NCBI GenBank assembly: GCA_022704305.1 | Contig: JAKJGQ010000001.1 | Span: 16,779 to 80,778, forward strand | Direction of reading: 5' to 3' | DNA: 64,000 bases | From: Thermotogota bacterium | GTDB taxonomy: Bacteria; Thermotogota; Thermotogae; Petrotogales; Petrotogaceae | Part shown: positions 1 to 64,000 of the stretch, piece after piece | Numbering within the stretch: position 1 is the stretch's first letter | How the letters are laid out: every line of letters starts with the position of its first letter | Made by a program: the position numbers and the translations under genes | Notes under the pieces: generated by a model | What the model was told of the DNA's origin: nothing | What the model saw: only the letters and a program-made list of their open reading frames with translations | Databases searched by the model: none

Positions 1-1
1 A

Positions 2-763
2 ATAGTAAACGCTATTCCGGCACAGTTTACTAGAAGCGTTATGAGACAAGTTAAAGATATAGGAAAAAAACTGTTTATAAATCTTGCCAAGGGAATAGAA
101 ATAGAGAGTGGAATGCTTATAAATCAGATTTTTTTTCAGGAGGCAAAATCAGAATTTTATTGTACACTAAGCGGTCCGAGTCATGCAGAAGAAGTTGCGA
201 GAGATATTCCGACCACAGTTGTAGCATGCAGTAAAAATGCAACTACAGCAGAATTTGTACAAAAATTATTTAGTAATGCATCCTTTCGTGTATATACAAA
301 CAGTGATGTATCAGGAGTAGAAATATGTGGTGCATTGAAAAATATCTATGCAATTGCCTGTGGCATAATTGATGGTTTTGGAACATGGGATAATTCCAAA
401 GCTGCTTTGATAACCAGATCTATGGTAGAACTGGCCAGATATGGCGAAAATAATGGGGCAAAAAAAGAGACTTTTTTTGGTTTGGCAGGTATTGGGGATA
501 TGATCGTAACTTGTACTTCTCTTCATAGCAGAAATAGACACGTGGGAGAAATGATAGGCAAAGGAAAGTCTCTCGACGAAATAATAGAGAGTATGAACCA
601 AGTTGCCGAAGGAGTTTATACTTCAAAAGCTTTGCATAGGATATTAAAGGAAAAATATACAGAAATGCCAATAGCTGAGAAAATATACAGTATACTATAC
701 GAGAGTTACGATCCTAAAAAAGCTATAAGTGATTTAATGAACAGGGAACTAAAAGCAGAGTAG
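2..763 (+). CDS. gpsA: NAD(P)H-dependent glycerol-3-phosphate dehydrogenase, C-terminal portion (5' end upstream of window)
   Basis: Reading frame is open to the window edge and in frame with ORF 41..763. GpsA C-terminal domain residues are present (GALKNIYAIACGIIDG, TSLHSRNR). The N-terminal NAD-binding domain is missing, so the gene is truncated by the window. Confidence 0.8.
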   Translation: MVNAIPAQFTRSVMRQVKDIGKKLFINLAKGIEIESGMLINQIFFQEAKSEFYCTLSGPSHAEEVARDIPTTVVACSKNATTAEFVQKLFSNASFRVYTNSDVSGVEICGALKNIYAIACGIIDGFGTWDNSKAALITRSMVELARYGENNGAKKETFFGLAGIGDMIVTCTSLHSRNRHVGEMIGKGKSLDEIIESMNQVAEGVYTSKALHRILKEKYTEMPIAEKIYSILYESYDPKKAISDLMNRELKAE

Positions 764-865
764 AATATACAGTAACAGTAAAAGTTAAGGAAAAAACAGA
801 ACAATTTTTCTATATTGTTGTTGTAAGAGAATGTTTACATAATAAAACCTAAATAATAGAAAAAA

Positions 866-908
866 GAATAAAACTCTTTTTATAAAAGAGTTTTATTCTT
901 TTCTTTTA
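866..908 (+). terminator. Rho-independent terminator after gpsA
   Basis: Perfect 15-nt inverted repeat AGAATAAAACTCTTT / AAAGAGTTTTATTCT with a short loop, followed by TTTCTTTT. Confidence 0.7.
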
Positions 909-1196
909 GAAAGCGCTGCTATAGGACGAAAAAAGGATAGTCTTAAAATATTATGCTTCTAATATGAAATAAAAAGTATTTGATATAAAAAGTATCCTCT
1001 CTGTGTCTTTATTTTTTTAATTAATAGTTACCATGTAAATTCATAATTTTACGTATTTTTCCTCTACAGTAAAAGGAAAGCGAGCTTAATCAGCTGAAAA
1101 GTCTATTAAAAAAGAATTTAAGCAAGTTCATAAAAACTTTTCTTGATTAACCAAAATGGATATGATACTCTTTATAGTGCTATTATTTGATAGGGG

Positions 1197-2567
1197 TTGA
1201 TTTTAGTGACAACAAATGAGTTACTTGAACAGATCAAGTTGAGAATATCAAAAGAGACATGGAACAACTGGTTATCTACGGCCAAAGTCCTTGAAATAGA
1301 AGGTGACTCAGTAAAGGTAGGTTTGGGGAATATATTTATTAAAGAAACTGTTGAAAAGCGTTTTGGTTCTGTTATAGCCGATGCTGTTACAGATGCTTTA
1401 GGTAAAAAAGTATCAATAGTTTTTTCTGAGATTCCTATTCAGGAATCAACAAGTACATATTCCGGTCCTATAATAAAAAACAGACCTTTAAAACTTTCAG
1501 AGGTGAATACTGAGTTTACTTTTGAATCATTTATAGTAGGAATCAACAATAAGATAGCTTATCAGTCATCACTTGAAGTTTCTCGTAATCCAGGAAAGTA
1601 CAATCCTCTTTTTATATATGGGGATGTGGGTATCGGTAAAACGCATCTTCTTCATGCTATTGCAAATTACGTTATGGAACATTCTCCTGATCTAAGGATT
1701 ATGTATATGACGGCGGAAGATTTTATGAACGAGATGATGAAGGCAATTAGAAATCAATCTATGGATGATTTTAGGGAAAGGTTAAGAAAAACCATAGACA
1801 TTCTGCTTTTGGACGATATCCAGTTTCTTATAGGTAAAAATACCGCACAAACCGAACTTTTTCATACATTTAATTCTCTTTTTAACGCCGGAAAACAGGT
1901 GGTCATATGCTCTGACAGAACTCCGGAAGAGCTATCGACTTTTAATTCAAGGCTGATAAGCAGGTTTGAAATGGGTTTTCTTGCATGTATAGAGCATCCT
2001 GATACAGATACCAGATTTCTTATTGCAAAGAAAATGGCTAATCTTATTCCAGTAGAACTATCAGATGAAGTTGCAATGTATATTGCGCAGAATGTAGATT
2101 CTAATCTCAGAAAGCTTAGAGGAACAATAATGAATCTTATGCTTCACAGTAAAATGTCAGGAAAAAATCTTGATCTGAATGAAACCAAAAAAATTCTGAA
2201 GTTGTATAAGCTAGGTAACGATAGTAAAAAGATAGATGGTATAGAAATAGATAAAAACATCAAGGTTAATAATATCATCAGTGCTGTTCTGTCAGAGTTC
2301 AAACTTGAAAAACAAGAGCTTTATTCTAATTCTAGAAAGAAGTCTGTCGCACAGGCAAGACAGCTACTGGCATATATGTTAAAAGTGTATACCAAATTGA
2401 ATGTAAATGAGATTTCAAAGGAGCTGAAAAGGAATCATTCAACCATAAGCCAATCTATTAAAAAAGTTGAGCAATCACTGCTTGTTGGCAATAATATATT
2501 GAAAAGTCAGCTCGATGAGATAAAAACAAAAATTGAAGAAGAGGATTTGGATTTCAATGTAGTTTAA
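1197..2567 (+). CDS. dnaA: chromosomal replication initiator DnaA
   Basis: AAA+ Walker A GDVGIGKTHLL, sensor and box VII region, and the C-terminal DNA-binding domain IV (KKSVAQARQLLAYML) are all present. The likely true start is GTG at about 1206, 5-6 nt after GGGGT. Confidence 0.9.
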   Translation: MILVTTNELLEQIKLRISKETWNNWLSTAKVLEIEGDSVKVGLGNIFIKETVEKRFGSVIADAVTDALGKKVSIVFSEIPIQESTSTYSGPIIKNRPLKLSEVNTEFTFESFIVGINNKIAYQSSLEVSRNPGKYNPLFIYGDVGIGKTHLLHAIANYVMEHSPDLRIMYMTAEDFMNEMMKAIRNQSMDDFRERLRKTIDILLLDDIQFLIGKNTAQTELFHTFNSLFNAGKQVVICSDRTPEELSTFNSRLISRFEMGFLACIEHPDTDTRFLIAKKMANLIPVELSDEVAMYIAQNVDSNLRKLRGTIMNLMLHSKMSGKNLDLNETKKILKLYKLGNDSKKIDGIEIDKNIKVNNIISAVLSEFKLEKQELYSNSRKKSVAQARQLLAYMLKVYTKLNVNEISKELKRNHSTISQSIKKVEQSLLVGNNILKSQLDEIKTKIEEEDLDFNVV

Positions 2568-2745
2568 GGTGCCGTCTATTCGGTGCCTTTTTTTATAGTT
2601 GTTCAAATAGCTGGAATAAATCAAAATAGATGCTTCAAATCACCATTTTTTAACTAATAATATAAGGCATAGACATTGAAATTTTTTTCATTATGTACTA
2701 AACTTTATATATAGAGAGAAAAAAACGATATAAAGGAGAGATACT

Positions 2746-3786
2746 ATGAGAGCTGTGATAAAAAAGGAAAGAGCTCCTGGGCTTACATTTCAAATGATGG
2801 AAGAACCTCAGATTGTTAATCCGCAGGATGTCAAAATCAAGATTCTTAAAGCTTCTATATGCGGAACCGATTTACATATATATAAGTGGGATCAATGGTC
2901 TCAGGAAAGAATAAAGCCTCCGCAGATTGGAGGACACGAGTTCGTAGGAAAGGTAATGGAAATAGGTCCTGCAGTAAAAGGAGTTAAGCCTGGCGATTAT
3001 GTTGCATGTGAAACACATATTCCTTGCGGAGTATGCTATCTGTGTAAGACCGGTAATATGCATGTGTGTAGTGACATGAAGATACTAGGTGTACACAGGG
3101 ATGGAGTTTTTGCTGATTACGTTGTAGTTCCTGAAGTGGTACTTTGGAAAGTAGATAAATCTATTCCATTGGAATATGCTTCGGTTATGGAACCTTTAGG
3201 GAATGCAATTCATACGCTTTCGTACGTTGATCTCAGAGCTAAGAACGTTCTTATAACCGGTGCCGGACCCATAGGCGCAATGGCAATAGCAGTTGCAAAG
3301 ATAAGCGGAGCGGCATCCATAATGGTAAGCGAGGTATCGGAATATAGGAGAAATATGGCTCAGTCTTTGGGAGCAGATCTTCTGATAAATCCTGCTCAGG
3401 AAAGTCTCCAGGATAAAGTAAATTCATTTACTAACGGGCATGGAGCAGATGTTCTAATTGAAATGTCTGGAAATGTTGAAGCTTTGAATTCTGGAATGAA
3501 TGCTGTTCGTAACTGTGGTCAAATAAGCATATTGGGAGTATTTAAAGATGCACGGATACCCTTTGAAATGAACACGGCTGTATTCAAAAATCTTAGTATT
3601 TTTACTGTCACAGGAAGAAAAATGTTTGAAACATGGCATCAGGCTGAACAATGGTTGAAATATAGAAAAATTGATATAAGTAAAGTTGTTACCCATTCCT
3701 TTGATCTTGAGGATTTTGAAAAAGGGTTTGAACTGATGGCCAGTGGGAAATCAGGAAAGATAGTGCTCAATATCAATAAAGACTGA
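2746..3786 (+). CDS. tdh: L-threonine 3-dehydrogenase (Zn-dependent MDR family)
   Basis: Zn-ADH motifs CGTDLH and GHEFVGKV, the structural-Zn Cys cluster CxxCxxC, and a Rossmann GAGPIG. It sits immediately upstream of kbl. Confidence 0.85.
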
Positions 3787-3800
3787 TGAAGGGGGATAAA

Positions 3801-4985
3801 ATGGATTTAATAAAAGAACTTTGTGACGAGATGAATCAATTGAAGGAGAATGGCCTTGCACTTAACATAAGAACATTACAGACAGCTCAGGGACCGTGGC
3901 TGGAAATAGAAAACAAAAAAGTACTTAATATGTGTTCAAATAATTATTTAGACTTTGCTAACAGATCCGAGTTGAAAGAGGCAGCTAAAAAAGCAGTTGA
4001 TGAATGGGGAGTAGGACCCGGAGCAGTCAGATCCATAGCAGGAACGCTCACAATCCATGAAAAACTTGAAAAAGAGCTTGCAGATTTTAAGAATGTTGAA
4101 GCTACATTGGTTTTACAATCTGGATTCAATGCCAATCAAGCGGTTATCGCTCCTATAACCGGAGAAAATGATGCAATTCTATCTGATGAGCTTAACCATG
4201 CAAGTATTATTGATGGAGTAAGACTTTCAAAAGCAAAGAGATATGTATGGGCGCACAAAGACCATAAAGATCTTGAAGCACAGCTGCAGAAAGCAAAATC
4301 GGATGGTGCCCGTAGGATGCTTGTAATAACTGACGGTGTTTTCAGTATGGACGGGGATATTGCCCCCTTGCCTCAGATCAGTGAGGTATGCAAGAAGTAC
4401 GAGGCCATGCTCATGGTGGATGATGCACACGGAGAAGGGGTTCTTGGAAAAAGTGGAAGAGGAATAGTTGACCATTTTCATCTTCATGGTCAGGTTGATA
4501 TTGAAGTAGGAACTTTGTCCAAAGCTTTTGGTATCGTAGGAGGATTTGTTGCAGGTAAAAAAGGATTAATAGAGTATCTTAAGAATAAAGCTAGACCTTT
4601 TTTATTTTCCAGTTCTCTTTCACCTGCTGAAACCGGTGCAGCTTTAGCTGCATTAGAAATACTTAAAAAATCTGATGAACCTGTGAGAAGGCTGTGGGAA
4701 AATGCTGATTACTTCAAGGCAGAAATGAAGAAAATGGGATTTGATATTGGAAATAGTGTTACTCCTATTACTCCTGTGATGCTCTATGAAGCTTCAACAG
4801 CGAAGGAGTTCAGCAAAAAGCTTTTTGAAGAGGGAGTATTCGCATCTTCAATAGGGTATCCAACAGTTCCTAAGGGAAAGGCAAGGATAAGAGTAATGAT
4901 AAGTGCAGGTCATTCTAAAGAAGATCTTAAATTTGCTCTTTCAAAGTTTGAAAAAATAGGAAGGGAAATGAAAGTAATAAAATAA
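3801..4985 (+). CDS. kbl: 2-amino-3-ketobutyrate CoA ligase (glycine C-acetyltransferase)
   Basis: Class-II PLP aminotransferase fold with a PLP-lysine region GTLSKAFG. It is paired with tdh in the threonine-to-glycine pathway. Start chosen at MDLIKEL, preceded by AAGGGGG; the ORF track starts 15 nt earlier. Confidence 0.85.
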
Positions 4986-4992
4986 ATGCTTA

Positions 4993-5024
4993 AAGATTAC
5001 GCGTAAGCGTAATCTTTTTTTTTT
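4993..5024 (+). terminator. Rho-independent terminator after kbl
   Basis: AAGATTACGC-gtaa-GCGTAATCTT perfect hairpin followed by a T8 run. Confidence 0.8.
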
Positions 5025-5109
5025 GGATGATAAACTAAGTTGTTAATTAGTAACATATTAAGTTACATTCTAATGTTATAATCTCCTACGAAAAAGGAGG
5101 AAGAAGTTT

Positions 5110-6978
5110 ATGGAATATAATAAAGATATGATTTTTGATATAGTAGTTGTGGGAGCCGGTCATGCAGGCATAGAAGCAGGAGTAATTTGTGCAAAAATGG
5201 GTATGAAGACTCTTATTTTAAACATAAATCTTGATATGGTCGGATGGGCCTCATGTAATCCGGCAATAGGCGGACCTGCCAAAGGAGTTGTTGCCCGCGA
5301 GGTTGATGTTTTGGGCGGAGTTATGGCAAAAGTTACCGATAGTACTATGATTAATGTAAGAATGCTTAATACCAGCAAAGGAATAGCTGTAAGAGCACTT
5401 AGAGCACAGATAGACAAGTATGAATACTCAAGGGAAATGAAGAGAATTCTCGAAAGTACAGACAATCTTTATCTCCGCTATGGTGTTGTCAGAGAAATTC
5501 TCACTGAATCGGGAAAAGTAAAAGGATTAGTAACGGAATTCGGTATGAAGTATGACTGCCGTGCAGTGATATTAACTACCGGTACTTTTTTGGGAGGAAA
5601 ACTTTTTATTGGCAGAGAGGTTCAGTATGGTGGAAGACTTGGAGAACTACCGGCAAATGGTCTTACAAAGAATCTTATGGATCACGGGATAAAAATGGAG
5701 AGATTTAAAACCGGAACACCCGCAAGAATAAGAAAGGACTCTATAGATTTTTCAAAGATGGAAATCCAACAGACTTCCTCAGAGCCTCTTGCATTTTCGT
5801 TTTTTTCAAAGAAAAAAATTTTATCTCCTGAGTATCCTTGTTGGCTGACACGCACAAATAATAACACGCATGACGTAATAAGAAAATATATTTCATTTTC
5901 TCCCTTATATGGTGATGTAAAGCTTGTACAGGGAAAAGGTCCAAGATACTGTCCTTCTATTGAAGATAAAGTCATGAAGTTTGATAAACAATCACATCAA
6001 ATATTTGTTGAGCCGGAATCAAGGTATTCTAAAGAGTATTATCTTAACGGATTAAGCACGAGTCTGCCAATTGAGGCACAAATAGGTATTATACGGTCAA
6101 TAAATGGTCTTGAGAATGCAGTTATTGAAAGACCGGCTTATGCGGTAGAGTATGATTATGCTTGTCCAGATCAGTTGTTTCCTACACTTGAAAGTAAAAA
6201 AATAGAAAATCTCTATTTTGCAGGACAAATAAACGGAACGAGTGGATACGAAGAAGCTGCAGGTCAAGGAGTGGTTGCAGGAATTAATGCAGCTGCCAAG
6301 CTCAAAGGGATGAAGCCTTTGGTACTCAGAAGAGACGAGGCTTATATTGGAGTTTTGATTGATGACATAATTAACAAAAGTGTAGATGAACCATACAGGT
6401 TACTTACATCAAGAGCAGAATTCCGGCTGCTTTTGCGTCATGACAATGCACATCTGAGACTCGCAAAGTATGGATACGAGTATGGTCTAATATCTCAGGA
6501 TTTTTATAGAGCTGTTCAAAAAATAGAAAAAGAGGTTAATGAAAATATTGAAAGAATATCAAGGATAAATGTTTATCCATCAACTGTAAATGATATTTTG
6601 AGATCGTACTCTACTGAGCCGATTGAACATACTATGAAACTGGGAGATATACTTAAGCGTCCGCAAATTCCATATGAGGCTTTGAAACAGTTTGACAGTG
6701 TACCTATTCAAAATGATGAAATTGCTGAGCAGACTGATATATACTTTAAATATGGTGGTTATCTGAAAAAAATGGAAGAAGAAGTAAAGAAGATGAAAAA
6801 AATGGAAGAGATAATTATTTCTGACAGTTTTGATTATGATCAGGTTCATAACCTTGCATTCGAGGCAAGAGAAAAATTAAAAAAAATAAAGCCAACATCA
6901 ATTGCCCAGGCAATGAGAATTCCTGGAATCAATCCATCTGATATATTAAATCTTTCTGTGTACGTCAATAAAAAATAA
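5110..6978 (+). CDS. mnmG: tRNA uridine 5-carboxymethylaminomethyl modification enzyme MnmG (GidA)
   Basis: N-terminal FAD motif VVGAGHAGIEAG, 622 aa, and GidA family conserved blocks (GPRYCPSIEDK). Confidence 0.9.
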   Translation: MEYNKDMIFDIVVVGAGHAGIEAGVICAKMGMKTLILNINLDMVGWASCNPAIGGPAKGVVAREVDVLGGVMAKVTDSTMINVRMLNTSKGIAVRALRAQIDKYEYSREMKRILESTDNLYLRYGVVREILTESGKVKGLVTEFGMKYDCRAVILTTGTFLGGKLFIGREVQYGGRLGELPANGLTKNLMDHGIKMERFKTGTPARIRKDSIDFSKMEIQQTSSEPLAFSFFSKKKILSPEYPCWLTRTNNNTHDVIRKYISFSPLYGDVKLVQGKGPRYCPSIEDKVMKFDKQSHQIFVEPESRYSKEYYLNGLSTSLPIEAQIGIIRSINGLENAVIERPAYAVEYDYACPDQLFPTLESKKIENLYFAGQINGTSGYEEAAGQGVVAGINAAAKLKGMKPLVLRRDEAYIGVLIDDIINKSVDEPYRLLTSRAEFRLLLRHDNAHLRLAKYGYEYGLISQDFYRAVQKIEKEVNENIERISRINVYPSTVNDILRSYSTEPIEHTMKLGDILKRPQIPYEALKQFDSVPIQNDEIAEQTDIYFKYGGYLKKMEEEVKKMKKMEEIIISDSFDYDQVHNLAFEAREKLKKIKPTSIAQAMRIPGINPSDILNLSVYVNKK

Positions 6979-6993
6979 TGTAAATTTTATATG

Positions 6994-7030
6994 ATCCCTT
7001 TTATTGAGTAAGATATAAAATAAAAGGGAT
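6994..7030. terminator. Bidirectional terminator between convergent mnmG and tctA
   Basis: ATCCCTTTTAT ... ATAAAAGGGAT inverted repeat flanked by A and T runs on both sides. Confidence 0.65.
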
Positions 7031-8502
7031 TACTTTTTTACAGCATTGGTTTTACTTTTTATACTTAAAAATATTGAAAAAGCTATAAACACAATAATAA
7101 CTATACTTATCGGCTTGAGGAAAGTACCTGTTATCAGTTCTCTTACTGAACCGCTTAAAGATAAAGCTCTACGGAAGTTAGAGTCCATCATCTCTCCTAG
7201 AACAATTCCTAAGACCATAGCCGCAGTAGAAAAGCCAGTTCTTCGCATAAAAAATCCAATAACTCCAAAAACTGTCATTATAGATACCTCATAAAGACTC
7301 GAATTTACAGAATATGCTCCGATTATACATAGAATAGCTATTAAAGGAAGCATTATTTTTTTAGGTACCAGAACTACTTTTGATAATACCGGTATAAAAA
7401 GAAATCCCAAAACAATAATGAAAAAGGATCCTATCAATGTTGATAAGACAATGAGTTCAAATGCCTGAGGATTTTCTTTTATAAAAAGCGGTCCAGGTCT
7501 TAAGCCATGAACATAAAAAGCAGAAAGCATTACAGCTGTTACTGCATCACCTGGTATTCCAAGAGTAAGCATAGGTACAAGGGCTCCTCCTATACAGGCA
7601 TTATTGGCGCTTTCACTGGCAGCTATACCCTCAGGAGCACCTTGTCCAAAAGGTATTTTTGGTTTTCTTGCATACTTCTTTGCACTGTCATAAGCCAAAA
7701 GAGAAGCAACTGGAGCACCAGCTCCGGGAAGAATACCTATTATAGTTCCTATAGCGCTAGATATCAAAGATATTTTCCAGTATTTTAATATCTCCTTAAA
7801 AGAAACTTTTTCATTGTTATTTAATATGGAGATTTGAGAACTGGCTTGAGATGAGATCTGCTCTAGTACTTCGGAAAAACCAAACAAGCCAATCAGAACA
7901 GGAACAATAGGAATTCCCATCTGAAGATTCAGCGAGCCGAATGTAAATCTTGGAACTCCCATAATAGAGTCAATTCCAACCATGCTGATCATAACTCCAA
8001 TAAAAGCACTTATATGACCTTTTAGAATACTTTTTGAAGTGAGTGAACCTACTGTCGTAAGGCCAAAAAAAGCAAGAAGAAAGTAATCTATCGGCGAAAA
8101 TGAGAGTGCAATTTTTGATAGTGGCTTAGCAATAAGCGAAAGAACAATTAAACCAAATACTGTTCCGATAAAAGAATATACAGTTGCAATCCAAAGAGCC
8201 TTTTTAGAGTTACCATTGCAGCTCATAGGAAATCCATCAAATGATGTTGCCACAGATGCTGGTGTACCCGGTATATTGACAAGTATGGAAGTTATTGCAC
8301 CTGAATATACGCCCACAACGTATACTCCTATAATCAGAGCAATGGCATCATAAAAAGGCCATGAATAAGTAACAGATAAGAGCAATGCGGTTGCCATTGT
8401 TACTGACAAACCCGGAAGTGCTCCTATAATAAGTCCTATTAAAGATCCTGAAAATAAAATAAGCAGAAAGCGCAAATTAAAAACTGATAAAAAATAATCC
8501 AC
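7030..8502 (-). CDS. tctA: tripartite tricarboxylate transporter, large permease TctA
   Basis: 490 aa polytopic membrane protein with TctA-family length and glycine-rich TM blocks. It lies in a tctC-tctB-tctA order on the minus strand. Confidence 0.8.
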   Translation of the reverse strand: MDYFLSVFNLRFLLILFSGSLIGLIIGALPGLSVTMATALLLSVTYSWPFYDAIALIIGVYVVGVYSGAITSILVNIPGTPASVATSFDGFPMSCNGNSKKALWIATVYSFIGTVFGLIVLSLIAKPLSKIALSFSPIDYFLLAFFGLTTVGSLTSKSILKGHISAFIGVMISMVGIDSIMGVPRFTFGSLNLQMGIPIVPVLIGLFGFSEVLEQISSQASSQISILNNNEKVSFKEILKYWKISLISSAIGTIIGILPGAGAPVASLLAYDSAKKYARKPKIPFGQGAPEGIAASESANNACIGGALVPMLTLGIPGDAVTAVMLSAFYVHGLRPGPLFIKENPQAFELIVLSTLIGSFFIIVLGFLFIPVLSKVVLVPKKIMLPLIAILCIIGAYSVNSSLYEVSIMTVFGVIGFFMRRTGFSTAAMVLGIVLGEMMDSNFRRALSLSGSVRELITGTFLKPISIVIIVFIAFSIFLSIKSKTNAVKK

Positions 8503-8511
8503 AAAATCACC

Positions 8512-8940
8512 TTATGGAAGAGCTACATTAAGTACCTTCCCGAATATGAAAAATATAACTGCTGAAGATAAAAATGAGATGATAAGGTTTAAAAGTAAAT
8601 TTTTTTGTCCTGAAAGTATTGAAAGTATAAAAACATATAAAATTGTTGCATAAAAAAAATGTATATATGGAACTAAAAAAATAAAAGCAAAGGTAAGTAT
8701 AATAGTAAATAATAACTTCCACAATCCTTTTAAAAAGTTATTATTTACTGGATCTCCTTTCTTTTTAAGCAAAGAGAAAAACCAAAATAAAGACAAAATC
8801 AGAAGAAGAGTTGATACAATCATCGGAAAAAGTCCCGGAGAAAGACCTGCCGGACCATACTTTAGAAGTTCAGCTGAAAAAAATATAAGAAATGATGAAA
8901 TGATCAAAAAAAACATAGAAAGCATCAGTTCAAAATTCAT
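8512..8940 (-). CDS. tctB: tripartite tricarboxylate transporter small subunit TctB
   Basis: 142 aa protein with 4 TM segments between tctC and tctA; the overlap with tctC at 8937..8940 suggests translational coupling. Confidence 0.65.
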   Translation of the reverse strand: MNFELMLSMFFLIISSFLIFFSAELLKYGPAGLSPGLFPMIVSTLLLILSLFWFFSLLKKKGDPVNNNFLKGLWKLLFTIILTFAFIFLVPYIHFFYATILYVFILSILSGQKNLLLNLIISFLSSAVIFFIFGKVLNVALP

Positions 8941-9959
8941 TTTTCAAAACGCTTAATACCGTATTGATCAGGACTATTTGGAGCAGCCCCGGCATCGTAT
9001 AAAAGCCAAGCAACAATAGAAGTCCATCTTTGCCAGTATTCGGTTACATCTTGGTTTTTTAAATGATCCATTCTATTATAGTAGCTTAGATCAGTGAATT
9101 CAATCCATTTTGCATCATTAAAAGCTGAAACAAGGGCTTTTTGGATAGTTGCTTTAACTTCAGCAGGAGTTCCTTTTTTAATAAGAATACAGTTTGGAAA
9201 TGTAAGTGGCAGATAAGGTAAAAGTTCCGGTACGATCTGAGTAATAGGTGGGACTTCTGGCATTGCAGCAACTTTTTCTTTACTAAAAATAGCCAAAGCT
9301 TTTAAATCACCTGATTTAATATATTCAAGAACATTTGCAACATTTCCTACAGTAAATTCAACCTGTCCGGAAATAGCTGCAAGCATTGCCGGACTTCCTC
9401 CTCCAAAAGGAGTCATTGAAACATCAAGACCAGATTTTTTAAGAAGAAGACCCTGTATATGTCCGCTTGCACCGGGGCCTGAGTAAGACATACGAACTTT
9501 CCCCGGCTTATTTTTTATATCTTTAACCAGATCATCTATGGTCATGTATTTTGAAGTTTTGGGAACAACGATAACCTTTTCATCTTCAATAACCATAGAT
9601 ATAGGGTCAAAATCATCAAAACCAAGTTTACTATATCCTAAGACTCTGAACATACCGAGAGTCTCTGCTGAAAATAAAATATTATAGCCATCAGAAGGTT
9701 TGGCATAAAGCTGCTCTGTTCCTATAGCTCCTGATGCACCTGGGATATTCATCACAACGACTGGTACACCTATATACTTTTCAAATATAGGAGCCAAAGC
9801 TCTTGCAACTCTGTCGGTTATTCCACCAACAGGCCATGGAACAATAAGATTAATGGATTTTTGAGGATATCCCGCAAATAGATATAACGCGAATACAAAG
9901 ATAAGCATCAAAAATACGTTTTTTTTAGTCATGTTTTTGTTCAACCCTCCAAATATCAA
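8937..9959 (-). CDS. tctC: tripartite tricarboxylate transporter substrate-binding protein TctC (Bug family)
   Basis: N-terminal signal peptide followed by a Bug/TctC periplasmic binding fold; first gene of the tctCBA unit. Confidence 0.8.
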   Translation of the reverse strand: MIFGGLNKNMTKKNVFLMLIFVFALYLFAGYPQKSINLIVPWPVGGITDRVARALAPIFEKYIGVPVVVMNIPGASGAIGTEQLYAKPSDGYNILFSAETLGMFRVLGYSKLGFDDFDPISMVIEDEKVIVVPKTSKYMTIDDLVKDIKNKPGKVRMSYSGPGASGHIQGLLLKKSGLDVSMTPFGGGSPAMLAAISGQVEFTVGNVANVLEYIKSGDLKALAIFSKEKVAAMPEVPPITQIVPELLPYLPLTFPNCILIKKGTPAEVKATIQKALVSAFNDAKWIEFTDLSYYNRMDHLKNQDVTEYWQRWTSIVAWLLYDAGAAPNSPDQYGIKRFEK

Positions 9960-10015
9960 TTTTATACAAAGAAAAACAAGGGGATAACCCCCTTGTCATA
10001 ATAAAAAATTTAACA

Positions 10016-11200
10016 TTATTTGTGCATTAGCACATCAGAAAACTTGATGATAAGAACATCACTTAAGTCTGCTCCGAAATCTTTTGAATCAGAATAACCA
10101 ACCATATAAATATCTCCGTTCTCTGTTATGTCCAAGGAATAAACAACATCTCTTCCTTTACCACCTATAGCTTTGCTATAGATCTCATTGCCATCTTTAT
10201 CGTATACTAAAAGAACCGCATCAACATTATTGGTTTTGGTATTAGTAACGTAACCACCTATGTACATATTTCCATTTTTACTTATCTTTATTGAATAACC
10301 ATGATCAGAACCTTTCTGACCAAATGTCTTTTCCCACAAAAGATCACCTTTCCAGGAAAACTTAACTACGTAAATATCAGAAAAACCTGCACCATTAAGA
10401 TCTCCAGTATAACCGACAACATAATACTCATCGTTAAATTCTTTTACTTCAAAAGCCCTGCCATAACTCTGACCTGTGAAAACCTTTGACCATATTTCAT
10501 TTGCTTCGAAGTCAGTTTTTACTACATAAAGACTTGATATACCAGTATCATAATCAAACACAACTCCAGAAATGACAAATCCGTCAGCTACTTTTTCTAT
10601 ACCTAAAGGCTTTACATCTTTAAAAGTATCTGCTCCCGAAAGCCATCTGTACCATATTACATTTCCAGCATCCTTGTCTACTTTCACCATGTAACCTTTG
10701 TAATTAGAATTGTTTTTATCATAAGGATCCTGGGCATATCCAACAATAATATAACCATCTTCTACGTCTACTCCTGCGCTAGCTTTATCGTTTCCTAATT
10801 TGGGAATGTATGTCTCCCAGTAAACAGGACTTACTTTTGCTAGATAGTAATCAAAGTCATCAGAAAAAGAGTTAGTTGCACCAACTAATACCATATCTTT
10901 CCTTGAATCTTGAAAAGCCCATAAAGCCCAATCTGAATATGCTCCTCCAAACTCACTCTTAGATACAAGATTTCCAAATCTATCAAATTTCAATGCTATG
11001 GCATTCTCATTATTGCCTGTCTCATTAGAAGATCCTATTGCATAAAATCCATCGTCTGTAGCTTTCACATAAAAGATTTCTTGAATTCCGGGCATTTGAT
11101 ATACTCTGCCCCAATCCATTTGCGGAACTGCAAAAGAAACTAAGGCAACTAAAATAACAAAAAAAGTTATAATCTTTAGTTTCACATTTATCCCTCCCAT
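10016..11200 (-). CDS. secreted beta-propeller repeat protein (function unknown)
   Basis: Signal peptide or TM at the N-terminus, then about 7 recurring 40-50 aa units with the pattern G-x-S...D-x-Y-x-V-K...G-x-x-x-W...FG (SBBP-like beta-propeller repeats). Confidence 0.55.
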   Translation of the reverse strand: MGGINVKLKIITFFVILVALVSFAVPQMDWGRVYQMPGIQEIFYVKATDDGFYAIGSSNETGNNENAIALKFDRFGNLVSKSEFGGAYSDWALWAFQDSRKDMVLVGATNSFSDDFDYYLAKVSPVYWETYIPKLGNDKASAGVDVEDGYIIVGYAQDPYDKNNSNYKGYMVKVDKDAGNVIWYRWLSGADTFKDVKPLGIEKVADGFVISGVVFDYDTGISSLYVVKTDFEANEIWSKVFTGQSYGRAFEVKEFNDEYYVVGYTGDLNGAGFSDIYVVKFSWKGDLLWEKTFGQKGSDHGYSIKISKNGNMYIGGYVTNTKTNNVDAVLLVYDKDGNEIYSKAIGGKGRDVVYSLDITENGDIYMVGYSDSKDFGADLSDVLIIKFSDVLMHK

Positions 11201-11352
11201 ATGTATTAAAAATATCTTATTTTTAGTAATAGAATATTTCTTTATATATTATACCACAAATAATACAGATTGATTATAAAATTCAAAAAACAAGTATACT
11301 TTAACAAAAAAACCGTATGTAAAACTTAATTATATTCTACCATACTTTTTTA

Positions 11353-11381
11353 TTAAAAAAAAAGGGCGGATGTCCGCCCTT
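11353..11381 (-). terminator. Rho-independent terminator of dnaK
   Basis: On the minus strand AAGGGCGG-acat-CCGCCCTT is followed by a U9 run, directly after the dnaK stop. Confidence 0.8.
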
Positions 11382-11394
11382 TTGCTAATTATTA

Positions 11395-13228
11395 CTAGTT
11401 ATTTTCGTTATTGGAGTTTCCTGCTGTATAATCTGAGCTTGAAGAGGTTTGATCGCCAGGATTTGACTGCTGACCCTGTTGATTTTGATATAAATGCTGG
11501 CCAATCTTCATAGACTCATTTTTTATATCGTCAATTAAAATCTTAATTTTTCCGATGTTATCCTGAGAAAGAGCCTCTCTTAGTTCTTTAACTTTTGATT
11601 CAAGACTATTTTTTAAGTCAGAAGGAATCTTATCCCCATTTTCGCTTAAAAGCTTATCTATCTGATAAGCAAGTTCATCGCCCTGGTTTTTAAGTTCAAC
11701 TTCTTCTCTTCTTCGTTTATCCTGTTCTTCATATACTTTTGAATCGTTTATCATCTTTTGGATCTGATCGGGATCGAGTTTCTGTCTTCCTGTAACTACC
11801 ATAGATTGAAGTTTCTGAGTACCTAAATCTTTTGCGGAAACATTCACCATTCCATTAGAATCAATATCAAAAGTCACTTCAATCTGTGGAACACCTCTTG
11901 GTGCTGGAGCAATACCTGTAAGTTTAAAGCTACCAAGCAGGAAATTATCCTTTGCAATAGAACGTTCTCCTTGGAAGACTCCTACTTCAACTTCAGTCTG
12001 AAAATCAGCGGCTGTCGTAAAAATATTGCTCTTCTTAATCGGAATCTTACTGTTTCTTGGAATTATAACCTGCATTAGACCACCTTTTACCTCAATACCC
12101 AGCGAAAGAGGGGTAACATCAACCAATACAATATCTTTATCAGTCTTTCCGGTCATAATTGCAGACTGGATGGCTGCGCCGACAGCAACTGCTTCATCAG
12201 GATTTACGCTCTTGTTTGGTTCTTTTCCAAAATAATCCTTTATAAGTTTCTGAACCATAGGTACCCTCGTTGAACCTCCAACCAAAAGGATTTCGTCAAT
12301 TTCATTAAAAGAAAAGCCTGAATCCTTTATAGCATTCTCAACAGGTCCCCTTGTGGATTCTACCAGATCTCTGACCAGTTCCTCGAACTTGCTTCTGGTT
12401 AGTTTTCTTTCCAGGTGCATAGGTGTGCCATTTACAACCGTTATAAAAGGAAGGTTTATTTCTGCTTCAAACTTGGTTGAAAGTTCAATTTTTGCAGTTT
12501 CGGCAGCATCTTTGAGTCTCTGGAAAGCCTGTTTGTCGTTGCGTAGGTCTATTTTGGTTTCATTTTTAAACTCATTTATAAGCCAATCTATTATCCTTTG
12601 GTCGAAGTCATCTCCACCAAGATGATTATTTCCGGAAGTAGCTTTTACTTCTACTATTCCGTCTCCTATTTCAAGAACCGAGACATCAAAGGTACCGCCT
12701 CCAAGGTCATACACAACTATCTTTTTGTCTCCGGAAGTTTTATCAAGACCAAATGCCACTGCTGAGGCAGTAGGTTCATTTATTATTCTCAGAACCTGAA
12801 GACCAGCAATTTCACCAGCCTCCTTTGTAGCCTGCCTTTGGGAATCATTAAAATAAGCCGGACAGGTTATAACAGCCTTTTTAATTTTACCGTCAAGATA
12901 ACTTTCGGCATCTTTAACCATTTTTTTCAGTATAAATGCACTTATTTCCTGTGGCGTATAGTTTTTTGAATCAATCTTTACCAGATGATCTGTGCCCATA
13001 TATCTTTTAATAGAACGGACTGTTTTTTCGGCGTTAAGTATTGCCTGTCTTTTAGCTGGTTCGCCGACGATTATTTCACCGTCTTTTCCAAAAGATACTA
13101 TTGAGGGAGTTATTCTTTTTCCTTCTGCGTTTGGTATCACTTCAACGTTGCCGTCTGGTTTCATCCAGGCTATCGCAGAAAAAGTTGTTCCAAGGTCTAT
13201 ACCTACTACATATTCCTTATCAGCCATA
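11395..13228 (-). CDS. dnaK: molecular chaperone DnaK (Hsp70)
   Basis: Hsp70 signatures IDLGTTNS-like (GIDLGTTFS), DLGGGTFD and [11 protein letters not shown]. True start is at MADKEY, preceded by AAAGGAGGT. The ORF track start at 13251 adds 8 codons. Confidence 0.95.
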
Positions 13229-13433
13229 TAAAGTACCTCCTTTATGTACATAAAAAATTTATAAATTTTCAGATTAATGTGTTTTTGAAGAAGCCACTTT
13301 TAATCTTCTGAATTTATTATACTTCAAAAATCATAAGATATCAAGTTATTTTTTTGAAATATAAAAAAACTTATATCTATAATATATAATGGCATATAAG
13401 CATACTAAATATTTTTTTTATAAAAATGTATAT

Positions 13434-13452
13434 CACTCGTTACTATAGAGTG
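13434..13452. promoter_or_regulatory. CIRCE-core-like inverted repeat CACTC-N9-GAGTG
   Basis: Its spacing matches the HrcA operator core (TTAGCACTC-N9-GAGTGCTAA), but the flanks do not match. It lies in the dnaK / PHP divergent intergenic region. Confidence 0.3.
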
Positions 13453-13557
13453 AGAAAAAGAAAAAAATATTATCTGCATCAACGTTAAAAAAGTTATTGT
13501 AATTAATATCGTAATTAAGGTATAATTAATATATATATAATTTTTGGAGGATCTATT

Positions 13558-14379
13558 TTGTTTGTTGATTTTCACTCGCATAGTACTTTTTCTGATGGAA
13601 CACTTACTCCTATAGAACTTGTAAAGATGGCAAAAGATAAACAAATACAGATGTTTTCTATTACCGATCATGATAATGTTGATGGTCAGTTGGAGGCTTT
13701 TTCAGCAGCAAAATCCTTTGGAGTCGATTATGTTGCTGGAGTAGAGATAAGTTGTGAATATCCAACGATGCTTGATATGCTTGGTTATGGCTATTCAGTG
13801 GGGAATAATTTTTTGGTTGAAACGTTGGACGAACTTAAAAAATATCGTATAAATAGAAATACGTTGATGATTGAGAAGCTTAATGGCTTAGGTATGGAGA
13901 TTACGCTTGAAGAAGTTGCTGCTCAGGCTGGTGGTGATGTAATTGGAAGACCGCATTTTGCAAGGGTAATGCAGAATAAAGGGTATGTTAGTACCAAGGA
14001 AGAGGCTTTTGAGAAGTATTTAGGCGATGATAGGCCAGGATATGTAAGAAAGAAGAGGTTAACTCCTCAACAAGCCATAGAGCTTATAACAATTGCTGGT
14101 GGAGTTTCTGTTTTAGCTCATCCAAAATACCTCAATCTTGAAAGAACAAGATTTGAAAACTTGGTAAAACATTTGAAAGAGATTGGATTATGGGGAATAG
14201 AAGTTTTCTATTCAAAAAATACTTTTTCTGAGACTGTTTTTTTTGAGGAAATAGCCTTTAAATATGATCTTTTCATTACAGCAGGCAGTGATTATCATGG
14301 CGCCAACAGTATGGATGTATCTTTAGGTATGAATGTTGATTCAGAAAAAATTCTGAAGACGATGCAATATTTTAGATAA
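13558..14379 (+). CDS. PHP-domain metal-dependent phosphoesterase (TrpH/YciV-like)
   Basis: PHP motifs DFHSHSTFSDG and ITDHD. TTG start with GGAGGA 6 nt upstream. Confidence 0.75.
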   Translation: MFVDFHSHSTFSDGTLTPIELVKMAKDKQIQMFSITDHDNVDGQLEAFSAAKSFGVDYVAGVEISCEYPTMLDMLGYGYSVGNNFLVETLDELKKYRINRNTLMIEKLNGLGMEITLEEVAAQAGGDVIGRPHFARVMQNKGYVSTKEEAFEKYLGDDRPGYVRKKRLTPQQAIELITIAGGVSVLAHPKYLNLERTRFENLVKHLKEIGLWGIEVFYSKNTFSETVFFEEIAFKYDLFITAGSDYHGANSMDVSLGMNVDSEKILKTMQYFR

Positions 14380-14400
14380 AAACTTTTAGGGGGGCTCAAT

Positions 14401-15132
14401 ATGAAAAGTTCTGATTATCCGGTTATCGTTCTTGGACACAGAGGGTATAGGAAGCTATATCCAGAAAACACGTTACTGGCTTTTAAGAAAGCAATGGAGT
14501 TTGGTGCGGATGGTGTTGAACTTGATGTCTGGAAGGCGAAAGACGGAAGTATAGTGGTGATACATGATCCTGATTGTGAAAGAGTATCGGGGCTCAGAGG
14601 CATTGTAAAGGAACTTTCATATAAAGAAATAAGAAAGCTTCGTCTTCCGATGAACCAGTATATTCCCACTCTGGATATGGTATATGCTGAACTGAAGGAA
14701 GATGCATATATTAATGTGGAGATAAAAGATGTTGAAGCTGTTGAAACTTCCCTTCAGATAGTAAGAAGCTTTAATGCCGTTGATAGAACTTTATTTTCAT
14801 CTTTTATTCCGGAAGCACTTTACAGATTAAGAGAGCTTCAGAGTGATGCTTATCTTGGACTTCTTGTAGATACCAAGGATCAGCTTTCGGATATATCAAA
14901 AGTAAATGAAAGAGTGGGTCTGTACTCTCTAAATGCACCTTTGGACGGTATAAAGTTTTTCGGAGTGGAAGCTTTTAAGAATCTTATTGCAAAAATGAAA
15001 GAAGAGGATATAAAGATCGCTTTATGGCATTTTGATGAACCCGAATGGGTTGAAAAGATAAAGGGATACTATGACTGCATAATAACTGACGATGTGCAGG
15101 CAATAGTAAATAAACTTGAAGAAATTTACTGA
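14401..15132 (+). CDS. ugpQ: glycerophosphodiester phosphodiesterase (GDPD family)
   Basis: GDPD catalytic motif HRG (LGHRGY), E..D metal ligands and a TIM-barrel-sized product. Confidence 0.75.
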   Translation: MKSSDYPVIVLGHRGYRKLYPENTLLAFKKAMEFGADGVELDVWKAKDGSIVVIHDPDCERVSGLRGIVKELSYKEIRKLRLPMNQYIPTLDMVYAELKEDAYINVEIKDVEAVETSLQIVRSFNAVDRTLFSSFIPEALYRLRELQSDAYLGLLVDTKDQLSDISKVNERVGLYSLNAPLDGIKFFGVEAFKNLIAKMKEEDIKIALWHFDEPEWVEKIKGYYDCIITDDVQAIVNKLEEIY

Positions 15133-15144
15133 CCGGGGTGTTTT

Positions 15145-16200
15145 ATGTATCCAAGGCTTAATATACAAAAGGACAGCATTGCTAAAAATGCCTCTTATTT
15201 AGCTTCTTTTTGCAATAAAAACGGTATTTCTATTGCTGGAGTAACCAAAGTTCTCTGTGGAAGCTTAGAACTGGCAGAAATCTTTTTAAAAAATGGTATT
15301 AAGATTATAGCTGATTCGAGAGTGAAAAATCTTGATAGAATAAAGTCGTGTTTTCCGCAGGCATACACTATGCTTATAAGGATTCCGATGATATCAGAAC
15401 TCAGACAGGCAGTATCTGTTTCCGATTGTATTCTTGTAAGTGATATTCATACGCTAACTGTTATATCAGAAGTTTCTCGTGAGAAAGGAAAAATTCCCGA
15501 TATCTTTTATATGGTGGATATGGGAGATTTAAGGGAAGGAGTCTGGTTTGAACAGGCTGTACAAGAAATCAGAACAGCCTGTAGTATCGGGAATGTAAAT
15601 CTTTTAGGTATAGGTACTAACTTAGGATGTTTTGGCGGAGTTTTGCCGACAGTTGAAAATATGAGGAAGCTTGTTGAAATAAAAGAAAAAATAAATGTGA
15701 GTACTATTAGAGATATTTCGGGAGGGAGTACGGTTACTCTCAAAATGCTTGAAGATGGTGTTCTTCCAAAAGAAATAACCAATCTTCGTATAGGTGAAGC
15801 AATTGTATGTGGTACAGATGCAACTGGTGGAAGAAATGTTCCCAATACCCTTCAGGATACAGTATTACTGGAGGCTGAGATAATAGAGATCAAAGATAAA
15901 CCATCTGTACCTTACGGTGAAACGGGCTATGATGCATTTGGAAGAAAGCATGAGTTTATAGACTATGGAATTAGAAAAAAAGCCATACTAGCCATAGGTG
16001 AGCAGGATGTTAGTTCTTCAGGAATGACTCCTATGGATAAAAATATTAAGGTTCTACATTCCAGCAGTGACCATACGATTATTGATATCACAGACTGTGA
16101 AGAAAACTATCGCGTAGGCGATATTATTGATTTTAAGTTATCGTATGGAGCTCTTCTGCGTGCAAGTACAAGTCCTTATGTTGAAAAAATATTCAAATAA
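15145..16200 (+). CDS. alanine racemase-fold (fold-type III PLP) protein, YhfX / ornithine-racemase-like
   Basis: N-terminal PLP-barrel region with a conserved Lys (VTKVLCG) and about 350 aa in length, as for the YhfX/Orr family. The substrate cannot be assigned from sequence. Confidence 0.55.
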   Translation: MYPRLNIQKDSIAKNASYLASFCNKNGISIAGVTKVLCGSLELAEIFLKNGIKIIADSRVKNLDRIKSCFPQAYTMLIRIPMISELRQAVSVSDCILVSDIHTLTVISEVSREKGKIPDIFYMVDMGDLREGVWFEQAVQEIRTACSIGNVNLLGIGTNLGCFGGVLPTVENMRKLVEIKEKINVSTIRDISGGSTVTLKMLEDGVLPKEITNLRIGEAIVCGTDATGGRNVPNTLQDTVLLEAEIIEIKDKPSVPYGETGYDAFGRKHEFIDYGIRKKAILAIGEQDVSSSGMTPMDKNIKVLHSSSDHTIIDITDCEENYRVGDIIDFKLSYGALLRASTSPYVEKIFK

Positions 16201-16213
16201 AAGCTATCCCCTT

Positions 16214-16921
16214 TTATTCAAGGGGATAGTTTTTTTGTAGTCTTTCATACTCGTAATTTATGGAACTTAACACATAAAGTGCAGCAGTTTCAAATCTAAA
16301 AACAGTATTTCCCAAATTCACTACAGAAAAAAAGGTTTCATGGAAGAATTTCTTTTCATTTTGGGAAAAGCCTGTATCGGGGCCAAAAACTATATTCAAT
16401 GAATTCAACTTCTTTTTAAGTTCTTCTTTTAAAGAGCTTGTTCCTTGGAAATCAAAAACAAGTGTATTTTTTAAAGGAATATCCTTTATGTTTATAAAAG
16501 AAAACTTAGGAAAATTACATAAAAAAGATTGTTTTGAGCTTTCTGCAATCAACTTCAGAAATTTTTTTTGATCATCGTACTTAAAAGTAGACTTTTCACC
16601 GTTAAAAACGAATATTGAACTTACTCTGTGTTCCACAGCTTTTTCAATAAGCATTTGCATCCTATCCCATTTTGAAGCACCAATAAAAAGGTTTATTTCC
16701 GGAAGAAAGGAACAATGTATATTCTTTATCTTGAGTATTTTGAGATCGGCTGTTTTCTTGTTTATTTTTATTACGATACACTCAAAAAGCTTACCTTTCC
16801 CATCAGTTACATTGATTACTTCGTTTTCTCTTACCCGTACGGATCGGAGATGAGCACATTCTTCTTCGTTTAGGCAAGCATACTCTCCGCTGAATGAATC
16901 AAGCAAGAAAACATTAGGCAT
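16214..16921 (-). CDS. rsmE: 16S rRNA (uracil1498-N3)-methyltransferase RsmE
   Basis: RsmE-length protein (235 aa) with a PUA-like N-terminus and a SPOUT C-terminal knot region. Confidence 0.7.
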   Translation of the reverse strand: MPNVFLLDSFSGEYACLNEEECAHLRSVRVRENEVINVTDGKGKLFECIVIKINKKTADLKILKIKNIHCSFLPEINLFIGASKWDRMQMLIEKAVEHRVSSIFVFNGEKSTFKYDDQKKFLKLIAESSKQSFLCNFPKFSFINIKDIPLKNTLVFDFQGTSSLKEELKKKLNSLNIVFGPDTGFSQNEKKFFHETFFSVVNLGNTVFRFETAALYVLSSINYEYERLQKNYPLE

Positions 16922-16925
16922 ACTT

Positions 16926-18200
16926 TTATCCTATATACTCTTTTTTCATATATGGAATAAGTACATCCGGAACTTTGACTTTTCCATCAGAAGTCTGATA
17001 ATTTTCAACTATTGCAACGAGAGTTCGTCCGATAGCAAGCCCTGAACCGTTAAGAGTGTGAACGTACTTAAGTTTGTTATCTTTATCCCTGAACCTTATA
17101 TTTCCTCTGCGTGCCTGAAAATCACCGTCATTAGAACATGAGGATATTTCTTTATAAGAATTGTAGCTTGGCAACCATACTTCAATATCGTAAGTTCTGC
17201 TAGCCCCAAATCCAAGATCTCCGCTACACAAACGTATAACTCTGTATGGAAGTTCAAGCAATTTTAAAACTTTTTCGGCATGCGATGTAAGAGTTTCGAG
17301 ATCTTCAGCCGATCTTTCAGGAGTTGTATGCCATACAAGCTCAACTTTATCAAACTGATGCTGGCGTATTACTCCCCTTACATCTTTACCGTAGCTTCCT
17401 GCCTCACGTCTGTAACATGGAGAATAGCCGCAGTACTTTGCCGGCAGATCCTTCAGTTCAAGTATCTCGTCCCTGTGCATGCCTACCAATGCCACTTCAG
17501 ATGTAGGAATAAGAAAAAGGTCATCCCCTTTTGTGTTATAAAGGTCTTCTTCAAACTTTGGAAGCTGTCCGGTAGCTGTTATAGTTTCTCTTAAGACCAT
17601 ATGTGGAGGCAGTACTTCAGTATAACCATGCTCCGTTGAGTGAAGATCCATCATGAATGCCCCGAGTGATCTTTCTAATCTAGCAAAATCGCCTTTCATA
17701 ATTGTAAACCTAGATCCTGAAAGTTTGGAACCTCTGTCAAAATCAAGTCCGTTTAATTCACTGCCAATTTCCCAGTGTGGTTTGGGTTCAAAATCAAATT
17801 TTCTTGGGATACCAATTCTTCTGATTTCTGGGTTGAACGTTTCATCCTTTCCAATGGGAGTATCCTCATCGTATACATTAGGAATATAAAGAAGTTTCTG
17901 CATGTACTGTTCATCAATCTGTTTCAATTGAGCTTCCAGCTCTTCTGACTGTTGATTAAGAATTTTTCCGTTTTCAATATTCTGGCGGAGTGCTTCTTCG
18001 TCGCCTTGTGCTTTTAATCTTGCAACTGCCTTGGAGTTTGTATTTTTAAGAGATCGTATTTCTTCAACTTTTTTGAGGATATCACGTCTTTTTTCATCAA
18101 GAGCAACTAACTCATCAAGAATCAAGGTTGAAGAATTTCTGTTTATAAGGCAGTTTCGTATCTTTTCAATGTTAGTTCTTACAAACTTCATATCAAGCAT
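16926..18200 (-). CDS. serS: seryl-tRNA synthetase
   Basis: N-terminal coiled-coil tRNA-binding arm and class II aaRS motifs (motif 2 FRxE, motif 3 GxGxGxxR: GLAIGRTLVAI). Confidence 0.9.
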   Translation of the reverse strand: MLDMKFVRTNIEKIRNCLINRNSSTLILDELVALDEKRRDILKKVEEIRSLKNTNSKAVARLKAQGDEEALRQNIENGKILNQQSEELEAQLKQIDEQYMQKLLYIPNVYDEDTPIGKDETFNPEIRRIGIPRKFDFEPKPHWEIGSELNGLDFDRGSKLSGSRFTIMKGDFARLERSLGAFMMDLHSTEHGYTEVLPPHMVLRETITATGQLPKFEEDLYNTKGDDLFLIPTSEVALVGMHRDEILELKDLPAKYCGYSPCYRREAGSYGKDVRGVIRQHQFDKVELVWHTTPERSAEDLETLTSHAEKVLKLLELPYRVIRLCSGDLGFGASRTYDIEVWLPSYNSYKEISSCSNDGDFQARRGNIRFRDKDNKLKYVHTLNGSGLAIGRTLVAIVENYQTSDGKVKVPDVLIPYMKKEYIG

Positions 18201-18219
18201 AAATAAGTCCTCCTAAATA

Positions 18220-18843
18220 TTATTTGTTTTCTTTTACTTCCAGTGTCAGGTTTATTCCTTCTGCTTTCATTTCATTTGTATCAGTTCTGAAAGTCGAGTT
18301 CTGTGTTTTAAGATCTATTTTTTTGGCATCGTTTTTTATCCGTACATCTCCGTTAAGTACAAGAATCTTGGTAGTTTCATTGTAAGAAAAGTTTTTTGCT
18401 GAAATCACATAATCTTCTTTTAATATTTTGACTAAATCATTTGAGGAACCAGTATAATTCTTTTCTTTATTATTAAATTCAAGAACATCACACGAGATGT
18501 AAAGATCTTTTTTATCAACTAAAATCTTTACGGATACTTTTTTCGAAAGCTGACCTTTTTCTGTGCTCAGATCAAATTTAAAAAATTCTGCTGATGCGTT
18601 TAAGGTTGATGTTTTTATGGTTGTTGCTGAGCATACCATATCTCGCCAATCATCGTCCAACTGGGTAATAGTTGCTACTTCAGTCATCATGGTAAGATCT
18701 GATTTTTTTATTACAACATTATCTTTTAAGACATGCTGCTTATCGCCCAAAGTTCCAAATCTAGAGCTGACCGAAATCTGGCTTTGAGAAAAAACAATAC
18801 TAAAAGATAATAATAAAATAAAAAATAGAATAATTTTCTTCAT
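18220..18843 (-). CDS. secreted LptC/OstA-N-like beta-jellyroll protein
   Basis: Signal peptide, then repeated beta-strand motifs typical of LptA/LptC/OstA_N domains (VLKDNVVIKKSD; VLNGDVRIKNDAKKIDLKT). Start overlaps the upstream gene by 4 nt. Confidence 0.5.
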   Translation of the reverse strand: MKKIILFFILLLSFSIVFSQSQISVSSRFGTLGDKQHVLKDNVVIKKSDLTMMTEVATITQLDDDWRDMVCSATTIKTSTLNASAEFFKFDLSTEKGQLSKKVSVKILVDKKDLYISCDVLEFNNKEKNYTGSSNDLVKILKEDYVISAKNFSYNETTKILVLNGDVRIKNDAKKIDLKTQNSTFRTDTNEMKAEGINLTLEVKENK

Positions 18844-19616
18844 AATTCAAGTTTTCCCTCCATATATTTTTGACATGTTTTCATTCCATCATAAAAGGCT
18901 ACACTATCCAATGGATCTTCCAATGGACTTTCACAAGTTATTAGTTCAATATCTTTGCTTATGATCCTGAACAATTCTCTTGTACGTGCGTAAGAAATTT
19001 TTAAAAGTATCTCGGCAGCATTCATTGCTCTGGATACAGAGCCACCCGCTTCATAAGAAATTATCAGTCCGTCTGGAGAGAGATTGTATGGTGAAAGACA
19101 GATATATGAAGAAGGAATTAAAAACATATCGGATAGTTCAGTATATCTATAATACGGTAGTATCGATAATTCAGATAAAAGAACCTGAGAAATCCTAGTT
19201 TTTCTATTAAGTAGGAAAAAATTTCCTGTTTTTATGTCAAAAACTTCAAAATCAACTCTATGCTTAAGCTTTTCTATAGTCAAAGTGCCAAAATGTGAGT
19301 CAAGATATTTAGAAAAAGTAGTCTGATTTTTAAGTTCAAGACCAGATGTACCAAGCTTCAAAAGAGTTATTGCCTGTTGATATCTGCTGGAGAAAAGATC
19401 TGAGTCGATAAGCGGTTTAATAGGATTATCTTTTTCCTCAATAAATTCTTTTAAATACTTATAAAAATTTTTTCCATGCATGCCATAAAAAAATCCTATA
19501 AGACTGGAAGCACCACTTACAGTTAACTCTATATTATTATCGTGCATAAGGATATTACTAAGAGCTCCGCTATCCCATACTATACCCTCAAAAAGGCCTC
19601 CCATGAAAATTTTCAT
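18840..19616 (-). CDS. hypothetical protein, possibly a degenerate patatin-like paralog
   Basis: Glycine-rich N-terminus (FMGGLFEG), VSGASSL where patatins have G-x-S-x-G, and a D-G-L near the C-terminus where patatins have D-G-A/G. It overlaps both neighbouring genes by 4 nt. The assignment is weak. Confidence 0.4.
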   Translation of the reverse strand: MKIFMGGLFEGIVWDSGALSNILMHDNNIELTVSGASSLIGFFYGMHGKNFYKYLKEFIEEKDNPIKPLIDSDLFSSRYQQAITLLKLGTSGLELKNQTTFSKYLDSHFGTLTIEKLKHRVDFEVFDIKTGNFFLLNRKTRISQVLLSELSILPYYRYTELSDMFLIPSSYICLSPYNLSPDGLIISYEAGGSVSRAMNAAEILLKISYARTRELFRIISKDIELITCESPLEDPLDSVAFYDGMKTCQKYMEGKLEL

Positions 19617-20410
19617 GTTATATCACGGCTGTATACTCTTTTAGCCTTCCTGTATATTTCAAAATACTTATCAAAATCATACCATTCAACTTTATCATAA
19701 AAAGAATAAACTTCATTAGCTGTATCAAGTTCGTTTTTAGTAATTAAAGCTGTTTTAAGAGAATCTATATAATTCATATAATCCATTCCATCAGAGAATG
19801 TATCTTTAAGTATAACCGGATTTATGTCATTAGCAATTATGTACTCTCCACCCAATTTTTTAGCCAAAAAAACAGGTACTTCAGAAATTGCTCCTCCGTC
19901 TACTAGATCCATGCCTCCCAGTCTCATTGGGGGAAAAGCTCCCGGAACATTTGAAGATGCCATTATGGCATCAATAAGATACCCCTCTGTTATTTCAACT
20001 AAGCGTTCAGAATTTATATCAAAGGCTACTACTCCAAACTTGATCTTACAATCTGAAAACCTTTTTTTACCGTATATCTGTTTTAAAATATCATATACTA
20101 GATCATTCTGGGCTATTCCTCTTGAATAAAGAAGCCTTTTAAAGGAGTTTACTTTTGATGATAGAGCGTTGCTTAAATCAATAAACTTCAGGGAATTTTT
20201 TTTAATTATAGCCTCAAAATCTTTCAGGAACTCATTTTTTGAAGGATTTAAAGCATAAACGCCTCCGACAACTGATCCGGCACTACAGCCTGTGACAATG
20301 TCGAATTTTATGTTCCTTTTTCTCACAATCTCACTGATGAGGGCAATATGTGCAATTCCTTTTACTCCTCCGCTTCCAAGTGCAAGAGCGTTTATCATTA
20401 CTTCCTCCAT
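19613..20410 (-). CDS. patatin-like phospholipase (lipid acyl hydrolase)
   Basis: All three patatin motifs are present: glycine-rich oxyanion loop LGSGGVKG, nucleophile elbow GCSAG (G-x-S-x-G), and the catalytic Asp in MDLVDGG. Confidence 0.85.
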   Translation of the reverse strand: MEEVMINALALGSGGVKGIAHIALISEIVRKRNIKFDIVTGCSAGSVVGGVYALNPSKNEFLKDFEAIIKKNSLKFIDLSNALSSKVNSFKRLLYSRGIAQNDLVYDILKQIYGKKRFSDCKIKFGVVAFDINSERLVEITEGYLIDAIMASSNVPGAFPPMRLGGMDLVDGGAISEVPVFLAKKLGGEYIIANDINPVILKDTFSDGMDYMNYIDSLKTALITKNELDTANEVYSFYDKVEWYDFDKYFEIYRKAKRVYSRDIT

Positions 20411-20413
20411 TTT

Positions 20414-22534
20414 TTACAGAGAAGGACTCAGTAAAAAGTAGGTTATCAGAGCTCCTACCGCTACTCCAAGTACTCCCGAAATGGTTGAGGACCAAAAAAT
20501 ATCTTGATTAGGCTTTTGTAGTTCTGATATCTGCTTTTCCATCTCTGTGACTTTTAATGAAAGCTCGGAAGATGCCGTAACTTTCTGAACTGATAATTCA
20601 ATATCTGCTACTTCTTTTTTTGATGCTTTTTCTGCATTTATTTCGTTGTATTTTGAACTAAGTGAAAAAACTGTTTTTTTGATATCAGACATATCGGATT
20701 GCAATTTAATTAGTTCTGATGCAAGGTCAGAAGAGAGCTCACGTTTGATTTCTGTTTTCATACTGCTTAAATCAACTGTTTCGGCAATCTTAGTAGTCTC
20801 AGGAGATACAGTTTGATTTTTAAGCAGTATATAAGATTTTACTAAAAAATCATAATCTTCTTTTAATTTCTGTATTTCATTTTTATTAATTTCTGAAACA
20901 AGGGAGTTGCTCTGTTTCAAAAGATCAGAATTATAAATGAGTTCCAATTTATTTTGATTTTCATAAACAAGAGAAGAAAGATCCTCTAACTTTTTTTCAC
21001 TTTCTCCGACTCTTTTAGCTATAGAGGCAACATTTCCAATAGTATTCAAAGTATCTTTATCAAGTTTTATAAGTGATGAAAGCGAGTTTATCTGAGATTC
21101 AACAGAGTCTGTTCTCAACAAAAGCTTCTGTATACTTTCATTTTGTGCACTCTGGGTTTTTTCTGAAATTTTGAACTTTTCGTCATACTCATTGGCTTTA
21201 ATAGTATATATATATAGCTGAGAGAGCTTATCAGAGTACATGTTAATATATTCCTGCATAAGTCTTACTTCCTGCTGCAAGTTGACAAAATCATTTTTAA
21301 GGACATAATCAGTTATACTTGAAGGTATAGATTGGTTTGAAGTTGCTTTTATATTTTCAAGCATCTGACGGAGTTCTCCAACAAAAGAATTAACATCTGA
21401 ATTTTTGCTTTCTAACTCAGAAAGTTTTCTTGTAAAATACTCGTTTCTATTATCATATGTGTCTATAAATGCATTTATGTACTCAACTCTGTTATTAAGG
21501 TTATCATAAAGAGTTTTGGTATCCTTAATGTCGTTAGCAAGAGATTGAGTGTCTTTTTTAATTATAAGCAGTTCCTTATCATTTTGTACAGTACTTTGAA
21601 ACGCCGGAACTGTTTCTTTTGATTCCAGATAGACAAGTCGTGAGATAATATCGTTAAAACGTTTTTCATATTGATTCTGTCCGGAGTACTCAAGAGCAGC
21701 TATACGATCTCTCAAAGTGCTCAAAGTTGCTTCTGCCGTCTGATTGTAAAATCCTATGTGACTGTTGACAATATTTCTTAAAGCTACTTTCATTCCTTCC
21801 ATCTCACTGTCAAGCCTTTGTTTGGCATAATCGTTAAGTTGCTGACGATTTTTTTCTTCATATTGAGCAAAAAGAAAACTTATAGAATCAGTTGTTTTGT
21901 CAAGCTTTTCTTCTATTCTTAATAGTTCTGATTGAAAGAGATCGACCTTTTTATTTGACTGTTCTGAAAAAGACATAAGAGTTTTAAGGTAGGAATCGGC
22001 TGTTTTTTTCGCTGTGTCATTTGCAATAGCCGCGGCATTGTCCAAAATTACTTTAAATATTGCACTATCCGTATCAAGCGGCCCATCTATGTTCATAAAT
22101 TTTTCAAGTGCCTCTACTCTGGATTTCTGCTGAGCTATATCACTGTTCAATCCCGAAATCTTTGAATCAATTTTTTTCTCCATAGATATTATTTTACTGT
22201 CATAGTTGTAAAGAGTTGTCTCTATATTGTTTATACGGTTTTCGAGACTTTCAGTATCAATCTGGGATATTCTTTTTTCAAAATCATCGAAGCTGCTAGA
22301 GTACTTTTTATCAAGGTAATCTATAAGATTTGCTCCGAAAAAGGCAATATCAAATCTCATGACGTTTGATGAGCCATTGAATCTTCCCTGACTGTCCAGT
22401 TCAAGAAGACCATCAGTTACCATACGTACAACTTGTGAATAGTATGGAGAAGAAGGTTTAAGGTCACGTATTTCTAACGAAAATACCGGAATAGAGACAA
22501 AAATAAAAATAAATACAAGGAAAAATTTTCTCAT
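20414..22534 (-). CDS. Ompα-like envelope anchor: N-terminal SLH-like domain, about 550 aa coiled-coil rod, C-terminal transmembrane helix
   Basis: Signal peptide, then an SLH-like segment (DLKPSSPYYSQVVRMVTDGLLELDSQGRFNGSSNVMRFDIAFF). A long heptad-rich Q/E/K/L region follows, and the protein ends in a hydrophobic anchor ISGVLGVAVGALITYFLL. Confidence 0.65.
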   Translation of the reverse strand: MRKFFLVFIFIFVSIPVFSLEIRDLKPSSPYYSQVVRMVTDGLLELDSQGRFNGSSNVMRFDIAFFGANLIDYLDKKYSSSFDDFEKRISQIDTESLENRINNIETTLYNYDSKIISMEKKIDSKISGLNSDIAQQKSRVEALEKFMNIDGPLDTDSAIFKVILDNAAAIANDTAKKTADSYLKTLMSFSEQSNKKVDLFQSELLRIEEKLDKTTDSISFLFAQYEEKNRQQLNDYAKQRLDSEMEGMKVALRNIVNSHIGFYNQTAEATLSTLRDRIAALEYSGQNQYEKRFNDIISRLVYLESKETVPAFQSTVQNDKELLIIKKDTQSLANDIKDTKTLYDNLNNRVEYINAFIDTYDNRNEYFTRKLSELESKNSDVNSFVGELRQMLENIKATSNQSIPSSITDYVLKNDFVNLQQEVRLMQEYINMYSDKLSQLYIYTIKANEYDEKFKISEKTQSAQNESIQKLLLRTDSVESQINSLSSLIKLDKDTLNTIGNVASIAKRVGESEKKLEDLSSLVYENQNKLELIYNSDLLKQSNSLVSEINKNEIQKLKEDYDFLVKSYILLKNQTVSPETTKIAETVDLSSMKTEIKRELSSDLASELIKLQSDMSDIKKTVFSLSSKYNEINAEKASKKEVADIELSVQKVTASSELSLKVTEMEKQISELQKPNQDIFWSSTISGVLGVAVGALITYFLLSPSL

Positions 22535-22548
22535 CTTTATACCTCCGT

Positions 22549-24264
22549 TTACTTTAAAACAGCAAGATCGTCAATGAAAAGGGACTGAGCAGCGTCAATA
22601 TATATTACAAACTTTATACCTTTGGTTTCTATTACATGAGGTCCTTTTGAAACGTATACTATAAACTGTGACGGTGGATAAATTACTCCGTCAATTTTAT
22701 ACTCTCCTGAAGAATAAGGCCTTATGGGAATTTTATCTTCAAATATAAAGTTAAGATTTTTAACTTCCTGGTCAGCTATATCTATTTTTTCAGTTTTTTC
22801 GATATTCTGATATTTTACTGTCACAGTATGCCGTCCTGTAGACAAAGGATAGCCAAAAACGCCAAAGTATCCAATAAGTTGGTTGTCAATATATATAAGA
22901 GTACCGTCGACATTGTTTATTATATTTACAAAACCATATCCAGGTGAATCGATTATAAGAACGTTAGTTTTTCCAGACTCTGCAGAAATATTGTATTTTT
23001 TTGTAAGACTTTCAAACTGAAAAGTCTGTGTTTTAGAGATAATATTTGCAATAAATTGTGCAGGTACGGTACTTATCTCATTTTGATAAGAGATACTCTT
23101 TTTTTCTGAAGAGTAAAGATTCATAACCGTTATTTTGTTTATATCAATGATCTTCGGAGCTTTCTGGTCAAGCTTTATACCAAGCAGATCCGAAGTATTT
23201 TTGCTGTATATCTGAAGAAAATGTTCCTTTTTATCGGCAACTATAAAAGAAATGCCTGAACCAAGGTTTATTCCGTCAAGAAACACTTCAGCATTTTCTG
23301 CGTTAAGAAGTTTGAAAGTCCTTATATCTTCTTCCAAACTTACAGTATAACTTATCTGAGGAGTGGCCTCACTTATATTTGCAGAAAGCTTCTTAGGAGT
23401 ATAAAGAGCTTTTGATACCGTAAATAGATGATTTCCCATAGGAATCTGTGCGGTAAACGGAGTTATTCCAAGATACTCATTATTCAATGTAACTAAAGCT
23501 CCTGAAGGCTCTGAAGAAAAAAGCACAGCGCAAGCTTTGGTCATTGTAAATATATAATCGTTTGTTTTAGAGTCAGTTTTAAAACTGAAATCCATATATC
23601 CAGGTGCTTTTAGTATAATATCCTTTCCCTCCAGCAAAGTTAAAGCCGTCGCATAAGGAGTAGTGCCCAGATTTTTTGAGCCTACAAAAATGCTTGCATC
23701 AGAAGGTATGGAAGATATATATGCAAAGTCAGTTCTTTTAAGTGTAACAGACAGCTTGTTTTCATAAAAAGGTTTTAAGTCAATTGTAACTGTTTGGGAA
23801 AGATACCCTGCTTGCTCTATCTTCAATTCTCTTATTGTAGAGGGCAGGTAAGTTTGGGTATCGTTAATAACTTTCTGGCGTATATTATTATTGTTGAACA
23901 TATAATTTATATAGAAACTGTCACTATTCGTTTTAATGTTGAGAATACTTAGCGGGACCTGTAAAGCTGAAATCTCTAACTTTGAACCTTTGGTACCGGA
24001 AATATCCAATGAATAATCTGAATATCCAGGTTTTTTAACTTCCAGCTTATGGGTTGTATCTGACAGATCTATGTTGTATACGGACTTTTCAATGATTTTT
24101 TTAAAAATTCCGTCTATAAATACTGAACTTCCTTCTAAACCAGAAAGAGTAAGCGTAAATGAAAAAGATAATATGTATGCCAAAAGAATAAAAACCGTTA
24201 AAAAGAGTCTTTTACCGATATTCCCCACTCTTAACCACCTCTTTGATTGTTTTTTGTAGCTCAC
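22549..24264 (-). CDS. secreted/membrane-anchored protein with about six PEGA domains
   Basis: N-terminal TM or signal segment plus repeated PEGA-like units, for example SIFVGSKNLGTTPY...APGY, VTLNNEYLGITPF and VFLDGINLGSG. Confidence 0.65.
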   Translation of the reverse strand: MSYKKQSKRWLRVGNIGKRLFLTVFILLAYILSFSFTLTLSGLEGSSVFIDGIFKKIIEKSVYNIDLSDTTHKLEVKKPGYSDYSLDISGTKGSKLEISALQVPLSILNIKTNSDSFYINYMFNNNNIRQKVINDTQTYLPSTIRELKIEQAGYLSQTVTIDLKPFYENKLSVTLKRTDFAYISSIPSDASIFVGSKNLGTTPYATALTLLEGKDIILKAPGYMDFSFKTDSKTNDYIFTMTKACAVLFSSEPSGALVTLNNEYLGITPFTAQIPMGNHLFTVSKALYTPKKLSANISEATPQISYTVSLEEDIRTFKLLNAENAEVFLDGINLGSGISFIVADKKEHFLQIYSKNTSDLLGIKLDQKAPKIIDINKITVMNLYSSEKKSISYQNEISTVPAQFIANIISKTQTFQFESLTKKYNISAESGKTNVLIIDSPGYGFVNIINNVDGTLIYIDNQLIGYFGVFGYPLSTGRHTVTVKYQNIEKTEKIDIADQEVKNLNFIFEDKIPIRPYSSGEYKIDGVIYPPSQFIVYVSKGPHVIETKGIKFVIYIDAAQSLFIDDLAVLK

Positions 24265-24655
24265 TTAATTTTTCTATAAGTTCTTTTTCATTTCCCAACC
24301 TATCGATAACTGATTGCATAACTTCTACTCTTTTTTTGATTACTTTGGTAATAAGTTCTCTTCCAGAATCGGTAAGTTTGATCCTATATACTCTTTTGTC
24401 TTCCTCTGACTGCTCCCTGTCCAAAAAATAAAGTATTTCCAGTCTTTTTATTAGACCAGTTGTAGTGCTTTTGGTTACTCCGAGATTTTTACTTATTTCG
24501 CTTAACTTTTTCTCTCCGTCGAAGTATAATAGTTGTAATACATCAAATTGAGCAGGAGAAATGTCGTAATCTTTCAGAACTTTCCTTCCAGCTGCCCTGA
24601 TGTGGAAACAGATCGACCTTAAAATGCTTTCCATATTTTCTGCGTTCTTGTACAT
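24212..24655 (-). CDS. MarR-family transcriptional regulator
   Basis: Winged-HTH MarR signature (LSEISKNLGVTKSTTTGLIKRLE), 147 aa; first gene of the minus-strand block. Confidence 0.85.
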   Translation of the reverse strand: MYKNAENMESILRSICFHIRAAGRKVLKDYDISPAQFDVLQLLYFDGEKKLSEISKNLGVTKSTTTGLIKRLEILYFLDREQSEEDKRVYRIKLTDSGRELITKVIKKRVEVMQSVIDRLGNEKELIEKLSELQKTIKEVVKSGEYR

Positions 24656-24691
24656 TTTGATACCTCCCCGAGTTTTAAAATTATTATTATC

Positions 24692-24726
24692 ACAAATTAC
24701 AAGAATTTGTAGTAAAATAATTACAA
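24692..24726. promoter_or_regulatory. Overlapping palindromes ACAAATT-N5-AATTTGT and TTGTA-N10-TACAA (candidate MarR operator)
   Basis: Perfect inverted repeats in the divergent marR / membrane-protein intergenic region, overlapping a TACAAT -10-like element. Confidence 0.5.
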
Positions 24727-24767
24727 TATACAGCTATTCTATCATAAAATTCTGGAGGAACAAAGAA

Positions 24768-25244
24768 ATGAGTAAAAATATAACCATTACAGCTATGCTT
24801 TCTGTGCTAACTATAATACTTTTTTCATGTCAGATGTTTATTCCTGTGGTAGGAATCTTCGTTGCATATTTTTCTATTATTCCACTTATGTTCATATATG
24901 AAATGACTAATGCTAAATATTTTTTTATGTCGCTTATTACATGCATATCTATGGTTATGATTCTGAATGATCCTTTTGGATGGATTTTCTTTGATCTGCT
25001 TCTGGTTCCGCCCGCAATTACAACTGTAACAAAAAACAAAATTCTTAAGTTGATAATGATTGTTCCTATAGAGATAGGTTTTCTTCTTTTATTTAAGATA
25101 CTTGTAGTAAATGGTTCAAAAATTGATATGATTTTATCAAATATATGGTATATACTTGGTATACTGTTTTATTTCGCAGGAACTTTCTTTTATCGTAAAG
25201 CTTTTTTGATATCAAAGATGCTACTGAAAAAAATAAACTACTAA
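24768..25244 (+). CDS. small polytopic membrane protein (unknown function)
   Basis: 4-5 predicted TM helices. ATG at 24768 with GGAGG about 9 nt upstream. The track ORF 24600.. is an N-terminal over-extension that overlaps marR. Confidence 0.55.
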   Translation: MSKNITITAMLSVLTIILFSCQMFIPVVGIFVAYFSIIPLMFIYEMTNAKYFFMSLITCISMVMILNDPFGWIFFDLLLVPPAITTVTKNKILKLIMIVPIEIGFLLLFKILVVNGSKIDMILSNIWYILGILFYFAGTFFYRKAFLISKMLLKKINY

Positions 25245-25307
25245 TTTAACCAATTGACGTAAGTTATGATAGAATATAAATTATATATTTATTTAGGAGG
25301 AACAGTG

Positions 25308-26954
25308 ATGAGTATACTAAAGACTATCCAGAAGATTATAGAAAAAGTTCTTGCTGATATGGGAATTTCACAGAGTCTGGATTTTAAAGTTGAAGTGCCT
25401 CCACAGGATGATTTAGGAGATTTTTCAACTAACGCAGCATTTTTGTGCTCAAAAATATTGAGAAAATCTCCAAAGGTAGTTGCAGATGAGATATCTGAAA
25501 AGCTTAGACAGCTTGACACATTTGTGAGGGTTGACAATATAAACGGTTTTATAAATATGTTTTTGGATCATAGTGTGTACCAGATGACATGTGCTGGTAT
25601 AATAAGTAATCCCAGGAATATCGGTAAAAGCAATATTGGAAATGGTGAAAACATTCAATTTGAATTTGTAAGTCCTAATCCAACCGGACCACTTACAATT
25701 GCCCATGGAAGACAGGCCGTTATAGGAGATGTTCTATGTAACATATTTGATGAAAGCGGCTACAATGTACAGAGAGAACTCTATATAAATGATGCAGGAC
25801 AACAGATAGAGTACCTTTCTAAATCAGTTTGGATAAGGTATAATGAACTTTTTGGCATTAAGCATGAGCTTCCTGAGGATGGCTATCATGGCGAATATAT
25901 TATTGATGTTGCAAAGGAATTTAAGAACGAATATGGAGATAAGTATAAAGATATATGGAATGAGGAAGTAAATGATTTTTTCAAGGAGTACTCACTTAAA
26001 AAAATGCTTTCTATGATAAAACAAACTCTAAAAAGACTTGGAGTGAATTTTGATGTCTACTTCAGCGAAAAGCTTCTCATAAAGGAAAAAATAGTAAGCA
26101 GAATATTGGATACTTTGGAAAAATCTGATAGCACTTATGCGAAAGACGATGCGGTATGGTTTAAAGTATCAAAGTATATTGATGAAAACGATAAAGTTCT
26201 CATAAGATCGACTGATAATCGTGCGACCTACTTTTGTGATGATATAGCTTATCATTACTATAAGTATCATAGAGGGTTCACTAAGGTATACGATATCTGG
26301 GGAGCAGATCACCAAGGTCATATTCCTCGCATGAAAGCTTCAATGAAGGCTTTGGGAATACCAGATGATTTTTTCAACGTTATCTTGCATCAGTTTGTTA
26401 CACTAAAAAAAGGCGATGAGGTTGTCAGAATGTCAAAAAGAGCCGGTAATTTTGTTACTTTGGATGACCTTATAGAAGAAGTAGGAACTGATGCCACAAG
26501 ATATTTTTTTGCTATGATTGATCCAGATACTCCTATGAATTTTGACCTTGAGCTAGCTGTAAAAAAATCTTCAGATAACCCAGTTTTTTATGTGCAGTAT
26601 GCTCATGCAAGGATAAGCAGTATCCTTAAACAGGCAGAAGAACGTAAAATCGATTTTAAGATGTTCGAAGGATTAAGTGAGGTAAAAGAGAAAGAAGAGC
26701 TTTTATTGATAAAAGAACTTTCTCTCTTTTCAAATGTGGTTGCAGAAGCAGCAAAGAACAGAAAAACAAACTTTATTACAACATATCTTGAAAAAGTATC
26801 TAGTAGATTTCATACTTTTTATACTAAGCATTCTATTTTAAATACAGATAATTCACAGTTGATACAGGCTAGACTCAACATCTGCCTTGCAACCAAAATA
26901 ATACTTGAGAGGGGACTGGCTTTGCTTGGAGTCAGTGCTCCCGATAAAATGTAA
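25308..26954 (+). CDS. argS: arginyl-tRNA synthetase
   Basis: Class I HIGH-like motif (PNPTGPLTIAHGR), KMSK motif (MSKRAG), and a DALR anticodon-binding C-terminus. Start at MSILK after GGAGG. Confidence 0.9.
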   Translation: MSILKTIQKIIEKVLADMGISQSLDFKVEVPPQDDLGDFSTNAAFLCSKILRKSPKVVADEISEKLRQLDTFVRVDNINGFINMFLDHSVYQMTCAGIISNPRNIGKSNIGNGENIQFEFVSPNPTGPLTIAHGRQAVIGDVLCNIFDESGYNVQRELYINDAGQQIEYLSKSVWIRYNELFGIKHELPEDGYHGEYIIDVAKEFKNEYGDKYKDIWNEEVNDFFKEYSLKKMLSMIKQTLKRLGVNFDVYFSEKLLIKEKIVSRILDTLEKSDSTYAKDDAVWFKVSKYIDENDKVLIRSTDNRATYFCDDIAYHYYKYHRGFTKVYDIWGADHQGHIPRMKASMKALGIPDDFFNVILHQFVTLKKGDEVVRMSKRAGNFVTLDDLIEEVGTDATRYFFAMIDPDTPMNFDLELAVKKSSDNPVFYVQYAHARISSILKQAEERKIDFKMFEGLSEVKEKEELLLIKELSLFSNVVAEAAKNRKTNFITTYLEKVSSRFHTFYTKHSILNTDNSQLIQARLNICLATKIILERGLALLGVSAPDKM

Positions 26955-26966
26955 GGGGGGTCATCC

Positions 26967-27170
26967 ATGTACGAAATACAGAGAAATCCTACTGAAAAAC
27001 TTATCATTCAGAAAAACGAGTTCAAAGGAAAAGAGTATATTGACATCCGGATTTTTTATGAAGATGAAGGTGAGTACAAGCCAACAAAAAAAGGAGTCAC
27101 ATTTAATCCGGATCAGATTGATGAAGTTATAAAAGCCCTTGAAAGTATAAAAGAAGAATCACAGAAATAA
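26967..27170 (+). CDS. PC4/YdbC-like ssDNA-binding small protein
   Basis: KEYIDIRIFYEDEGEYKPTKKGVTFNPDQIDEVIKAL aligns with the eukaryotic PC4 core [31 protein letters not shown]; the latter is cited from memory. Confidence 0.65.
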   Translation: MYEIQRNPTEKLIIQKNEFKGKEYIDIRIFYEDEGEYKPTKKGVTFNPDQIDEVIKALESIKEESQK

Positions 27171-27341
27171 AGTATCTTTAGAAAATTGCTTCAATACAAA
27201 TAAGAAGATATTTAATATTTTTATAAGTCATAAGTTCAGAGCCAAATACATTGGTTCTGTTCTTGTGTAATATTGTCAAATTTTTTTTAAGTTATAAAGA
27301 GTTGACGTAATAGTGGCAAAGTTTAAATTTAGGAGATACCA

Positions 27342-27971
27342 ATGCTGGATAACAAAGGTTTTGATTTATGGGCTAATGGATATGACAAAGAAGTAGGCAT
27401 TTCTGATGAAGAAAACAGATACCCTTTTGCCGGATATAAGAGTGTTCTGTCAAAGATTTATCATAAAGTACTAGAAAAGAATAAGCCAAGTGTTCTTGAT
27501 ATCGGTTTTGGAACAGGTACACTTACTGCTAAACTTTATGAGCAGGGATGTAAAATATATGGGCAGGATTTCTCTGTAAAGATGCTTGAGATTGCCAGCA
27601 AAAAGATGGCGAAGGCTAAGTTTTATCAGGGGGATTTCTCTCTTGGTCTGGTAAAACCGCTGAGAAAGTACACATATGATTTTATAATCGCAACCTACTC
27701 ACTTCATCATCTTGCTGATAAAGAAAAAATAGTTTTTCTTCGGGAATTGAAAGAATTACTGAACGGAGACGGAGTGATTCTTGTCGGCGATATAGCATTT
27801 GAAAATAGGATTGAATTGGAAAATTGCTGTAATGAAGCAGGCTCAGAATGGGATGATGATGAAGTATACTTTGTAGTGGATGAATTGAAGAAAGAGCTGC
27901 CAGAATTGATCTTTGAAAAGGCTTCATACTGCGCTGGAGTTTTATACTTTGGGCAAAATACTCTTTTTTAA
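27342..27971 (+). CDS. class I SAM-dependent methyltransferase
   Basis: Motif I VLDIGFGTGTLT, post-I acidic residue, Rossmann-like MTase fold, 209 aa. Substrate unknown. Confidence 0.75.
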   Translation: MLDNKGFDLWANGYDKEVGISDEENRYPFAGYKSVLSKIYHKVLEKNKPSVLDIGFGTGTLTAKLYEQGCKIYGQDFSVKMLEIASKKMAKAKFYQGDFSLGLVKPLRKYTYDFIIATYSLHHLADKEKIVFLRELKELLNGDGVILVGDIAFENRIELENCCNEAGSEWDDDEVYFVVDELKKELPELIFEKASYCAGVLYFGQNTLF

Positions 27972-28041
27972 ATAAGTTGTACTTAAAAAAAACAATAATT
28001 CTGATTTTTTACATTTCATAAACGTATACAGCTTTAAAAAT

Positions 28042-28063
28042 AAAATGCCCTATAGGGCATTTT
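28042..28063. terminator. Bidirectional terminator between the convergent methyltransferase and RHH genes
   Basis: Perfect palindrome AAAATGCCCTA|TAGGGCATTTT with A and T runs on both sides. Confidence 0.7.
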
Positions 28064-28153
28064 AAAATTTTAGGGTACTAAGTATGAGAGAAATACTCTG
28101 TGCATTTTAGGTTCGATCTTATACTAAATATGTTGAATTTGGAATAAAATGAG

Positions 28154-28363
28154 TTAAAGTGCATTTTCTGAAGAAAAATTTTTAAGATTTTCAGCATTTT
28201 CTATTTCGTCAAACTTTTTAATTTCTTCAGCATTTTTAAGATAGAAACTCATTGCCTGATTAAGAACACTAGTTATTGTAGTATGATTTCTGGCTGCAAA
28301 CTCCCGTATCTGCTCATAAAGATTTGCATCTAGATAGAGATTTACCTGCTTGACGTCTCGCAT
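28154..28363 (-). CDS. ribbon-helix-helix (CopG/Arc/ParD-like) DNA-binding protein, solitary
   Basis: N-terminal beta-strand KQVNLYLDANLYEQI followed by two helices. Strong RBS GGAGG before the ATG. No toxin-sized ORF on either side. Confidence 0.65.
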   Translation of the reverse strand: MRDVKQVNLYLDANLYEQIREFAARNHTTITSVLNQAMSFYLKNAEEIKKFDEIENAENLKNFSSENAL

Positions 28364-28598
28364 ATCCTGTCAATCCTCCTTCATCATATAATATACTTTT
28401 GATCTATGATAAGACTTACGTGAATATAAATTAATTCTATCTTATGTATCTTAATAAAATGTAAATTTTAAGTAAATATAAGTTTGACAAAAAACAACCT
28501 TAGGAATAGCAAAGTATCTATAAACTTTTTATATGCGAACGTTTCTGATATAATTTTAGTGCAGATGAAGAAAAATGAAAGAAATGGAGGAAGAAAAA

Positions 28599-29143
28599 TG
28601 AAAAAGGTATATTTATGTATGTTATTGGTTTTTTTGGTTGTAAGTGGTTTTTCTGATTATATTGCAATCGGTGAAGACGGAAAGATCGTTCAGATAACAC
28701 AAGAGAATCAGTCTATACCTTTAGGCTTAAAAGTAGTTGATAAAGAGTTTAACCGGAAGTTCCTGGATCTTTTGAAAGGAGCTGAAACAGAAGTTTTATA
28801 TGATGCACCTATACAGATAGTTTCATATCAGTTTGAAAGAATTATGGTGGATTCTTCCATAAAAAAGAGATTTTCATTAAGCATAAAGAATACTTCGTAT
28901 AAAGCTGTGACTTCATTTTCGGTAAAAATTTTGGCTTACGATATATATAATTATGAACTTCCGATAGATTATAAGCAAGATAGTACTGTTACGGTTGAAA
29001 GAATTATTCTAAATCCTGGAGATATATACGATAACCTTAATACAATGAGTTTTTATTTTCATGATTCAATATATGCGGTAGCTCCTTTTGTTATTAGTGT
29101 CGTATATGCCGATGGAAGTACTTGGCAGGGCGGTATAAGGTAG
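28599..29143 (+). CDS. secreted hypothetical protein (signal peptide)
   Basis: MKKVYLCMLLVFLVVSGFS signal peptide with GGAGG upstream. The track ORF from 28484 is an over-extension. Confidence 0.55.
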
Positions 29144-29158
29144 TTCAAGGAAAGACGG

Positions 29159-30345
29159 TTAACCGTCTTTCCTTGAACTAAATAGCAGTTTTAGGAGAAT
29201 AAAGGTAATGATTGTAGAAAATGCCCCCATAAAAATAAACGATATTTTTAAGGAAAATTTATCGCCTATAACTCCGAAGGCAGGAAAAAGAACCATCATA
29301 TAGAGACTGAAAACCATTGAGCAAAAAGAAAGTATGGTAGCTCTATTTTCCGAGGGAATTCTTTTATTGATGTAGTTGCTGGAAACAACATAAAGAACTC
29401 CATCTGCGATATTTGTAAGGATAAAAAAAACATAAGGTACTGTTGAAAAAGCTATTGCCCATATGCTGAAACAACTCATTATACTTAGTATGGCAAAAAG
29501 TTTTTTTTCATCAAAGATTTTTTCAAGTTTGTGAGCGAAAAAAGCACTTGTTGCACTTGCAATAGATGATAATGCCATAAAAAAACCTATACTTAAAGGA
29601 TCATAGCCGATAGAAAGAAAGTAGTTCTGCAGATAAAAAAATAAAGTGGTTGTAAACATTAAAAATGCTTCAACGAAAATGATTACGAACAAAAGTTTTT
29701 TATCTTTTTTTACTATACGGAAACTTTCAAAGGCTTGTTTAAAAACATCTTTAATATTTTTGCTTCTAGAATCACTTTTGATTAAAGGTTCCTTAAAACT
29801 TAGTGATTGAAGGATAGAGATGACTCCTATCATTATAGCGCCGGTATATGCATAGATGTAATTAAAATTTGAAAGATATCCGCCCAAAATATATGCACCA
29901 AACATCGCTCCTTGGGTAATAACTTCATTGTACCCTGATATCTTAGTAAAATACTTTTCATTTCCATTTTCTTTAAGGGAATCGTAAACAAGTGCTTCAC
30001 CTGCTCCTGATTCCATAGTATAAGAAAGAGCACATATTCCCATTGCACATGCATACATAAAAAAACTGTCGGAAAAAAGTATTATTAAAAAGTATAGTAC
30101 TGAGAATACTCTGCTTAGAGTCCGGCTGACTTTCCTTCCAAAAATATCTGCAATTGCCCCTGTCGGCACTTCCATCGCAAAAGAAGTGATATGAAATATA
30201 CTCTCAAGCATGCCAAGTTCTATAAGAGTCATTCCTTTTGATGCAAGATAAATCATCCATATGCTGCTTGTAAGATTAAAGTTGTACAAAAATGTGAATA
30301 AATAATTTCTCTGAATATTTTTTTTTAACTCTGCCGCATAGTTCA
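29159..30345 (-). CDS. MFS-family transporter
   Basis: 12-TM organisation with MFS motif-A-like G-x-x-x-D-(I/R)-x-G-R-K (GAIADIFGRK). The likely start is the ATG at MNYAAEL with AAGGAG 8 nt upstream. The track TTG start at 30403 adds 19 codons. Confidence 0.75.
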
Positions 30346-30367
30346 TTTTTTTCAACTCCTTATTTTT

Positions 30368-30430
30368 TTTAACTTCCGTCGAAAAAATGAACTTTTGACC
30401 CAAAATATCTAAGCGAAAAAATTGTTTTCA
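30368..30430 (-). CDS. candidate 20-codon leader peptide (uORF) upstream of the MFS transporter
   Basis: ATG with AGGAGG 7 nt upstream, encoding MKTIFSLRYFGSKVHFFDGS. Its stop lies about 8 nt before the SD of the MFS gene. There is no homology support, so the call is speculative. Confidence 0.3.
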
Positions 30431-30500
30431 TACGTGTACCTCCTGTTTTTTGGGTATAGTCCCCCAAGGTAAGTATATTATACCATTGTACACATAAGGA

Positions 30501-31184
30501 GTGATAGATATATATAAGGTATTTATTGTTGAAGATAATTTAAAGGCTCTTAAGGAGCTTGAGATTCTTTTGAAACGTTATGGATTTGAGATTATCTGCG
30601 CAAAGGATTTTTCGGACATTCCACTGCAGATTCAGAATGTAAAACCTCATCTTATTCTTTTAGATATAAATCTTCCGCAATATGACGGATTTTTTATATG
30701 CCAGAACATACGTGCAGTTTCAAAAGTTCCCATAATTATTGTGACCGCAAGGGACAGCGATGTTGATACTATAATGGGGATACGACTTGGAGCGGACGAC
30801 TACATAAAAAAGCCATATTCACCGGAAATACTTGTTGTTAAGGTTCAGGCAGTTCTCAGAAGAGTCTATGAAATGGCATCTGCTGATGAGTCATGTATGA
30901 AGTACAAGGGTCTTTTTTTTGATCTGAAGGATTACTCTTTGAAGTATGAGGATAAAACCGTAGAACTTACAAAAAATGAAGTTAAAATACTGTTTTTACT
31001 CATGAATAAAGCCGGAAGCATAGTTACTAGAGATGAACTTATATATGAGCTTTGGAACAACGATGAGTTTATAGATGATAATACTCTTACAGTAAATATT
31101 ACCAGATTAAGGAAAAAATTTGAAAGCTTGGATTCGTGTGTCATAATAGAGACCAAGAAAGGAGTCGGATATATATTAAAATGA
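30501..31184 (+). CDS. OmpR-family response regulator (BceR-like)
   Basis: Receiver domain with conserved Asp (LLDINLP) and Lys, and a winged-helix C-terminus. GTG start after AAGGAG. Confidence 0.85.
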   Translation: MIDIYKVFIVEDNLKALKELEILLKRYGFEIICAKDFSDIPLQIQNVKPHLILLDINLPQYDGFFICQNIRAVSKVPIIIVTARDSDVDTIMGIRLGADDYIKKPYSPEILVVKVQAVLRRVYEMASADESCMKYKGLFFDLKDYSLKYEDKTVELTKNEVKILFLLMNKAGSIVTRDELIYELWNNDEFIDDNTLTVNITRLRKKFESLDSCVIIETKKGVGYILK

Positions 31185-32191
31185 AGTTCAGAGAGTATAT
31201 AAAGGAGTATGAACTATTTATTTTTTTTGAACTGCTCGGATTAATAATAATTGATATCTATCTATTTCTTATAAATACATTTTTTCAGCTTATTATCATA
31301 ATAGATATTATTTATCTTTTATCGCCTCTTCTTTTTATGATATATAACTTTCATAAAAAGAAAGAGTATTATTCTACGATCTACCGTACCATGGATAATC
31401 TTGAGAAAAAGTACTTTATCAGTGAGTTTATGGCACAAGAGTCCTTTATCAGTCTTGAAAATGAAATAATGAAAGATATTCTTAACACGATGTTCCTTTC
31501 AATGTACGAAGATATAAAAAATTCCAAAGAAAAACAATTAGACTATCAGGAATTTCTTGAAATATGGATACATGAAGTAAAAAATCCTTTACTTACACTT
31601 AAACTTATTGTTGCAAACAATAAAACCAAAGTAAACAAAAGTATCCTGGAAGAGTTGGAAAAGATTGAAAATCTTTTGGAACAGATCCTTTACTATTCAC
31701 GATACGAAAACCTTGAAAATGACTATGTAATAAAAGAGACTCTCATAGAAGATTTTGTCAAAAATGCCATAAAAAAACATTCCAGACAGATAATAGAAAA
31801 TAATATAAAAATACAACTCTCAAATCTCGATAATATAGTTAAAACTGATTCAAAATGGATGGAGTTCGTATGTAGCCAGATTATTTCAAACAGTATAAAA
31901 TATGTCAAGGATAATCCGGAGGTAAAGATATTCGCTTTTGAAGATAATAACTCTGTTGCACTTGTTTTTGAAGATAACGGTATAGGAATCAAATCTAAGG
32001 ATCTCAGCCGGTTGTTCTCAAAAAACTTTACCGGTTATAACGGAAGACTGGAAAAGGGTTCTACCGGATTTGGATTATATATCATAAACAGAATAGTACA
32101 TAAGCTTGGCCATGAAATCACAGTCGATTCTCAGGAAGGCAGTTATACAAAAATAGAAGTGAAATTTTCTAAAGCAGTTCACAAATGGTGA
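31181..32191 (+). CDS. intramembrane-sensing histidine kinase (BceS-like)
   Basis: Two N-terminal TM helices separated by about 3 residues, with no extracellular domain. H-box IHEVKNPL, and N/G boxes in the ATPase domain. ATGA start/stop overlap with the regulator. Confidence 0.8.
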   Translation: MKFREYIKEYELFIFFELLGLIIIDIYLFLINTFFQLIIIIDIIYLLSPLLFMIYNFHKKKEYYSTIYRTMDNLEKKYFISEFMAQESFISLENEIMKDILNTMFLSMYEDIKNSKEKQLDYQEFLEIWIHEVKNPLLTLKLIVANNKTKVNKSILEELEKIENLLEQILYYSRYENLENDYVIKETLIEDFVKNAIKKHSRQIIENNIKIQLSNLDNIVKTDSKWMEFVCSQIISNSIKYVKDNPEVKIFAFEDNNSVALVFEDNGIGIKSKDLSRLFSKNFTGYNGRLEKGSTGFGLYIINRIVHKLGHEITVDSQEGSYTKIEVKFSKAVHKW

Positions 32192-32304
32192 CTGCTTTTT
32201 TATTATAAAATCTAAGGAATTTATCTTACAAAACAGTAAGAAAGGTGAAAGATTGGAAAATTAACTTTTCCAATGTAACATACTAAAATATTTCTAGGAG
32301 GTGG

Positions 32305-33078
32305 ATGAATATGAAAAACATTCTTAAAATAGAAAAGCTAGAAAAGATTTATGGGTTGAGGGGGAACGTCTACAAAGCTCTTGATGGAGTAAACTTTGAT
32401 GTATATGAAGGAGAGTTTCTTGGGATAATGGGACCCAGCGGAGCTGGCAAATCTACTCTTCTGAATATCATATCGACTATTGATAAACCCACAAGCGGTA
32501 GCGTAGTAATTAACGGACAAAATATTGTCAATATGAAAAAGAATGAACTCTCTAAATTCAGAAGAGATAAGTTAGGATTTGTCTTTCAAGAGTACAATCT
32601 TCTGGATACACTTACTGTAAAAGAAAATATTGCGTTACCTCTTTCATTAGCCAATGTCTCTTACAGAGAAATAAACCGCAGGGTTAAAGAGGTATCTAAT
32701 AATCTTGAAATTGTAGACATACTTGATAAGTTTCCTTATGAGATTTCCGGAGGTCAAAGGCAGAGAGCGGCTGCAGCTAGGGCAATTATTGCAGACCCTG
32801 CACTTATTCTTGCTGATGAGCCTACAGGTGCTCTTGACTCCCGTTCATCAGAAACTCTTTTAAGCACACTCAAAAACATAAACGAAAACATGAACGTTAC
32901 TGTGCTTATGGTAACTCATGACCCATTTGCTGCAAGTTACTGCAAAAGAATTCTTTTTATCAAAGATGGAAGAATATTCAATGAAATAGTAAAAGGCGAA
33001 GATGAAAGAAAAAAATTTTTTACAAGAATTCTTGATGTACTGGCAGTTCTGGAAGGAGACATAGGAAATGTTATTTAA
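32305..33078 (+). CDS. ABC transporter ATP-binding protein (BceA-like)
   Basis: Walker A GPSGAGKST, signature LSGGQRQRAAAARA and Walker B ILADEPT. Confidence 0.9.
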   Translation: MNMKNILKIEKLEKIYGLRGNVYKALDGVNFDVYEGEFLGIMGPSGAGKSTLLNIISTIDKPTSGSVVINGQNIVNMKKNELSKFRRDKLGFVFQEYNLLDTLTVKENIALPLSLANVSYREINRRVKEVSNNLEIVDILDKFPYEISGGQRQRAAAARAIIADPALILADEPTGALDSRSSETLLSTLKNINENMNVTVLMVTHDPFAASYCKRILFIKDGRIFNEIVKGEDERKKFFTRILDVLAVLEGDIGNVI

Positions 33079-35053
33079 GCTTATAAAAAGAAATATAAGA
33101 AGAAGTTTCAGAGATTATGTAATATATTTTGGCACTCTGATACTATCAATTGCAATTTTTTATGTGTTCAACTCTCTTGATAGTCAGCCCGCATGGTCGG
33201 GAGATGAGTATCCTCAGGCTAAAATTGTTATTTCATCTTTAATGGGAGGTCTTTCGTTTATAATATCTTTTATTGTTGGATTTCTTATTCTTTATGCCAA
33301 CAACTACATTATAAAAAGAAGAAAAAAAGAGATAGGTCTGTATATGCTTTTAGGAATGAGCCAAAAAAAAGTTTCATTCATGTTGCTTTCAGAGACAATT
33401 ATAATTGGATTTCTTTCATACGTAGTTGGTATAATTATAGGCATATTTGTTTCACAGATTTTTTCGCTAATAACGATGAAATTTTTTGATATAGCAATAA
33501 ATAAAATTGAATTTGTGCTTTCATATCCTGCAGTAATAAAAACTCTGATCTTTTATGGTATTACATTTTCTCTTGTAGCTGTTTTTGGATCATTTGGAGT
33601 ATCAAGATTTAAACTCATAGATCTACTTATGGGAGAAAGAAAAAACGAAGAGTTTAAGATACGCAAGAAGGCAGTGGTTGCAATTATTTTTGTTTTGTCG
33701 TGCATAGATCTTTTTCTTACATATTATTTTGCCGACTATGTCGCAAGCAGGCTTTTGGTAAGTCCTCAGTCAATATTTGCAATAATATTTGGTGGATCAC
33801 TCGGAACATACGGACTTTTTTATTCCGGTTTTTCAATGATATTTGGAGTAATAAAAAGTATGATAAAGTTTTATTTTTCAAAAATAAATGCTTTTCTTTC
33901 AAGACAACTTTTGAACAGGTTTAATACGGATATGGGAATGCTTGCAACGCTGACGGTTCTTTTTACATTAACGCTAAGTGTTTTTATATCGGGACTAGGA
34001 TTGAAAAATTATATAGAAAGCAGTGTAGAGAGCAATTCTCCATTTTCATTCAATATCACTGTATATGAAAATGCTGAAAAAATAAAGCAGGAGTTTGATG
34101 AAGCTGCTTACAGACTAGGCAAAGACTATCTTAAAGATTCATTAATGGTTAGATCATTCAGGAGTGATATAAGGATTAAAAGTATAAGCCCGGACAAAGA
34201 GTACTTTGGAAATAGCGAACTTTTACGTAACTATTTAAATGATAATTTTTATATTATGCTTCAGAGTGATTTTAACAAGCTTATTAAAGCGAAGAATATA
34301 GGAGAAGAAGAGCTTACAGGCAACGAAGCACTATTATATGTACCTGATGGTAGCAAGGATTTTAAAGAGTATCTTGAAAATGAATTATCTTTTAACAGAA
34401 AACTTTTTCTTGGAGATAGTCAGATTGAGATCAAAAAAATATTTCCGCAACATAAAATAGGTAATTTTATGGTCTTTGGAAGCTGTGCACTGATTATACC
34501 GGACAAATTTGATTATATTACCCAGGGATATAAAACTATATGGAATATTGATTTTAATTTTAAGACTGGCTATCCTTCCGAAATAGATAAAGAGTTTCAA
34601 AAAATATCAGATCAGTATGAGTTAAGGATGAATACTCTCAAAGAAGCAAAAGCTAACGCTTCAATGTCAAGAGTTCTTGTGATATTTGTAATTCTTTATT
34701 TAGGCATAACTCTGCTTATCGCAAGTGCTGCTGTTATGGCACTTAAAGAACTAACCGGAGCTATAGACAGCAAAAAAAACTATCAGATGCTTTCCAAACT
34801 AGGAGCAGACGACAGGCTTATAAAAGGAACCATAAAGAAACATATGAGATTTTATTTTTTTATTCCGCTTCTTGTGGCATTCTTTCATAATATTTTTGCA
34901 GTAAACTTTATTACTAAGTTTCTAAATGCTTTTAATGCTCAGAACACTTTTTTGATTACTCTTATTGCTATGGGAGTCTTTCTGGGGGTGTACCTGATTT
35001 ATTACTACATAACTAGCAGGATGGCCATACGTATAATAGTTAAAGAGGAATAA
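33068..35053 (+). CDS. FtsX-family ABC permease with a large extracellular domain (BceB-like)
   Basis: 661 aa with about 10 TM helices and a roughly 200-aa hydrophilic loop between the N- and C-terminal TM bundles. Overlaps the ATPase gene. Confidence 0.8.
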   Translation: MLFKLIKRNIRRSFRDYVIYFGTLILSIAIFYVFNSLDSQPAWSGDEYPQAKIVISSLMGGLSFIISFIVGFLILYANNYIIKRRKKEIGLYMLLGMSQKKVSFMLLSETIIIGFLSYVVGIIIGIFVSQIFSLITMKFFDIAINKIEFVLSYPAVIKTLIFYGITFSLVAVFGSFGVSRFKLIDLLMGERKNEEFKIRKKAVVAIIFVLSCIDLFLTYYFADYVASRLLVSPQSIFAIIFGGSLGTYGLFYSGFSMIFGVIKSMIKFYFSKINAFLSRQLLNRFNTDMGMLATLTVLFTLTLSVFISGLGLKNYIESSVESNSPFSFNITVYENAEKIKQEFDEAAYRLGKDYLKDSLMVRSFRSDIRIKSISPDKEYFGNSELLRNYLNDNFYIMLQSDFNKLIKAKNIGEEELTGNEALLYVPDGSKDFKEYLENELSFNRKLFLGDSQIEIKKIFPQHKIGNFMVFGSCALIIPDKFDYITQGYKTIWNIDFNFKTGYPSEIDKEFQKISDQYELRMNTLKEAKANASMSRVLVIFVILYLGITLLIASAAVMALKELTGAIDSKKNYQMLSKLGADDRLIKGTIKKHMRFYFFIPLLVAFFHNIFAVNFITKFLNAFNAQNTFLITLIAMGVFLGVYLIYYYITSRMAIRIIVKEE

Positions 35054-35071
35054 AATGTCAAAATATTTTTC

Positions 35072-35103
35072 TAAAAAAATACGGTGCTGAAAAGCACCGT
35101 ATT
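35072..35103. terminator. Bidirectional terminator between the permease gene and mgsA
   Basis: AATACGGTGC-tgaaaa-GCACCGTATT perfect hairpin with an A7 run upstream and T-rich sequence downstream. Confidence 0.75.
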
Positions 35104-35107
35104 AAGC

Positions 35108-35491
35108 TTACTGATTAAGTTTTTTCTGAATCTCAAGAACTATAGCCTGCGAAGTAGCAAGATTTGTTGCAAGAGGAATATTGTGAACATCACATACACG
35201 GAGCAGTGCCGAGACATCGGGCTCATGGGGTTGGGCAGTAAGCGGATCACGTAAAAAAATAACAAAATCAATTTCACCCGAAACAATCATAGCTCCTATC
35301 TGTAGATCTCCACCGTAAGGACCTGACTCAAAAGTTCTTATCGTCTCAAGACCTATTTTTTCTTTAAGAATTGATCCGGTGGTTTTAGTGCAGAAAAGTT
35401 CACATTTACAAAATACATCCTTCCATTCACGTACAAACATAGCCAAATCAATTTTCTTTTTGTCATGGGCAATAAGAGCGACTTTTATCAT
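35108..35491 (-). CDS. mgsA: methylglyoxal synthase
   Basis: MGS-like domain, 127 aa, with a conserved ALIAHD region and a GGDLQ segment. Confidence 0.85.
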   Translation of the reverse strand: MIKVALIAHDKKKIDLAMFVREWKDVFCKCELFCTKTTGSILKEKIGLETIRTFESGPYGGDLQIGAMIVSGEIDFVIFLRDPLTAQPHEPDVSALLRVCDVHNIPLATNLATSQAIVLEIQKKLNQ

Positions 35492-35501
35492 TGAATATCA
35501 C

Positions 35502-36506
35502 CTATATTTCTGTGTTTGAAAGAGCCGCAACAAGTTTTACTGTATTTTTAACATCATCCATGCTGACCATTTCGTTGGGAGAATGGACATATCTTGTTGT
35601 TATTGAGATTGTACCTGAAGGAATACCGGACTTAGTACGTTGATAACTGGCAGCATTCGTTCCTCCAAAAAGAAGAACTTCAAACTGGAAAGGAATCATG
35701 TTTGCCTGAGCGGCCTGCTTAAGTTTATTTACTACACTAATATCACTTACACTGGCAGCATCTTTGATCTTTATGCAAGGTCCCTTTCCTAGTTCCATAC
35801 TTATACGCTTAAGTGCTTTTGGAGTATCTCCTGCAGCAGTAACGTCTACAGCAACAGCCATATCAATATCATAATTGAAACCGGCAACGCTCGAACCTAC
35901 TAATCCAACCTCTTCCTGTACCGTAAATGCATAAATAATGTTATTCAGACTATCTTTCATGTTTCTGATGCTTTCTATAAGTACGGCACATGCAACCCTG
36001 TCATCCATGGCTTTGGAGACAATCCTATCTCCAAGGTCTGCAAAGCAAGCCGTATATGTACCAAACGTTCCTATAGGAGCAAACTCCTCAGCTTGTGTTC
36101 TACAGGAAAAGCCCAGATCAAGAAAAAGATTTTCAAATGAAAGATTTTTTGAGTTGTTTTTAAGATCTTCCATAGTTTCACCTTCAACTCCAAGCACTCC
36201 AGTTCTGTTTTTAAACTGTACTCTGCATCCGATAAGAGTTTGAGGATCAACACCTCCAACTGCTTCAACTTTATAAAATCCTTTGTCAGTAATATGAGTT
36301 ATTACAAGACCTATTTCATCCATATGAGCATCGAAAAGAATAGTTTTTCCCGATCTTCCTTTTTTAAAAGCAATTAAATTTCCAATTTTATCAATCTTAT
36401 AATCATCAACATAATCTTTTATCTGTGAAATAATAAAGTTCCTTACCTCATCTTCCCGTCCACTTGGAGAATATATTTCTGTTATATTTTTAATTAGCTC
36501 TTTCAT
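35502..36506 (-). CDS. M42-family (TET-type) aminopeptidase, paralog 3
   Basis: M42 metal ligands (HMDEIG, ...EEVG...) and a FrvX-like fold. Third of three tandem paralogs. Confidence 0.8.
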   Translation of the reverse strand: MKELIKNITEIYSPSGREDEVRNFIISQIKDYVDDYKIDKIGNLIAFKKGRSGKTILFDAHMDEIGLVITHITDKGFYKVEAVGGVDPQTLIGCRVQFKNRTGVLGVEGETMEDLKNNSKNLSFENLFLDLGFSCRTQAEEFAPIGTFGTYTACFADLGDRIVSKAMDDRVACAVLIESIRNMKDSLNNIIYAFTVQEEVGLVGSSVAGFNYDIDMAVAVDVTAAGDTPKALKRISMELGKGPCIKIKDAASVSDISVVNKLKQAAQANMIPFQFEVLLFGGTNAASYQRTKSGIPSGTISITTRYVHSPNEMVSMDDVKNTVKLVAALSNTEI

Positions 36507-37534
36507 TATTTTAAAATCCTCCCTTCAACCGATATTATTTTTATAAGTTCAACAACTGAATTATAGTCATTTTTGTTTATTATGCTGTTTGCTGAATGAA
36601 TATAACGGCAAGGAGTCGATATTACGGCACAAGGAATACCATCAACTGTTCTTGTAAGTCTTGCCGCATCTGTACCTCCAGCGGTTCTCATTTTAAACTG
36701 ATGCTTTATATTGTTCTTTTTCGATGTCTCTACAAGATATTCAAATATTCTTTTGTCAAGAACAACTCCACTGTGCATGAATGTAAGAACTGCTCCGTCA
36801 CCCAGATGAGTTGCCCAGCTGGTTTTTTCAAGTTCCGGATTATCCCCGGCTGTTGTGCCTTCTAAAATAACCGCAACATCTGGCTGTATAGAAAAACCAG
36901 CTACGCCGCTGCCTCTAAGACCAGTTTCTTCTTGTACAACAAAAGCAAAGTAGGTATCATAAAATGGTTTTTTCGATTCCGAGTCAAAAAAATCAATCAG
37001 ATCCATCATGGCGCTACAGCCACACCTATCGTCAAAAGCTTTGCATACGGCATACTCATTATTTTCATAGTATTTAACGTCAAAAGTGACCATATCACCG
37101 ATTTTTACTTTTAATTTAGCCTCATCTTTATTTTTAAATCCGGCGTAGGCCTTAATTGAATCGTATCCGGTCACAGCCGTAAGATTGTGGTCAAGATGAA
37201 TAGGAGTTGAGTTAAGTATTGCAACTATCTCGTCATTTATTTTAAGCCTCTGAGCTTTTAACACCCTTGGATCAACTCCACCTACCTGTGCCACACCTAA
37301 AGTTCCGTCATCGTATATCTTAGTTACCATAAGACCAACTTCATCCATATGCGCTGCAAACATTATTTTTTTGGAAGAATCATTGCCCTTTTTAAATGCA
37401 ATAAGATTTCCAACATTATCTACAGAAACGGAATCTACTTTGTCTTGTATATTTTTTTTGATGAACTGCATTACCTTTTCTTCTTTTCCAGATATTCCAG
37501 AAATTTCAACAAGTTCCTTAAGATATTTTTGCAT
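36506..37534 (-). CDS. M42-family (TET-type) aminopeptidase, paralog 2
   Basis: HMDEVG, QEETG and related M42 motifs. Its start codon is shared with or abuts the stop of the upstream paralog. Confidence 0.8.
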   Translation of the reverse strand: MQKYLKELVEISGISGKEEKVMQFIKKNIQDKVDSVSVDNVGNLIAFKKGNDSSKKIMFAAHMDEVGLMVTKIYDDGTLGVAQVGGVDPRVLKAQRLKINDEIVAILNSTPIHLDHNLTAVTGYDSIKAYAGFKNKDEAKLKVKIGDMVTFDVKYYENNEYAVCKAFDDRCGCSAMMDLIDFFDSESKKPFYDTYFAFVVQEETGLRGSGVAGFSIQPDVAVILEGTTAGDNPELEKTSWATHLGDGAVLTFMHSGVVLDKRIFEYLVETSKKNNIKHQFKMRTAGGTDAARLTRTVDGIPCAVISTPCRYIHSANSIINKNDYNSVVELIKIISVEGRILK

Positions 37535-37536
37535 TC

Positions 37537-38553
37537 TTATCTCCCCGCTTTTGAAGCAAAGATAGCCAATAATCTTGCTGTATTATCTATGTCTTGTATA
37601 GAAACAGTTTCAACAGGTGAATGCATATTTAAAAGAGGTATAGAAATCAATCCTGTTTTAATGCCGTTCCGCGCAAGTTGAACTACATCTGCTTCAGTAC
37701 CACTTGAACCGGGTACAGCTTCTATCTGGTACTGTATGTTATTTTCCTGAGCCAATGAACTTATCTGTTCAAAAACGGATGGGGTTATGGGAGCGCCGAC
37801 GGCTACTACCGGACCATCACCCAGTTTATATGTTTCAAAATTAGGGTTGTTTTCTGATGCAAAAGTTACATCGACCACAATGGCATAGTCAGGATTTACT
37901 TCATAACTCATGCCTTTAGCACCTATAAGCCCTATTTCTTCACCTTTATTGAAGCATAGTACAAGCTGACCATCAAATTTAAGGTCGCTCAGATAATCAA
38001 TGCTTCTCATTAATGCAGCTACACCAGCCCTGTTATCAAGAGCTTTTGATGTAAGCTTATCTCCCTGCATCTCAGCAGCAAAAACTTCCAAAGTTCCCAT
38101 ATCTCCAACTTGAAGGTCTTTGGTTCCTCCCGATACAGAAAAATCAACAAAAATCTGATCAAAAGAAGGAGATTTGTCCTTTGTGGAAGGAGCTTGCAGA
38201 TGTGGGGCAAGCATACCGATTATACCAAGTTTGTTTCCAGAAGCTGTTCTGAAAATAACTCTTTTGGCAAGAAGAGTTCTGGGGTCAACTCCGCCAACAC
38301 CTGCTACCCGTGCATAATTTGAGTCTGTTATTTTGCTTATAACAAGTCCAATCTCATCAGTATGGGCAAAAAAAGCAACTTTCTTACTTCCATTTCCCAT
38401 TTTTACTAAAAGACTTCCTGTACCTTTTCTTTCATAAGTAAGGTTTTGGTAATTTTCTCGGAGTATCTTTTCTATGACTTTGAAGGTTTCTTCTTCATGT
38501 CCTGATACACCGAAGGAATCTGTGAGTTCTTTTAATAGCTCGATAGTTTTCAT
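37537..38553 (-). CDS. M42-family (TET-type) aminopeptidase, paralog 1
   Basis: HTDEIG, KGEEIG and related M42 motifs. Confidence 0.8.
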   Translation of the reverse strand: MKTIELLKELTDSFGVSGHEEETFKVIEKILRENYQNLTYERKGTGSLLVKMGNGSKKVAFFAHTDEIGLVISKITDSNYARVAGVGGVDPRTLLAKRVIFRTASGNKLGIIGMLAPHLQAPSTKDKSPSFDQIFVDFSVSGGTKDLQVGDMGTLEVFAAEMQGDKLTSKALDNRAGVAALMRSIDYLSDLKFDGQLVLCFNKGEEIGLIGAKGMSYEVNPDYAIVVDVTFASENNPNFETYKLGDGPVVAVGAPITPSVFEQISSLAQENNIQYQIEAVPGSSGTEADVVQLARNGIKTGLISIPLLNMHSPVETVSIQDIDNTARLLAIFASKAGR

Positions 38554-38564
38554 TAATAACCCCC

Positions 38565-39167
38565 TTATATCTCTAAAGGTTCCACAATTGCTTTTGTTCC
38601 TTCAATCCTAATGGAAATTGGACCTTTTGGCCAGTCATGGTTATAAAAAGGCACTTCTGCAATTTCAACAAGCGGAGAGGCCATTTCGGAAACAACAATA
38701 AAGACGTTTTTTTTCGTATTAAGACCGGCTCGGAGTATACCCGATACTTTTCCAAAAACGATTACGCTTCCACCAGCCTTTACTTCTGCACCAGAGTTAA
38801 TATTTCCAAATATAATTATATCACCCGGATTTTCAATTGCCTGACCGGAGCGGACATGTTTTCTATAGATTTTTGTATTTGTAAGTTCAAGTTCCTTTTT
38901 ATTTTTTTTCATAGAAGGAAGCTCACCAAAAAAAGAGCCGGCAAGTTTAATACTCTGTGAAACAGCAAGTTTTGCTATTTTAGGTATCATATTGTACTGA
39001 CTTTCATCTTCAAGAAAAATATATATACTGTCGCCGATATTGAAAAAACTCTTCATGGTGTTGAGTTTTTTTTCGAAGCTCTCAAGCAATTCCTTTTGAG
39101 TATAGCCTTTCTGAAAGAAAAAAACCATATCTCCATCTATTATCTTTGCATAAATGATATCTTCCAT
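38565..39167 (-). CDS. minC: septum site-determining protein MinC
   Basis: 200 aa with a C-terminal MinC beta-helix domain (GNINSGAEVKAGGSVIVFGKVSG). Located immediately upstream of the M42 trio. Confidence 0.7.
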   Translation of the reverse strand: MEDIIYAKIIDGDMVFFFQKGYTQKELLESFEKKLNTMKSFFNIGDSIYIFLEDESQYNMIPKIAKLAVSQSIKLAGSFFGELPSMKKNKKELELTNTKIYRKHVRSGQAIENPGDIIIFGNINSGAEVKAGGSVIVFGKVSGILRAGLNTKKNVFIVVSEMASPLVEIAEVPFYNHDWPKGPISIRIEGTKAIVEPLEI

Positions 39168-39352
39168 AAATGCCCCCCGTTAACTATTGTATGTGAAACG
39201 AACAGTACACAATCTCAATATATCATACCACAAAAAGTAACTATAAGAAAAATGCATTTATTATCTTTATCGGTAAACTTCAGATTAATTAGTTTCTTTG
39301 GGATTTAATGAAGTCTTTTTCACTATATAGTCGATAGTATTTAACATCCGTA

Positions 39353-39368
39353 TTTGTAATATTACAAA
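39353..39368. promoter_or_regulatory. Perfect 16-bp palindrome TTTGTAATATTACAAA upstream of the methylmalonyl-CoA operon
   Basis: Located about 45 bp before the mutase start, just upstream of an AAATAAT -10-like element. Confidence 0.45.
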
Positions 39369-39410
39369 CTTTAATGTAAAATAATACTGTAAGCTTATCT
39401 TGTACTGGAG

Positions 39411-41102
39411 GTGTATCTGATGGATCAGGAAAATAAAATCAATGAACTTATTGAGAAAAAAGCTCTTTGGTATGAAAAAACTTTCAAAAAGACAGTGAGC
39501 AGATTTCCGGAGAGGAAAAAGGAGTTTAAAACATCTTATGGAAAAGTAGTTGATCCTGTTTATACTCCCGCCGATGTAAAAGATATCGACTATGCTAAGG
39601 ATATAGGATTCCCCGGTGATTATCCCTATACCAGAGGTGTTCAGCCCACAATGTACAGAGGAAGATTCTGGACAATGAGACAGTATGCAGGATTTGCTAG
39701 TGCCGAAGAATCAAATAAAAGATACCGTTATCTCTTGGAACAGGGACAGACAGGGCTTTCAGTCGCATTTGATCTTCCTACCCAGATAGGATACGATTCA
39801 GATGATGAAATGTCAGAAGGAGAAGTAGGAAAAGTTGGAGTAGCTATTGATTCACTGAAAGATATGGAAATACTTTTTGATAGTATACCTCTTGATAAAG
39901 TGAGTGTGTCAATGACGATAAACTCAACCTCGGCCATATTGCTTTCAATGCTGATGGCTGTAGGCGAAAAGCAGGGAGTACGTCATGACCAGCTTAGAGG
40001 AACCATTCAGAACGATATTCTTAAGGAATATATTGCCAGAGGCACCTACGTATTTCCTCCGGATCCTTCAATGAGAGTTATTGTAGACATATTTGAATAT
40101 GGATCCAAAAATCTTCCCAAATTCAATCTTATAAGCATAAGCGGATATCATATAAGAGAAGCAGGAGCAAATGCTGTTCAGGAAGTGGCTTTTACCATAG
40201 CAGACGGTATAGCTTATGTTGAGGCAGCAATTAAAGCCGGCCTTGACCCAAATGTTTTCGGAACCAACCTTTCGTTTTTCTTCAATGCTCATAACAACTT
40301 CATAGAGGAAATTTCAAAGTTTAGGGCAGCCAGAAAGATATGGGCAAAAGTAATGAAAGAAAGATTCCATGTCACCAACGAAGAAGCACTTAAACTTAAG
40401 TTCCACACACAGACGGCCGGTTCTACTCTTACTGCCCAACAGCCTATGAATAATATAATCAGAGTAACAATGCAGGCATTATCAGCAGTTCTTGGTGGAA
40501 CACAGTCACTTCACACAAATTCCTTTGACGAAGCACTTGGACTACCTACACAGGAATCGGCAACCATTGCTCTTAGGACTCAGCAGATTATAGCTTATGA
40601 ATCCGGAGTAACAGATACCGTTGATCCGTTTGCTGGATCCTATCTTATAGAACACCTTACAAAGGATATTGAAGGAAAAGCAATGGAGTATATTAAGAAA
40701 ATAGACGATATGGGCGGAATGGTCAGAGCTGTTGAAACAGGATATGTTCAAAAGGAAATTCTTAACTCTGCTTATGAAGCTCAATTGAGAATAGAGAAAA
40801 AAGAAGATGTAATAGTAGGTATGAATGAATTCACAACCGAAAAGGGAAGTAAACCTACACCAATACTTAAGGTTGACACATCGGTTGAGGAAAAACAGAA
40901 GGCCAAGATAAAAGAACTTAAAGAGAAAAGAGATAACAATTTGGTAAGTGAGAAACTTTCAAGTCTTAAGCAGGCTGCAGCATCTAAAGAAAATTTAATG
41001 CCTTTTATATACGAAGCTGTAAAAGCTTATGCCACACTTGGAGAAATAACAAACGTTCTCAGGGAAGTTTTTGGCGAATTCAGAGAATCGGTTATACTAT
41101 AA
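39411..41102 (+). CDS. mcmA: methylmalonyl-CoA mutase, large (catalytic, N-terminal domain) subunit
   Basis: MCM TIM-barrel substrate-binding domain with conserved blocks ([16 protein letters not shown]). No B12-binding domain, which is encoded by the next gene. Confidence 0.9.
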
Positions 41103-41117
41103 CGGAGGTGAGTTCTG

Positions 41118-41519
41118 ATGGAAAAAAGAATTAGGGTTGTAGTCGGCAAACCTGGTCTGGATGGTCATGACAGGGGGTCGAAAGTTGTTGCCCGTGCTTT
41201 GAGAGATGCAGGTATGGAGGTTATATATACAGGTATAAGGCAGACTCCCGAAGAAATAGTGAACACTGTTTTGCAGGAAGATGCAGATATTTTGGGTCTT
41301 TCAATACTTTCAGGCGCTCATATGAAGCTTTGTCAAAAGATAATAAAACTGATGAAAGAAAAAGAAATAAATGTTCCAATCTTCCTCGGAGGAATAATTC
41401 CAGCAGACGATATACCTGAACTCAAAAAAATGGGAGTAAATGAAGTTTTTGGTCCAGGCACTTCATTTGAAGATATTATAAAAAGGGTGAAGGAAATTGT
41501 CTTGGGAACAGCAGTATAA
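41118..41519 (+). CDS. mcmB: methylmalonyl-CoA mutase, small B12-binding subunit
   Basis: Cobalamin-binding motif DxHxxG (DGHDRG) and a Rossmann-like B12 domain, 133 aa. Confidence 0.9.
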
Positions 41520-42432
41520 TTTAATTTCAGATGATTTTTTTAAAGGCCGTATCTACGCGCTAGCAAAGATGATTACTCTTGTGGAAAACCATCCCGATTC
41601 CGCATGGAAAATCATTGAAACTCTCAAAAAAAATACTTCTGGAGATACTCCGACCATCGGCTTTACAGGTAGTCCTGGTGCAGGGAAAAGTACTTTGGTT
41701 TCCGCTTATGTAAGTATGATGGCGGCAAAGAATCAAAAAATTGGAGTAATAGCTGTAGATCCAAGCAGTCCTTTTACGATGGGAGCATTTTTGGGAGACA
41801 GGATAAGGATGCGGGATATTTCTGAATCTGAAAGTGTTTATATCAGAAGTGTTGCCTCAAGGGGCAGCGTAGGTGGTCTTTGCGATGCCATATACGATAT
41901 CGTTGATGTAATGAAGGCTTTTGGTTTTGATAAAATAATAATAGAGACTGTCGGTGCTGGACAATCAGAGATAGAGATAGTTTATGTAGCAGATACAGTT
42001 TTATTGGTTATGTCTCCGGATTCCGGAGATGAAATACAGATGTTCAAAGCTGGTATAATGGAGATAGCAGACGGATATGTTGTCAACAAGATAGACCTTC
42101 CACAGGCTAATGCTTTTTCGGTAAAGCTTAGAAATACACTTGCTTTGGAAAACGATGTAAAATCCAAAAGAAAGGTTTTTGAAGTCAGTGCCTCAAAGAA
42201 TCTCGGAGTTGAGGAATTGGAGAAGTGGATAGACCAGTTTTACAGCGAGATGAGTTCTAATGGTGAAATTTTTAAACGTCATGAGCGCAGGCTTAAAAGA
42301 AGGGTTAGAAGCAATCTCATGAGAGTAATGGATAATATTATTTCATCTCAGGAAGTTGGGAAAAACAGTCTAAGAGAGTTTAAGAGTATGATAGTAAAAA
42401 AATATATTCAGCAGGAGGCATGTGATGACTGA
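41497..42432 (+). CDS. meaB: methylmalonyl-CoA mutase-associated G-protein chaperone MeaB/ArgK
   Basis: P-loop GSPGAGKST and MeaB family blocks. TTG start overlapping the small subunit gene. Confidence 0.85.
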
Positions 42433-42829
42433 AAAGATTGATCATATAGGAATAGCAGTTAAATCAATAGATGAAGCGCTTAAGCTTTATAATGATTTGC
42501 TGGGAATAGCACCTTCACATGAAGAGATTATGCCAGAAAGAGGTCTGAGAGTAGTATTTATAGAAATTGGAGGGAGCAGGATAGAATTATTGCAGCCTGT
42601 TTCCGATAACTCCGAAGTATCAGCTTTTCTTGAAAAGAAAGGCGAAGGAATGCATCATATTGCTTACAAAGTAGATGATGTAAAAGCTATGATAACCAAA
42701 GCCAAAGAGCTGGGACTTAGGACTCTTTCTGATGAGCCTAAAAACGGTGCGCATAATACCAGTGTGGTTTTTATGCATCCAAAATCGGCTAACGGAGTTC
42801 TTGTTGAGCTTGTGGAACATAAAAAGTAA
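42422..42829 (+). CDS. mce: methylmalonyl-CoA epimerase (VOC/glyoxalase fold)
   Basis: 135 aa VOC family protein with metal ligands H..E..H..E (HIGIAV, HHIAY). Its position within the mutase operon supports the call. Confidence 0.8.
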   Translation: MMTEKIDHIGIAVKSIDEALKLYNDLLGIAPSHEEIMPERGLRVVFIEIGGSRIELLQPVSDNSEVSAFLEKKGEGMHHIAYKVDDVKAMITKAKELGLRTLSDEPKNGAHNTSVVFMHPKSANGVLVELVEHKK

Positions 42830-42859
42830 TTTCCATTATAATATAGGAGGTCGGAAAAG

Positions 42860-44416
42860 ATGTCAGATCCCAAGTTTTTAGAAAAGCTTGAAGATTATAA
42901 CAAAAGGCTGCAGAAGTTATATGAATGCGGCGGAAAAGATAAGATAGACAAACAGCATTCGAATGGAAAACTTACTGCCAGAGAAAGAATAGAGTATTTA
43001 GTAGACGAAGGTTCTTTCGAGGAAGTGGATATTTTTGTAAAACACAGGAGCACCAATTTTGATCTTGATAAGAAGCAGTTTCCCTATGATGGTGTTGTGA
43101 CAGGTTTTGGAAAAGTAAATGGTAAAAAGATTGCTATTTTTTCTCAGGATTTTACAGTTCAGGGCGGATCCTTGGGTGAGATGCATGCCAAAAAAATAAT
43201 AAAAATTCAGGATCTGGCTATGAAATACGGAATGCCCATAGTAGGGATAAACGATTCAGGAGGGGCAAGAATACAAGAAGGTGTGGATGCACTTTATGGA
43301 TACGGAGGGATATTTTACAGAAATACTCTTGCATCTGGTGTAATTCCACAGATAACAGTCATCTCAGGTCCCTGTGCCGGCGGTGCTGTCTATTCTCCGG
43401 CTATAACAGATTTTACAATTATGGTTGATAAAACTTCGCAAATGTTTATTACAGGTCCTAAGGTTATAAAGTCCGTAACCAATGAAGATGTCGACGGAGA
43501 GAGTCTTGGTGGAGCAAGTGTTCACAACTCAAAAAGTGGAGTAGCTCATCTTAAAGCGAGTGATGATAAACAGGCTATGGAGTATGTAAAAAAACTTCTT
43601 TCTTATATTCCGTCCAATAATCTTGAAACAGTCCCGGATGATGATGGAGACTTCTCATTTGAGATAGACAAAAAAATATATGACCTTGTTTCACCAGATC
43701 CTAAAAAAGCATACGATATAAAAGAATTGATTTCAATTATTTTTGATGATGAAACGTTTTTTGAAATACAGCCTGATTATGCTAAAAATATAGTAGTAGG
43801 TTTTGCACGAATATCTGGAAAGTCGGTAGGAATAATCGCCAATCAACCTAAACAGCTTGCAGGTTCCCTTGATATAAATGCCTCGGATAAGGCTTCACGA
43901 TTCATAAGATTTTGTGATGCTTTTAATGTTCCTATAATTACTTTTGTGGATACTCCAGGTTACTTACCAGGAGTAGGTCAGGAGCATGATGGAATTATAA
44001 GACATGGGGCAAAACTCTTGTTTGCATACTCAGAATCAACTGTTCCTAAAGTTACTGTTATTATAAGAAAGGCATATGGTGGTGCTTATATTGCTATGGC
44101 TTCGCAGCATCTAGGGTCTGATTTTGTTTTTGCATGGCCGACTGCAGAAATAGCAGTTATGGGTCCTGATGGTGCAGCAAATATAATTTTTGCTAAAGAT
44201 ATAGAAAACTCAAAAGAACCTGAAACTACAAGAAAAGAGAAGATAGAAGATTATAAAAAGCAGTTTGCTAATCCCTATGAAGCAGCAGCAAAGGGCTATA
44301 TTGAAGATGTAATAGATCCTGCAACCACAAGGGCGAAAATAGCAAAGGCCCTAGATATAAGTATGAACAAGGCAGAACCTAGGCCTGCAAAGAAACATGG
44401 AAATATTCCATTATAA
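42860..44416 (+). CDS. methylmalonyl-CoA carboxyltransferase (PccB / MmdA-like)
   Basis: Tandem crotonase-fold carboxyltransferase domains, 518 aa, as in the propionyl-CoA carboxylase beta subunit and the methylmalonyl-CoA decarboxylase alpha subunit. Confidence 0.9.
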   Translation: MSDPKFLEKLEDYNKRLQKLYECGGKDKIDKQHSNGKLTARERIEYLVDEGSFEEVDIFVKHRSTNFDLDKKQFPYDGVVTGFGKVNGKKIAIFSQDFTVQGGSLGEMHAKKIIKIQDLAMKYGMPIVGINDSGGARIQEGVDALYGYGGIFYRNTLASGVIPQITVISGPCAGGAVYSPAITDFTIMVDKTSQMFITGPKVIKSVTNEDVDGESLGGASVHNSKSGVAHLKASDDKQAMEYVKKLLSYIPSNNLETVPDDDGDFSFEIDKKIYDLVSPDPKKAYDIKELISIIFDDETFFEIQPDYAKNIVVGFARISGKSVGIIANQPKQLAGSLDINASDKASRFIRFCDAFNVPIITFVDTPGYLPGVGQEHDGIIRHGAKLLFAYSESTVPKVTVIIRKAYGGAYIAMASQHLGSDFVFAWPTAEIAVMGPDGAANIIFAKDIENSKEPETTRKEKIEDYKKQFANPYEAAAKGYIEDVIDPATTRAKIAKALDISMNKAEPRPAKKHGNIPL

Positions 44417-44421
44417 GGGGT

Positions 44422-44982
44422 GTGTCCATGAAATCAATAAAAAAAATAATTACGGTATTTCTTTTTTGCTTCTTGATAATTTCAGCTTTTAGTATTGATT
44501 CAGCTTTGCCTACAGATAGCACTATCCCGCAAAGTATTGATGTTGTTCAGGCAAAGTCTTCAGTTGATCAAAATGCCGGAACTGATGTAAAAACTTCCGA
44601 AGGTTCTTTTTCTGGAGAGAAAGTATGGTATGTTACATACATGGGAGTTATAATAGTTTTTACTGTTCTGGTTATACTGATGTTTGTTTTCCAGCTTATG
44701 AAGTATATGAAACTTCAGGATAAACCAAAGCATAATATGAATCTTCCTAAGCCCGAAAGCAAGCCTCAACCGATTCAGCAGGGAGTTCATGTGAATGAAG
44801 TATTGTTAGACGATGCAGAACAGGAAGTAGCTGTTATAATGGCAGCAATCGCCGTTTATGAAGGTGACACGCAATACGCGGTAACTAGTATAAAGCCGGC
44901 GATTAATAAGAAATCTTCCAAGGTTCATTTTTCATCAATGTGGGGGGTTGCTCCTTCCCACACAACATGGCGGACAAAGTAG
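44422..44982 (+). CDS. OadG/MmdD-like small membrane subunit of a biotin-dependent decarboxylase
   Basis: Single TM helix VIIVFTVLVILMFVFQLM followed by an alanine-rich AVIMAAIAVY segment. Located between the carboxyltransferase and the BCCP. Confidence 0.5.
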   Translation: MSMKSIKKIITVFLFCFLIISAFSIDSALPTDSTIPQSIDVVQAKSSVDQNAGTDVKTSEGSFSGEKVWYVTYMGVIIVFTVLVILMFVFQLMKYMKLQDKPKHNMNLPKPESKPQPIQQGVHVNEVLLDDAEQEVAVIMAAIAVYEGDTQYAVTSIKPAINKKSSKVHFSSMWGVAPSHTTWRTK

Positions 44983-45006
44983 AATAATATAACTGGAGGG
45001 ATAAAA

Positions 45007-45435
45007 GTGGTAAAGAAATTTAATGTAAAAGTAAACGGAAAGATATTTGAAGTAGAAGTTGAAGAAACAGCATCTTTAAACTCATCTACAGTAGTATCTT
45101 CAACACCGGCAACTGCTCCTGCGCAGCCAGTAAAATCTGTTGCTCAGGTAAATGAAGCCAAGCCAGAAGTAAAAGCTGCACCTGTACAGGAAAAAGCTCC
45201 TCAGGCAGAGTATTCAGGAGAAGGATTTAAAGTTGCTGCACCTCTTCCAGGTGTCATAGTTGAAGTTGTTGTTTCTGAGGGACAGAAAGTTAATAAAGGG
45301 GATCACCTTCTTACTATAGAAGCAATGAAAATGGAAAATGTGATACCAGCAGAGGCTTCAGGAACAGTAAGAAATATACTAGTTAAGAAAGGCGATACGG
45401 TTGAAGGAGATCAACTTCTTTTGGTGATCGGTTAA
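45007..45435 (+). CDS. biotin carboxyl carrier protein (biotinyl domain)
   Basis: Biotinylation motif EAMKME and a Pro/Ala-rich linker. Confidence 0.85.
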   Translation: MVKKFNVKVNGKIFEVEVEETASLNSSTVVSSTPATAPAQPVKSVAQVNEAKPEVKAAPVQEKAPQAEYSGEGFKVAAPLPGVIVEVVVSEGQKVNKGDHLLTIEAMKMENVIPAEASGTVRNILVKKGDTVEGDQLLLVIG

Positions 45436-45446
45436 TTAAATAAATC

Positions 45447-45482
45447 AAATCCTGCCATAGCTGAGAATCAATGGCAGGATTT
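45447..45482 (+). terminator. Stem-loop after the BCCP gene
   Basis: AAATCCTGCCAT-N12-ATGGCAGGATTT perfect 12-bp arms. The T tract is short. Confidence 0.5.
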
Positions 45483-45499
45483 AATATTATGGTGATATT

Positions 45500-46054
45500 A
45501 TGGAACTTTCAAAACTTCTAGAAAAGCAAGTATTTTGTGTTCTTGATACCGAAACAACAGGTCTTTCACCCAGAAGTGGCGACCGTATTGTAGAGATCGC
45601 TATTTATAAGATTGATTTAAGCAACGGCTACAGACTTTCTGATAAATATGTAAAACTTATAAATCCAGAAAGATATATTCCTTTATCTGTTTCAAAGATA
45701 CATGGAATATATGACTATCATGTGGAAAAGGCTCCTAAGTTTTACGAAATATGTGAAAGTTTCTTAGAGTTTATTGGAAGCAATATTCTAGTTATACAGA
45801 ATGCTCCTTTTGACCTTTCTTTTTTGAATAATGAGCTGAGGCTATGCTCTCATCTTTCACTTGAAAATGAAATTATTGATACTATAAGTATGTCCTGGAA
45901 GGTATTCAAGGGGCATACCAGACATAATCTTGACACCATATGCCAACGGCTGAATATCAACACAGAAGTTCAAAGACACAGGGCAGAAGGCGATGTTATA
46001 ATCACTGCTGAAGCTTTTATAAAGATGAGAGATATACTGATTACAAAAACATAA
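45500..46054 (+). CDS. DEDDh 3'-5' exonuclease (DNA polymerase III epsilon-like)
   Basis: Exo I motif VLDTETTG, Exo II motif around NAPFD, and Exo III motif H.AEGD. Confidence 0.8.
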   Translation: MELSKLLEKQVFCVLDTETTGLSPRSGDRIVEIAIYKIDLSNGYRLSDKYVKLINPERYIPLSVSKIHGIYDYHVEKAPKFYEICESFLEFIGSNILVIQNAPFDLSFLNNELRLCSHLSLENEIIDTISMSWKVFKGHTRHNLDTICQRLNINTEVQRHRAEGDVIITAEAFIKMRDILITKT

Positions 46055-46056
46055 CA

Positions 46057-46083
46057 CTCTGATTGAATTTCAGAGTGTTTCAT
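46057..46083. terminator. Bidirectional terminator between the exonuclease and PPIase genes
   Basis: AACACTCTGA-ttgaatt-TCAGAGTGTT perfect hairpin. Confidence 0.7.
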
Positions 46084-46564
46084 TTTCTATAGAAATACTT
46101 TTAATTACTACAGGTACAAGGGGCTTATCCCTGAAATCGACTTTGGATTTTCCAATTTTGTCGACAACTTCCATTCCATGGATAACCTTTCCGAATGCTG
46201 CATAATTACCGTCTAAATGTGAATGATCATCCAACATTATAAAAAACTGCGAACCTGCTGAATCAGGATCACTGCTTCTGGCCATAGAAATAACACCTTT
46301 AGTATGTTTAAGTGTGTTATTGATTCCGTTAGTGCTGAACTCTCCCTTGATCTCATACCCTGGTCCACCAGTGCCATCTCCGTTAGGACATCCGCCTTGT
46401 ATCACAAATCCTTTTACTATACGGTGAAAGGTAAGGCCAGAATAAAAATTCTTTCTGCATAGGTCTATAAAGTTTTTTACTGTCAAAGGAGCATATTTTT
46501 CATATAATTCCACTACGATTTTCTCTTCATTTTCCATAGTAATAACTGCTTTCAGACTTTCCAT
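46070..46564 (-). CDS. ppiB: cyclophilin-type peptidyl-prolyl cis-trans isomerase
   Basis: Cyclophilin signature HRIVKGFVIQGG and SMAR..PDSAGSQFFI. Confidence 0.9.
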   Translation of the reverse strand: MESLKAVITMENEEKIVVELYEKYAPLTVKNFIDLCRKNFYSGLTFHRIVKGFVIQGGCPNGDGTGGPGYEIKGEFSTNGINNTLKHTKGVISMARSSDPDSAGSQFFIMLDDHSHLDGNYAAFGKVIHGMEVVDKIGKSKVDFRDKPLVPVVIKSISIENETL

Positions 46565-46585
46565 GTTCTACCTCCATATGTATTA

Positions 46586-47119
46586 TTAAGTGTTGGAATC
46601 ATTTTTCTCAGATGTTTTATCTTTTGAGGAAAAAATACTTAACAGCAGTCCAAGTACAAAACTCCATACTGCAGCTAGAGTCATTTGCCATTGAGGCGAA
46701 AGCATAAATGTAACCGTATGAGCACCCAGCCAAAACCAGACAAGAGTAAACATAGATTTTTTAAGCTTCTGCCAAGAAAGTTCAATTTTTCCTAAAATAA
46801 TAGAATCAAGAACCCTGTGTATGATTATAAGCCATGGTCCAAAAAGCCAGTTGGTAAAAAAAGATTTGAGAAAACTTTTAATAAAAAGATTATCCGGAAC
46901 AATACCGTTTTTAACAAGCTCATATACAAAACCGTTGAAGCCAGTAAAGATGAACTTTATCAGAATTCCAAGTACAGCCCATACAACAGCGGAATAAAGA
47001 AATCTGAAAATTTTGATTTTCTCTTTTTTTATAATTAAGGCAACAGCTTCACCAAAACTTCCAAGAACTGCAAACTGAATCATAGCAAGCAGAAAAGGGT
47101 TGATTGTTTTAAAGTCCAT
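46586..47119 (-). CDS. integral membrane protein (unknown function)
   Basis: About 5 TM helices and a Trp-rich sequence. No confident family assignment from sequence alone. Confidence 0.5.
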   Translation of the reverse strand: MDFKTINPFLLAMIQFAVLGSFGEAVALIIKKEKIKIFRFLYSAVVWAVLGILIKFIFTGFNGFVYELVKNGIVPDNLFIKSFLKSFFTNWLFGPWLIIIHRVLDSIILGKIELSWQKLKKSMFTLVWFWLGAHTVTFMLSPQWQMTLAAVWSFVLGLLLSIFSSKDKTSEKNDSNT

Positions 47120-47185
47120 TTTTTCCTCCAGAGTTAGATTATTTGAGTTTAGTAAAGATCACATATAAATTATATCAGAAAAAAT

Positions 47186-47234
47186 CTTAATAAGGAATAA
47201 TTTAGAATTGAACTTTCTTAATAAAACTTAATAA
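47186..47234 (+). promoter_or_regulatory. Three CTTAATAA direct repeats (candidate Pho boxes) upstream of pstS
   Basis: Copies at about 47186, 47217 and 47227. The last two are 10 bp apart and the first is 31 bp upstream, which places them on one helical face. They lie 65-115 bp upstream of the pstS start. Confidence 0.4.
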
Positions 47235-47299
47235 AAAACAAAACGGTAAAAACATTAGTGAATTAAAATAATAGTGAAAGAAAAAATAGGAGGGAAAGT

Positions 47300-48121
47300 A
47301 TGAAAAAAATTCTGGTCTTTCTGGTTTTGGTTGTAAGTGTGTTTTCTTTTTCTGCACCGCTTGTAGTTAAAGGATCAAATACCGTTCTTCCCATTGCTCA
47401 GATGTGGGCTGAGGAGATGAAAAAGCTTAATCCTTCAATAAATATAACTTTGGAAGGAGCAGGTTCATCAACCGGAATATCTGCTTTATTCAACAATACA
47501 GCCGATATAGCCAACTCTTCGCGCTGGCTTAAAGCAAGTGAAATTGAGCAGATGGGGAAGGAAAAAAAGCTTTTCATGCCTATTGTTGTTGCATACGACG
47601 GAATTGCCGTGGTAGTAAACAAAAGCATAAAACTGGACAATATTTCCATTTCCACTCTTAAAGATATATATACTGGTAAAATAACAACATGGAACCAAAT
47701 TGATCCTAATCTTCCGAAAAACAGGATAAATGTTTATTCAAGAAACACAGCATCAGGAACTTATGAAACTTTTTCCCACTTTGTTCTTGGTTCTGATAAG
47801 ATGTCTCCGTCAGTAAGGATGGTTGAATCAACACAGTTTGAGGCCGATGTGGTTCTCAGAGATTCAAACGCTATTGCTTATATGGGTATTGGATACGTGG
47901 ACAGCAACGTTAAGGTTCTTAAAGTAGAAGGAGTTATGCCTTCAAAAACTACTGTTCTTGATTCTACATATATAATGTCCAGACCTTTGTACATGTTTAT
48001 CAATGCAACTGAAGGTTTTCCGATGACTGGTCCTGTTAAAGAGTATTTCTCCTTTGCAACTTCAAAAAAAGGTCAGGAGTTAGTGGAAAAAGCCGGATTC
48101 ATAGCTGCCTACGGAAACTAA
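47300..48121 (+). CDS. pstS: phosphate ABC transporter substrate-binding protein PstS
   Basis: Signal peptide plus PBP-like fold with conserved phosphate-binding residues (GSSTG, SR, GIGYVD). Confidence 0.9.
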   Translation: MKKILVFLVLVVSVFSFSAPLVVKGSNTVLPIAQMWAEEMKKLNPSINITLEGAGSSTGISALFNNTADIANSSRWLKASEIEQMGKEKKLFMPIVVAYDGIAVVVNKSIKLDNISISTLKDIYTGKITTWNQIDPNLPKNRINVYSRNTASGTYETFSHFVLGSDKMSPSVRMVESTQFEADVVLRDSNAIAYMGIGYVDSNVKVLKVEGVMPSKTTVLDSTYIMSRPLYMFINATEGFPMTGPVKEYFSFATSKKGQELVEKAGFIAAYGN

Positions 48122-48140
48122 CAATAGATTATAAACTGCA

Positions 48141-48162
48141 GCAGGGGATAGTTTTCCCCTGC
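48141..48162 (+). terminator. Intra-operon stem-loop after pstS
   Basis: GCAGGGGA-tagttt-TCCCCTGC hairpin with weak trailing Ts. Placement fits a partial terminator between the binding-protein and permease genes. Confidence 0.45.
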
Positions 48163-48202
48163 TTATGCCTATGATCATGAAATAAGAGGTGTTTAATTTT
48201 AT

Positions 48203-49069
48203 ATGAATAAAAGAGAGATAAAAAATAATTCTAAAAATGTTATGGTAGTTTGTGTAGCTTGTTTTTCAATTCTCATCCTAGTAATGATTTTTGGCTTTAT
48301 AATAAAGGAATCACTGCCTGCAATAAGCAGTGAAGGTTTTAAGCTTTTTAGCGGAATGTTATGGTATCCAACTCATTCAGAACCGGAGTATGGTCTTGCT
48401 GCAATGTTTATAGGTTCTTTGCTTATAACGCTACTCACAGCAGTTATTGTTCTTCCGCTAGGCTATATAATTGCTTTTTTTATGTACGGGTATGCCATGC
48501 CTTGGGAAAAAAATATAATAAAATCCTCAATAGATCTCCTTTCAGGAGTTCCTTCAGTTATTATAGGCTCTTTTTTGCTTGTATATGTCGCACCTATATT
48601 TTTTAAATTGGGAGCATGGTCAAGGGAAAACATCCTTCTTGGGGCAGTAGGTCTTACCATACTTTCACTGCCTTATACAGCTTCTCTTATGGAAGAAGCT
48701 ATGAGCTCTGTTGACAAATCCATGAAAGAAGGGGCACTCGCCTTGGGAGCAACCAAGTTCAGGGCAGGATTTTCGGTTATCTCAAAAGCCGCTATGCCTG
48801 GTTTGATGAATGCAGTTATCCTAACTTTGAACAGAATAATAGGAGAAACTATGGTAGTGCTTATGGCAAGCGGAGGTGCAGCAATAATTCCAATGTCTTT
48901 ATGGGATCCGGTTCGTCCTCTTACTGCTGCAATTGCTAGTGAAATGGGAGAAGTAGAATTGGGAAGCATTCATTATTCTTCTCTTTTTGCCGCAGGTCTT
49001 GTGCTTTTAACCATCTCTTTTATTCTGACGTTAATATCCAAGAAAATATCCCGGAGGAGTTCAAAATGA
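48203..49069 (+). CDS. pstC: phosphate ABC transporter permease PstC
   Basis: 6-TM ABC permease with an EAA-like loop. Operon position between pstS and pstA. Confidence 0.85.
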   Translation: MNKREIKNNSKNVMVVCVACFSILILVMIFGFIIKESLPAISSEGFKLFSGMLWYPTHSEPEYGLAAMFIGSLLITLLTAVIVLPLGYIIAFFMYGYAMPWEKNIIKSSIDLLSGVPSVIIGSFLLVYVAPIFFKLGAWSRENILLGAVGLTILSLPYTASLMEEAMSSVDKSMKEGALALGATKFRAGFSVISKAAMPGLMNAVILTLNRIIGETMVVLMASGGAAIIPMSLWDPVRPLTAAIASEMGEVELGSIHYSSLFAAGLVLLTISFILTLISKKISRRSSK

Positions 49070-49899
49070 AAAGAGACATAGCAATTTCCATTATATTTAG
49101 AGTTATCAGTTATGCTGCATTTCTAGTTGTAATAGCAATATTTCTTACCTTCATACTTGAAGGCTTTATGTACTTTTCTCCTGAATTTTTTACCCAGTTT
49201 CCACAGATGGGAATGACAAAGGGAGGTATATTTCCGGCAATAGTCGGTTCTGTATCAGTACTGATGATAAGTCTTGCGGTGGCAATTCCCCTTGGTGTTT
49301 TTACAGGAGTATTTCTTTCGGAGTATGCAGGAAAAGGTTTTTTTTCAAAGATTGTTGATACATCAATAACTGCTCTTTCAGGAGTTCCTTCAATAGTGTA
49401 CGGACTGTTCGGTTTATCTATTTTTTGCATTACGTTAGGGTTCAGAACCTCTATACTTTCAGGAAGCCTAACACTTGCAATAATGACACTGCCTGTTATC
49501 TCATCATCGGTACGCGAAGCTCTTCAAGCTGTTCCCAGAGAACTGCGTGAGTCAGCCTATGCATTGGGCGCAAAAAAGTCTGAGGTGGTTTTTAAGGTTG
49601 TGCTTGTTGCGGCAAAAGAACGTATAATAACTGCAGTATTGATAGGAGGCGGTAGGGTTATAGGGGAAACAGCACCTATACTTCTTACAGGAGCAATATT
49701 TTACTCTACAATGATGCCTAAAGGGATACTCGATCCAGTAATGACTTTGCCGTCACATATATACTACATTACAATGGCTTATGGTCAATCTGCACAGTGG
49801 ATGGCTAAAGGCGCATCAGCATTTCTTATGATTTTTATTCTGATTATATATTCAACGGCTTTCTACATAAGGAGGAAGATTAGCAATGCCCATAAATGA
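49066..49899 (+). CDS. pstA: phosphate ABC transporter permease PstA
   Basis: Second permease, with 4-nt overlaps to both neighbours. Confidence 0.85.
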
Positions 49900-50662
49900 T
49901 GATAAACCAAGTATAGTGATATCAGTAAGGAACTTCAATGCTTATTATTCTGATAAAAAAGCTCTTAAAGAGATAAATCTTGACTTTTACAAGAATAAAA
50001 TCACAGCTATAATTGGGCCTTCCGGATGCGGAAAGTCGACACTTCTGCGTAGTATAAACAGAATGAACGATGAGATTGCCGGTTTCAGAACCGAAGGAGA
50101 AATTTTGTATAACGGTAAGAACGTTAACGATAAGAAGCTGGATCTTACACTATACAGGAAAAATGTCGGAATGGTTTTCCAGAAGCCTACGCCTTTTCCT
50201 ATGTCTATATACGATAATGTATCTTTTGGTCCAAGAATACACGGTATTAAAAATAAATCTAAAATTGAGGATATTGTTGAAAGCTCACTCAAAAAAGCAG
50301 CGCTCTGGGAAGAGGTAAAGGATGAGCTTCACAAGTCGGCATTGTCACTTTCAGGTGGGCAGCAGCAAAGGCTGTGCATTGCGAGAGCTCTTGCGGTCGA
50401 CCCTGAGGTAATCCTTCTGGATGAACCAACATCTGCGCTTGACCCTATAGCGACGCAAAAGATAGAAATCCTTCTCGAAGAATTATCACAGAATTATAGT
50501 ATAATTATAGTCACACATAACTTATCACAGGCTGTAAGAATATCTGATTATATGGCATATATGTTTCAGGGTGACCTTATTGAGTATGACAGTACATCCA
50601 AGATAATAAGATCGCCCAAAAACGAATTGACCGAACAGTATCTTACAGGAAGAATAGGTTAA
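49886..50662 (+). CDS. pstB: phosphate ABC transporter ATP-binding protein PstB
   Basis: Walker [10 protein letters not shown], signature [14 protein letters not shown] and Walker B ILLDEPT. Confidence 0.9.
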
Positions 50663-50674
50663 GCGGAGGTTCTT

Positions 50675-51337
50675 ATGGAAAATACCAGACATTATGATAA
50701 TGAAATGCTTTTTTTAAGAGCTGAAGTATCAAAAATGCTTTCTTTGGTTCTGGAGTCTTTTGAGCTTGCTGTAAAATCCCTTGAAGACGTCGATACATTT
50801 ATAGCTGATAAAGTTATAGCTGGAGACGATACCATTGATGATCTTAACAGGCAGATAGAGGAAACTGTATACATGATAGTGGCAAGATACAGCCCGCAAT
50901 CTAAAGATCTGAGATATGCTATGACGATGGTGAAATTTGCAAACAATCTTGAGCGCATTGCTGATCTTTCGTGTAATATTGCTGAAATGACAAAAGATAT
51001 TTATGAAAAAAATATCAAAATAAATCTTATTAAAGACATAAAAAGGATGTTTGGAATATGTCTTCAGATGATAAAGGATACGTACGAAGCTTTCGGAGGC
51101 AAGAATATTAAGCTTGCCATTGAAGTGTGGCGAAGAGATAACGATATTGACAATCTCGAAAAAATAGTAAACAGCAGTGTAATAGACGGAATCTGCAACG
51201 AACAGTTCGATAAACGTTTAGCTATACTTTATATTCTTCTTGCCAGAGACCTTGAAAGAATAGCCGATCATTCCACGAATCTATGTGAAGAGATAATATA
51301 TATAGAAACAGGTAAAGATATAGACGAATTTATATGA
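50675..51337 (+). CDS. phoU: phosphate signalling regulator PhoU
   Basis: Two PhoU repeats with E/D..D..E metal-binding motifs (ERIADLSCNIAE; ERIADHSTNLCE). Confidence 0.85.
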   Translation: MENTRHYDNEMLFLRAEVSKMLSLVLESFELAVKSLEDVDTFIADKVIAGDDTIDDLNRQIEETVYMIVARYSPQSKDLRYAMTMVKFANNLERIADLSCNIAEMTKDIYEKNIKINLIKDIKRMFGICLQMIKDTYEAFGGKNIKLAIEVWRRDNDIDNLEKIVNSSVIDGICNEQFDKRLAILYILLARDLERIADHSTNLCEEIIYIETGKDIDEFI

Positions 51338-51356
51338 ATGAAAACAGGAAGCTCTT

Positions 51357-52037
51357 ATGGCATCAGTTTTAATAGTTGAGGATGATGAAGATATAAGAGA
51401 TATTCTCAAAACCTATCTTACAATAGAAAAAATAGATGTATTTGAAGCAGATTCTCTAAATGAAATGAGAGAAAAATTAAAAAAATTTGCTGTCGATCTT
51501 ATTCTTCTGGATATAATGCTTGCTGACGGTGATTCAATTGACGAACTTCCAAATATAAGAGCAAAGTATCCTGAAATAGGTGTAATAATAGTTTCTGCGA
51601 AAGGAACAGACAGAGACAAAATATTCGGTATAGAGTCCGGTGCCGATGACTATGTAACCAAGCCATTTAATCCCAGAGAAGTTGTTGCAAGAGTAAGGGC
51701 GCTTCTGAAGAGAACTAAAAAAGAAAATGATGTTCTTAAGTTCGGAAGCCTTGAGATATACCCGAATAATTATTCTGTAAAATATAAAACTGAAGTTATA
51801 GAACTTACGGGTAAAGAGTTTGAAGTTCTACATCTTCTTGCACGTAATCCGGATAGGATATTCTCTAGAGAAGAGATTATAGATAAGGTCTGGTATGATG
51901 ATGACTATATAACAGACAGAGTGGTTGATGTGCATATAAGCATGATACGCTCAAAAATCAAAAAGGATTGGATAAAAACTGTAAGAAACGTAGGATACCG
52001 CTTTAATAAAGATGCTGATATCTTTGAGGAAGAGTGA
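51357..52037 (+). CDS. phoB: OmpR-family response regulator (PhoB/PhoP-like)
   Basis: Receiver Asp (LLDIML) and winged-helix domain. Located directly after phoU. Confidence 0.8.
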   Translation: MASVLIVEDDEDIRDILKTYLTIEKIDVFEADSLNEMREKLKKFAVDLILLDIMLADGDSIDELPNIRAKYPEIGVIIVSAKGTDRDKIFGIESGADDYVTKPFNPREVVARVRALLKRTKKENDVLKFGSLEIYPNNYSVKYKTEVIELTGKEFEVLHLLARNPDRIFSREEIIDKVWYDDDYITDRVVDVHISMIRSKIKKDWIKTVRNVGYRFNKDADIFEEE

Positions 52038-52998
52038 TATAATGCCGGTAAACATGAATGAACTTGACATGATATCTGAAGCGCTTATCAAACTTGATCG
52101 TATGAATGTTCAAGAGTTTAACTTAAAGGCAGCGGAATACGGCTTTGAAAAAAATAAGGACTTGTTAAGCACGTTTACATTCAATCAGATTGAAGAGCTT
52201 ACTCAGGCTATCATAGATCATAAAGCATTTACTGTTGACAGTTACATATACTTTTTCAACGGGAACAGTAAATATTGTAACGTCTTATATAAACCACAGT
52301 ATAATCTGCTTTTTATAACAGATAAAACTGATTTTGAACTTCTTAAGAAAGTAAAATCTGATTTTGTTACTTCTATTTCGCATGAGCTACGGACTCCGCT
52401 TTCAGTTGCAAAGGGCAATATACAAATGCTCAGAGACATTCAGGAAGATGAAAAGTATGTACAGAATATAAAAAAGGTTGAAAAGTCTATCTCCAAGATT
52501 GAAAACATAATATCACAGCTTACAATGCTTTCTATGGCAGAATTAGGGTTGTACTCTCCAAAAATAGATATATTTGATCCGGTAAAGCTTTATGAGGAAA
52601 TTTACTCGGATATGGAAGGAAAACTCAACGCAAAAAAGATAACAGTTGGTTTTGAATGTACATCGCCTGTTATGAAAGAAGACAGATTCATTATATATAC
52701 GATACTGCGCAATCTTATGTCTAATGCAATAAAATATTCGTATGATAATTCAAAAATAGAAGTATATATAAGCGATAAAAACTTAGTTGTAAGAGATTTT
52801 GGCATAGGAATAAGAAAAGAGGAGTTTCCAAGAATTTTTGAAAGGTTCTTCAGAGGAGTAGAAGCAGTAAAAGTTGCAAAAGGTTCCGGTTTGGGTCTTG
52901 CTGTAGTAAAACATCTTTGCGATCTAAGCGGATTTAAGATAAAAGCGGAATCGAAATGGATGGTAGGCAGTTATTTTGAAGTTGTTTTTAAAGACTAA
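52012..52998 (+). CDS. phoR: histidine kinase (PhoR-like) without a recognisable membrane anchor
   Basis: H-box SHELRTPL and an HATPase_c domain with N, G1 and G2 boxes. No hydrophobic segment in the first 120 residues. Confidence 0.75.
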   Translation: MLISLRKSDIMPVNMNELDMISEALIKLDRMNVQEFNLKAAEYGFEKNKDLLSTFTFNQIEELTQAIIDHKAFTVDSYIYFFNGNSKYCNVLYKPQYNLLFITDKTDFELLKKVKSDFVTSISHELRTPLSVAKGNIQMLRDIQEDEKYVQNIKKVEKSISKIENIISQLTMLSMAELGLYSPKIDIFDPVKLYEEIYSDMEGKLNAKKITVGFECTSPVMKEDRFIIYTILRNLMSNAIKYSYDNSKIEVYISDKNLVVRDFGIGIRKEEFPRIFERFFRGVEAVKVAKGSGLGLAVVKHLCDLSGFKIKAESKWMVGSYFEVVFKD

Positions 52999-53053
52999 TG
53001 TTAAGTTAGGTAAAAAAGATGTAAAAATATGTTCTGGAACAGAAAAATGCTGA

Positions 53054-53122
53054 TATAATAGTTACTGTAACATAAAACCCGCTCCCGGAAAGGGAGCCTA
53101 TAGTCCGTGGGAGGAGGTAAGC
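53054..53122 (+). promoter_or_regulatory. rpsF promoter (extended -10 TGaTATAAT) and structured leader
   Basis: TGATATAAT at about 53051-53059. A GCTCCC-ggaaa-GGGAGC hairpin at about 53081-53097 is followed by the SD GGAGGAGG. This fits the conserved rpsF leader bound by the S6:S18 complex. Confidence 0.45.
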
Positions 53123-53515
53123 ATGGCAAAAGCAAGGATTTATGAGCTCATGTTCATAATAAGAACAGATTTGGCTCAGGAGAAAAGAGATGAGTTGGTT
53201 GAAAAAGTAAAAGGTTGGGTAACAGAAAGAGTAGGAGGTACGTTTGATTCATTTACAAGGTGGGGTATACGAAAACTTGCGTTCAGAACGCAGCTCAATC
53301 TTACAGACGGTGATTACAGCTGGTGTATCTTCAGGGCTGATCCGGATAAGGTCAATGAGCTTTCAGGACTTATGAACGTTACTCCCGAAATATTCAGATA
53401 TCAGTTCTTCAGAAGAGAAGATCTTGAAAAGAATGAAAAAAAGAAAACTCAGAATATAACAGTTGAAGAACCGGTAAAAGTTGAGAACAGTGAACAGACT
53501 CCGATCGGAGAATAA
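53123..53515 (+). CDS. rpsF: 30S ribosomal protein S6
   Basis: S6 fold N-terminus (YELMFIIRTDL) with an acidic C-terminal tail. Confidence 0.9.
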   Translation: MAKARIYELMFIIRTDLAQEKRDELVEKVKGWVTERVGGTFDSFTRWGIRKLAFRTQLNLTDGDYSWCIFRADPDKVNELSGLMNVTPEIFRYQFFRREDLEKNEKKKTQNITVEEPVKVENSEQTPIGE

Positions 53516-53517
53516 GT

Positions 53518-54072
53518 ATGGCTATTTCATTTAATAAAGTGATATTGGTTGGTAGACTTACAAGAGATCCCGAAATAAGATCTACTGTTAGTGGGACAAG
53601 GGTTGCCAATTTTAGCCTGGCCGTAGATAGAGGATACCGTAAAAACGAAAACAGCGATTCTGTAAACACGGATTTTTTTAGAATTGTGGCTTTTAATACT
53701 TTAGCGGATTTTGCCTCTACATACCTTAAAAAAGGTAGGCTTGTTCTTGTTGAAGGAAGTTTAAGAATAAACAAGTATAAAGACAAGAACGATATATCAC
53801 GTGAATCAGTAGAAGTCTGGGCAAGTTCGGTTACTTTTATGGAAAGCAAGAAAGATAATGCTTATACCGATGGTTATGCGGAAATAACCAACAGTGACAT
53901 AAATGTTGAACAGGCAAGCCATTCTTCTGTTTCGTATGGAAATTCAAAGAAGATTGAAAGTATAGATGACGATATAATTTCGAACGATATACCTGAATTT
54001 GATATATTTAATGATCTTAAGGAAAATATTGCGAACGATGATAAACCAGATATTGGAGGTGGAAAACGATGA
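53518..54072 (+). CDS. ssb: single-stranded DNA-binding protein
   Basis: OB-fold with conserved blocks (VILVGRLTRDPEIR, F..VAFN). A C-terminal region contains NDIPEF but the protein ends in GGGKR. Confidence 0.85.
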   Translation: MAISFNKVILVGRLTRDPEIRSTVSGTRVANFSLAVDRGYRKNENSDSVNTDFFRIVAFNTLADFASTYLKKGRLVLVEGSLRINKYKDKNDISRESVEVWASSVTFMESKKDNAYTDGYAEITNSDINVEQASHSSVSYGNSKKIESIDDDIISNDIPEFDIFNDLKENIANDDKPDIGGGKR

Positions 54073-54299
54073 CTTTTATAAGAAAAAGGAAGATGCCGAA
54101 TAAAAAATGTAAATTGTGTGCAATGAAGATTCAGTATATAGATTACAAAGACCTCAACATGCTAGGAGATTTTGTAAGTGAAAAGGGCAAGATAATGCCC
54201 AAGAGGATAAACGGAAACTGTGCCAAACATCAGAGAATGGTAAGAAATGCTGTTCAGAGGGCAAGGCACATGTGTCTGGTTCCTTATACCAAAGATTAA
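54069..54299 (+). CDS. rpsR: 30S ribosomal protein S18
   Basis: S18 conserved core (DYKDLNMLGDFVSEKGKIMPKRINGNCAKHQR). ATGA overlap with ssb. Confidence 0.9.
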   Translation: MTFIRKRKMPNKKCKLCAMKIQYIDYKDLNMLGDFVSEKGKIMPKRINGNCAKHQRMVRNAVQRARHMCLVPYTKD

Positions 54300-54362
54300 T
54301 TGTTGGGGGGCTTTTTGCCTCCCATTTATTTTATGGTAAAATATTAATGGAGGTGGATTACA

Positions 54363-54812
54363 ATGAAAGTTTTGCTTATAAAGGATTTACCTAAAGTCGG
54401 TAAAAAAGGAGAGGTCATAGAAGTATCAGATGGATACGGGAGAAACTTTCTTATTGGCAAAGGATACGCAACAAAGGCTGATGAGGGTGAAGTCAGGCAT
54501 TTCCAAAATCTTAAAGAATCAGAGGAAAAGCGCAAAGAACAACAGAAAAAGAAGAATGAAGTAATGATTTCCGAGCTTCAAAAGAACTGTTATGAAATAA
54601 AAGTAAAAGCCGGAGAAAACGGTAAACTTTTTGGTGCTGTTACAGCCAACGATGTGGCTCTTTGCATAAAGAATAAATGTGGTATAGAGTTTGATAAAAA
54701 TGATTTTGATGAAAAAATAAATATAAAAGAGATCGGAACATACAGAATAAAAATAAAATTTTCTCAGGGAGTACGAGGAGAAATTGCTCTGAAAATACTT
54801 CCGCTTTCATGA
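54363..54812 (+). CDS. rplI: 50S ribosomal protein L9
   Basis: L9 N-domain MKVLLIKDLPKVGKKGEVIEVSDGYGRNFL. Confidence 0.9.
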   Translation: MKVLLIKDLPKVGKKGEVIEVSDGYGRNFLIGKGYATKADEGEVRHFQNLKESEEKRKEQQKKKNEVMISELQKNCYEIKVKAGENGKLFGAVTANDVALCIKNKCGIEFDKNDFDEKINIKEIGTYRIKIKFSQGVRGEIALKILPLS

Positions 54813-54825
54813 ATGGAGGTATATT

Positions 54826-55656
54826 TTGGAATTTATTATTCAATCTAAAGCTCTGTATTCAACATGGGTATACTATAAACCGAATAGGATACTTTTTGAT
54901 TGCGGAGAAGGGATAAGCGAGTTTTTAGGAAATAAGATATATGGAATTGACAGCATATATATTACTCATTCTCATATTGACCATATATCAGGGTTATGGG
55001 GACTGGTTAATATAAGGAACAATGGAATGGGTAGCCGGGAAAAACCCTTACAAATATACTATCCTAGCGGTGCACGTCAGTTTGAAGAGTATATGACATT
55101 TATATTTAAAATGAACAAGAGACTGCGGTATGATATAATAACTACGCCGCTTGAGCTTTCTCAAACTGTTTCTATAAGCCCAAGCAGATATATAAAACCT
55201 TTTCGTACAAAACATACGCCTGGCGAGACTTCTTACGGTTTTCAGATAATTGAAATCAGAAACAGACTTAAAGAAGCATATAGGAGTCTCAGCCAGGAAG
55301 AAATAAAAAAGAATGTTGAGCTTCTTGGAAAAGCAGCAATTACTGAAAATTACGAATCCAAAGTACTTACATTGAGTGGCGATAGTCTGGCAATTCCGAC
55401 CGAATGTGCTCTGGGCAGCGAAATCCTTATTCACGAATGCACTTTTTTCAATGAAAATGACAGGAAAATAAGGAATCATACTTCTTTGCGTGAGTTGACA
55501 GAACTAATATCCAAAACACACCCTAAAAGAGTTATAATATATCATATATCCAGCCGATATGAAAGGATTCTTTTGAAAAAAGAAAAAGAACTCAAAGAAC
55601 TTTTTCCTGAGATCGATATAGTGATGATAAAAACTCAGGGAGTAACTGAAATATAA
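54826..55656 (+). CDS. rnz: MBL-fold metallo-hydrolase, short-form RNase Z-like
   Basis: HxHxDH motif (THSHIDH), about 276 aa, with a C-terminal His. Consistent with tRNA 3' processing RNase Z, but this is not proven. Confidence 0.5.
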   Translation: MEFIIQSKALYSTWVYYKPNRILFDCGEGISEFLGNKIYGIDSIYITHSHIDHISGLWGLVNIRNNGMGSREKPLQIYYPSGARQFEEYMTFIFKMNKRLRYDIITTPLELSQTVSISPSRYIKPFRTKHTPGETSYGFQIIEIRNRLKEAYRSLSQEEIKKNVELLGKAAITENYESKVLTLSGDSLAIPTECALGSEILIHECTFFNENDRKIRNHTSLRELTELISKTHPKRVIIYHISSRYERILLKKEKELKELFPEIDIVMIKTQGVTEI

Positions 55657-55668
55657 GGGGGCATAAGT

Positions 55669-56103
55669 ATGGCTGACTGGACCTTGTGGTTGTTGTTTTC
55701 AGTAGTCCTTGCAATAGTAGAGCTTATTACACCTACATTTTTTCTTTTATGGTTCTCAATAGGTGCTTTGGCAGCATGTATAAGTTCAGTTTTCATAGTT
55801 CATGATTATGTGAACGTGATAATTTTTCTGACAATCTCCATATTGTTATGGCTTTCAACACGCAAAATTGTTAAGAAGCTCTCTAAAACTGAATCTCCTA
55901 AGACTTTATATCAGGATGATATTCAGGGAAAAACTGCAAAGATAAAATCTGTAAGTGATGACGGAAGTTTCATAGTAACTGTATTGGGTGAAGAGTGGAA
56001 GGCATTGGCTGTTAACTCTTCGGAAAAACAGGAAATGGCATGTGGCTCAATAGTAAAAGTTATAAAAAGAGAAAGTAACATTCTTTATATACAGAGACTT
56101 TAA
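55669..56103 (+). CDS. NfeD-like membrane protein (partner of an SPFH protein)
   Basis: N-terminal TM helices plus a C-terminal OB-fold-like beta domain. Immediately upstream of the SPFH gene. Confidence 0.7.
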   Translation: MADWTLWLLFSVVLAIVELITPTFFLLWFSIGALAACISSVFIVHDYVNVIIFLTISILLWLSTRKIVKKLSKTESPKTLYQDDIQGKTAKIKSVSDDGSFIVTVLGEEWKALAVNSSEKQEMACGSIVKVIKRESNILYIQRL

Positions 56104-56118
56104 AGGGGGTAAAAGAGT

Positions 56119-57027
56119 ATGCTGATAGCCTTGGCGATAGTTATTGTCCTGATTTTTATCCTTGTTGCAAACAGTCTGAGGATTATAAGACCTTATGAGA
56201 AAGGTCTTGTTGAAAGGCTTGGAAAGTTTAACAGGGAGATAGGACCTGGTCTTAACGTTATTGTTCCATTCATAGAAAGAGTTCTTAAGCTTGACCTTCG
56301 TGAGATGGTTATAGATGTTCCTCCCCAGGAAGTTATAACCAAAGATAATGTTATAGTTACTGTCGATGCAGTAATATATTATCAGGTTACTGAAGCTTTC
56401 AGAGTTATTTACAATGTTGGCAATTTCGAAATAGCAGCAATTAAACTTGCTCAAACCAATTTGAGAAACGTTATTGGTGAGCTGGAACTTGACCAGACAC
56501 TTACATCCAGAGAAAGAATAAACACAAAGTTGAGAGAAGTTCTTGATGAAGCAACCGATAAATGGGGTGTAAAGGTTACAAGAGTTGAAATCAAAAAGAT
56601 AGATCCTCCTAACGACATCATGGAAGCCATGAGCAGACAGATGAAAGCCGAAAGAACCAAGAGAGCGTCCATACTTGAGGCTGAAGGATATAAACAGTCA
56701 GAAATACTTAAAGCTGAAGGCGATAAAACCGCAGCTATACTTAAAGCAGAAGGAGAAGCCGAGTCCAAAAAAAGAGTGGCCGAAGCTGAAAGATTCAAGC
56801 TTATTGCCGAAGCAGAAGGCCAGGCACAGGCTATTATTTCTGTTTTTAAATCTATTCATGAAGGTAATCCAACCAAAGATATTATTACCATAAAGTATCT
56901 TGAAGCACTTAAAGAGATGTCTCAGGGCAGTGCAACAAAAATATTTATGCCTTATGAAGTATCTGGTATACTTTCCGGTGTTGCGGCCATGCTGGAAACC
57001 AACAAAACAGAACCTGAAAAGAAATAA
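56119..57027 (+). CDS. SPFH/band-7 (stomatin/prohibitin-like) protein
   Basis: N-terminal TM anchor, SPFH domain, and a coiled-coil with A/E/K-rich repeats ([23 protein letters not shown]). Confidence 0.85.
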
Positions 57028-57036
57028 AAAACAAAA

Positions 57037-57552
57037 ATGAGTCTTTTAGTATCTTTAATAGTAAATTTTCTCTCTGCAGTACTATCTTATTATCTTATAC
57101 AGGATCTTATACTTAAAAATATCAAGATACCAGATTTTCTAGAATTTTTTAACAGCTACGGACTTATGTCCGTAGTTTTGTTATTGTTTTATTTAAAGAA
57201 TAGGTATCAAATTTTTCTTTTTGAAGGAGTTATCTTACTGGTTTTTCTTCTTTATTATCTGAGATCTTATAATGCGGCTAGAAAAAAATTTCATGAAAAG
57301 TTTAAGGCTATGATACTTTCTTTTGGATATACTCGTGAGGGATACTTTGATGTTTTCCTTTCAAAAAAACTTCTGATAAGAGGAGTTGAATCATTTTTCT
57401 TCGGTTTGGGAGTTTACTATATGTTTGATAGCTTTTTCAGACAGTTTCTAATGCAGAGTAATCTGCATACAATTGTTTTTTGCAGTATTCTTTTTGCTGC
57501 AGCTGCACAGGTAAAAAATAACAAGGGATTAAAAATATATAAAAATAATTAA
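57037..57552 (+). CDS. membrane protein (unknown function)
   Basis: 4-5 hydrophobic helices. No recognisable motif. Confidence 0.45.
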   Translation: MSLLVSLIVNFLSAVLSYYLIQDLILKNIKIPDFLEFFNSYGLMSVVLLLFYLKNRYQIFLFEGVILLVFLLYYLRSYNAARKKFHEKFKAMILSFGYTREGYFDVFLSKKLLIRGVESFFFGLGVYYMFDSFFRQFLMQSNLHTIVFCSILFAAAAQVKNNKGLKIYKNN

Positions 57553-57571
57553 AATTTCAGGAGGTAAATTC

Positions 57572-58252
57572 ATGGATAGGCTGCTCGATAAAAAAACAAG
57601 TGAACAAGTCGGTGAACTTTTAAACAAGATGACCGGTAAAGTCGAAATAATAGTTTTCAAAGGCAACAATGAATTTTCAGCGGTTGCTGAACAGCTTTTT
57701 ACAGAAATATCCCAAATAACAGATAAAGTAAAGGTTATTTCTTATGATATAACCTCTCCGGTATCAGATGAGTTTGAAATAGATAAATTACTTACTCCAG
57801 CAAGCGTAATGCTTGATTCTCAAGGAAATGACAGAGGAGTAAGATTTTACGGAATTCCTTCAGGCCATGAATTCTCCACTCTTCTTCAGGATTTGCTTGC
57901 CATGTCTAAAAACGGTGAAGTAGAATTTTCCCAAAAAAATATCGATAGAATAAAAACAATAGATAAGAAAGTAAGAATAAGAGTTTTTGTAACTCCTACA
58001 TGTCCATACTGCCCTAAGGCTGTTATATCAGCCCATCAGACGGCCATGGCAAACTCAGAAATGGTTGTGGCTGAAATGTTTGAAGCTAATGAATTCGGAA
58101 ACGAATCTCAGAAATATAATGTAAGTTCGGTTCCACATACTATAATTGAGGTAAAAGAAAACGATGGTTGGGTGAAAACAGGAGAGTTTATAGGTGCTTA
58201 TCCAGAAGATAACTATATTTCTGAGCTTATGCAGGCAATAGATACCAAATGA
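57572..58252 (+). CDS. glutaredoxin-like protein disulfide oxidoreductase (two thioredoxin-fold units)
   Basis: CPYCP active site in the C-terminal unit and a degenerate N-terminal Trx fold. Located directly upstream of trxB. Confidence 0.75.
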   Translation: MDRLLDKKTSEQVGELLNKMTGKVEIIVFKGNNEFSAVAEQLFTEISQITDKVKVISYDITSPVSDEFEIDKLLTPASVMLDSQGNDRGVRFYGIPSGHEFSTLLQDLLAMSKNGEVEFSQKNIDRIKTIDKKVRIRVFVTPTCPYCPKAVISAHQTAMANSEMVVAEMFEANEFGNESQKYNVSSVPHTIIEVKENDGWVKTGEFIGAYPEDNYISELMQAIDTK

Positions 58253-58261
58253 GGTGAATAG

Positions 58262-59212
58262 ATGTTTTTTGATATTTCAGGAATAAGTAAACGTTCCAGT
58301 CAGCAATACGATATCGTAATTATAGGTGGAGGGCCTGCCGGAATAAGTGCTGCTATTTATGCTTCTCAAGGAGGTCTAAAACCACTTTTAATAGAAAAAA
58401 CTATTGAAGGGGGCCAGATGAACCTCACACAAAGTATTGAGAATTATCCTGGCATACTCTCAATTGACGGGACTGTTCTTTCAAAAGACATGGCTGCACA
58501 CGCGCGTGCTTTCGGAACTGAATTTGAATTTTCGCAGGTGAAAGAAATACTGCTTGAAGGTGATACCAAAACAGTTATTCTTGAATCTGCAGAAAAGATT
58601 ACTGCAAAAGTTATTATCGTTGCTTCAGGAGCAAACCCACGATTTCTGGGGGCAAAAAATGAGCAAAAATATATAAGTAAAGGGGTTTCTTATTGTGCAA
58701 GTTGTGATGGGCACTTTTTTAAAAACAAAAAAATTGCTGTAGTAGGTGGAGGGAATACCGCTGTACAGGAGAGCATTTTTCTTTCTAAGATTGCTCAGGA
58801 AGTTGTTCTTATACACCGCAGAGATAAATTACGTGCAGATAAGATATATCAAGACAGAATATTCACGATAAGTAACATAAGATATTTATGGGATTCACAG
58901 GTAGTTGAGATAAACGGCGATACAAATGTAGAATCGCTTATGATAAAAAATGTGAAAGACCAAAGCGTTATATCTGAAAGATTTGACGGTGTTTTCATTT
59001 TTGTCGGTGCTGCTCCTTCAACATCTTTTATTAAAGAAATAGTTAAGCTTGATCAGGAAGGTTATATCATAACGGATGAAAATATGGAGAGTTCTGTAAG
59101 CGGTATATATGCTGTAGGAGATGTGCGGCATAAAGAATTGAGACAGATAGTAACTGCAGTTGCTGACGGAGCTATTGCCGCAGCACATGCAGTGAGAAAG
59201 TATTTTGCATAA
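58262..59212 (+). CDS. trxB: thioredoxin reductase
   Basis: FAD motif GGGPAG, redox-active CASC (YCASCDG), and the NADPH motif GGGNTA. Confidence 0.9.
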   Translation: MFFDISGISKRSSQQYDIVIIGGGPAGISAAIYASQGGLKPLLIEKTIEGGQMNLTQSIENYPGILSIDGTVLSKDMAAHARAFGTEFEFSQVKEILLEGDTKTVILESAEKITAKVIIVASGANPRFLGAKNEQKYISKGVSYCASCDGHFFKNKKIAVVGGGNTAVQESIFLSKIAQEVVLIHRRDKLRADKIYQDRIFTISNIRYLWDSQVVEINGDTNVESLMIKNVKDQSVISERFDGVFIFVGAAPSTSFIKEIVKLDQEGYIITDENMESSVSGIYAVGDVRHKELRQIVTAVADGAIAAAHAVRKYFA

Positions 59213-59242
59213 AATAATTTTCCAGAATAAAAATAAAAAGGG

Positions 59243-60712
59243 GTGTTTAATTTGTTCAGGGAAACTCTGACTTTTGACGATGTATTGCTGATTCCAAAAT
59301 ACAGTGAAGTAATACCTTCTCAGGTTGATACGAAAAGTTTATTTGTAAAAGACATATATCTTAAGGTTCCGTTTATTTCGGCTGCAATGGACACCGTTAC
59401 TGAGTCTGGGATGGCTAAGGCAATGGCAAGGGAAGGTGGCGTAGGAATCATACATAAGAATATGAGCATTGACGAACAGGTTCATGAGGTTGTGAAAGTT
59501 AAGAGAGCAGAAAACGGTGTTATCTATGATCCGATAACTATAGGTCCCAAAATGCCCGTTTTTGAAGCCGAAAAAATAATGCAGGAATATAGAATAGGCG
59601 GTTTGCCTGTAGTAGATAAAGAAGGCAAACTGTTAGGTATCCTAACCAATCGTGATATTAGATTTGAAAGAAATTCCAGAAAACTTGTAAGTGAGCTTAT
59701 GACTCCATATAAAGACCTTATAGTAGCAGGTGTAAAAACAGGTATTGATGAGGCAAAAGAAATTCTTCACATCAATAAGATTGAAAAGCTTCCTATTGTT
59801 GATGATAATCAGAAAATTGCAGGATTAATAACCATAAAAGATGTGATGTCTGTTATCGAGCATCCTTTTGCATCAAGAGATAAAAAGGGAAGACTTCTTG
59901 TTGGTGCAGCCATAGGAGTAAGTGATGGCGTTGAAAGAGCTAAAAAACTAATAGAAGCAAGTGTTGATGTTCTGGTTCTTGATTCGGCTCACGGACATTC
60001 GATGAATATTATTCAGACACTTAAAAAAATAAAAAGTCTTTTCCCTGAAACTCCAGTGATCGCAGGAAATGTAGCCACAAAAGAAGGAGCTGCTGATCTT
60101 ATTAATGCCGGTGCTGACGCAATAAAAGTCGGGATAGGTCCTGGTTCAATATGTACAACAAGAATAATAGCTGGTATAGGTGTTCCTCAGCTTACTGCTA
60201 TTTCAGATGTTTATGAAGTAGCTAAAACATATAAGATACCTGTGATAGCTGACGGTGGGATCAGATACTCTGGGGATGCCGTTAAAGCTCTTGCTGCCGG
60301 AGCAAATACTATAATGATGGGTTCTATATTTGCAGGGACAGATGAAGCACCAGGAGAGACTATAATATACCAGGGCAGAAAGTTTAAAACTTACAGAGGT
60401 ATGGGCTCAATAAGTGCAATGAAGAAGGGAAGCAAGGACAGATACTTCCAGGCTGATGTTGAGGATGCAGAAAAACTTGTTCCTGAGGGTGTAGAAGGAA
60501 TGGTTGATTATAAAGGTGGAGTAAAGGATGTAATATATCAGCTTGTAGGTGGAGTAAAATCGGGGATGGGGTATGTAGGTGCTGAAAATATTACTCAGCT
60601 TGTTGAAAAAGCCGAGTTTATAAAGATTAGCTCTGCAGGGGTTAAAGAAAGTCACCCGCACGATATAACCATAACCAAAGAGTCGCCGAATTACTACTAT
60701 CCCGGCAAATAA
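59243..60712 (+). CDS. guaB: IMP dehydrogenase
   Basis: Tandem CBS domains inserted in a TIM barrel. Catalytic loop [14 protein letters not shown] start. Confidence 0.95.
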
Positions 60713-60756
60713 GTTCTGCCTTCCTGTTATTATATGTTACGTTAGCTGATGAAATA

Positions 60757-60785
60757 GTTGCAATTTCATTAAAATAAATGTATAA
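60757..60785 (+). promoter_or_regulatory. Sigma-70-type promoter TTGCAA-N17-TATAAT
   Basis: Near-consensus -35 and -10 elements with a 17-nt spacer, about 20 nt upstream of GGGAGGTG and the start of the 60809 gene. Confidence 0.55.
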
Positions 60786-60808
60786 TATTTACAGGGAGGT
60801 GAACAAAC

Positions 60809-61165
60809 ATGGACAATCTGCGAAAGAATTTTAAAGATATTCTTGAGTTCAAAAATATTGAAAACGCATATAAATCATATATAGACAGTAATGGAAAGAT
60901 TCCTGTGGAGGAGCTTTACATAGATGATAATCTGAAAGAGAAACTTAAAAAGGTCATTGAAGATGACAAAGGCTTTATTATAATGAATACCGATGAAAAG
61001 GAAAGTTCGGAAGCACTGGATGTAGGAGATGTTTATCAGTTGGTTGAGGAGCTTAATGCTTTGGGTTTTGCAACAAATTTTATTTTTTCTTATAATCTGA
61101 AGGATCTTATAATAAAAGTTCGAAAGGTTGCTCCTGACAATACTGATGAAGGCATGAAATGGTAG
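60809..61165 (+). CDS. hypothetical protein
   Basis: 118 aa acidic protein with its own promoter and an SD. No recognisable motif. Confidence 0.5.
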   Translation: MDNLRKNFKDILEFKNIENAYKSYIDSNGKIPVEELYIDDNLKEKLKKVIEDDKGFIIMNTDEKESSEALDVGDVYQLVEELNALGFATNFIFSYNLKDLIIKVRKVAPDNTDEGMKW

Positions 61166-61169
61166 AGCT

Positions 61170-61439
61170 ATGCAGAGCTATAAAATGCTTCTTTACGGAA
61201 GGGTTCAGGGAGTTGGCTTGCGATACTTTGCCGCTCAACTGGCTTCAAAATATTCTATGTGTGGATATGTGAAAAATAATTCTGATAGTAGTGTGGAAAT
61301 TATGTTACAAGGAAGTGATGATAATATAAGAAGATTCAGAAATGAACTTTTTCACGGAAATGGAATCATCAGAATTGAAGATATAAAAGAAGAAAGAGTC
61401 GACGGAGAATCATTAAAAGATTTTACAATAAGATATTAA
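61170..61439 (+). CDS. acyP: acylphosphatase
   Basis: Acylphosphatase signature GRVQGVGLRY and GYVKN. Confidence 0.85.
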   Translation: MQSYKMLLYGRVQGVGLRYFAAQLASKYSMCGYVKNNSDSSVEIMLQGSDDNIRRFRNELFHGNGIIRIEDIKEERVDGESLKDFTIRY

Positions 61440-61444
61440 AGGGA

Positions 61445-62320
61445 GTGGTATATATTATCGGATTAATTTGTGACTCTGGCTGTGACCTTCCTCAGGAATA
61501 CATTAAACAGAACGGTATTTTTTCAGTTAAGCTTAAAGTTATTTTAGATGATGTCATGTATAAAGATCTTGAAGAAGTTCAGGAGGAAACTGTTATAGAT
61601 TATATGAAGACAAAGTTTCCAAAGACTTCGCTTCCTTCTCATGCTGAGGTGAAAGAAGGCTTTACAGAGCTTATAAAGAGCGGTTGTAATGAGATAATAG
61701 GCATTACCATATCAGGTAAGCTTAGCGGAACAAACAATATGTTCAATCTGGTAGCCAAAGAGCTGATGCAGGAAAACAAAGATCTTTGCATTGAAATAAT
61801 AGATACTTTGAGTATTTCTATAGGAACTGGTCTTTATGTATATAAAACAGCCGAGCTTATAAAAAAAGGTAGAAGTTTTTCTGAAATAATAAAAAATGTT
61901 AAGGAATCAATTCCAAAGAAAGTGAAAGTTTTTTTCACTATTCCTACCCTTAAGTACTTAAAAGCCGGTGGAAGAATAGGAAAAGTAATGGGAACGCTCG
62001 GCGATATTATTAACATAAAACCTGTTATCTCTGTTAATGAAGAAGGAATATACTATACTGTTTCAAAAGATAGAGGAATGAAAGCTTCAGTAGAATCCAT
62101 GTACAAGCATTTTGAAAAGTTTGTTGAAAATCAGAAATTTGTAGTAGCGGTATATAAAGCTGGGGTTCAGCCTATTACAAATCAGTTTGTGCAAAATATT
62201 CTGGACAATGTTCAGAAAATGAAAAATATGACTTCAAAGTTTACAGGTACTATATCTTCAGCACTTCTGGTTCATACCGGGGACGGACTAGTAGGAATAG
62301 CGGCATTAATAGATGATTGA
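61445..62320 (+). CDS. DegV-family fatty-acid-binding protein
   Basis: DegV fold blocks (ITISGKLSGT, KAGGRIGKV). Confidence 0.8.
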   Translation: MVYIIGLICDSGCDLPQEYIKQNGIFSVKLKVILDDVMYKDLEEVQEETVIDYMKTKFPKTSLPSHAEVKEGFTELIKSGCNEIIGITISGKLSGTNNMFNLVAKELMQENKDLCIEIIDTLSISIGTGLYVYKTAELIKKGRSFSEIIKNVKESIPKKVKVFFTIPTLKYLKAGGRIGKVMGTLGDIINIKPVISVNEEGIYYTVSKDRGMKASVESMYKHFEKFVENQKFVVAVYKAGVQPITNQFVQNILDNVQKMKNMTSKFTGTISSALLVHTGDGLVGIAALIDD

Positions 62321-62936
62321 TTTTGAAAAAAGCATAGAAAAGAAGTTTCCTGTTTTTGAAATGGAAATAGAGTTTCTTCAGAAATATAAAGAGTACTCTG
62401 TTACTTTACCATTAATTAATGTATCCGGCAGATATCATATACTATTTGAAATCAGAAGTCAAAGTCTTTATGAACAGCCTGGCGAAGTATGCTTTCCTGG
62501 AGGCAGAGTTGAAAAAGATGAGTATCCAATTCAGGCTGCTTTGCGTGAAACATATGAAGAACTTGGTATAAAGCCTGTAGATATAAAAATTATTGGACGT
62601 ATGAAGCCTTGGATTCCTCAGTTTATGTCAGTTATTCATCCTTTTATTGCCGTTCTAAAGAAAGATGATTTTCATATAAATCCTATGGAAGTTGAAGATA
62701 TATTTTGTGTTCCAGTTGAATATTTTTTTAATACTGTTCCAGAACAGGGATGTACAGAAATAGTGGTAAAGCCTTCTGAGAATTTTCCGTATCATCTTAT
62801 TCAAGCTGGTAGGGATTATAAGTGGAGAAATGTTTCTATGCCAGTGTATTTTTATAAATACAAAGAAAGAATAATATGGGGATTGACAGCATTTATAACA
62901 AAAGTTTTTTCTCAGATGCTTAAAGATGAGGTGTAA
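62313..62936 (+). CDS. NUDIX hydrolase (CoA pyrophosphatase-like)
   Basis: Nudix box GGRVEKDEYPIQAALRETYEELGI. Confidence 0.8.
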   Translation: MIDFEKSIEKKFPVFEMEIEFLQKYKEYSVTLPLINVSGRYHILFEIRSQSLYEQPGEVCFPGGRVEKDEYPIQAALRETYEELGIKPVDIKIIGRMKPWIPQFMSVIHPFIAVLKKDDFHINPMEVEDIFCVPVEYFFNTVPEQGCTEIVVKPSENFPYHLIQAGRDYKWRNVSMPVYFYKYKERIIWGLTAFITKVFSQMLKDEV

Positions 62937-62939
62937 GTA

Positions 62940-63419
62940 GTGGGAATATCTTTTGTCCCAAGTATTATTGATGATTTTGTACTTAAAGATTATAAAAATG
63001 AAGATATAAAATCAATTGATTTTAGAGGTAAGTGGATAGTCCTCTATTTTTATCCTAAAGACGGTACAGCAGGCTGTACCAAGGAGGCCAATGATTTTTC
63101 GAGTCTTATAGATGATTTTTTGAAAGAAGAGACAGTTGTTATTGGCATAAGTCCCGATAAGACTGAGACGCATAAAAAATTTATCCTCAAAAATAATCTT
63201 AAAATAATACTTTTGAGTGATCCTGAAAAAGTACTAATTGAAAAATTAGGGGTATGGCAGCTCAAACAGATGTATGGAAAACAGTACTACGGAGTATCGA
63301 GGACCACTTTTATTCTTGATAGTGAGATGAACGTCAGGTATATCTGGGAAAAAGTACATGTAAATGGTCATGCGCAAACGGTACTTGAAAAACTCATAGA
63401 ACTGAAAACTAATAAATGA
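62940..63419 (+). CDS. bcp: peroxiredoxin (Bcp/PrxQ, AhpC-TSA family)
   Basis: Peroxidatic Cys in FYPKDGTAGCTKEA. Confidence 0.85.
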   Translation: MGISFVPSIIDDFVLKDYKNEDIKSIDFRGKWIVLYFYPKDGTAGCTKEANDFSSLIDDFLKEETVVIGISPDKTETHKKFILKNNLKIILLSDPEKVLIEKLGVWQLKQMYGKQYYGVSRTTFILDSEMNVRYIWEKVHVNGHAQTVLEKLIELKTNK

Positions 63420-63437
63420 AACCGTCCTTTGAATTAT

Positions 63438-63486
63438 GAAGTGAACCCCTTTCGTCAGATTCTGTCTAACTAAAGGGGTTCACTTC
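63438..63486. terminator. Bidirectional terminator between bcp and ferritin
   Basis: Perfect 14-bp arms GAAGTGAACCCCTT / AAGGGGTTCACTTC with a 21-nt loop. Confidence 0.6.
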
Positions 63487-63504
63487 ATTAAGGGCGGTTT
63501 TTAT

Positions 63505-63999
63505 TTAACCTTCTCTTTTGGATAATTCAGAGTCAAGCATAAAGAGGCCTTGCATATGATCACCTATTTTTTCAAGTTTTTGAAGTATTTCAAGAGTGTT
63601 TGCTTCTTCTTCTACCTGCTCGTCGGCATACCAGTTAAGGAAAGAAACGGTTGCATGGTCTTTTAATTCAATTGCATAGTCGGCTATGTTATAGATCCTT
63701 GCTGTAACGTTTTTTTCATGCTCATATGCTTCTTTAAATACCTCTTTAGCTGAAATCCACTCAGTTTTGGGAGCCTGAATACTTTTCAATAATACTCTTG
63801 CTCCTCTTTCATTTACGTAATCAAAAAATTTTTGGGCATGCTTAAGTTCTTCATAAGCCTGTATCTTCATCCAATTTGCAAACCCCTTAAGATTTTCTGA
63901 TTCAAAGTAAGCGGCCATAGAAAGATAAATATATCCCGAGTACATTTCGTAGTTGATCTGATCATTAATGAGTTCCTGTATTCTTTCATTCATAAGCAT
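63505..63999 (-). CDS. ftn: ferritin (non-haem, Ftn-type)
   Basis: Ferroxidase di-iron ligands (E..Y...E..H pattern: EMYSGYIY, EELKHAQK). The start codon is 1-2 nt from the window edge. Confidence 0.8.
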   Translation of the reverse strand: MLMNERIQELINDQINYEMYSGYIYLSMAAYFESENLKGFANWMKIQAYEELKHAQKFFDYVNERGARVLLKSIQAPKTEWISAKEVFKEAYEHEKNVTARIYNIADYAIELKDHATVSFLNWYADEQVEEEANTLEILQKLEKIGDHMQGLFMLDSELSKREG

Positions 64000-64000
64000 A

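Follow-up and report, generated by a model that had tools for sequence, protein, structure and literature searches.

In the window, the whole stretch of 64,000 nucleotides of DNA from an uncultured Petrotogaceae bacterium (Thermotogota) that was analysed, a block of genes lies on one strand in the order marR, a PEGA-repeat protein gene, a gene for an Ompα-type SLH/rod/anchor protein, two patatin genes (pat1 and pat2), an lpt-like gene, serS and rsmE, and a membrane protein gene diverges from marR (Table 1). This order, the strand and the identities of the products had been proposed by an earlier, sequence-only reading, and profile searches together with the sequence itself confirmed them.

Table 1. 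Genes and sequence features of the block, with positions in the window.
Feature	Position	Strand	Description
marR	24212..24655	-	147-aa regulator of the MarR family; heads the block
PEGA-repeat protein gene	22549..24228	-	559 aa, secreted, N-terminal signal peptide
Ompα-type SLH/rod/anchor gene	20414..22534	-	706 aa
pat1	19613..20398	-	Patatin-like phospholipase, 261 aa, catalytic motifs intact
pat2	18840..19616	-	Patatin-fold paralog, catalytically dead, 258 aa
lpt-like gene	18220..18843	-	LptA/LptC fold (OstA-like beta-jellyroll), 207 aa, N-terminal signal peptide
serS	16926..18200	-	TIGR00414, E=3e-160
rsmE	16214..16921	-	16S rRNA methyltransferase; PF04452/PF20260 and NF008704
Intrinsic-terminator-like hairpin	16204..16229	-	10 pairs and a T-rich tail, after rsmE
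Polytopic membrane protein gene	24768..25244	+	158 aa, divergent from marR
Extended -10-like element TGATAGAAT	24736..24744	-	89 nt upstream of marR; candidate promoter, motif match alone
Inverted repeat ACAAATT-CTTGT-AATTTGT (7-5-7)	24692..24710		Candidate MarR operator

The genes are tightly joined. The stop codon of pat1 overlaps the start codon of pat2 at 19616/19613, and the stop codon of pat2 overlaps the start of the lpt-like gene at 18843/18840, in each case through a 4-nt ATGA, as had been claimed for both junctions. The overlap between marR and the PEGA gene, previously put at about 50 nt, is probably 17 nt, from a GTG start at 24228; this start has the SD-like AGAGGTGG upstream, yields a protein with a normal signal peptide and agrees with the choice of gene callers in relatives (559 aa). 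The start of pat1 is most likely at 20398, with GGAGG upstream, and serS begins 19 nt downstream of the lpt-like gene. A check for internal terminators on the minus strand found no terminator-like site between 24655 and 16230, and a strong one at 16229-16204, after rsmE.

Upstream of the block, marR and the gene for the divergent membrane protein share a 112-nt intergenic region. The divergent gene is kept at the same position in Marinitoga and in the lineages L012, L096, L097 and L104; its Marinitoga copy showed a weak DUF2232 match, and the window copy had no Pfam match. On the coding strand, TGATAGAAT is the sole TGnTAnAAT across the whole 8.6-kb block in the window, and a motif match, TGGTAAAAT, lies 40-64 nt upstream of marR in L096, L097 and L104. 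The inverted repeat sits downstream of the -10-like motif, between it and the marR ribosome-binding site. Its sequence is identical in the close relative L001 and is not conserved in the other genera compared, and as a MarR operator we treat it as a lead only. The product of marR probably controls the genes behind it. That product carries a winged-helix MarR domain (PF01047, E=1e-13, 51 bits), and in a PDB search its profile matched TM0710 of Thermotoga maritima (PDB 2a61) with E=5e-47. The protein contains one cysteine, Cys16, which is invariant in 9 orthologs.

The next two genes encode exported envelope proteins. The first matched the PEGA profile PF08308 with E=5e-25, and Pfam called three significant PEGA stretches in it. 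Self-alignment of the family profile with hhalign showed repeats at offsets of about 73, 144, 210, 279 and 409 residues. These offsets imply a tandem array of 7-8 beta-rich units, each about 65-73 aa long, and not the six copies counted earlier; the structure model of this protein had a pLDDT of 36.6. The second protein has a signal peptide (MRKFFLVFIFIFVSIPVFS, read from the sequence), a divergent SLH domain and a rod of about 586 residues in which Pro and Gly are scarce, and it ends in a hydrophobic anchor. Pfam called no SLH domain in the window's protein. However, the profile of the N-terminal domain built from five orthologs matched the SLH domain of OmpM in the PDB (8bz2, 8bym) with E=1.6e-5, and PF00395 was matched, weakly, by three of these orthologs (best E=0.0035); these matches support the SLH domain that had been proposed for the anchor. 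Of the 586 residues of the rod, 4 are Pro and 8 are Gly, and in a composition-based analysis only 39% of its 42-residue segments showed heptad-like hydrophobic periodicity. Hydrophobic 19-mers occur only at the N-terminus and in residues 679-706 (IFWSSTISGVLGVAVGALITYFLL), and the same distribution was seen in 3 orthologs. In all loci the anchor gene is flanked by PEGA and patatin genes, and the secG-tyrS-ompA-ompB context was not found.

The two patatin genes encode a presumably active enzyme and a paralog without the catalytic residues. The pat1 product matched PF01734 with E=1e-31 (111 bits, against a cut-off of 27.7), its GGxK (GSGGVKG), GCSAG and DGG motifs are intact, and all 14 homologs compared share G10-G11, S39 and D167-G168. 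The pat2 product, which the sequence-only reading had called a possible degenerate patatin, is a patatin by fold: it aligned with the pat1 patatins in hhalign at 98.1% probability (E=9e-14, 233 columns), and its AlphaFold model (pLDDT 85.7) matched PlpD, CapV, CapE and patatin in Foldseek with E values from 1.5e-9 to 1e-5, the best being PlpD (5fya, E=1.5e-9, TM 0.65). The oxyanion GGxR/K is missing, and in 13 of 14 sequences P, A, S or T stands in place of the catalytic Asp. The nucleophile position is occupied by S, G or A, and L, I, M or V is found where GxSxG has its last Gly. The loss of both the Ser-Asp dyad and the oxyanion hole indicates that pat2 encodes a pseudoenzyme and not a lipase. 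The pat2 family comprises only 9 clusters among 1.84 billion representatives, and among the 80 loci examined the pairing of an active with a dead patatin occurred only in Thermotogota; at 69 non-Thermotogota patatin loci no pat2-like or Lpt-like neighbour was found. Neither protein has a signal peptide, so the site of action of both would be cytoplasmic, which excludes a direct action in the toga. Most likely, the pat2 product is a regulatory or scaffolding partner of the pat1 product, with which it may form a complex.

Proteins of the LptA/LptC fold carry lipids across the periplasm and form periplasmic lipid bridges. The lpt-like product matched PF03968 with 34.8 bits (cut-off 20.4), and among its orthologs PF03968 was present in 11 of 11 and PF06835 in 9 of 11. 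An equivalog-level identity as LptA or LptC was considered and rejected, since the scores fall below the NCBIfam cut-offs (25.9 bits against 71.7 for TIGR03002, and 24.4 against 38 for TIGR04409) and the best PDB match, E. coli LptC (4b54), reaches just E=0.009. Pfam and NCBIfam gave no ABC-transporter or LptF/G match for any gene in 16214-25244, the span that begins with rsmE and closes with the divergent membrane protein gene.

Comparison with relatives showed that the order of the six genes from marR to the lpt-like gene is conserved in every Petrotogaceae lineage sampled, with all junctions at 57 nt or less. It is kept in Tepiditoga (L007), in Marinitoga (L008) and Petrotoga (L009, L102, L103), both genera with cultured species, and in the MAG lineages L012, L096, L097, L098 and L104. 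Thus, the homologs are not scattered, and the synteny holds despite considerable divergence: the envelope proteins (PEGA and rod) share 24-32% identity with those of the window, the patatin pair shares 29-56%, the Lpt-like protein 39-46% and serS 60-69%. In metagenomes, all 15 loci of the anchor's SLH subfamily that reach a neighbouring gene have adjacent cluster genes in the same order; a sixteenth locus, a gene fragment only, lies outside this count. The flanks vary, with serS-rsmE missing downstream in Petrotoga and different upstream genes in different lineages, which places the breakpoints at the edges of the six genes. Outside the family the block comes apart. In Thermosipho MAGs the pat1-pat2-lpt trio lies between nadE-nfo upstream and miaA-dnaX downstream with gaps of 0-3 nt, and no marR, PEGA or SLH genes were found within 10 kb; the pat2 gene there is homologous to that of Petrotogaceae (96% probability, E=1.5e-9). 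In other, more distant Thermotogota the pat1-pat2 pair occurs without the rest, and marR, the PEGA gene and the SLH-rod gene are joined to patatin genes only in Petrotogaceae. The earlier proposal of one module under MarR therefore stands as far as the conserved order within Petrotogaceae is concerned, but the module is separable, because the trio or the pair occurs alone elsewhere in the phylum. The earlier reading knew of no described module of this kind, and our literature search likewise found no published description of the combination.

These observations lead us to lean, with only modest confidence, towards a transcription unit specific to the family and probably single, which arose from two older units set side by side. 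A possible but less probable explanation is inertia of gene order, in which functionally independent units in a densely packed Thermotogota genome are kept together by descent and not by selection for joint function. The confinement of the linkage between the two units to one family leaves room for this explanation. Moreover, serS-rsmE is packed as tightly as the block itself and is conserved in most lineages, nearly as frequently as the block, although serS is absent from this position in Petrotoga; together with the Thermosipho trio, which sits amid the housekeeping genes nfo and miaA, it indicates that co-direction and overlap are common here and are weak evidence of shared function. Packing by itself is thus no proof of a shared function, and serS is probably co-transcribed with the block while being functionally unrelated to it. 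On the other hand, where the neighbourhood is rearranged (in the upstream regions of Petrotoga, Tepiditoga and Marinitoga) the breaks always spare the six genes. In at least 8 lineages, with identity of the envelope proteins down to 24-32%, their order is intact, and the trio survives in Thermosipho with entirely different flanks.

An alternative that we regard as improbable is a membrane-damage regulon, in which Cys16 of MarR senses oxidants or lipophiles and the derepressed lipase pair removes damaged acyl chains alongside envelope-reinforcing proteins. Many MarR regulators respond to lipophilic ligands, the N-terminal helix holds the invariant Cys16, a placement shared with one-Cys sensors of the OhrR type, and an OhrR model was among the best NCBIfam matches, though far below its cut-off. 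However, the best PDB relative is the uncharacterised TM0710 and not OhrR, and a reading of the ortholog alignment suggests that the Tyr residues that partner the sensing Cys in OhrR are not conserved here. In addition, stress from lipid peroxides is less to be expected in the host group, which consists of anaerobes with largely saturated membrane lipids. Finally, an anti-phage defence island with the patatin as a membrane-degrading effector, as in CBASS, is very unlikely: the matches of pat1 to phospholipase effector models of PADLOC are weak, at most 45 bits, its score with the CBASS lipase model of NCBIfam is 32 bits (cut-off 200), and the pat2 model resembles CapV/CapE, but no cyclase or other sensor component was found near the lipase, PADLOC gave no match for pat2, PEGA or the Lpt-like protein, the base composition is that of the surroundings, and the block is inherited vertically across the whole family at a stable position beside housekeeping genes.

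If the block is a transcription unit built from two older units, the first (unit A) would comprise a winged-helix repressor and two Sec-exported envelope proteins, namely MarR, the PEGA protein and the Ompα-type anchor. The anchor most likely binds the wall via its SLH domain and places its C-terminal helix in the toga, as does Ompα, which anchors the toga (PMC3387000), but its rod has almost double the length. The PEGA protein would form a string of beta-rich domains, either in the periplasm or associated with the toga. Unit B would comprise the cytoplasmic active patatin, its translationally coupled inactive paralog and the secreted LptA/LptC-fold protein. MarR may repress a promoter upstream of its own gene, and its release would allow the tether, the PEGA scaffold, the lipase pair and the lipid carrier to be made together from what we infer to be a common transcript. 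Such joint expression could coordinate envelope spacing with the turnover and export of membrane lipids, and a role of the block in toga assembly is plausible. In a bolder version, which we consider rather doubtful, the patatin pair and the Lpt-fold protein would form a Thermotogota-specific lipid unit that processes phospholipids of the inner membrane and feeds toga lipid patches via the Lpt-like protein as a periplasmic bridge. In Petrotogaceae, a MarR that senses thiols or a ligand would have taken control of this unit along with a PEGA scaffold and an Ompα-type tether of double length, and the width of the periplasm would then be set jointly with the lipid supply of the toga.

The tethering of the toga, the unusual outer envelope of Thermotogota, and its supply with lipids matter for models of outer-membrane evolution (PMC10160955). 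The block offers testable candidates for both: a long Ompα-type tether with a PEGA-repeat partner, a lipase whose inactive partner is conserved and which, among the loci examined, was not found so paired outside the phylum, and a stand-alone Lpt-fold protein in Thermotogae, a phylum reported to lack LPS synthesis (PMC10160955). Should the units prove functionally unrelated, the locus would serve as a caution that overlap and family-level synteny do not define a module in compact genomes.

Compared with known systems, the window MarR shows ortholog-level similarity to TM0710 (2a61) over its full length, including the ICF motif that holds Cys16. The pat1 product carries the same full Ser-Asp dyad motifs as RssA/YchK-type patatins, but its score with the RssA model (103 bits) is below the equivalog cut-off of 272 bits. 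The pat2 product shares the fold of the PlpD passenger domain, whereas the POTRA and barrel domains of PlpD are absent here. The Lpt-like protein is close in size to E. coli LptC and LptA and, like them, has a hydrophobic segment at its N-terminus and the OstA-type beta-jellyroll signature (PF03968, PF06835); no lptB or lptFG lies next to its gene. Its N-terminus resembles a cleavable signal, an LptA-like topology, yet its best PDB sequence match is LptC. For the Lpt-like fused permease G4FGC1 of T. maritima, a role in lipid transport to the toga has been proposed (Sexton 2023, PMC10160955).

The closest architectural parallel to the anchor is Ompα (OmpA1, TM0477) of T. maritima, which is encoded in the ompA1-ompB operon (Engel 1992; Petrus 2012, PMC3387000). 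Both proteins have a signal peptide, an N-terminal SLH domain and a long rod, alpha-helical in Ompα and putatively so in the window protein, and both end in a hydrophobic anchor about 20 residues long; each gene adjoins that of another exported envelope protein in an apparent operon. They differ in the length of the rod, about 586 residues in the window against 316 in Ompα, and in the neighbouring gene, which is the upstream PEGA-repeat protein gene in the window and the downstream Ompβ porin gene for Ompα; the secG-tyrS context of ompA1 is absent at the window anchor. The likeness is one of architecture, and the anchor is not assigned as an ortholog of OmpA1, of OmpA2 or of Pmob_1624, the second homolog in Petrotoga. 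The SLH-based outer-membrane tether OmpM/SlpA (8bym, 8bz2, 7zgx) also has an N-terminal SLH domain, followed there by a coiled-coil stalk, and is detectably homologous to the window anchor (E=1.6e-5), but it ends in a beta-barrel porin, whereas the window anchor ends in a single hydrophobic helix.

Gene order in relatives argues that the block is two units side by side, an older lipid unit consisting of the patatin pair (pat1 and pat2), often with the Lpt-fold gene lpt, and an envelope unit consisting of marR, the PEGA-repeat gene and the gene for an Ompα-like anchor protein, because outside Petrotogaceae the pat genes occur without marR, PEGA or SLH-rod genes. Every component of the block belongs to a known family. 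The sequence-only reading knew of no described module with this combination, and no description of it was found in the searchable literature. Gene content was taken from an ORF listing and profile searches of the window, which has a G+C content of ~31–39% and a SerS identical in sequence to proteins of MAGs of an uncultured "Petrotogaceae bacterium".

Genes of the block and the two genes that follow it, with the basis of each assignment
Gene	Coordinates	Strand	Basis
marR	24655-24212	-	PF01047
PEGA-repeat protein gene	24228-22549	-	PF08308
706-aa helical protein (anchor) gene	22534-20414	-	profile of orthologs, SLH
pat1 (patatin)	20398-19613	-	PF01734, E=1e-31
pat2, 258-aa protein	19616-18840	-	faint patatin match only in profile searches
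lpt, OstA/Lpt-fold protein	18843-18220	-	PF03968, 34.8 bits vs cut-off 20.4
serS	18200-16926	-	TIGR00414
rsmE	16921-16214	-	PF04452/PF20260

The two ATGA overlaps claimed earlier in the block were confirmed, and the remaining gaps from marR to rsmE are at most 19 nt. The overlap of marR with the PEGA gene, previously put at about 50 nt, is more likely 17 nt, with the PEGA start at a GTG (24228) that is preceded by AGAGGTGG. This start gives the protein a normal signal peptide and agrees with the gene calls in relatives. A strong terminator-like hairpin lies directly 3′ of rsmE (16229-16204, minus strand); none was found before it on the minus strand of the block, and an Rfam search of the window gave no match.

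Synteny was compiled from pat1 homologs and their contigs, from a genome scan and from metagenomes scanned for the SLH domain, and the six families were traced in these loci by local HMMs. For the PEGA protein and pat2, word-indexed searches gave near-identical relatives only, and other homologs were reached through synteny and the local HMMs. Tepiditoga spiralis, Marinitoga piezophila, Petrotoga olearia and related contigs all carry the genes in the order marR-PEGA-anchor-pat1-pat2-lpt, as do further MAG lineages (L012, L096, L097, L098 and L104/105), and all junctions in the syntenic Petrotogaceae loci are 57 nt or less. Identity to the window proteins is 48–62% for MarR, 28–32% for PEGA, 24–30% for the anchor, 42–56% for pat1, 29–41% for pat2, 39–46% for the Lpt-like protein and 60–69% for SerS. 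Petrotoga has no serS-rsmE downstream and carries MatE genes upstream; in Tepiditoga a pseudouridine synthase gene precedes the block. Scattering of the homologs, which had been named as a sign against a single system, is not seen within Petrotogaceae, because the six genes are syntenic there.

Among the loci examined, the lipid and envelope units are joined in Petrotogaceae only. The genome scan with a patatin alignment matched at least 80 loci, and the 80 listed do not include named Petrotoga, Marinitoga and Thermotoga genomes. The order in two Thermosipho MAGs (L016 and L019) is nadE-nfo-pat1-pat2-lpt-miaA-dnaX, and the pat1-pat2-lpt trio (9131-13041 in L016) lies directly between nfo (AP endonuclease) and miaA with gaps of 0–3 nt. 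Another MAG (L020) carries pat1-pat2 and, at a distance of 3 kb on the opposite strand, an Lpt-like gene, two MAGs labelled just Thermotogota/Thermotogae (L013 and L014) carry pat1 and then a probable pat2 (76% probability), and in MAG AUK213 (L010) the second gene after pat1 is weakly similar to pat2 (18.8% probability) and is a doubtful candidate. No marR, PEGA or SLH-rod gene was found within 10 kb at L010, L013, L014, L016, L019 or L020, and a pat2-like or Lpt-like neighbour was found at none of the 69 non-Thermotogota patatin loci among the matches listed. The AUK213 lineage is without the marR/PEGA/anchor unit and has another PEGA-bearing envelope protein near the lipase genes, a 709-aa protein with CsgG, FlgT_C and PEGA domains (L010/L011, 3314-5443, minus strand). 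Its gene lies ~4.5 kb upstream of the two patatin genes and is read from the opposite strand.

The tight junctions had been taken to imply co-transcription and translational coupling; the close packing is real, but shared function does not follow from it, since such packing is the norm in these genomes. Overlap and co-direction are weak evidence of shared function because serS-rsmE, conserved in most lineages, is packed equally tightly and the Thermosipho trio sits amid housekeeping genes. Pure gene-order inertia would explain the block, and we regard this as possible, although unlikely. The trio at nfo/miaA is itself a clear example of operon-like packing of unrelated housekeeping genes in Thermotogota.

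The pat1 protein retains the GGxK, GCSAG and DGG motifs, which are invariant across 14 homologs. Its neighbour pat2, suspected earlier of being a degenerate paralog, proved to be a true patatin-fold paralog: hhalign aligned it to pat1 with 98.1% probability (E=9e-14), and the best Foldseek matches of its AlphaFold model (pLDDT 85.7) are PlpD, CapV, CapE and patatin. The active site is dead, with P, A, S or T at the catalytic Asp position in 13 of the 14 sequences, a variable nucleophile, loss of the last Gly of the nucleophile elbow and no oxyanion motif. These replacements indicate that pat2 is a pseudoenzyme. The pat2 family evolves fast and is very small, with 9 clusters in a set of 1.84 billion representatives, and no description of a patatin/pseudo-patatin pair was found in the searchable literature. 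No signal peptide was found in pat1 or pat2; both being cytoplasmic, any toga role must be indirect, via inner-membrane lipid turnover feeding export.

A glycerophosphodiester phosphodiesterase (GDPD) would act on fully deacylated phospholipids, and a gene for one (14401-15132, plus strand; PF03009, E=4e-34) lies convergently ~1 kb past the block end. It was ruled out as a functional link to the lipase products, as in other genera the cluster has no GDPD gene close by. The GDPD and dnaK genes are split into two called fragments in some close MAG contigs (L001 14485-15212; L002 16429-18275), which probably reflects assembly or frameshift errors and not biology.

The Lpt-fold protein has a cleavable-looking signal peptide. 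Its orthologs match PF03968 (11/11) and PF06835 (9/11), the PDB sequence it matches best, at only E=0.009, is that of E. coli LptC, and it scores under both the LptA and the LptC equivalog cut-offs. The gene is notable because LPS synthesis is reported absent in Thermotogae and lipid transport to the toga has been proposed to run through a fused Lpt-like permease (PMC10160955). A survey reported almost no other outer-membrane genes in Thermotogota (PMC8871954).

The MarR is related at the ortholog level to T. maritima TM0710 (PDB 2a61, E=5e-47), which is its closest solved relative and itself uncharacterised; no mention of TM0709-TM0712 was found in the literature. Its single Cys, C16, lies in the N-terminal helix, is invariant in nine orthologs and resembles that of one-Cys OhrR-type redox sensors. 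An extended -10 motif, TGnTAnAAT, at 24744-24736 (89 nt 5′ of marR) is the sole one on the block's coding strand. In three other lineages TGGTAAAAT occurs 40–64 nt 5′ of marR; internal copies of the -10-like motif are not conserved in position. An inverted repeat (24710-24692) that lies 3′ of this motif and 5′ of the ribosome-binding site of marR is not conserved in sequence in other genera, and no conserved MarR operator was derivable across genera. The motif and the repeat are candidate regulatory sites and serve as leads at the motif level. That the block is a MarR-sensed membrane-damage response is improbable in our judgement. Phage defence was rejected, PADLOC reporting no system and the locus being vertically inherited.

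The gene divergent from marR (24768-25244, plus strand) encodes a 158-aa polytopic membrane protein, and 112 nt of intergenic DNA separate the two. Marinitoga and several MAG lineages keep this gene in place, and Petrotoga and Tepiditoga lack it; DUF2232 matches the Marinitoga copy weakly, and the window copy gave no Pfam match. After argS, a 67-aa ORF (26967-27170, plus strand), also present in close relatives L001-L005, has a clear PC4 (transcriptional coactivator p15/ssDNA-binding) domain (E=2e-17).

The PEGA protein is secreted, as read earlier (signal peptide, PF08308), with 7–8 tandem units of ~65–73 aa indicated by profile self-alignment in place of the six proposed. A PDB profile search with it gave no match, and its AlphaFold model from a 3-sequence alignment is unusable (pLDDT 36.6). 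The anchor also has a signal peptide. A five-ortholog profile of its N-terminal domain matches the OmpM SLH domain (E=1.6e-5), Pfam SLH matches weakly in 3 of the 5 orthologs, and a rod of ~586 residues with just 4 Pro and 8 Gly is followed by a C-terminal hydrophobic helix, which agrees with the Ompα-like architecture proposed before.

In the most likely mechanism, which is inferred, a single MarR-controlled transcript would co-express the envelope and lipid parts. The envelope part would be a long tether anchored by its SLH domain, together with a periplasmic partner made of PEGA domains, and the lipid part a complex of lipase and pseudo-lipase in the cytoplasm and a lipid carrier of the Lpt fold that is secreted. 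A further reading, in which a lipid-supply unit specific to Thermotogota is coupled to the tethering of the toga, is improbable in our view. The architecture of the anchor is known from Ompα, the toga-anchoring protein of T. maritima (PMC3387000), and the two proteins differ in the rod, which in the anchor is almost double the length.

Follow-up and report, generated by a model that had tools for sequence, protein, structure and literature searches.

A patatin-like phospholipase gene of Thermotogota adjoins a gene for a predicted patatin-fold paralog without the catalytic dyad

Patatin-type lipases and their protein partners

Bacterial patatin-like phospholipases comprise toxins, defence effectors and housekeeping enzymes, for example RssA and PlpD, that are little understood, also in how they are controlled. 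PlpD functions as a homodimer and has an effect on the lipid composition of membranes (PMC11116518). The product of a patatin gene found in the window (the whole stretch of 64,000 nucleotides of a Petrotogaceae contig analysed here) shares with the PlpD and RssA (YchK)-type enzymes (COG1752, PF01734) all four blocks of conserved sequence as well as the Ser-Asp dyad, whereas it has no Omp85 barrel, POTRA domain or signal peptide. The protein encoded directly downstream of it, termed the partner below, differs from PlpD and RssA in that the dyad is missing entirely. Our literature search turned up no published case of a dead paralog serving as a subunit of a PlpD/RssA-type enzyme, nor any account of such a pair.

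Lipases with a patatin domain are known to be controlled by protein contacts in several other settings. ABHD5 (CGI-58), a pseudoenzyme of hydrolase fold whose nucleophile is gone, co-activates the patatin-domain lipase PNPLA2/ATGL by protein-protein contact (PMC12871566). Its likeness to the partner is one of functional analogy only: ABHD5 has an α/β-hydrolase fold, is not a patatin paralog, and is eukaryotic and not operon-encoded. PNPLA9 (iPLA2-β) requires a dimer for activity, its Asp segment needing protein-protein contacts (PMC12871566), and in PNPLA9 as well as in CapV/CapE the contacts between catalytic domains in dimers or filaments are needed for activation (PMC12871566; PDB entries 6aun, 9jeh, 8zr9, and 9ion). 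These oligomer-dependent enzymes thus give a structural rationale for an assembly of two patatin folds, although they are homo-oligomers of active subunits, and the activation of CapV/CapE depends on cyclic nucleotides made by a neighbouring CD-NTase, an enzyme not encoded here. Finally, ExoU is a patatin-fold phospholipase encoded beside a small protein, SpcU, which binds it and keeps it inactive. The present pair differs from this one: SpcU is a T3SS chaperone of unrelated fold and ExoU is a secreted multidomain toxin, whereas this locus has no secretion system.

The patatin and its degenerate partner

The upstream gene of the pair, on the minus strand (19613..20410), is an ORF of 265 aa coding for a canonical patatin-like phospholipase of the RssA/PlpD-like (COG1752) type. 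The three patatin motifs noticed in a first-pass annotation of the DNA are indeed located in it, all on the minus strand: GSGGVKG (aa 12–18, nt 20357-20377), GCSAG with Ser43 (aa 41–45, nt 20276-20290), and DGG with Asp171 (aa 171–173, nt 19892-19900). The start is most likely Met5 (nt 20398), which would give a protein of 261 rather than 265 aa, because GGAGG lies 5 nt 5′ of this ATG and a Leu codon stands at position 1 in the closest relative, whose patatin is given as 261 aa by gene callers. The protein matches Pfam PF01734 with an E-value of 1.1e-31 and 111 bits (cutoff 27.7), spanning profile positions 1–190 of 191. It scores 103 bits against the NCBIfam RssA model, under the cutoff of 272, and is therefore not an RssA equivalog. 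PlpD is its best match among PDB sequences (E 8e-19). Across 18 homologues, L11, G12, S13, G14, and G15 of the oxyanion/phosphate loop (G-G-x-[RK]-G) are invariant, as are G41, S43, G45, D171, and G172. In the AF2 model (pLDDT 87.3), Ser43 sits between a strand (38–41) and a helix (44–54), and Asp171 ends the strand 167–171. The gene product is thus a patatin-like protein whose Ser-Asp dyad is complete, predicted to act as a phospholipase or lysophospholipase. Membership in the CBASS/anti-phage effectors (CapV, CapE) was considered and rejected: NCBIfam CBASS_lipase gives 32 bits where 200 are required, there is no adjacent CD-NTase, and the neighbours are marR, PEGA, coiled-coil, LptC-like, and serS genes. 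PADLOC matched the patatin only weakly, to generic phospholipases, and did not match the partner.

The partner gene (18840..19616, minus strand) codes for a 258-aa protein, which we assign as a catalytically degenerate patatin-fold paralog from a family profile, AF2 and Foldseek. Its relationship to patatins is faint in single-sequence comparisons. A pairwise BLASTP of patatin against partner falls short of significance (E 1.3, 20% identity), the partner alone matches Pfam Patatin with an E-value of 0.083 and 13.5 bits, below the 27.7 cutoff, and phmmer against PDB sequences gave no match at E<=10. At the family level, PF01734 matches 10 of 11 partner orthologues (best E 3.8e-11), and the orthologue of locus L012 exceeds the cutoff with 37.1 bits; an HMM of the patatin family matches all 11 partners (E 8e-17 to 1.6e-4), and hhalign of the two families gives 98.1% and an E-value of 9.3e-14 over 231 columns. 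Judged from these profiles, the partner is clearly homologous to patatins, with a likeness far beyond chance at the family level. The partner profile finds weak patatin matches among PDB sequences (E 0.2–3), which are useful only for the Asp register.

The fold of the 258-aa protein, on which the first-pass annotation had made its proposal depend, is predicted to be that of patatins. The AF2 model, built with 8 sequences in the alignment, has a pLDDT of 85.7 and a pTM of 0.86, and its top 28 Foldseek matches in the PDB are all patatin-fold proteins. PlpD is the best structural match of both models, with E 1.5e-9 and a TM score of 0.65 for the partner and E 3.3e-18 and 0.73 for the patatin, and the secondary structure elements follow each other in identical order in the two models. 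The partner is an ancient paralog of the patatin, with the same predicted fold.

Alignment of the two sequence families reveals what the partner has lost. The glycine-rich N terminus, correctly recognized as MGGLFEG (aa 5–11, minus strand), holds a residual glycine loop, G6-G7-x-x-x-G11, in a register that equates G11 with G18 and W14 with H21 of the patatin. The second oxyanion Gly is replaced by Leu and the patatin Lys17 by Glu10, and position 7 is Asp in 11 of the 20 orthologues. The nucleophile elbow is occupied by V33-S-G-A-S-S38 (nt 19503-19520, minus strand), in agreement with the SGASS reported at this place. Ser43 of the patatin aligns to Gly35 by hhalign and hmmsearch or to Ala36 by BLASTP and the helix register, a one-residue difference between methods in a register derived from profile alignments and DSSP strings. 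At position 35, 17 orthologues have Gly and the other three Ser (T-S-A-G, S-S-I-G), position 36 is mostly Ile or Ala, and every one of the 20 has Ser or Thr at position 34. The catalytic Asp171 corresponds to Pro168 of a P168-S-S segment (nt 19107-19115, minus strand), a correspondence also found against the DGG of CapV; this position is Pro in 19/20 orthologues and Ala in one, and never acidic. The D-G-L noted in the first-pass annotation does exist (aa 181–183), but it is not the equivalent of DGG; D181 lies 13 residues beyond Pro168, in a variable loop. Glu124, Asn199, and Trp14 are invariant among the 20 orthologues, and Arg211 is a further invariant residue. On proper alignment, with Gly35/Ala36 and Pro168 in place of the catalytic residues, the partner thus has neither the Ser-Asp dyad nor the basic residue of the oxyanion/phosphate loop. 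Motifs, predicted fold and alignment all support the proposed pairing of a lipase with a catalytically degenerate paralog.

Gene neighbourhood, distribution, and selection

Read directly from the sequence, the patatin stop and the partner start overlap in an ATGA (19613..19616, minus strand), and a second 4-nt ATGA overlap joins the partner to the next gene (18840-18843, minus strand). A third such overlap, implied by the first-pass annotation, between the patatin and its upstream neighbour, is not present, the latter gene ending at 20414. There is no Shine-Dalgarno sequence upstream of the partner ATG, which together with the overlap suggests translational coupling. The 4-nt patatin/partner overlap recurs in loci L001, L007, L010, and L012, while the two genes overlap by 14 nt in L008 and are 2 nt apart in L009; the junction with the downstream gene is stricter, its ATGA being kept in every Petrotogaceae locus. 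This downstream gene (18220..18843, minus strand) encodes a 207-aa LptA/LptC-like protein (OstA β-jellyroll) with an N-terminal hydrophobic anchor or signal, which matches Pfam LptD_N with 34.8 bits (cutoff 20.4), OstA_2 and LptC more weakly, and the TIGR LptA/LptC models weakly. It is present at the same position in all Petrotogaceae loci.

Directly upstream of the patatin, also on the minus strand, lies the gene of a 706-aa coiled-coil envelope protein (20414..22534), defined by its ORF and translation, with an N-terminal signal-like segment, a C-terminal hydrophobic segment and faint coiled-coil Pfam matches only; its position is conserved in loci L001-L009 and L012. It is preceded by a gene for a protein with three PEGA repeats and an N-terminal membrane anchor (22549..24264, minus strand; Pfam PEGA E 5e-25), whose ORF has 571 aa, is called as 559 aa in relatives and is conserved in the operon. 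A MarR-family regulator (24212..24655, minus strand; Pfam MarR E 1.3e-13) is the first gene of the cluster in all Petrotogaceae loci. The conserved order is therefore marR-PEGA-coiled-coil-patatin-partner-LptC-like, flanked by the housekeeping genes argS, serS, and rsmE. Downstream of the cluster, the first terminator-like site of the minus strand is a strong intrinsic-terminator-like hairpin after rsmE (16204..16229; 10-bp stem with 5 GC pairs, T tract), which suggests a long marR...serS-rsmE transcription unit. Putative operon membership of the pair with the LptC-like and envelope genes is suggested by synteny only.

Petrotoga, Marinitoga, Tepiditoga, and related MAGs encode the partner, where it occurs only adjoining a patatin and always directly downstream of it. 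A second, more divergent Thermotogota lineage (L010) shows the same patatin-partner arrangement, with a degenerate patatin of 222 aa reading GAGFGS, and has no LptC-like and envelope neighbours. The more distant solo patatins, from outside Thermotogota, lack a partner. The homologue matches included no protein in which patatin and partner are fused, so there is no Rosetta-stone support for the association. The partner family is tiny, with 9 representatives among 1.84 billion proteins; a word-indexed search with the single partner sequence retrieved only a 91% relative, and an exhaustive search was needed for the other homologues. A contig scan with one narrow peptide pattern returned only 2 loci, and the distribution given here relies on the other locus searches and on the homologue searches. 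Most family members are annotated as "hypothetical protein"; one is entered as a patatin-like phospholipase domain protein despite the missing catalytic residues. The partner is under strong purifying selection, its dN/dS of 0.10 being comparable to that of the neighbouring genes. It is full length (about 257 aa) with an intact reading frame in at least five lineages of 28–42% identity, and 11 columns of its alignment are invariant.

Possible roles of the partner

In the best reading, inferred as a whole and given even chances by us, the patatin and its dead partner would form a heteromeric lipase with a pseudo-enzyme subunit. Coupled translation would make the two proteins together, and they would then assemble into a heteromer. 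Some patatins, among them PlpD, PNPLA9, and CapV, need or use a homodimer or oligomer, and the dead protein would take the place of one protomer in such an assembly. It would position or stabilize the flexible Asp-bearing segment or the membrane-docking surface of the active subunit and thereby regulate lipid hydrolysis. Since neither protein has a signal peptide, the pair would work at the inner membrane, on its cytoplasmic side. The presence in the operon of an LptC/LptA-like lipid-bridge protein, a PEGA protein and a membrane-anchored coiled-coil protein points to remodelling or homeostasis of envelope (toga) lipids rather than to defence or toxicity. In a stronger form, which we consider unlikely, the two proteins would be the catalytic and pseudo-catalytic patatin protomers of an obligate heterodimeric phospholipase that, with the co-translated LptC/LptA-like bridge, PEGA and coiled-coil proteins, remodels and supplies phospholipid for lipid patches of the Thermotogota toga.

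The same neighbourhood admits a rather unlikely alternative, in which the partner is not a lipase subunit but a non-catalytic lipid-binding protein working mainly with the LptC/LptA-like protein, its former active-site cleft capturing a phospholipid or lysolipid for the periplasmic bridge. The partner/LptC-like overlap in every Petrotogaceae locus, stricter than that between patatin and partner, and the retention of the fold and of the glycine loop would fit such a role, as would the proposal that Thermotogae carry ordinary phospholipids to the toga by Lpt-like machinery (PMC10160955); yet the L010 pair has no recognizable LptC-like gene, and the partner has no signal peptide, in contrast with the extracytoplasmic domain of the LptC-like protein. 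By analogy with ExoU-SpcU and with lipase effector/immunity pairs, the partner might instead be an inhibitor of the immunity or anti-lipase type, silencing the phospholipase in the cytoplasm of the producer until release or a stress signal. Tight translational coupling would provide the stoichiometric synthesis expected of a toxin and its antidote, and the patatin is weakly similar to defence-type phospholipase effectors (45 bits with PADLOC, 32 bits with CBASS_lipase), but these scores fall far under the cutoffs (32 vs 200), no mobile, secretion-system or defence genes lie nearby, and the locus is a core one, vertically conserved between argS and serS. To our knowledge, moreover, none of the known immunity or chaperone proteins, SpcU included, is a paralog of its lipase (cf. 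PDB entries 4akx/3tu3). The housekeeping, vertically conserved operon context makes a subunit or regulator more likely than an immunity protein, a role that we consider quite unlikely.

The degenerate active site could also have been re-wired, the partner acting as an acyltransferase or esterase through Ser/Thr34, Ser37/38 or the Ser35 of some orthologues, in combination with Glu124. The unbroken conservation of Ser/Thr at position 34 and of Glu124, Asn199, and Trp14, and the Ser at the canonical nucleophile position in three orthologues, speak for it. Against these stand the facts that Ser/Thr34 is the ordinary "x" residue of the patatin G-[TS]-S-x-G, that Ser38 is replaced by Val, Ala or Thr in 8/20 orthologues, that the canonical Asp position is never acidic, that the small residues of the elbow (Gly at −2 and +2) have become Val/Thr/Leu and Ser/Gly, and that neither the second oxyanion Gly nor the Lys/Arg is kept, which together leave a new enzymatic activity very unlikely. 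Some residual or different chemistry may nonetheless reside in the partner, because Ser is kept in 3/20 orthologues and the invariance of Glu124 and Asn199 is unexplained. Loss of the catalytic motifs and the sub-threshold Pfam score of the window protein could be taken for the decay of a functionless tandem duplicate. This is almost certainly wrong: the dN/dS value, the intact frame and length across genera only 28–42% identical, the 11 invariant columns and the confidently predicted fold oppose it, and the conservation data effectively refute pseudogene status.

If the partner is indeed a conserved, co-translated dead paralog acting on the patatin, the pair would be a simple bacterial case of pseudoenzyme control over a patatin lipase, in functional parallel to ABHD5-ATGL or to the dimer-dependent PNPLA9. 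The annotation of the partner family members, mostly "hypothetical protein", is corrected. The operon link to an Lpt-like protein provides a handle on lipid management for the unusual outer envelope of Thermotogota and, were the obligate heterodimer to prove true, the pair would constitute a lineage-specific module of envelope-lipid homeostasis in a diderm without LPS.

A complete patatin and its degenerate paralog

The 265-aa ORF (20410..19613, minus strand) encodes what is, judged by its sequence, an ordinary, complete, and active-looking patatin. It scores 111 bits against Pfam PF01734 (cutoff 27.7), and the motifs listed in the first-pass annotation are present; among 18 aligned homologues, no variation occurs in the GSGG loop or at G41/S43/G45 and D171/G172. 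A search of PDB sequences gives PlpD as its closest solved relative (E 8e-19), and its AF2 model (pLDDT 87.3) matches the PlpD structure with an E of 3.3e-18 and a TM of 0.73. In this model, Ser43 sits between strand 38–41 and helix 44–54, and Asp171 ends strand 167–171. The protein is RssA-like without being an RssA equivalog (103 bits for a cutoff of 272), and it falls far below the cutoff of the CBASS lipase profile (32 bits for a cutoff of 200). The 265-aa start (MEEVM...) is probably wrong, because GGAGG lies 5 nt upstream of a second in-frame ATG (Met5, nt 20398) and, in the nearest relative, gene calling yields 261 aa and ORF position 1 is a Leu codon. The real start is thus probably Met5, giving a 261-aa product that begins with MINALALGSGG.

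The partner, a 258-aa ORF directly downstream (19616..18840, minus strand), taken alone barely registers in sequence searches, with an E of 0.083 for Pfam Patatin and no match among PDB sequences; its BLASTP alignment with the patatin is collinear over 231 residues at 20% identity (E 1.3). The organism belongs to the Petrotogaceae (Thermotogota), and counterparts of the partner occur in an "uncultured Petrotoga sp." MAG (99% identity) and in a "Petrotogaceae bacterium" (91%). When 1.84 billion representatives were searched exhaustively with phmmer, only nine family members came back, to which a profile search added those from Marinitoga; all named members are Petrotogaceae. At the family level, the homology to patatins is clear from profile comparisons: hhalign of the two alignments gives a probability of 98.1% (E 9.3e-14, 231 columns), the patatin-family HMM matches 11 of 11 partners (E 8e-17 to 1.6e-4), and Pfam Patatin matches ten of them (best 3.8e-11). 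Structure prediction, which the first-pass annotation had proposed as a check of this paralogy, agrees with it. The 28 best PDB matches of the AF2 model (eight family sequences, pLDDT 85.7, pTM 0.86) are patatin-fold proteins without exception, headed by PlpD (E 1.5e-9, TM 0.65) and followed by CapV, CapE, patatin, VipD, and ExoU. PlpD is the nearest solved relative of both proteins, whose models have an identical order of helices and strands.

The first-pass observation and its main reading, an active patatin beside a degenerate paralog, stand: on alignment, the partner is a catalytically degenerate, dyad-less patatin paralog. At the nucleophile elbow, patatin G41-C-S43-A-G45-S46 corresponds to partner V33-S34-G35-A36-S37-S38. 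Profile methods align Ser43 to Gly35, BLASTP and the helix-start register align it to Ala36, and, since neither residue is a nucleophile, the nucleophile is lost in both registers. In the 20 orthologues compared, Gly occupies position 35 in 17 and Ser in three, position 36 is mainly Ile or Ala, and the small residues flanking the elbow are substituted; the invariant Ser/Thr34 is simply the usual "x" residue of the patatin G-[TS]-S motif. The counterpart of the catalytic Asp171 (L-V-D-G-G) is Pro168 (L-I-P-S-S), placed where the equivalent strand ends, and in the alignment of the partner profile with CapV the same Pro falls opposite the DGG Asp; this position is Pro in 19 of the 20 orthologues, Ala in one, and acidic in none. 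The D-G-L at residues 181–183, noted in the first-pass annotation, is not the counterpart of DGG, lying 13 residues downstream of Pro168 in a variable loop. In the oxyanion loop, the register that pairs partner G11 and W14 with patatin G18 and H21 sets M-G-G-L-F-E-G against G-S-G-G-V-K-G, so that the loop, too, has lost key residues: its second oxyanion Gly and its Lys/Arg. Despite the lost catalytic residues, W14, E124, P154, P176, and N199 are invariant in all 20 orthologues; Glu124 lies in a central β-strand.

Gene row and conservation of the pair

The pair belongs to a tightly packed row on the minus strand (window 16.2–24.7 kb). It opens with marR (24655..24212), followed by the genes of a membrane-anchored protein with three PEGA repeats (24264..22549) and of a 706-aa coiled-coil protein with hydrophobic termini (22534..20414), the patatin and partner genes, an LptA/LptC-like gene (18843..18220; 207 aa, OstA fold, N-terminal hydrophobic anchor), and serS, and it closes with rsmE, which ends at 16214. 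The N-terminal segment of the coiled-coil protein is signal-like, and its Pfam matches are faint only; its gene sits next to the triple-PEGA gene (20414–24264), and both are conserved ahead of the patatin pair at every Petrotogaceae locus. No terminator-like site was found on the minus strand from marR to rsmE, the first convincing hairpin, strong and bidirectional-looking, being located past rsmE (16229..16204, minus strand), before a convergent Ala_racemase_N-like gene (plus strand). The housekeeping genes serS and rsmE may thus be co-transcribed with the envelope/patatin cluster. About 1 kb past the operon end, on the opposite strand (14401–15132, plus), lies a gene for a glycerophosphodiester phosphodiesterase, an enzyme whose substrate is the product of complete phospholipid deacylation. 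This neighbourhood is common only to the closest relatives (L001–L006), so the proximity may be a coincidence.

Partner orthologues of ~257–264 aa, with 28–42% identity and 11 invariant columns, occur in Petrotoga, Marinitoga, Tepiditoga, and related MAGs. The partner directly follows an active patatin in every locus examined, and the shared cluster reads marR-PEGA-coiled-coil-patatin-partner-LptC-like. ATGA overlaps are present in the window at both junctions of the partner gene. Of seven loci, five have patatin and partner genes that overlap by 4 nt, one has a 14-nt overlap, and one a 2-nt gap; ATGA joins partner and LptC-like genes in all Petrotogaceae loci; patatin and partner are probably translationally coupled. 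In a more divergent Thermotogae bacterium MAG (L010, GCA_021161835.1), the gene of an active 277-aa patatin overlaps by 4 nt that of a 222-aa degenerate patatin (L010:6831-7499), which has the elbow GAGFGS and an Asp offset by one residue from the DGG position, and which aligns to the patatin profile at 89% (E 2.3e-6). This pair stands in a different gene neighbourhood, without the envelope genes, which suggests that the pairing predates Petrotogaceae or arose twice. Three more distant patatin homologues, in different neighbourhoods, are solo genes.

Possible role of the pair

The most economical reading, to which we give about even chances, is that patatin and partner associate as a heterodimer in which the dead protomer would scaffold or gate the live one. 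It draws on several precedents: PlpD is a homodimer and affects membrane lipid composition (PMC11116518), PNPLA9 requires dimerisation via its catalytic domain, patatins have a flexible Asp-bearing segment that protein-protein contacts stabilise, and the pseudoenzyme ABHD5 activates PNPLA2 (PMC12871566). Both proteins lack a signal peptide and would therefore be expected to work on the cytoplasmic side of the inner membrane.

Other roles of the partner appear unlikely to differing degrees. It could be a lipid-binding hand-off protein for its LptC-like neighbour, the least improbable of these alternatives; somewhat more doubtful is an inhibitor, and slightly more so again a re-wired enzyme that relies on different residues, for instance the invariant Glu124. 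That the partner is a decaying duplicate is effectively refuted: measured against the relative with 91% identity, the partner has a dN/dS of 0.10 (patatin 0.14, the two flanking genes ~0.10), so the gene is under selection, and full-length orthologues are conserved.

In themselves, patatins, pseudoenzymes, and the oligomer-dependent activation of patatins are known. The full-text literature searched yielded no account of a bacterial patatin that has a conserved, dead paralog as its partner; most partner-family members are labelled "hypothetical protein" in public annotation. Against this literature, the apparent novelty is a pseudo-patatin family, small and confined to one lineage, that is coupled to an active patatin.

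Three products of the row, the LptC-like, PEGA, and coiled-coil proteins, belong to the envelope. The LptA/LptC-like protein is found here in a genome of Thermotogota, a phylum reported to be without LPS. The toga of Thermotoga contains patches of ordinary phospholipids, and an Lpt-like machinery has been proposed to transport them there (PMC10160955). These patches and the envelope-protein neighbours make an envelope-lipid role plausible from synteny, and the LptC-like protein may be part of the proposed phospholipid route to the toga.

Follow-up and report, generated by a model that had tools for sequence, protein, structure and literature searches.

A double-length Ompα-class candidate tether encoded in a conserved envelope gene cluster of the Petrotogaceae

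The toga is the defining structure of the Thermotogota, and its mode of attachment has been used in arguments on the origin of outer membranes. In Escherichia coli and Salmonella, the cell wall and the outer membrane are joined by Lpp, a lipoprotein of 58 residues in covalent linkage to peptidoglycan that forms a trimeric coiled coil, the length of which sets periplasmic width, as evidenced by Lpp-lengthening experiments. In the SlpA/OmpM superfamily (Deinococcus SlpA and Veillonella OmpM; PDB 8bym, 8bys and 8bz2), a periplasm-spanning coiled coil comes after a single N-terminal SLH domain and links the wall with the outer layer. Another of the closest described systems is Ompα (OmpA1, TM0477) of T. 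maritima, with paralogs OmpA2 (TM1729) and Ompα3. Ompα is toga-enriched, predicted to be trimeric and endowed with a rod of ~45-50 nm (PMC3387000; PMC10160955), which comprises 316 residues (PMC3387000). Published catalogues report two or three such ~45 kDa tethers per species, found through an SLH Pfam match.

The window analyzed here, a 64,000-nucleotide stretch of DNA from a metagenome-assembled genome of the Petrotogaceae (Thermotogota), contains a 706-aa open reading frame that a preliminary description had interpreted as an unusually long anchor of the Ompα design. The reading frame lies within a colinear gene cluster in the order marR–PEGA–tether–patatin–patatin-like–OstA/LptA-like–serS–rsmE, which comprises the following features:

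24212..24655, minus strand: regulator of the MarR family, which opens the cluster (domain match)
22549..24264, minus strand: 571-aa protein with an N-terminal signal-anchor and multiple PEGA domains, upstream partner of the tether (domain match)
22542..22546, minus strand: Shine-Dalgarno sequence GGAGG, 7 nt upstream of the tether ATG and 3 nt past the PEGA stop
20414..22534, minus strand: complete open reading frame (ATG start) for the long Ompα-type tether, 706 aa, ortholog of Pmob_0017
19613..20410, minus strand: patatin-like phospholipase without a signal peptide, its GCSAG and DGG catalytic motifs intact (domain match, motifs)
18840..19616, minus strand: degenerate patatin-like paralog lacking GxSxG and DG[AG] (domain match, motifs)
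18220..18843, minus strand: secreted OstA/LptA/LptC-like beta-jellyroll protein, 207 aa (domain match)
16214..18200, minus strand: serS and rsmE, with which the tightly packed cluster ends (gene calls, synteny)
16204..16229, minus strand: terminator-like hairpin with a 10-bp stem directly after rsmE, the sole strong one on this strand in the region

The ATG start, the strong ribosome binding site and conservation across relatives establish the 706-aa reading frame as genuine, and translational coupling to the PEGA gene is plausible. Its relatives encompass more than 50 near-identical clusters and eight additional representatives at 24-29% identity, all with identical architecture, and the reading frame is hence far from a chance occurrence. 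A profile query of a word-indexed protein database recovered the same 55 proteins as a single-sequence query. The protein is present at 672-770 aa in all lineages of the Petrotogaceae, with Petrotoga, Marinitoga, Oceanotoga and Tepiditoga making up the lineage that carries the double-length form. The Marinitoga piezophila copy is Marpi_0125, and the P. mobilis copy, Pmob_0017, does not figure among the two OmpA homologs published for Petrotoga, Pmob_0057 and Pmob_1624 (PMC3387000).

Hydropathy, profile searches and a register scan recovered the architecture put forward in the preliminary description, namely a signal peptide, an SLH-like segment, a helical rod and a single C-terminal TM helix:

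22478..22534, minus strand: Sec-type signal peptide, residues 1-19 (MRKFFLVFIFIFVSIPVFS|LE), without a lipobox Cys (hydropathy, with a predicted cleavage site)
22310..22477, minus strand: divergent single SLH domain, residues 20-75 (…DLKPSSPYY..VVRMV..GLL.LD..GRFNGS..VMRFDIA…; profile searches)
20510..22297, minus strand: alpha-helical segmented coiled-coil rod, residues ~80-675 (AF2 helix, register scan)
Residues 88-150, 191-231, 319-401, 410-443, 458-533, 595-644 and 652-680, minus strand: heptad-positive rod blocks (register scan)
22070..22096, minus strand: Pro/Gly break in the rod, residues ~147-155, conserved in eight of nine family representatives
21029..21043, minus strand: second family-conserved Gly break, residues ~498-502 (T-I-G-N-V; family alignment)
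20426..20500, minus strand: C-terminal TM helix, residues 679-703 (hydropathy and family conservation)

These are the elements shared by Ompα-type anchors, with the single SLH domain of the 706-aa protein being recognizable at the profile level. Direct scans of the complete protein and of its N-terminus against Pfam and NCBIfam detected no SLH domain, returning merely sub-threshold matches to generic coiled-coil families. In particular, PF00395 (gathering threshold of 20.8 bits, which the protein does not reach) yielded no match to the 706-aa protein, nor to its isolated N-terminal segment at E<=10, and a phmmer search of PDB sequences with the full-length protein returned no meaningful match. 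PF00395 does match five of the nine family representatives, weakly (best E=9e-4), and a three-sequence profile of residues 20-95 found its best PDB match in the SLH domain of OmpM (8bz2, E=0.002 over 50 aligned residues). Of the 47 proteins that the same profile retrieved in an exhaustive HMMER search, 43 were PF00395 members. Furthermore, the N-terminal ~125 residues align with those of shorter Thermotogota Ompα-type proteins (hhalign 99.9%, E=6.8e-35), which share the signal peptide, the single SLH domain, the helical rod and the C-terminal TM helix; this N-terminal homology is a point of likeness to OmpA1 and its paralogs. A Foldseek search of the PDB with the N-terminal AF2 model (pLDDT 76) placed the OmpM1 SLH domain at rank 7, a match that is not significant (E=1.3). 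Profile methods hence uphold the SLH-like segment originally proposed, even though the direct PF00395 scan is negative, and for that same reason the protein would be missed by a PF00395-first screen such as that of PMC10160955.

The SLH module departs from that of T. maritima Ompα at the ligand-binding TRAE motif. The corresponding position reads M-R-F-D in the 706-aa protein and [MPLI]-[RK]-[FY]-D across the family, which retains the basic and acidic residues and has lost the Thr, whereas short orthologs keep T-R-[YF]-[DE]. Given the replacement of this Thr and the substitution of Arg by Lys in two lineages, wall binding by the SLH domain may be altered.

At both ends of the protein, hydropathy analysis revealed strongly hydrophobic windows solely at residues 1-25 and 679-706. 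The signal peptide, called from hydropathy and the VFS|LE site, is kept across the family. The C-terminal window (KD > 1.6 over residues 679-706) corresponds to the single TM helix initially described. This helix presents a conserved small-xxx-small motif (G-V-L-G-V-A-V-G-A), is preceded by a conserved K-P and followed by an uncharged tail of 3-5 residues, and its motif is similar to that of short proteins of the Ompα type (G..[IV]T[WY]F.LSS). The protein is helical throughout and, in contrast with SlpA/OmpM, lacks a C-terminal beta-barrel porin domain, its distal anchor being this one 25-residue helix.

Proteins combining a Sec signal peptide with one C-terminal hydrophobic helix normally stay in the cytoplasmic membrane, the textbook topology of membrane-anchored periplasmic proteins. 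The 706-aa protein might accordingly be anchored in the opposite orientation, with the C-terminal helix acting as a stop-transfer segment, the rod pointing outward and the SLH domain gripping the wall from below, so that it would serve as an inner-membrane-to-wall strut or scaffold beside the PEGA protein and not as a toga anchor. The N-terminal signal-anchor of the conserved PEGA partner and the presence of cytoplasmic patatin enzymes in the same operon are in keeping with such an arrangement. The short C-terminal side of the TM helix, however, presents no flanking positive residues, and the rod, at up to ~90 nm, would far exceed the membrane-to-wall gap unless folded. Moreover, homologous Ompα proteins are recovered with, and enriched in, purified toga, and the space from peptidoglycan to toga contains fibres of ~50 nm (PMC3387000; PMC10160955). 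We therefore consider the inverted orientation unlikely. Distal anchoring by one TM helix corresponds to the 'bipartite' arrangement described for the Thermotogae (PMC10160955).

In the full-length AF2 monomer, DSSP assigns ~90% helix to the rod, the low confidence of the model (pLDDT 40) making its secondary structure alone usable. The register scan, in which a heptad or hendecad signal had to exceed the 95th percentile of shuffles, detected periodicity in about seven blocks that cover 57-67% of the central region, as against 5% expected. The about 550 heptad-rich residues of the preliminary description thus hold in that the periodic signal is well above chance, but their regularity was overstated, since the heptads are confined to these blocks. 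The rod of the 706-aa protein is the least regular among 11 relatives scanned, with 58% of its length coiled-coil-positive versus 78–97% in canonical-size relatives and 73-95% in other members of the long family. Residues 151-190, 232-318 and 534-594 are helical without a heptad signal. Among family members, Ile is common in the core at a as well as d positions, a feature weakly compatible with trimers under coiled-coil rules. It may also be observed that the Pro/Gly breaks could allow the rod to fold back.

The interrupted rod distinguishes the protein from T. maritima Ompα and bears on whether it constitutes a long spacer. A protein of the same family could have its helices doubled back at the conserved breaks, forming a shorter bundle of several helices, with the additional residues providing thickness, rigidity or a binding surface (for the PEGA protein, for instance) instead of span. 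Such folding would draw on the family-conserved Pro/Gly breaks at ~150 and ~500 and on other local breaks, as well as on the limited heptad coverage and the heptad-free helical regions noted above. Yet the conserved breaks delimit unequal segments of ~60, ~340 and ~170 residues, ill-suited to a simple hairpin or bundle, and neither internal repeats nor tandemly duplicated rod segments were detected when searched for (hhalign probability <=76%, with SW z mostly <2). The higher coiled-coil content of the other family members and the tight conservation of overall length also speak against a folded bundle, which we regard as improbable.

Comparison with shorter tethers bears out the initial estimate of almost twice ~400 aa. 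The protein is 706 aa long, compared to 406 aa in a Thermotoga sp. ortholog and ~400 aa (~45 kDa) in T. maritima Ompα, and its rod of 614 residues contrasts with 314 and 316 residues, respectively; if extended, it would span up to ~90 nm as opposed to 45-50 nm. The periplasm of T. maritima is ~70 nm wide. Across the Petrotogaceae family, rods range from 578 to 679 residues, with a CV of 3.9% at only ~25% identity. Such tight conservation of length despite sequence divergence favours a length-dependent role, is as expected for a spacer and, by analogy with Lpp, which has no sequence relationship to this family, is what a ruler would show.

The 406-aa Thermotoga sp. protein, annotated as 'S-layer homology domain-containing protein', is identified as a positional ortholog by the orthology of the flanking patatin and OstA-like genes. 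More broadly, positional orthologs of 355-557 aa occur in other Thermotogota in the same PEGA and/or patatin/OstA context; these flanking genes are orthologous between long- and short-tether loci, with the PEGA gene paired with the tether in both long- and short-rod lineages. The complete eight-gene cluster is colinear and conserved in Oceanotoga, Marinitoga, Tepiditoga and MAGs, with tether identities of 25-30%. This conserved envelope operon had not been described previously. The ompA1-type synteny (secG-tyrS-ompA-ompB, with an adjoining ompβ-type beta-barrel gene) is absent, the neighbours being instead marR, PEGA, patatin, OstA-like and serS genes. Judged from gene order, this excludes orthology to OmpA1 and stays compatible with wider Ompα-class membership.

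The conserved chromosomal setting, near dnaA and among housekeeping genes, contains no phage genes, and this also informs on whether an unrelated coiled-coil protein (SMC-like, a cytoskeletal filament or a phage tail/tape-measure protein) could be mimicking the Ompα layout. Some family members are labelled 'chromosome segregation ATPase' by JGI, and the sub-threshold Pfam matches are to generic coiled-coil families (DUF7310, ASRP), but no ATPase or phage domains were detected with Pfam or NCBIfam, and the protein combines a signal peptide and a TM helix with demonstrated SLH homology. A mimic of this kind is thus extremely improbable; SMC or phage tail homologs, the outcome that would have contradicted the preliminary description, were sought and no such relationship was found. 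The SMC-like, cytoskeletal and phage-tail identities are effectively excluded by domain content, secretion signals and chromosomal context.

The N-terminal homology, the positional orthology, the rod lengths and the failure of every contradicting outcome to appear are four independent lines in favour of the Ompα-design reading, and we conclude that the protein is a known kind of tether in a longer form that had been overlooked. Its interpretation as a periplasm-spanning Ompα-class tether, lengthened about twofold in the Petrotogaceae ortholog, is assigned a probability of roughly 0.65. Under this interpretation, the protein would be exported via Sec and its signal peptide cleaved, after which the N-terminal SLH domain would assemble with those of sister chains and bind peptidoglycan or a polymer attached to it. 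A trimeric state is predicted because the single-SLH tethers OmpM, SlpA and Ompα are trimeric. From the T. maritima homologs (PMC10160955), the rod would be a homo-oligomer, trimeric or tetrameric, located in the toga or periplasm. The ~600-residue helical region would then form a parallel, segmented coiled-coil stalk, reaching at most ~86-91 nm when fully extended and presumably hinged at the conserved positions near residues 150 and 500, and the glycine-zipper-like TM helix would fix the distal end in the toga, at lipid patches or beta-barrel sheath proteins. The protein would hence represent a lengthened version of one Ompα paralog, that of the marR-PEGA-tether-patatin-patatin-like-OstA-like cluster, and probably cooperates with the membrane-anchored multi-PEGA protein encoded directly upstream.

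A wider periplasm or a ruler role, as suggested in the preliminary description, is a plausible prediction. In a more specific and decidedly tentative version, the doubled paralog, held at ~600 rod residues, would act as a ruler or strut setting a toga-to-wall distance of ~85-90 nm, whether throughout the cell or locally, for example at the ballooning poles. Together with the tether, its neighbours would form a toga-maintenance operon, composed of the inner-membrane multi-PEGA protein, the phospholipase pair and the secreted LptA/OstA-like lipid-bridge protein, that builds or supplies the outer sheath. General toga spacing need not be set by tethers of the 706-aa type, since Petrotoga encodes two other OmpA homologs (PMC3387000).

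The Petrotogaceae lineage carries an additional tether of double length that SLH-Pfam screens can miss. Across the phylum, tether orthologs are linked with the PEGA protein, patatin lipases and an LptA-like protein, and the cluster suggests candidate partners for toga biogenesis. The locus also provides a natural length series, with rods of 170 to 680 residues, which in combination with cryo-ET could reveal whether the width of the periplasm is set by the length of the coiled coil in a deep-branching diderm.

The candidate Ompα-type envelope anchor (hereafter, the tether) is the third of eight genes in a tightly packed minus-strand cluster, with intergenic gaps of at most 19 nt or small overlaps, which spans 16214-24655 (-) in the order marR-PEGA-tether-patatin-patatin-like-OstA/LptA-like-serS-rsmE. 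The last two genes of the cluster are serS and rsmE, and the only strong terminator-like minus-strand hairpin of the region lies after rsmE. The genes preceding serS are as follows:

24212-24655 (-), marR, first gene of the cluster
22549-24264 (-), PEGA protein, 571 aa, in which a signal-anchor at the N-terminus (residues ~16-43) accompanies at least three PEGA domains
20414..22534 (-), tether ORF, 706 aa, ATG start
19613-20410 (-), patatin-like phospholipase whose GCSAG and DGG motifs are intact
18840-19616 (-), degenerate patatin-like paralog without GxSxG and without DG[AG]
18220-18843 (-), OstA/LptA/LptC-like protein, secreted, 207 aa

A multi-transmembrane ORF without a Pfam family (24600-25244 (+), 214 aa) is divergent from marR transcription.

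The description of the tether as a 706-aa ORF with a signal peptide and a C-terminal transmembrane (TM) helix corresponds to a real gene. A GGAGG Shine-Dalgarno sequence is located 7 nt 5' of the ATG and 3 nt past the stop codon of the PEGA gene, which is always found immediately upstream of the tether, and more than 50 clusters of Petrotogaceae-labelled MAGs hold copies at 89-100% identity, all of them 706 aa long. Hydropathy analysis identified strong hydrophobicity in exactly two places: residues 1-25, which resemble a Sec signal peptide (…SIPVFS followed by LEIRD) without a lipobox cysteine, and residues 679-706, which define a single TM helix. The protein contains no Cys, one Trp, nine Pro and 15 Gly, with abundant S, L, K, I, E, D and N; the G+C content of the window is ~34%.

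Neither Pfam nor NCBIfam reported an SLH domain for the tether, even when the isolated N-terminal segment was searched at E<=10, but profile methods recovered the SLH-like segment of the preliminary description. A profile built from three sequences (residues 20-95) returned the Veillonella OmpM SLH domain (8bz2, 8bys, 8bym) as its top three matches among PDB sequences, the best of them with E=0.002 and ~50 residues aligned end to end. A HMMER search with this profile against 1.84 billion representative proteins retrieved nine family representatives first, followed by typical three-SLH and single-SLH proteins; 43 of the 47 more distant matches are PF00395 members (best E 2e-47). A weak PF00395 match was also present in five of the nine long-family representatives (best E=9e-4), and the UniRef entries of Petrotoga copies are called 'SLH domain-containing protein' or 'S-layer domain protein'. 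Shorter relatives keep an intact canonical T-R-[YF]-[DE] motif for ligand binding, which reads M-R-F-D in the window protein and [MPLI]-[RK]-[FY]-D throughout the long family. Foldseek returned no significant match for the module as modelled by AF2 (pLDDT 76), with the OmpM1 SLH only at rank 7 (E=1.3), an unsurprising result for a domain that folds as part of a trimer. We conclude that the N-terminal module is a genuine SLH domain, although a divergent one. This SLH subtype may also extend beyond the Thermotogota, since a Treponema sp. (spirochaete) MAG contig (L005, 8001-8294) carries an N-terminal module with 33% identity to tether residues 20-130 (E=2e-5).

Nine 50%-identity representatives have the module at residues ~20-95; their lengths range from 672 to 770 aa, and they can be aligned colinearly at 24-29% identity over the whole span between signal peptide and TM helix. 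The members with a genus name belong to Petrotoga, Oceanotoga, Marinitoga and Tepiditoga, which are all Petrotogaceae. The automatic names given to family members are contradictory ('chromosome segregation ATPase', 'predicted nucleic acid-binding Zn-ribbon protein', 'TolA-binding protein', 'S-layer domain protein', 'hypothetical protein'). The distance from SLH motif to TM helix is 578-679 residues (mean 604, CV 3.9%), for an upper-bound rod span of 86-101 nm at 0.1485 nm per residue. The profile also recovers proteins of 241-557 aa with the same four-part layout in Thermotoga, Kosmotoga and unclassified Thermotogota MAGs, several of which share a G..[IV]T[WY]F.LSS-like C-terminal motif; in a profile-profile comparison their signal peptide, SLH and first coil matched those of the long family (99.9% probability, E=7e-35). 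The rod of the Thermotoga sp. ortholog (314 residues) is essentially equal to that of T. maritima Ompα (316 residues, ~45-50 nm; PMC3387000), against 614 residues in the window protein, in agreement with the nearly doubled length noted earlier. Tight length conservation despite ~25% sequence identity argues that rod length itself is under selection in the long family, as would be expected of a spacer or ruler.

The regularity of the rod was assessed with a register-based heptad/hendecad scan using shuffle controls and the 95th percentile of shuffled sequence as cut-off. Between 57 and 67% of the central region exceeded this threshold, against an expected 5%, and the signal was confined to seven blocks. 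With the identical scanner, coiled-coil coverage reached 78-97% in canonical-size relatives and 73-95% in other long-family members, whereas the window protein, at 58%, has the least regular rod among the relatives scanned. The proposal of about 550 heptad-rich residues therefore points in the right direction but overstates continuity. No internal duplication was found in the tether, and Pro/Gly positions are kept across the long family at only three places (~150, ~500 and a K-P directly ahead of the TM helix). An unreliable AF2 monomer model of the full tether (pLDDT 40) is ~90% helical, with low-confidence breaks at 147-155, 306-319, 400-407, 486-492 and 573-589; a rod folded back into a shorter bundle is an unlikely arrangement.

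The cluster is conserved across the Petrotogaceae, and all eight genes keep their order in Oceanotoga, Marinitoga, Tepiditoga and four MAG loci. Its fastest-evolving genes encode the tether and the PEGA protein (about 24-31% identity vs 61-66% for SerRS). The degenerate patatin-like paralog is kept at every long-family locus despite the loss of both catalytic motifs, and may serve as a pseudo-enzyme partner to the intact patatin (19613-20410). Short-rod orthologs of other Thermotogota (L009-L013) carry sub-sets of the eight-gene cluster: marR-PEGA-tether (tethers of 478 and 429 aa), PEGA-tether (557 and 355 aa) and, in Thermotoga sp., marR-tether-patatin-patatin-like-OstA-like (406 aa). Short-rod and window counterparts share 38% identity for the patatin (E=1e-56), 25% for the OstA-like protein (E=9e-14), kept in Thermotoga sp. 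too, and 21% over full length for the PEGA protein (E=4e-11). By these comparisons the flanking genes are orthologous, which identifies the window protein as the positional ortholog, in lengthened form, of one particular paralog of the Ompα type. The Ompα-type classification is thus supported by SLH profiles, layout homology to the short proteins and positional orthology. Domain content, secretion signals and the conserved housekeeping context effectively exclude a coiled coil of SMC-like or phage type without relation to Ompα.

Of the readings considered, the one with the best support, to which we give a probability of about 0.65, is that the tether spans the periplasm between wall and toga. 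Its SLH head, for which analogy with OmpM, SlpA and Ompα suggests a trimer, would rest on the peptidoglycan or on a polymer of the wall, a parallel coiled-coil stalk in segments would reach up to ~90 nm, and a glycine-zipper-like C-terminal helix would be seated in the toga. An inverted anchoring, with this helix kept in the cytoplasmic membrane, is deemed improbable. The suggested wider periplasm or ruler role is a plausible and sharply testable prediction; the tether need not set the general toga distance, because Petrotoga has two other OmpA homologs.

Petrus et al. defined OmpA1 (TM0477; secG-tyrS-ompA-ompB context) and OmpA2 (TM1729), and gave Pmob_0057 and Pmob_1624 as the P. mobilis homologs (PMC3387000). 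The P. mobilis long-family member is Pmob_0017 (686 aa), and is therefore a third Ompα-type gene, uncatalogued in that study. The presence of dnaA at 1197-2567 (+) makes the window origin-proximal, in agreement with this low locus number. Sexton et al. described three T. maritima Ompα homologs (~45 kDa, ~50 nm, toga-enriched, predicted trimers) and located homologs across the phylum through a required PF00395 hit (PMC10160955), a filter that the window protein fails. The tether is a new, lineage-specific version, at double length, of an envelope tether type that is already known. Its operon association is previously undescribed, and PEGA or patatin partners are mentioned by neither Petrus et al. 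(PMC3387000) nor Sexton et al. (PMC10160955). The cluster appears to be a hitherto undescribed envelope (toga) module pairing the tether with lipid-handling proteins, and the OstA/LptA/LptC-like protein may have a link to the Lpt-like transport of lipids to the toga that PMC10160955 proposes. This secreted protein occurs in a phylum without classical LPS. Elsewhere in the window, a 394-aa ORF at 10016-11200 (-) has no Pfam family, and three tandem paralogs of M42 (TET/FrvX-type) glutamyl aminopeptidase lie at 35502-38553 (-).
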